The translations under genes were made by a program, and so were the position numbers. The notes beneath the pieces were generated by a model that worked only from the letters and a program-made list of their open reading frames with translations, made no database searches and was not told where the DNA came from. A DNA stretch of 9,391 nucleotides from Candidatus Omnitrophota bacterium (lineage in GTDB: Bacteria > Omnitrophota > Gorgyraeia > Duberdicusellales > 4484-171). The stretch is taken from positions 1 to 9,391 of the forward strand of contig JAIPGM010000015.1 of the NCBI GenBank assembly GCA_021735655.1. The letters are read 5' to 3'. Below, in pieces: positions 1 to 9,391 of this stretch. Each line of letters begins with the position of its first letter. Positions within the stretch are counted from its first letter, which is position 1.

Positions 1-138
1 CTCCTTTACGGGGTCAATTAAGCCCCAGAAAAACAATACAACCTATAACCTATCTACTCTGTGACTATCTATTTATTCTACTGATAATCCAGAGTTTTCA
101 CCAACTATCATTGAACAATTATCGTATCATCTCCTTTT

Positions 139-1416
139 TTAAGCCAAAGATTCTCTTAATGCCTTATCGCCGATATCCTTTCGATAAAACATCTTGTCGA
201 ATTGAATATCATCTATTGCTTGGTAAGCCTTGATTTGAGCATCTTTTATCGTATCGCCCAAACCAACAACTCCTAAAACTCTTCCGCCGCTAGTTAGTAA
301 TTTCTGATTAAATTTCGTACCGGCGTGGAAAACAAAAACATCCTCTCTATTCTCTAGCTTCTCTAAACCGGTTATCTCTTTAAATTTCTCATAATTTCCC
401 GGATAGCCGCCGGAAGCTAAAACAACACAAAGACAAAAACGTTCATCCCACTCTAAATTTACCCCATTAAGTCTACCTTCAGCAGTTTTTAACATAATCT
501 CGAAAAGATCGCTCTTTAACTTAGGCAAAATTGCCTGAGTTTCCGGATCGCCGAATCTTACGTTGAATTCTAAAACTGAAATCTCCTCATCTTTAATCAT
601 TAAGCCAGCATAAAGAATACCCCTATAGGGTTTGCCTTCGGCTCTTAACCCATCAATTAAAGGTTTAAATACCTGATCAATAATCTTTTTTAAAAGTTGA
701 TCATTAACTAAAGGTGCCGGTGAATAAGCTCCCATACCTCCGGTGTTAGGACCTTTATCGCCGTCAAAAGCAGCCTTATGGTCCTGTGAAGACACTAAAG
801 GCAAGATGGTTTCACCATCACTAAATATTAAGATTGAAGCCTCTTGGCCCTTTAGGCAATCTTCAATAATTACTCTGTAGCCGGCTGAGCCAAACTTTCT
901 ATCAACCATAATCATATCAATTGCATCCTTGGCCTCATCTTGAGTTCTAGCTACAATAACTCCTTTTCCGGCAGCTAGGCCATCAGCCTTTATCACTATC
1001 GGTGCTCCTTTCCGATCTATATACTCTTTTGCTTTATCTGGACTATCAAAAACTTCAAAATCAGCAGTGGGAACTGAAAATTTACGCATCATTTCCTTAG
1101 AAAACACTTTGCTTCCTTCTAGACGAGCTAAGTCTTTTCTCGGACCAAATATCTTTAAACCCTGGCTTTCGAACTGATCAACTATACCCTTAACTAATGG
1201 CGCTTCCGGACCGACTACAGTTAAATCTATCTTTTCAGTCTTAGCAAACTTCAGGAGACTCTCAATATCAGTAGCTGAAATATCTAAATTCTCAGCAAGT
1301 AAAACAGTGCCACCATTGCCTGGCGCACAATAAAGTTTATCAACTAAAGCTGACTGGCTTAGCTTCCAAGCTAGGCAATGCTCGCGGCCGCCTGAACCAA
1401 TAACTAGCACCTTCAT
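139..1416 (-). CDS. purD: phosphoribosylamine--glycine ligase (GAR synthetase)
   Basis: 425-aa ORF. The N-terminus MKVLVIGSGGREHCLAWKL is the classic PurD glycine-rich loop plus the GGREH motif. The ATP-grasp body is present with the C-terminal PurD motifs GTKFNQ..LLTSGGRVLGV. The ATG start (1414-1416) overlaps the purM stop by 4 nt (ATGA), indicating translational coupling. Confidence 0.9.
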   Translation of the reverse strand: MKVLVIGSGGREHCLAWKLSQSALVDKLYCAPGNGGTVLLAENLDISATDIESLLKFAKTEKIDLTVVGPEAPLVKGIVDQFESQGLKIFGPRKDLARLEGSKVFSKEMMRKFSVPTADFEVFDSPDKAKEYIDRKGAPIVIKADGLAAGKGVIVARTQDEAKDAIDMIMVDRKFGSAGYRVIIEDCLKGQEASILIFSDGETILPLVSSQDHKAAFDGDKGPNTGGMGAYSPAPLVNDQLLKKIIDQVFKPLIDGLRAEGKPYRGILYAGLMIKDEEISVLEFNVRFGDPETQAILPKLKSDLFEIMLKTAEGRLNGVNLEWDERFCLCVVLASGGYPGNYEKFKEITGLEKLENREDVFVFHAGTKFNQKLLTSGGRVLGVVGLGDTIKDAQIKAYQAIDDIQFDKMFYRKDIGDKALRESLA

Positions 1417-2405
1417 CGTAACACCATTTTCTTAGAAGATTTAACTACCTGGCCAATGATCTCGGCTTTAACATATTTATTAAGCTGCCGCTTAAATTCT
1501 CGAGCATACTTTTTATCTACAGCTAAAATCATACCAATACCCATATTGAATACCGAGTACATCTCTTTTTCAGAAATTCCACCAGCCTTCTGAACTATTT
1601 TAAAGATCTCAGGAACTCTAAAACTATTTTTCTCGATCACCATACCTAAGCCTTTAGGTAAAATCTTAGTCGCCTTATTGTAAAAAGCTCCTCCGGTTAC
1701 ATGAGCAATACCTTTAATCGCTTTAAGCTGCGATTTATGGTTCTCAAGTAAAGAAAGGATCGGTTTTACATAGATACGTGTCGGAACCAATAACTTTTTA
1801 GCGTATTTTTTTATGCCTTTTGGACCTAAAGCTTTACGAACCAAGGAAAACCCGTTTGAATGAAAACCTGAAGACTCTAAACCAATCAAAAGATCACCGG
1901 CTTTAATATTTTTACAGTTAATCATCTTAGCCTTATCGACTATTCCTACGCAGAACCCGGCTAAATCATATTCCTGGCTTTTATACATCCCCGGCATCTC
2001 AGCAGTTTCACCGCCGAGTAAAAGACAATCCGACTCGCTTAAGCCTTGCTTGATGCCCAGCATAACCGCATCCAAAGTTGTGAGTTTTACCTTTCCGCAA
2101 GCAATATAATCCAAAAAGAAAAGCGGCCGAGCCCCGACACAAATTAAATCATTAACATTCATGGCAACCAAATCTACTCCGACCGTATTGTGAATTCCTA
2201 GCTTTTGAGCAATTATTAGCTTTGTGCCCACACCATCGGCTGAAGAAACTAAGTAAGGATTTTTGCATTTAGTCAAAGCTGAGGCTAAGGGAAAAACAGA
2301 GCCAAAGGCTTCGACCTTGCTTAAATTAGATAATTTAATCTTTTTAGCAAAAGCCTCGCCAATCTTTACATCTACGCCAGCTTGTTTATAGGTAACTTTT
2401 TTCAT
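1413..2405 (-). CDS. purM: phosphoribosylformylglycinamidine cyclo-ligase (AIR synthetase)
   Basis: 330-aa ORF. It carries the PurM family motifs YKQAGVDV, SADGVGTKL, VDLVAMNVNDLICVGARPLFFLDYIACGK, LLGGETAEMPGMY and HSNGFSLVRK. The ATG start (2403-2405) overlaps the purQ TAA stop by 1 nt (TAATG). Confidence 0.9.
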   Translation of the reverse strand: MKKVTYKQAGVDVKIGEAFAKKIKLSNLSKVEAFGSVFPLASALTKCKNPYLVSSADGVGTKLIIAQKLGIHNTVGVDLVAMNVNDLICVGARPLFFLDYIACGKVKLTTLDAVMLGIKQGLSESDCLLLGGETAEMPGMYKSQEYDLAGFCVGIVDKAKMINCKNIKAGDLLIGLESSGFHSNGFSLVRKALGPKGIKKYAKKLLVPTRIYVKPILSLLENHKSQLKAIKGIAHVTGGAFYNKATKILPKGLGMVIEKNSFRVPEIFKIVQKAGGISEKEMYSVFNMGIGMILAVDKKYAREFKRQLNKYVKAEIIGQVVKSSKKMVLR

Positions 2406-3157
2406 TATTTAAAGTAGTTAACTGCGTTTTTAAAAAATCCTAATCCTTGGGGGCTAATCTTTTTATCTTTCCAAAGCGGCCAATGATGCTCAAAAATAAA
2501 ACGTTCTGGATGCGGCATTAACCCCAGGACTCTTCCGCTAGAATCGCAAATTCCAGCTATTGCTTTAAGCGATCCATTAGGATTAAAAGGGTAGCTGGCC
2601 TCATCACCTTGGCTATCGACATAACGAAGAGCGATCTGATTGTTTAGTTCTATTTTATCTAAAATACTTGATTCTGCATAGAATTTTCCTTCTCCGTGAG
2701 CTATTGGCAGACGAATCACTTCATCTAAGCCCTTAAGCCAAACGCTTTCTGAGCTGACCCTTAGATAGACCCAACGATCTTCAAAACGATCAGAATCATT
2801 ATTAGTCAAAGTAACCTTTTGTTTAAAATCAATGTCCGGCAAAATACCGGTTTTTACCAGAACCTGAAATCCATTACAAATGCCTAAAATTAAGCCACCT
2901 TTATCAATGAAACCCTGCAAACTTTCCCTCAACCAGCAAAGAAATTCCAAAGAAAGAATTTTTCCAGCACCTAAATCATCACCGTAGCTAAACCCTCCAG
3001 GAATACAAAGTATCTGATAACTGGAAAGGTCTGGCTTCTCTTTAATATAATTTATATGAGCCAATTTAGTGTCCGCTCCGGCTAAATTAAAAGCAAATTC
3101 AGTCTCCTTGTCGCAGTTAATTCCGGCTGTGCGAATAATTAGAGTTTTTGGTTTCAT
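2405..3157 (-). CDS. purQ: phosphoribosylformylglycinamidine synthase, glutaminase subunit (PurQ, class I glutamine amidotransferase)
   Basis: 250-aa ORF. It aligns along its length with the known PurQ organisation: CIPGGFSYGDDLG, the nucleophile cysteine in LGICNGFQVL, PIAHGEGKFY, NNQIALRYVD, NPNGSLKAIAGI and the catalytic histidine in LMPHPER. It lies 11 nt downstream of the purL stop with no strong SD, so it is probably coupled. Confidence 0.87.
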   Translation of the reverse strand: MKPKTLIIRTAGINCDKETEFAFNLAGADTKLAHINYIKEKPDLSSYQILCIPGGFSYGDDLGAGKILSLEFLCWLRESLQGFIDKGGLILGICNGFQVLVKTGILPDIDFKQKVTLTNNDSDRFEDRWVYLRVSSESVWLKGLDEVIRLPIAHGEGKFYAESSILDKIELNNQIALRYVDSQGDEASYPFNPNGSLKAIAGICDSSGRVLGLMPHPERFIFEHHWPLWKDKKISPQGLGFFKNAVNYFK

Positions 3158-3168
3158 CTTTATTAAAT

Positions 3169-6057
3169 TTATCTAAATTCAGAGAATGTTCTCATCCAAC
3201 AATCTCTCAAAGTTTCTACCGGCTGATTAATAACTTCTTTACAGTCCTTGCTATAAACAATCAGCTTCTTCTTATCAGAAACACAACCGATTAAGCCAAA
3301 TGGGGAGTCGACCAAGGCTCGTTCAAATTCATTTTGATTTACCTTATTTACCTCAACAACAAACCGCGAAGCTGACTCAGAGAATAACAGCTCATAATCA
3401 AGCATGCTAGAGAGCTTAGGTACCTCTTCTAAGAACACATTTGCTCCCAAATCTGCCCCGATACACATCTCAGAAATTGCAACTGCCAAACCACCCTCAG
3501 AACAGTCATGGCAAGATTCAACTAACCCTTTTTCCATCGCTTGGCTAAGACGTTCAAATATACTTTTTGCACAAGCCTTGTCAACCTTAGGTACTAGGCC
3601 TTCGGTAATATTGTATTTTCGAAAATACTCTGAAGCTCCCATTTCCGGCTTGGTAAAACCGACTACATAAATAAGATTATCCTTGGCCTTAAAGTTATTA
3701 CTAATAACCTTCTGCCAATCAGAGATAATTGACATTGCTGAAATTAGCAAGGTTCCGGGGATCGAAATATGTTTTCCGGAAACATCATACTCATTATAAA
3801 GACTGTCTTTTCCGGAAATAAACGGTACGCCAAAGTAGGTTGAAAAATCATAACAAGCAACTGAGGCTCTGACTAAAGCTCCCAGCACCGATTCATCCTG
3901 CGGCGACCCCCAGCAGAAATTATCAAGAATGAAGGTTTTATCTAACTTTGCGCCACTAGAAACAACATTGCGTAAAGCTTCATCAATAGCTAAGGCCGCC
4001 ATCCAGTAAGGGTCAAGATCAGAATAAAAAGGATTAATCCCAAAACCAACGGCAACGCAAGACTTACTTTCTAAATCCGGCCGGCTAATTGCTGCATCAC
4101 TTACTGCAACCCGCGCAATACCGCTAACTGCTTTGTTAACTGATCCAGCCTGCACCTCATGATCATACTGTCTGACAATCCAATCCTTAGAAGCAATATT
4201 AGGAGTAGCTAACAAATCTCCGAGGTCATCGTTGTATGCATCTTTAGCTTCAATCTTTAAGTCGACTTGCTTTTTGTCTACCCAAGAAGCTTTCTTTTCT
4301 AGCTTAGGTAAATCAAAAATAAGCTCTAAATCGATGTCGCAAACTTTATTACTTTCATAAAAAAGCTCTAACTTCTGGGTTTCGGTAACTTCACCGACTA
4401 CGGTTAGCTCAACATCCTCTTCCTTAAAAATATCCTCTAACTCGGCTAGCTTATCACGACTTGTAAAAAATACCATCCGCTCTTGAGATTCAGATATCCA
4501 AATCTCAGTATAAGTTAAGCCGCGATACTTTAAAGGAACTTTATCAAGGTCAACTTTGACACCATGTTCCTGAGCTAATTCAGTTATTGCACTGGAAATA
4601 CCACCGGCTCCGCAATCAGTAATCGCAGAAAATAAATCCTTATCACGAGCCCTAAGAATAGCCTCGGTTAACTTTTTTTCTTCAATCGGATTGCCGACCT
4701 GAACAGCCGTAGTAAGACCTACTGTGTGTTCATCGAGCTCTTTAGATGAAAAAGTCGCCCCGTGGATTCCATCCCTTCCGGTTTTAGCCCCACAAAGAAT
4801 AACTAAATCGCCGGGCTTTGACTTTTTAAATGACTTCTCTTTAGGCAAAATGCCCAAAGTCCCGCAATAGACTAAAGGATTACCTAAAAATCTCTTATCG
4901 AACAAGACTGCTCCGCCAATCGTAGGGATTCCCATGCGATTTCCGTAGTCGCGCACACCCTTAATAACTCCTTTTATTATCCGTTTAGGATGAAGCAGAC
5001 CCTGTGGTACCTGATCATGCTTTAGGTCCCAGGGTGAAAAACAAAATATATCAACTGATGAAAAAGGCTTAGCCGCACAACCAGTTCCCAAGATATCTCT
5101 GATAACTCCGCCAATGCCAGTCGATGCACCACCGTAAGGCTCTAAACTTGAAGGGTGATTATGAGTTTCAACTTTAAAACAAATATTATTCTTCTTATCA
5201 AACTTAACTACTCCGGCATTATCTTCAAATACTGACACGCAATCCGGATGAGCGATCTCCTTAGTTGCCTTAAATACCGTTGACTTAAGTAAATTATTAA
5301 TTGTTTCTTGTTTTATTAGCTTTCCTTCTGAATCCTTTTGGCTGTATTCAATCAGGCCACGGAAAGTCTTGTGAGCGCAATGTTCCGACCAAAGCGTAGC
5401 AATAGTTTCAAGCTCACAATCGGTAGGATTACGTTTTAACTTTTGAAAGTAAGCCTGAATTATTTTCATCTCATCAAGACTCAAAGAAAGACAACCTTGC
5501 TTTGAAATCTCTTTTAATTTTTCATCACTAGCCTCCAATACCTCTACTGTCACAAGATTAAAGCTGTAGTCCTTACCTGAAAACTCATCAAGAGTAGCCA
5601 ATCTAGAACCCTGCTCATATTCTAAAATATGTTCAATAAGCGGATTATAAAGTAATTTTGAAGCAAGATACAATATTTGTTCTTTGGCTAAACCAACAAA
5701 TTCATAAAACCGGGCGCAACGAGCACTTTTTAGATTTAAAGACATATCGCTGACTGCCTTCTCAAGCGACAAAGCTACCGTATCGCAAACTCCGGGATTA
5801 TAAGTTATCAATATTTGATTATCTTCAGGTCGGTCTTCAAAAATACCACGAGTTATACTGTAGGCTTCAATAATCGGATCAATTAAAAGCTGGGTCGCAA
5901 TCATCTCAAGCTGACCTTGGCCTAGATCAGCCTCGAGAAGATAGACTTTACGAGTAAAAACTTGTGGGTTTAAAGCGATACCTAAATCGCTTATTTCGGA
6001 AGCGATCTTTGAAGAAGAAGCTTTTTCTTTTGAAAATACGTCTATTCTCCAAATCAT
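3169..6057 (-). CDS. purL: phosphoribosylformylglycinamidine synthase, synthetase subunit PurL with two N-terminal PurS-like repeats (PurS-PurS-PurL fusion)
   Basis: 962-aa ORF, about 200 aa longer than a stand-alone small PurL. The PurL core begins around residue 200 (DEMKIIQAYFQKLKRNPTDCELETIATLWSEHCAHK, matching the small-PurL N-terminus ...SEHCSYK). Further PurL/PurM-superfamily motifs follow: FKVETHNHPSSLEPYGGASTGIGGVIRD, YGNRMGIPTIGG and, in the second half, GFGINPFYSDLDPYWMAALAIDEALRNVVSSGA. Residues about 1-75 (RIDVFSK...SEISDLGI..VFTRKVYLLEADLG..LEMIATQLLIDPIIEAYSI) and about 80-160 (ILITYNPGVCDTVALSLEKAV..FYEFVGL..ILYLASKLLYNPLIEHILEY) each match the PurS pattern (beta strand, DPQG/xAVxxALxxLG, GKxxEL, LLANPVIEDY). 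Confidence 0.88.
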   Translation of the reverse strand: MIWRIDVFSKEKASSSKIASEISDLGIALNPQVFTRKVYLLEADLGQGQLEMIATQLLIDPIIEAYSITRGIFEDRPEDNQILITYNPGVCDTVALSLEKAVSDMSLNLKSARCARFYEFVGLAKEQILYLASKLLYNPLIEHILEYEQGSRLATLDEFSGKDYSFNLVTVEVLEASDEKLKEISKQGCLSLSLDEMKIIQAYFQKLKRNPTDCELETIATLWSEHCAHKTFRGLIEYSQKDSEGKLIKQETINNLLKSTVFKATKEIAHPDCVSVFEDNAGVVKFDKKNNICFKVETHNHPSSLEPYGGASTGIGGVIRDILGTGCAAKPFSSVDIFCFSPWDLKHDQVPQGLLHPKRIIKGVIKGVRDYGNRMGIPTIGGAVLFDKRFLGNPLVYCGTLGILPKEKSFKKSKPGDLVILCGAKTGRDGIHGATFSSKELDEHTVGLTTAVQVGNPIEEKKLTEAILRARDKDLFSAITDCGAGGISSAITELAQEHGVKVDLDKVPLKYRGLTYTEIWISESQERMVFFTSRDKLAELEDIFKEEDVELTVVGEVTETQKLELFYESNKVCDIDLELIFDLPKLEKKASWVDKKQVDLKIEAKDAYNDDLGDLLATPNIASKDWIVRQYDHEVQAGSVNKAVSGIARVAVSDAAISRPDLESKSCVAVGFGINPFYSDLDPYWMAALAIDEALRNVVSSGAKLDKTFILDNFCWGSPQDESVLGALVRASVACYDFSTYFGVPFISGKDSLYNEYDVSGKHISIPGTLLISAMSIISDWQKVISNNFKAKDNLIYVVGFTKPEMGASEYFRKYNITEGLVPKVDKACAKSIFERLSQAMEKGLVESCHDCSEGGLAVAISEMCIGADLGANVFLEEVPKLSSMLDYELLFSESASRFVVEVNKVNQNEFERALVDSPFGLIGCVSDKKKLIVYSKDCKEVINQPVETLRDCWMRTFSEFR

Positions 6058-6071
6058 TTGTCGGTGAATTT

Positions 6072-6088
6072 TTGCCTTATTCAGGCAA
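6072..6088 (-). other. intercistronic stem-loop (6-bp stem TTGCCT/AGGCAA, 5-nt loop) between purB stop and purSL start
   Basis: A perfect inverted repeat ttgccttattcaggcaa lies in the 72-nt purB-purL gap. On the minus-strand RNA the hairpin is followed by AAAAAUU, not a U-tract, so it is not a canonical terminator. It may be an mRNA stability or processing element. Confidence 0.3.
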
Positions 6089-6090
6089 GA

Positions 6091-6098
6091 TCAATTGA
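6091..6098. promoter_or_regulatory. 8-bp palindrome TCAATTGA upstream of purSL (copy 1 of 2)
   Basis: The same perfect palindrome occurs at 7501-7508, overlapping the -35 of the purB promoter candidate. Scanning by eye, I did not find it in the coding sequence. Confidence 0.25.
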
Positions 6099-6129
6099 AC
6101 GATTAAATGCGGATAGTAAAACTCGTTAG

Positions 6130-7425
6130 CTACGCCATTCCTACTCTTTCATAAATCTTATCTACATTCGAAAGGTAAGCATAAGGATTAAAAATTTCCT
6201 CAAGCTCTTTCTTAGTTAGAAGTTTCTTGACCTTCGAATTCAAAAAACTCTCCTTCTTAAAAGATGATTTTTTATTAATTACCTTTAAAGCAATACCTTG
6301 AACGATATCATAAGCTCTGATCCGCGGGATACCTTTGTCCATCAATTTAAGTAACAGTTTCTGAGAATAAACAATGCCACGGTTAAGCTCGATATTTTTA
6401 AGCATATTTTCAGAGTTAACCTTTAGATCACCAACCACCTGCTTAAACTTCTTAAGCATATAGTCTAGGGCTATCGTTGAATCGGGTAAAACAATTCTTT
6501 CGGATGATGAATGCGATATGTCCCGTTCATGCCAAAGATTAATATTCTCAGAGCCAACCAACATATTGGCCCGCAAAATTCTAGCTAAACCGCAGATTCG
6601 TTCACAAACAATCGGATTTTGCTTGTGCGGCATCGCGCTTGATCCTTTCTGTCCCTTATAAAACGGCTCTTTTACTTCATCAACTTCATTCCTATGCAAA
6701 TGTCTGACCTCGGTAGCGAATCTCTCTAGAGTTGAGCCAATCAAGGAAAGTAAAGATAAGTAGTAAGCGATTCTTTCCCGAGAAACAATCTGGGTTGATA
6801 TTAAAGCCGGCTTTATTTTAAGCTTTTTACAAATATACTCTTCAACCCTTAAATTAAAATGAGCAAAGGTTCCAACTGCTCCGGAAATCTTTCCACAAGC
6901 AACATAATCAAGACTATCAGCTAAAAGCTTTCTTTCCTCTCTTAAATCATTATAAAGATATAAAAACTTAAGACCAAAACTATAAACCTCAGCATGTACT
7001 CCATGAGTTCGAGCCATGCAAAGAGTATCTTTGTATTTAAGGGCTTTCTTCTTAACTTCAGCTAAAACCAAATCCAAATCTTTCAAGATAACTAAAGTTG
7101 CATCCTTTATCTGTGTGGCTAAAGTCGTATCAAGTAAATCTGATGAAGTCAAACCCAAATGCAAATATTGAGCATCTTTGCCAATTTGTTTAGATATATG
7201 TTTCAGGAAAGCTATAATATCGTGGTGGGTCTTCTCCTCGATCTTTTTAATTGCCAGGGTAGAAATCTTTACCTTTGAAAAGCTCTTACTGACACCTTTG
7301 GGGATCTTTTTTTGCTTCTCTAAAGCTTCACAAAGTAAGGCTTCAATCTTTAAAAAACGCTTAAATTTTTCATCCTCACTCCAAATATTACCAATTTCAG
7401 TCGGAGTATAACGCTTGATCATCAA
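6130..7425 (-). CDS. purB: adenylosuccinate lyase
   Basis: 431-aa ORF (430 aa if the ATG at 7420-7422 is the start). It has the fumarate-lyase superfamily signature GSSAMPHKQNP and the PurB-type N-terminus RYTPTEIGNIWSEDEKFKRFLKIEALLCEAL. The track start at 7423-7425 is TTG. The in-frame ATG one codon downstream is better spaced from the GAGGTG Shine-Dalgarno, so the true start is probably 7422. Confidence 0.9.
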   Translation of the reverse strand: MMIKRYTPTEIGNIWSEDEKFKRFLKIEALLCEALEKQKKIPKGVSKSFSKVKISTLAIKKIEEKTHHDIIAFLKHISKQIGKDAQYLHLGLTSSDLLDTTLATQIKDATLVILKDLDLVLAEVKKKALKYKDTLCMARTHGVHAEVYSFGLKFLYLYNDLREERKLLADSLDYVACGKISGAVGTFAHFNLRVEEYICKKLKIKPALISTQIVSRERIAYYLSLLSLIGSTLERFATEVRHLHRNEVDEVKEPFYKGQKGSSAMPHKQNPIVCERICGLARILRANMLVGSENINLWHERDISHSSSERIVLPDSTIALDYMLKKFKQVVGDLKVNSENMLKNIELNRGIVYSQKLLLKLMDKGIPRIRAYDIVQGIALKVINKKSSFKKESFLNSKVKKLLTKKELEEIFNPYAYLSNVDKIYERVGMA

Positions 7426-7427
7426 TC

Positions 7428-7433
7428 ACCTCT
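7428..7433 (-). promoter_or_regulatory. Shine-Dalgarno GAGGTG for purB
   Basis: The minus strand reads CTAGAGGTGATTGATGATCAAG. The spacing is appropriate to the ATG at 7420-7422 rather than to the TTG at 7423-7425. Confidence 0.5.
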
Positions 7434-7475
7434 AGATTTACTTAGCCTTAAAAACAACCCTTAACAAGAGGTAAT

Positions 7476-7504
7476 ATCTTACCAAACAATTCTTTTTGAG
7501 TCAA
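7476..7504 (-). promoter_or_regulatory. candidate sigma70-type promoter for purB with extended -10 (TTGACT-N17-TAAGAT, TG at -15/-14)
   Basis: The minus strand reads AATTCAATTGACTCAAAAAGAATTGTTTGGTAAGATATTACC. The -35 TTGACT is plus 7499-7504. A 17-nt spacer ends in TGG, giving the extended -10 TG. The -10 TAAGAT is plus 7476-7481, about 50 nt upstream of the purB start. It sits in the 127-nt gap after the secretin stop. Confidence 0.4.
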
Positions 7505-7508
7505 TTGA
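7501..7508. promoter_or_regulatory. 8-bp palindrome TCAATTGA overlapping purB -35 (copy 2 of 2)
   Basis: The minus strand reads AATTCAATTGACTC. The palindrome extends to 10/12 of ATTCAATTGAAT. It shares the core TCAATTGA with the copy at 6091-6098. Confidence 0.25.
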
Positions 7509-7552
7509 ATTAGCAAAAAAATCCTTAGAAACAAAGAACTAAATAAGCCTTG

Positions 7553-9250
7553 CTAGCTAAGGGTAATTGCTATATCGAAGGTAAGCGACCGACGCCGGAT
7601 GCCTTGAGGAAAATTCGGTAAAGGACTAGCCTGTACAATCTCCTCTCTGATCGTTCGGTCGATAAGTTGAGAACCAGAGGCACGAAGCATGCTAATATCG
7701 CTGATATAACCATCAGACCCAACGGTAATTCTAAAGAGAATGTTACGATTTATGGCTGATGAGCTAGATAAGCTCAAGATAAGATTGCGGAAACGAGAAG
7801 TATCAATAACGTCTCGAGCGTAAGCTACGTAACGATCAACCAGATATCTTTGATCACCGTATACATTTGAGCTTGATTCTACTCTGATATTCTGAGAATT
7901 AATGACCGAATCCCTCCGAGAGCGGTAGTTCTGGCTAGGTTGAGACTTCCTTTTGAAAAAACGATTTTGACCTTCCTCGATCGAGTCCGGATCAAACTCT
8001 TTAAACTTTTCACCTAAATTCGACAGGTGCGGAGTTATAAAAATTAATACCTCCTTATCTTCAGCAGTCCTATCCTTCGATTTAAAAAAATTACCCAAAA
8101 AAGGAACGTGACTTAACATCGGGGCTCTGGTTTTGGTTTGACTTGAGTTGTGTTGGATAAGCCCTCCGATACCAATAGTGTCACCATCAAAAACCCTCAC
8201 GGTAGTAGACACTGTCCGTCGGTTTACTATCGGTAAATTAGCGCTACTGGTTCCGACAACTTCACTTACTTCCGGCTGAATTTTTACAGTAATTGCCCCG
8301 CTTGAAGAAACACTAGGGGTAACTTTTAGGGTAACTCCAGTACCAATTGATTGAAGAGTATTGTAAGGGTAGGCTTGAGAACCGGTATTAATTAAGAAAA
8401 ACTCCTCTTTGCCAATAAATATATTTGCCTCTTCTCCGTCTAAGGCTGAAATCCGCGGGTTAGCCCTTACCACTGCTTTTCCGGTCTGAATCATGGTTTT
8501 TAAGGTAATTAGAGTGCTCTGGGTAACTGTTCCGGAAAGAGTATATTCAGCAGTTGTCGCAGACCCCAAACCCTTCTCAAGAGTAAAGTTTGACGGCGGA
8601 CTAACCGTAAAACCACCCTCCTGCATACTACCCCACTTAACGCCCAGCTCTTTTTTATCCGATTCTGATATTTCAATAACTAAAGCTTCCATCATAACCT
8701 GTTGACGAGGTTGATCGATCTTATTAATATCCTGCCTGAAGCGAGCAATAATATTCAACGGGGCAGTAATTGTTACTGAATTATTTTGTAAATTAGCCTT
8801 AATGTAAGGATGAAAAAAGTCAGACACTAAAGACTCTACATCCTTGGCCTTGACATAATCCAAAGCTATAACCTCGGTTTTGGCTAAAAGGTCAAACACT
8901 GGGCTCTCCGGTTTAGCTAAGCCAACAATGTAATACTTATCTATCTTTTTAAAGTTATAGCCCAAAGGAATCAGAATCATACTCAAAGCTTCCTCTAGGG
9001 GTACATTTTCAAGTTCAACGTTAATAAAACCCTGGACCGAAGGATCAATAACAATCGGCACCTTGGTTTGAGCTGAAACGTCTTGAAGAGCCTGGCGAAC
9101 ATCAGTCTCATAAAATACATTATTTACCAAGGGCTCAACTGATTCAGCATCCAGGTAGCTTGCAAAAAAATCATCTGACGAATAAGCCGCCAGCGACACA
9201 AAAAACAATCCGGCCAAAAGAACAACACAAATTTCTTTTTTTAGTTTCAT
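7553..9250 (-). CDS. outer-membrane secretin (GspD/PilQ family) with N-terminal STN/N0 domain and a C-terminal TonB-C-like extension
   Basis: 565-aa ORF with a cleavable signal peptide (MKLKKEICVVLLAGLFFVSLAAYSS). An STN/N0 domain spans about residues 43-110 (DVRQALQDVSAQTKVPIVIDP...VPLEEALSMILIPLGYNFKKIDKYYIVG). One secretin N-domain follows (QQVMMEALVIEISESDKKELGVKW). The canonical secretin core is present: VVRANPRISALDGEEANIFIGKEEFF ... RVFDGDTIGIGGLI ... APMLSHVPFLGNFFKSK...KEVLIFITPHL. The last 100 aa or so (NILFRITVGSDGYISDISMLRASGSQLIDRTIREEIVQASPLPNFPQG...SLTFDIAITL) match the TonB C-terminal domain pattern. A Shine-Dalgarno AGGAGA sits 5 nt upstream of the ATG. Confidence 0.8.
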   Translation of the reverse strand: MKLKKEICVVLLAGLFFVSLAAYSSDDFFASYLDAESVEPLVNNVFYETDVRQALQDVSAQTKVPIVIDPSVQGFINVELENVPLEEALSMILIPLGYNFKKIDKYYIVGLAKPESPVFDLLAKTEVIALDYVKAKDVESLVSDFFHPYIKANLQNNSVTITAPLNIIARFRQDINKIDQPRQQVMMEALVIEISESDKKELGVKWGSMQEGGFTVSPPSNFTLEKGLGSATTAEYTLSGTVTQSTLITLKTMIQTGKAVVRANPRISALDGEEANIFIGKEEFFLINTGSQAYPYNTLQSIGTGVTLKVTPSVSSSGAITVKIQPEVSEVVGTSSANLPIVNRRTVSTTVRVFDGDTIGIGGLIQHNSSQTKTRAPMLSHVPFLGNFFKSKDRTAEDKEVLIFITPHLSNLGEKFKEFDPDSIEEGQNRFFKRKSQPSQNYRSRRDSVINSQNIRVESSSNVYGDQRYLVDRYVAYARDVIDTSRFRNLILSLSSSSAINRNILFRITVGSDGYISDISMLRASGSQLIDRTIREEIVQASPLPNFPQGIRRRSLTFDIAITLS

Positions 9251-9255
9251 TTGAA

Positions 9256-9260
9256 TCTCC
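9256..9260 (-). promoter_or_regulatory. Shine-Dalgarno GGAGA for the secretin gene
   Basis: The minus strand reads ACATAGGAGATTCAAATGAAACTA, placing GGAGA 5 nt before the ATG. This supports 9250 as the start. Confidence 0.55.
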
Positions 9261-9301
9261 TATGTTAATTGTCCAGTATATTCTACTCTCAAAATATCAA
9301 G

Positions 9302-9341
9302 CCATTTATCGCAAGCCCTACATTAGGCTGGAGATAAATGG
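9302..9341. repeat. 9-bp perfect inverted repeat CCATTTATC-N22-GATAAATGG upstream of the secretin gene
   Basis: It lies at plus 9302-9310 and 9333-9341, about 50-90 nt upstream of the secretin ATG on the minus strand. The loop contains a small nested inverted repeat (AGCC..GGCT). Confidence 0.4.
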
Positions 9342-9391
9342 TAAACTTTTTTATCAGATTGTAATTTAAAATTACTAAAATCTTCAAATAC

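Follow-up and report, generated by a model that had tools for sequence, protein, structure and literature searches.

The purine gene cluster

The window, by which is meant the whole stretch of 9,391 nucleotides that was analysed, carries on its minus strand a secretin-like gene followed by purB, purSL, purQ, purM and purD (Table 1). The cluster is operon-like: the end of purB lies 72 nt upstream of purSL, 11 nt separate the purSL stop codon from the start of purQ, and, as judged from the coordinates, the purQ stop codon and the purM start codon share one base, the last of the former and the first of the latter, and there is a 4-nt overlap between purM and purD. No terminator-like site was found between purB and purSL, and an Rfam scan of the whole window returned no riboswitch and no other RNA family.

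Table 1. Genes of the cluster and parts of the PurSL chain, with their positions in the window
Feature	Position	Strand	Description
purD	139-1416	minus	Pfam GARS_N/A/C; downstream in the cluster
purM	1413-2405	minus	Pfam AIRS/AIRS_C; downstream in the cluster
purQ	2405-3157	minus	250 aa glutaminase subunit, separate gene; PF13507 and TIGR01737
purSL (mdPurL)	3169-6057	minus	ATG start, 962 aa, PurS-PurS-linker-PurL chain, uninterrupted ORF
Small-PurL-type FGAM synthetase core	3178-5484	minus	aa 192-960; TIGR01736
FGAR-AT linker domain	5368-5517	minus	aa 181-230; PF18072, 69.2 bits; SEHCAHK (aa 224-230) at its end
Tether, PurS unit 2 to linker domain	5518-5610	minus	aa 150-180
PurS-like unit 2	5611-5823	minus	aa 79-149; Pfam PurS, profile matches, AlphaFold2
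PurS-like unit 1	5836-6057	minus	aa 1-74, beta-alpha-beta-alpha-beta; profile matches to PurS structures, AlphaFold2
purB (adenylosuccinate lyase)	6130-7425	minus	Pfam Lyase_1 and ADSL_C

A sequence-only reading of this DNA had described the central gene as a PurL core preceded in the same reading frame by two tandem PurS-like repeats to which it is fused; the glutaminase was seen as a separate gene a few nucleotides downstream, and purS as missing from the interval between purB and purQ. The ORF and all of the motifs quoted from it, including SEHCAHK, are present. The purQ product is recognised by both PF13507 (268 bits) and TIGR01737 (212 bits, cut-off 177.8), and keeps the GICNGFQ (Cys) and MPHPER (His-Pro-Glu) motifs. 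On the coding strand the purB-purQ interval holds no further ORF of at least 60 aa, and no PurS-like ORF of at least 45 aa occurs elsewhere in the window. Apart from purSL the interval has just one ORF, which is antisense (3404-3670, 88 aa) and without family evidence.

Tandem PurS units at the N-terminus

From the N- to the C-terminus the Pfam matches of PurSL are PurS, FGAR-AT_linker, AIRS and AIRS_C. The PurS family (PF02700) matches residues 1-160 in two stretches with a combined score of 36.2 bits (cut-off 22.2); scored by itself, unit 2 reaches 23.0 bits and so lies over the cut-off, whereas unit 1, with 17.5 bits, lies under it. The NCBIfam PurS models agree with the Pfam picture, and PurS is the only Pfam family reported on the N-domain, the N-terminal family of large PurL being absent. 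In the translation, unit 1 contains the motifs ASEISDLGI (aa 19-27) and LLIDPIIEAYSI (aa 57-68), and unit 2 the motifs PGVCDTVALSLEKAV (aa 88-102) and LLYNPLIEHILEY (aa 135-147). Both units lie inside the 962-aa chain, and neither corresponds to a free-standing PurS of about 80 aa.

Searched as a single sequence with phmmer against the PDB sequences, residues 1-190 of PurSL gave no PurS match. A family profile was built from 24 homologous N-domains; its positions 4-73 match MTH169 (1gtd, E 2.9e-6), MJ1593 (2yx5) and the PurS of B. subtilis (1t4a), and its positions 83-147 match PurS 8j3n (E 7e-5), 3d54_B of T. maritima and 2cuw of T. thermophilus. Profiles of the two units, aligned with each other by hhalign, match over 63 columns with a probability of 98.4% and an E-value of 1e-14. 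The match between the units, taken together with the matches to PurS structures, indicates that they are homologous both to each other and to PurS, as the tandem-repeat claim had supposed.

Predicted structure of PurSL

The AlphaFold2 model of residues 1-175, computed from 48 sequences (mean pLDDT 93), consists of two consecutive beta-alpha-beta-alpha-beta units. In unit 1 the strands span residues 2-9, 32-42 and 64-70 and the helices residues 16-24 and 47-58; in unit 2 the strands span 81-86, 111-121 and 142-144 and the helices 93-104 and 125-136. Each unit has the three-stranded sheet and two helices of the PurS fold, and the two are paired as in the PurS dimer. A Foldseek search with the N-domain model places large PurL at the top (probability 1.00 over about 155 columns) and also matches PurS chains, at target-normalised TM scores of 0.63-0.70; moreover, the N-domain superposes with that of large PurL over 143 residues. 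Prediction and superposition, which had been put forward as a check on the tandem-repeat claim, thus recovered PurS chains and the large-PurL N-domain alike.

The model of the whole chain (pLDDT 87, pTM 0.88) aligns with large PurL over about 1030 columns at a query-normalised TM of 0.85-0.87, and with the small PurL of T. thermophilus at a target-normalised TM of 0.92. The PurS dimer is a structural homologue of the large-PurL N-domain (PMC3815217), and, as the PurSL N-domain resembles that same domain, the fused pair would sit at the position of the PurS dimer. On the AlphaFold2 model, the N-domain is predicted to be placed on the PurSL core as it is in large PurL.

Tether, linker domain and PurL core

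The tether that follows unit 2 is modelled as two short helices of lower pLDDT (75-85), and it is mostly without counterpart in an Endomicrobiales locus, described below, where purS-purS and purL are separate genes. In the linker domain, residues W223, S224, E225, H226, C227 and H229 are invariant across 45 homologues, as are the catalytic motifs SEHCxHK and ETHNHPS. The claimed in-frame fusion to a PurL core is borne out by the match to the small-PurL equivalog TIGR01736 (FGAM synthase II), which scores 627.6 bits on residues 192-960 against a cut-off of 525.75. The chain ends at residue 962 and has no fused C-terminal glutaminase.

The affinity of the core to small or large PurL was judged by HMM and phmmer bit scores. 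All three large-PurL models failed, namely TIGR01735 (301.8 bits, cut-off 1123), PRK05297 (365.7 bits, cut-off 783) and TIGR01857 (342.4 bits, cut-off 1057). With phmmer, the nearest solved sequences are small PurLs, 3viu with 317 bits and 3d54_A of T. maritima with 238 bits; Salmonella StPurL (1t3t) scores 180 bits, residue 177 of PurSL being paired with StPurL residue 175. The sequence-only reading had viewed the gene as an intermediate between small- and large-PurL systems and as a snapshot of how large PurL could have arisen. This holds for the architecture; that the gene lies on the lineage leading to the large PurL of the E. coli type is not supported, because the core is of the small-PurL type.

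Distribution and synteny

PurSL has the same sequence as P0004, the NCBI entry for the window's own contig from a Candidatus Omnitrophica MAG. A survey of relatives for PurL proteins of about 950-970 aa, which had been proposed, did find them in more than 120 protein clusters: in the best 120 (51-100% identity) full-length members are 944-987 aa long, mostly 962, and nearly all of these clusters carry precomputed PF02700, PF18072, PF00586 and PF02769 matches. A scan in which each GTDB species was represented by a single genome yielded 41 loci with a related gene. Near relatives, 47-65% identical in the N-terminal 190 aa, account for 38 loci, and their MAGs bear the label Omnitrophota, 'uncultured Planctomycetia' or plainly 'bacterium'. 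A more distant locus lies in an 'uncultured Planctomycetia' MAG (32% identity over the same 190 aa), and other outlying loci belong to a WOR-3 bacterium (932 aa), an Enhygromyxa MAG (1009 aa) and an unclassified bacterium (1005 aa). The scan was seeded by a 4-sequence N-domain alignment that is biased to Omnitrophota-like motifs, so that the taxonomic spread beyond Omnitrophota is under-sampled in these counts.

Throughout the 41 species genomes the fused gene is unbroken wherever the contig covers the locus in full. The order purB-purSL-purQ(-purM-purD) is kept at most Omnitrophota-type loci, purQ is a separate gene at each of these loci where it was located and follows purSL as a separate gene in all loci that reach far enough except the WOR-3 locus, and no further PurS-like ORF of at least 45 aa was found within about 5 kb around purSL at the 41 related loci. 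The PurS-PurS-PurL architecture is the norm in Omnitrophota.

These data also bear on the suspicion that the N-terminal 160 residues are unrelated to PurS, or that the ORF is a sequencing or assembly join of two genes. Such a suspicion could draw on the single-sequence phmmer search, on the score of unit 1 below the PF02700 cut-off and on the appearance of some relatives as separate 'PurS' proteins of 165-215 aa. It is nevertheless extremely improbable, given the strong profile, internal-repeat and fold evidence for PurS and the unbroken gene in independent assemblies from dozens of species. Full-length homologues of 944-987 aa and an unbroken gene across species show that the fusion is no assembly artefact. 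Three short proteins that had been candidates for a 'stand-alone double PurS' were rejected as fragments, their contigs being full of split genes or cut at the end: purB is in three pieces at locus L001, and purL is in pieces at both L001 and L002. The C-terminal SEEHTSELQSH of P0003 is, by its translation, TruSeq adapter read-through.

Other fusion states

The N-domain profile, run exhaustively with HMMER against 1.84 billion representatives (E at most 0.001), returned 1133 proteins, fragments among them. Apart from the fragments there are tandem PurS-PurS proteins of about 149-162 aa that stand alone and look complete, proteins of mdPurL length (935-979 aa) and chains of 1211-1215 aa. In an Endomicrobiales MAG (locus L003), a 149-aa tandem purS-purS gene ends in a TAA that abuts the ATG of an 837-aa purL, which is followed by purQ; its PurL is 50% identical to the PurSL core. 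The tandem PurS module is like that of PurSL, but it forms a gene of its own beside purL. In P0183 (1211 aa), PurS-PurS-PurL-PurQ form a single chain, which is 46% identical to PurSL over about 950 residues and, in its C-terminal domain, 50% identical to the PurQ of the window; it passed the small-PurL model and failed all of the large-PurL models. This protein and P0205, as chains of 1211-1215 aa, share the tandem PurS module with PurSL and have PurQ fused as well.

By sequence comparison, three fusion states appear to coexist in one fairly close clade with cores that are 46-50% identical: a PurS-PurS protein beside PurL in Endomicrobiales, PurS-PurS-PurL with a separate PurQ in Omnitrophota, WOR-3 and a myxobacterium, and the PurS-PurS-PurL-PurQ chains. 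It is tempting, though somewhat short of probable, to view this clade as a second and independent path, still continuing, on which a 'large PurL' is built up step by step in parallel to the classical proteobacterial and eukaryotic enzyme. If this were true, the clade would offer natural constructs with which to probe how complex assembly and ammonia channelling depend on the individual covalent links.

The fully fused chains can also be read the other way round, with PurSL derived from a complete large PurL chain by loss or separation of the glutaminase domain, and not from a fusion of purS-purS with small purL. A chain such as P0183 does exist, at the identities given above to both PurSL and the window PurQ, its domain order is the gene order of the cluster, and these data are compatible with either direction, fusion or fission. 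Fission is nevertheless unlikely. Descent from a classical large PurL is at odds with the NCBIfam large-PurL scores (302-366 bits against cut-offs of 783-1123), with the passing of the small-PurL model and with an N-domain that Pfam recognises as PurS only. Moreover, purQ is separate in all of the untruncated Omnitrophota-type loci, so that any fission would have to be old.

Proposed function

The product of the gene is very probably PurSL (mdPurL), a subunit of FGAM synthetase (EC 6.3.5.3, also called FGAR amidotransferase). Where the system consists of three proteins, a PurS dimer binds a single small PurL and a single PurQ. In PurSL, the PurS protomers form a tandem duplication that is linked to the N-terminus of the small-PurL-type core by a tether of about 30 residues and the usual linker domain, and the fusion fixes a stoichiometry of two PurS to one PurL in one polypeptide. 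The tethered pair would supply the adaptor surface that is otherwise given by the free PurS dimer, so that, with the pair covalently joined to PurL, no free dimer should be needed; for the Omnitrophota MAG that carries this purSL, the evidence on a free purS covers the 9.4-kb contig. PurQ is expected to dock non-covalently on the PurS-PurS/PurL surface and to hydrolyse glutamine, and the ammonia would pass to the PurL active site, the overall reaction being FGAR + ATP + glutamine to FGAM + ADP + phosphate + glutamate.

Relation to known systems

A protein of 946 aa found with the N-domain profile (P0232) bears the JGI/IMG label 'subunit PurSL', and KEGG includes a PurSL orthology entry. In methanogens the variant was reported as 'mdPurL' by Brown et al. 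in 2011 (Biol Direct 6:63, PMC3261824), who suspected that some 200 extra N-terminal residues of the archaeal protein replace PurS; low sequence identity was the reason that a PurS-like role was only suspected (PMC3261824). With the 2011 description and the JGI/IMG name the architecture is already catalogued, and PurSL is a member of the known mdPurL/PurSL variant and not a new system. It has the corresponding extension, residues 1-191 preceding the TIGR01736 match, and like archaeal mdPurL it combines an N-terminal extension at the PurS position with a separate purQ. The two differ in host, archaeal in one case and a bacterial phylum in the other, and in PurSL the extension consists of tandem PurS folds. 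What is new is the explicit evidence that the extension is made of tandem PurS folds placed as in large PurL, along with the finding that PurSL is the standard form in Omnitrophota and that neighbouring fusion states occur in related lineages.

Five of six archaeal mdPurL genomes are without purS, and one archaeon has both mdPurL and purS (PMC3261824). The absences speak against another view of the module, namely that the fused PurS-PurS no longer acts only as a structural adaptor but also, for example, in regulation, while a free PurS keeps the canonical role. This view is very unlikely, as the N-domain (143 residues) and the whole model superpose on large PurL in what is predicted to be the same adaptor position, and the surroundings of the pur cluster at the 41 loci contain no additional PurS-like ORF.

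With the PurS2-PurL-PurQ complexes of Thermotoga maritima (3D54) and Bacillus subtilis, PurSL shares the small-PurL core, the PurS folds and a separate PurQ, but its two PurS protomers form one covalent chain with PurL. Large PurL, as represented by StPurL of Salmonella (1T3T) and human PFAS (9N9W), has a sequence identity of only about 22% to PurSL; in contrast to it, PurSL is without a fused glutaminase, and the sequence of its N-domain still identifies it as PurS.

The finding leaves the understanding of the purine pathway unchanged. For enzymology, the series of PurS-PurS, PurS-PurS-PurL and PurS-PurS-PurL-PurQ proteins could provide ready-made constructs for work on PurS tethering and FGAM synthetase assembly. 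For annotation, the warning that purS may be overlooked was apt, as NCBI names PurSL only 'subunit PurL'; in lineages with PurSL, including Omnitrophota, a lack of a purS call does not amount to an incomplete purine pathway. A truncated PurSL homologue is named 'subunit PurS' by NCBI.

Organization of the pur cluster

Within the window, purQ and purM share a single base (position 2405), which closes the stop codon of the former and opens the start codon of the latter; purM and purD have 4 nt in common (1413-1416), the gap between purSL, the gene for the 962-aa PurS-PurS-linker-PurL chain, and purQ is only 11 nt, and no terminator-like site was found in the purB-purSL interval. Taken together, these features of the sequence suggest that the pur genes would be expressed together on a single, tightly coupled transcript. 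A promoter-like site is found 5' of purB, as is a gene for a secretin-like protein with STN/N0, Secretin_N and Secretin (142 bits) domains. At its C-terminal end (aa 501-557) the same protein carries a TonB_2 domain, scored at 29.9 bits (cut-off, 22), which makes for an unusual-looking domain combination.

Coordinates of features in the window and in a related locus
Feature	Location	Strand	Remarks
Tandem purS-purS, then purL	L003 6001-8964		Endomicrobiales MAG GCA_016930715.1
Secretin-like gene	window 7553-9250	minus	565-aa product; 5' of purB
Promoter-like site	window 7504-7476	minus	5' of purB

Unfused and further fused relatives

In the Endomicrobiales locus L003, a stand-alone tandem PurS-PurS protein of 149 aa (Pfam PurS, 64.5 bits over two stretches) is encoded by a gene whose TAA abuts the in-frame ATG of an 837-aa purL, with purQ next, so that this arrangement differs from the fused form by one stop codon. 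The apparent 165-215-aa 'PurS' proteins, those of two further loci (L001 and L002) and the protein P0003, were rejected as artefacts on the grounds of split genes and an adapter-like end: across the two loci multiple genes are in pieces (purB, purL and a pantoate transferase gene), and P0003 ends in SEEHTSELQSH, which we take to be translated Illumina TruSeq adapter.

Two proteins from unclassified bacterial MAGs, P0183 (1211 aa) and P0205 (1215 aa), carry PurS-PurS-PurL-PurQ on one chain. Both pass the small-PurL model but none of the three NCBIfam models for large PurL, and NCBI names them only as 'subunit PurL'; they may represent a third, unmodelled type of large PurL.

Several purSL-bearing MAGs (L004, L005, L008, L010, L012 and other TPA assemblies) are labelled 'uncultured Planctomycetia'. 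These labels look wrong or too coarse; the purSL genes concerned share 51-65% identity, as well as purB-purSL-purQ synteny, with their Omnitrophota MAG counterparts.

Follow-up and report, generated by a model that had tools for sequence, protein, structure and literature searches.

A secretin with a C-terminal TonB/TolA-type domain is conserved in Omnitrophota

The stretch of DNA analysed here (the window; 9,391 nt from a Candidatus Omnitrophota bacterium) carries on its minus strand a gene that joins a secretin to a TonB_C-type tail (Table 1). The ORF begins with an ATG, with AGGAG 7 nt upstream as read from the sequence, and its product is identical to a protein in a public collection (P0001) named 'TonB C-terminal domain-containing protein [Ca. 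Omnitrophica]'. Promoter and terminator scans gave nothing above shuffled expectation. The putative signal peptide has a basic n-region, a hydrophobic core and small residues preceding the likely cleavage site, and inspection of its sequence revealed no lipobox. Pfam Secretin (142.3 bits, E = 1.4e-41, cut-off 27.5) and Secretin_N (34.1 bits, cut-off 28.2; one domain only) were matched clearly, and the STN (26.2 bits, cut-off 28.4) and type_II_gspD_N0 (22.5 bits, cut-off 27) profiles fell narrowly under their cut-offs. PF07660 (STN) is listed in the precomputed annotations of orthologues, and the N0/STN region is strongly conserved in an orthologue alignment (A1) in which the secretin core has numerous invariant columns. 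Judged by sequence, the protein is a short outer-membrane secretin, comprising a signal peptide, N0/STN, one N1 domain and the core, followed by the tail. An earlier note on this DNA had read the same succession of parts, with about 155 residues past the core divided into a linker (about 7859-8020) and a terminal domain (about 7556-7858); we counted 156 residues, and its boundaries agree with those in Table 1.

Table 1 Features of the fusion gene in the window
Feature	Residues	Position	Strand	Basis
Secretin-TonB_C fusion gene	565 aa + stop (stop codon 7553-7555)	7553..9250	minus	ORF listing
Signal peptide (putative), MKLKKEICVVLLAGLFFVSLAAYS	~1-24	9179..9250	minus	Read directly from sequence
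N0/STN domain	~46-110	8921..9115	minus	Pfam STN and type_II_gspD_N0 scores under cut-off; orthologue annotation
N1-type ring domain (Secretin_N)	125-184	8699..8878	minus	Pfam PF03958
Secretin core, end ...VLIFITPHL	253-409	8024..8494	minus	Pfam PF00263
Disordered linker (53 aa)	410-462	7865..8023	minus	AF2 pLDDT 38-52, tail residues 1-53
TonB/TolA-type C-terminal domain	463-565	7556..7864	minus	Pfam TonB_2, PDB-sequence profile, AF2, Foldseek

The linker of the window protein is rich in Ser, Gln, Asn and Arg, contains 2 Pro and has a pI of 9.4. Orthologue linkers span 24-58 aa with 0-4 Pro and pI values of 4.2-10.7, a range that rules out basic charge as a conserved trait, although the basic linker reported earlier is real in the window protein itself. 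An 'xFFxR' motif about 20 aa past the core was found in 9 of 10 clade-A proteins, the window protein included.

Beyond the linker, the AF2 model of the tail reached pLDDT 88-94 (tail residues 54-156) and comprises two helices followed by beta-beta-alpha-beta. TonB_2 (PF13103) matched residues 501-557 with 29.9 bits (cut-off 22, E = 6e-7) and with 32.1 bits when the tail was scanned alone; NCBIfam TIGR01352 scored 22.1 bits, under its cut-off of 27.1. The folded domain extends further than this Pfam match. A tail profile run against PDB sequences matched the C-terminal domains (CTDs) of TonB, HasB and TolA only (HasB 3.7e-6, TonB 3.8e-5, TolA 6e-3), and the top 16 Foldseek matches of the model in the PDB were all TonB/HasB/TolA/FusB CTDs. 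Over both comparisons the best PDB matches were HasB 2m2k, Helicobacter pylori TonB 5lw8/6sly and Pseudomonas aeruginosa TolA 1lr0, and among the fold matches were structures in which a CTD is bound to a TolB peptide (6s3w) or to a transporter (2gsk and 6i97). An SG...D ... P.P..P motif is invariant in the domain, and the presumed partner-capturing strand is not conserved in sequence, which is expected for main-chain pairing yet uninformative. TolA domain III (PF06519) had no match at E up to 10, and peptidoglycan-binding families had none in Pfam, each with the whole protein and the tail scanned; Pfam and NCBIfam gave no S-domain or pilotin family. By sequence and predicted fold, the tail is a genuine TonB/TolA-type C-terminal domain and not a characterised S-domain, both as originally proposed.

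To place the protein among known families, we compared it with profiles of named secretins and with TonB and TolA. Scores against all NCBIfam secretin equivalogs lay far under their cut-offs, including those for GspD (TIGR02517, 192.5 bits, cut-off 351.35) and PilQ (TIGR02515, 161.8 bits, cut-off 284.35). A type II secretion (T2SS) GspD is further ruled out by the single Secretin_N domain and the lack of an S-domain and of gspC-M neighbours, and a type IV pilus PilQ by a pilMNOP-like gene order that is confined to distant loci. The former description 'GspD/PilQ-type' thus holds for 'secretin' but not for GspD or PilQ; the protein belongs to a widespread, uncharacterised family of short secretins in at least five phyla. 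It does have the C-terminal TonB_C/TonB_2 domain of a TonB protein (PF13103 above cut-off), but it begins with a signal peptide and 400 aa of secretin, has a linker with only 0-4 Pro across orthologues and lacks an inner-membrane anchor, which excludes TonB. TolA was rejected because PF06519, the anchor and helical domain II are missing and matches to the TolA CTD profile are weak (E ~6e-3). Several orthologues are nevertheless labelled 'TonB family protein' or 'TonB C-terminal domain-containing protein' by the NCBI and JGI pipelines, and these labels mislead, as the proteins so named are secretins. The literature searched contained no description of the fusion and nothing relevant on Omnitrophota secretins or on DUF916 with a secretin. 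The suggestion that no secretin with a TonB-C tail had been described therefore stands for that literature, whereas databases already carry TonB-type labels; the fusion is conserved but undescribed. The further idea that TonB-system modules occupy both ends of the protein reflects a shared name only, STN being the ordinary N0 domain of secretins.

Orthologues of the fusion amount to at least 15 distinct sequences with 35-72% identity, each named one from Omnitrophota. They include 13 clusters with both Secretin and PF13103 (37-72% identity) that align in register, plus P0215 and L010/L021. The window is one short metagenomic contig and several orthologues bear a TonB name, which might suggest that a frameshift or assembly error fused a secretin to a separate TonB-like gene, or that the protein is simply TonB. 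However, the uninterrupted ORF recurs in all these sequences, from independent assemblies, and linker indels keep the frame; tail-less relatives have no separate TonB-like gene downstream; and the chain starts with a signal peptide and continues as a secretin, with no TonB membrane anchor. We regard such an artefact as barely credible and dismiss a frameshift or chimera. On this comparison of sequences, the fusion is one genuine gene, as the earlier note had read it, and it recurs across many independent assemblies.

The tail occurs in 5 of 80 species-level loci, all 5 from Omnitrophota. In the remainder the chain stops 2-12 aa past the core or bears unrelated tails, and there are tail-less relatives whose core is almost identical to that of the fusion proteins. 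As a test for a single origin of the tail, a rough neighbour-joining tree of cores gave 0/100 support for strict monophyly of the tailed proteins, with tail-less P0013 and P0012 interleaved. The history of the tail may involve one gain followed by truncation, or two gains.

Because only 141 nt of contig remain upstream of the fusion gene, with stops in all frames, we took the neighbourhood from orthologous contigs. The usual upstream neighbours of the short secretin are a PapD/WxLIP-like protein with three Ig domains and small secreted beta-rich proteins, which together form a cassette with it. The Ig-like neighbour occurs in about 50 of 80 loci. It has a signal peptide, no C-terminal membrane helix and a PapD-like two-domain arrangement that matches WxLIP and CfaA/FimC/PapD/CsuC; a word-indexed homology search found 8 relatives. 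The small proteins had no significant match in Pfam, NCBIfam or PDB sequences (best hint Fimbrial, E = 0.44) and were rejected as WxL, SCPU or fimbrial subunits. A WxL/WxLIP cluster, which would combine a DUF916+DUF3324 pair ending in a membrane helix with WxL-domain proteins, was rejected as well, given the missing WxL match and the missing membrane helix of the Ig-like protein. At L021, one of the fusion loci, the upstream Ig-like and small genes are missing.

Three fusion loci read closely (L001, L002 and L004) contained no MotA_ExbB, ExbD, TolQ or TolR within 10 kb on either side, no tolB or pal nearby and no called usher, the adjoining outer-membrane protein being the secretin. Neither these loci nor the 80-locus survey contained gspC-M, and a pilMNOP-like order, assigned from gene sizes and order rather than family scans, appeared in distant loci only (L072-L087). 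Secretion ATPase genes did not adjoin the cassette in the loci surveyed, and the loci read and surveyed showed no gene for a pilotin-like lipoprotein in it. The pilMNOP, gspC-like and exbBD/tolQR neighbours that the earlier note had suggested looking for are absent beside the orthologues examined, which leaves its ExbBD/TolQR-like partner without support.

TonB_C domains are also found on other channels. A Tad-type CpaC secretin of 1045 aa (P0265, six cluster members), encoded in an RcpC-secretin-CpaE/F locus, has two at its C-terminus, and a TolC-like OEP protein (P0123) has three. The nearest relatives of the window tail domain lie in tandem arrays, TPR fusions and protease fusions. These architectures suggest that the TonB_C-type domain is a generic module, and its fusions to the Tad secretin and to the TolC-like channel are independent.

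Collectively, these results show a real Omnitrophota secretin fusion, and they are best explained if its tail is a tethered docking or anchoring module and not an energy transducer, a reading to which we assign a probability of about 0.5. In known secretin structures the chain exits the barrel on its periplasmic, outer face. By analogy with other secretins, ~12-15 subunits would each let a single TonB_C-like domain hang into the periplasm. In solved structures, the CTDs of TonB, HasB and TolA bind short exposed peptides (the TonB box or the TolB N-terminus) by beta-strand pairing, and the tail could capture a partner strand in the same manner. Through a partner in the periplasm or the envelope, it would thereby hold the channel fast or in position, a role akin to that of AMIN, LysM or S-domain/pilotin pairs in other secretins. 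The lack of a membrane anchor, a proline-rich rod and ExbBD/TolQR neighbours argues against energy transduction. Most family members have no tail, so that the family overall can do without it, and L021 has neither the Ig-like nor the small genes; the partner could thus be encoded outside the cassette.

The same data are compatible with binding to peptidoglycan or with self-stabilisation. The domain, possibly with the linker, might bind the cell wall and staple the secretin in place, as an equivalent of AMIN or LysM. Convergent fusion to three different outer-membrane channels suits a generic anchor of this kind, the TonB C-terminus has reportedly been claimed to bind murein, and LysM (P0036, P0046 and P0050) or AMIN (P0044) modules occur on other homologous secretins. 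AMIN domains are N-terminal, bind peptidoglycan and recruit PilQ via septal peptidoglycan, and both the recruitment and the assembly of PilQ depend on them (PMC10653833). Against a wall anchor, no peptidoglycan-binding family was matched, linker charge is not conserved, and a review of the Ton system names ExbD as the peptidoglycan-binding component and makes no such statement for the TonB CTD; we consider a wall anchor unlikely. Alternatively, the tail might replace an S-domain and its pilotin, binding the neighbouring protomer or the secretin's own N-terminal region to aid the formation or stability of the multimer or its targeting to the outer membrane. It occupies the same position as the S-domain of T2SS and type III (T3SS) secretins, which normally require a pilotin (PMC3276575), the cassette has no visible pilotin-like lipoprotein gene, and the 'xFFxR' motif recurs just past the core. 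Yet tail-less relatives with near-identical cores evidently assemble, packing on an adjoining barrel would not need a disordered linker of 24-58 aa, and no secretin is known to be stabilised by a TonB_C fold; we consider an assembly aid distinctly improbable.

The tail could also couple the channel to a Ton/Tol motor driven by the proton-motive force (PMF), or to TolB-Pal, encoded elsewhere, for gating, power or division-site targeting. Its 'SG..D...SPLP.(F)P' motif is TolA/HasB-like, the TolA CTD binds the TolB N-terminus (PDB 6s3w), and the cassette carries no ATPase as an energy source. However, the three loci read closely encode no such motor or tolB/pal, and a domain on the outer-membrane side with no inner-membrane anchor cannot itself transmit motor force; we strongly doubt this coupling. 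On a wider and speculative view, which we think fairly unlikely, the secretin is the exit pore of an undescribed, ATPase-less 'chaperone-secretin' pathway shared by Omnitrophota, Planctomycetota, Zixibacteria, Ignavibacteria and Armatimonadota, and the Omnitrophota tail plugs that pore into the Tol-Pal/Ton network. The PapD/WxLIP-like periplasmic protein would hold the small beta-rich subunits, which would exit via a minimal secretin and not an usher, and the tail wiring would serve division-site positioning or PMF-dependent gating. If true, this would be the first secretin directly wired to the Ton/Tol system.

Secretins are a common outer-membrane gate, used in type II and III secretion, type IV and Tad pili, competence and filamentous-phage export, and their positioning, anchoring and stabilisation vary by system (pilotins, AMIN, LysM and TsaP). 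A conserved domain of TonB/TolA type at the C-terminus would be one more such means, structurally distinct from the rest. That it also arose independently on a Tad secretin and on a TolC-like channel points to a general strategy by which little-studied phyla attach outer-membrane channels to their envelope. The analysis also brings to light a cassette that is widespread and pairs a secretin with a PapD/WxLIP-like protein.

The tail has the fold of helices plus beta-beta-alpha-beta and the motifs SG..D and SPLP.P in common with TonB, HasB and TolA CTDs (PF13103; TonB_C, PF03544). TonB, HasB and TolA carry the domain at the end of a chain that is anchored in the inner membrane, spans the periplasm and is driven by ExbBD/TolQR, whereas here it sits on an outer-membrane channel, behind a short non-proline linker and with no motor genes nearby. 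T2SS and T3SS secretins (GspD/PulD and InvG) likewise carry an appendage C-terminal to the core. Their S-domain is short and helical and serves to bind a pilotin, which is a lipoprotein; the fusion tail is a TonB-type globular domain of about 100 aa on a disordered linker. AMIN and LysM secretins resemble the fusion in having accessory envelope-binding modules, but in Pfam these precede Secretin_N and Secretin, whereas the tail is C-terminal with a fold best known for peptide-strand capture. The Tad CpaC/RcpA secretin P0265 is an independent C-terminal fusion of the same kind that differs in its T2SS-T3SS_pil_N N-terminus, two CTDs, greater length and classical ATPase locus. Finally, the cassette resembles chaperone-usher and WxL/WxLIP clusters in combining a protein of PapD-like two-domain arrangement, a possible chaperone, with small secreted beta-rich proteins and no ATPase. 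It differs from them in having a secretin in place of the usher, no WxL domain match, no C-terminal membrane helix, a third Ig domain and small proteins that match no known family.

The 9,391-bp window is a complete metagenomic contig, and its secretin gene (ATG start, AGGAG 7 nt 5' of it) encodes a core followed by a linker and a TonB/TolA-type domain. ORF listing and Pfam recovered the sequence features of an earlier note where it had placed them. The STN domain that it named was matched, although at a sub-threshold score. The linker that it described as basic is so in the window protein, but this is particular to that protein, as orthologue linkers range in pI from 4.2 to 10.7.

Genes of the contig and domains of the fusion secretin
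Feature	Residues	Window position	Strand	Pfam score or size
Fusion secretin		7553-9250	-	565 aa
STN				26.2 bits, slightly below cut-off
GspD N0				22.5 bits, slightly below cut-off
Secretin_N	125-184			34.1 bits (cut-off 28.2)
Secretin	253-409			142.3 bits
Linker	410-462	7865-8023		
TonB/TolA-type domain	463-565	7556-7864		
TonB_2 (PF13103)	501-557			29.9 bits (cut-off 22); 32.1 bits for tail alone
purB		6130-7425	-	
purS-purL fusion		3169-6057	-	962 aa
purQ		2405-3157	-	
purM		1413-2405	-	
purD		139-1416	-	

The tail is a TonB/TolA-type domain, as the earlier note had proposed: beside the above-threshold TonB_2 match, three independent lines of evidence concur. A profile of 13 orthologous tails (alignment A2), compared with all PDB sequences, matched only TonB-family C-terminal domains (HasB, E = 3.7e-6; Helicobacter pylori TonB, 3.8e-5; Pseudomonas aeruginosa and Escherichia coli TonB and TolA, weaker), with the tail motif '...SSGs.liD..i..ai.kaSPLPkfP' aligned to HasB '...SAGLPSLDREIQALVKRASPLPTPP'. 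Given the same alignment, AlphaFold2 predicted tail residues 1-53 to be disordered (pLDDT 38-52) and residues 54-156 to form a confident domain (pLDDT 88-94) of two helices, then beta-beta-alpha-beta. The best 16 Foldseek matches of this model in the PDB were all C-terminal domains of TonB, HasB, TolA or FusB (probability 0.85-1.0; target-normalised TM up to 0.61). As a whole, the protein belongs to the secretin superfamily, and membership tests placed it in none of GspD, PilQ, TonB or TolA. It scored well under the cut-off of every NCBIfam secretin equivalog (GspD, 192 versus 351; PilQ, 162 versus 284; MshL, HofQ and SctC likewise), and the proposed 'GspD/PilQ-type' assignment is thus only loosely apt; tonB_Cterm reached 22.1 against a cut-off of 27.1.

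The fusion is one gene. An identical protein exists in a public collection (NCBI name 'TonB C-terminal domain-containing protein [Candidatus Omnitrophica bacterium]'), together with 12 further 90%-identity clusters that combine Secretin with PF13103 at 37-72% identity, and a further representative with this architecture, P0215, came from an exhaustive HMM search. Among 185,579 species-representative genomes, the tail was present in five loci, all from Omnitrophota (L008, L009, L010, L011 and L021). Because the fusion ORF recurs in this way, with tails aligned in register and linker indels that keep the frame, and because no separate TonB-like gene was found after tail-less relatives, the frameshift raised by the earlier note, or a chimera, can be excluded.

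Within this secretin family, the TonB_C tail (126-160 aa) was found only in Omnitrophota sequences; it is a real and conserved accessory domain of narrow taxonomic range. The chain stops 2-12 aa past the core in members from Zixibacteria, Ignavibacteria and related groups, and in Planctomycetota members, tails of 27-136 aa gave no match to the profile of the TonB_C tail (nor did a Pfam scan of the L048 secretin give a TonB match). Several of the latter (L048:6953-8572, L045, L046, L049, L053, L054 and L060) carry a different, non-TonB-like tail of 97-136 aa, with extra small 'f1' proteins ending in YSATQTLTxxW encoded on either side and a coiled-coil protein of ~450 aa downstream. In a rough core tree (neighbour-joining, 100 bootstraps), tail-bearing sequences fell into two adjoining clades, A (P0001-P0010, 100/100) and B (L010, L021, P0011, P0014 and P0015), among which the tail-less P0013 and P0012, each with a stub of ~30-35 aa past the core, were interleaved. 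Strict monophyly of the tail-bearing set was recovered in 0/100 bootstraps; this tree does not separate one gain followed by truncation from two gains. Most clade-A orthologues (including P0003-P0008) keep an x(R/T)FFxR motif at residues ~430-436, about 20 residues past the core, in an otherwise variable, disordered linker; it could be a linear binding motif.

Only 141 nt of the contig lie upstream of the secretin gene, with stops in all frames. Directly downstream is a compact purine biosynthesis operon (139-7425), with stop/start overlap between purQ and purM and between purM and purD; the order secretin-purB-purL-purQ-purM recurs in the orthologous locus L004. Two genes precede the secretin in orthologous contigs (L001, L002/L003 and L004). 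The nearer, with start/stop overlap, encodes a signal-peptide protein of 411-412 aa without a solid Pfam match, and the other a signal-peptide protein of 160-200 aa with no match whatever. The former was modelled as three beta-sandwich domains without a C-terminal membrane helix (pLDDT 84.8, pTM 0.75), and its marginal Pfam match to WxLIP_PGBD is consistent with the best multi-domain structural matches of the model. WxLIP is the proposed holder of small WxL proteins via beta-hairpin insertion (PMC10599100).

Homologues of this Ig-like protein (406-585 aa) adjoin the secretin in ~50 of 80 genome loci, directly upstream in nearly all, and span Omnitrophota, Zixibacteria, Ignavibacteria, Planctomycetota, Armatimonadota and others. 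Most also encode one to three small secreted beta-rich proteins close by. These form two families that share a C-terminal 'Y..t.tlT' strand and, on profile comparison, are probably related (hhalign probability 73%, E = 3e-5); neither matched Pfam, NCBIfam or PDB sequences. The fusion secretin is therefore part of a widespread, undescribed cassette that pairs a secretin with a PapD/WxLIP-like protein, possibly a more novel object than the tail itself. By structural analogy, the cassette would be closer to a chaperone-usher or WxL arrangement, with a secretin replacing the usher, than to a type II secretion or type IV pilus machine. By gene size and order alone, a pilM-N-O-P-Q-like arrangement appeared only in the most distant of the 80 loci (L072-L087). 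The Omnitrophota fusion locus L021 (secretin at 6953-8596) lacks the Ig-like and small genes directly upstream, so the tail is not strictly dependent on them; its outer synteny (HhH-GPD, Omp85/Peptidase_M1 and M20 peptidase genes) is that of L011. At L023:4961-7236 and L026:201-2487, the core match (~2.3 kb) is split across two adjacent secretin-like ORFs, which could reflect duplication, insertion or frameshift.

The tail profile had 12,051 matches (E < 1e-3) among 1.84 billion representatives, and we scanned with Pfam the 20 longest candidates within the best 150. These included P0265, a CpaC/RcpA-type secretin of 1045 aa (six cluster members) with a Tad-type T2SS-T3SS_pil_N N-terminus and two C-terminal TonB_C domains. 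Its gene (L088:2584-5721) lies in a classical Tad-type locus of RcpC, secretin and CpaE/F-like ATPase, then PilM/PilO-like genes; a second, STN-type secretin stands at the locus end. P0265 is an independent secretin-TonB_C fusion, and P0123 combines a TolC-like outer-membrane protein (OEP) with three TonB_C domains; a fusion unique to the window's secretin is accordingly rejected. TPR and Peptidase_M10 fusions and pure arrays of 3-8 TonB_C domains (including P0124 from Omnitrophota and P0126 from KSB1) were also present. Fusion of this fold to outer-membrane channels has thus occurred at least three times and, given this range of partners, the fold is a promiscuous periplasmic module in these lineages. 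The TonB_C/TonB_2 domains nearest this tail stand in non-TonB architectures (P0123, P0132, P0144, P0156, P0192, P0210, P0122 and P0126). Other homologous secretins (P0036, P0046, P0050, P0044, P0041, P0062 and P0102) carry LysM, AMIN (PF11741), PF16344 or TPR modules, and accessory-domain shuffling on secretins seems common outside model organisms. No account of a secretin carrying a TonB_C tail turned up in full-text literature searches, in line with the earlier note, and nothing on Omnitrophota secretins or secretins tied to DUF916/WxLIP-like proteins; the single paper containing both terms did so only through the STN domain name.

In secretin structures, the last core strand ends at the periplasmic end of the barrel, and the chain emerges there on the outer side. 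One TonB_C-like domain per protomer would thus be displayed in the periplasm, on a flexible tether of 24-58 residues. What this fold is documented to do is to capture short exposed peptides through beta-strand pairing, as with the TonB box (2gsk, 6i97) and the TolB N-terminus (6s3w). We favour, with a probability of about 0.5, a tethered docking or anchoring module by which the channel would be attached to, or positioned on, a partner in the envelope. This partner is probably generic rather than cargo-specific, because the domain was fused convergently to a TolC-like channel as well as to secretins from unrelated machineries.

Direct binding of peptidoglycan by the tail is unlikely; one review names ExbD as the peptidoglycan binder of the Ton system, without crediting the TonB C-terminal domain. 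A link to Ton/Tol or TolB-Pal components encoded at other loci seems very doubtful. The gspC-like or exbBD/tolQR neighbours contemplated by the earlier note were not adjacent in the fusion loci, nor were a secretion ATPase or gspC-M. Without a membrane anchor, proline-rich rod or nearby motor genes the tail cannot transduce energy as TonB does. Automated pipelines detected the tail domain, and their label 'TonB family protein' for several orthologues is misleading; a true TonB, or an artefact, is extremely improbable. That the tail substitutes for a pilotin by stabilising its own channel is also quite improbable. As a docking or anchoring module, a plausible role, the tail would be a functional parallel to the AMIN and LysM modules of other secretins (PMC10653833) or to S-domain/pilotin pairs (PMC3276575).
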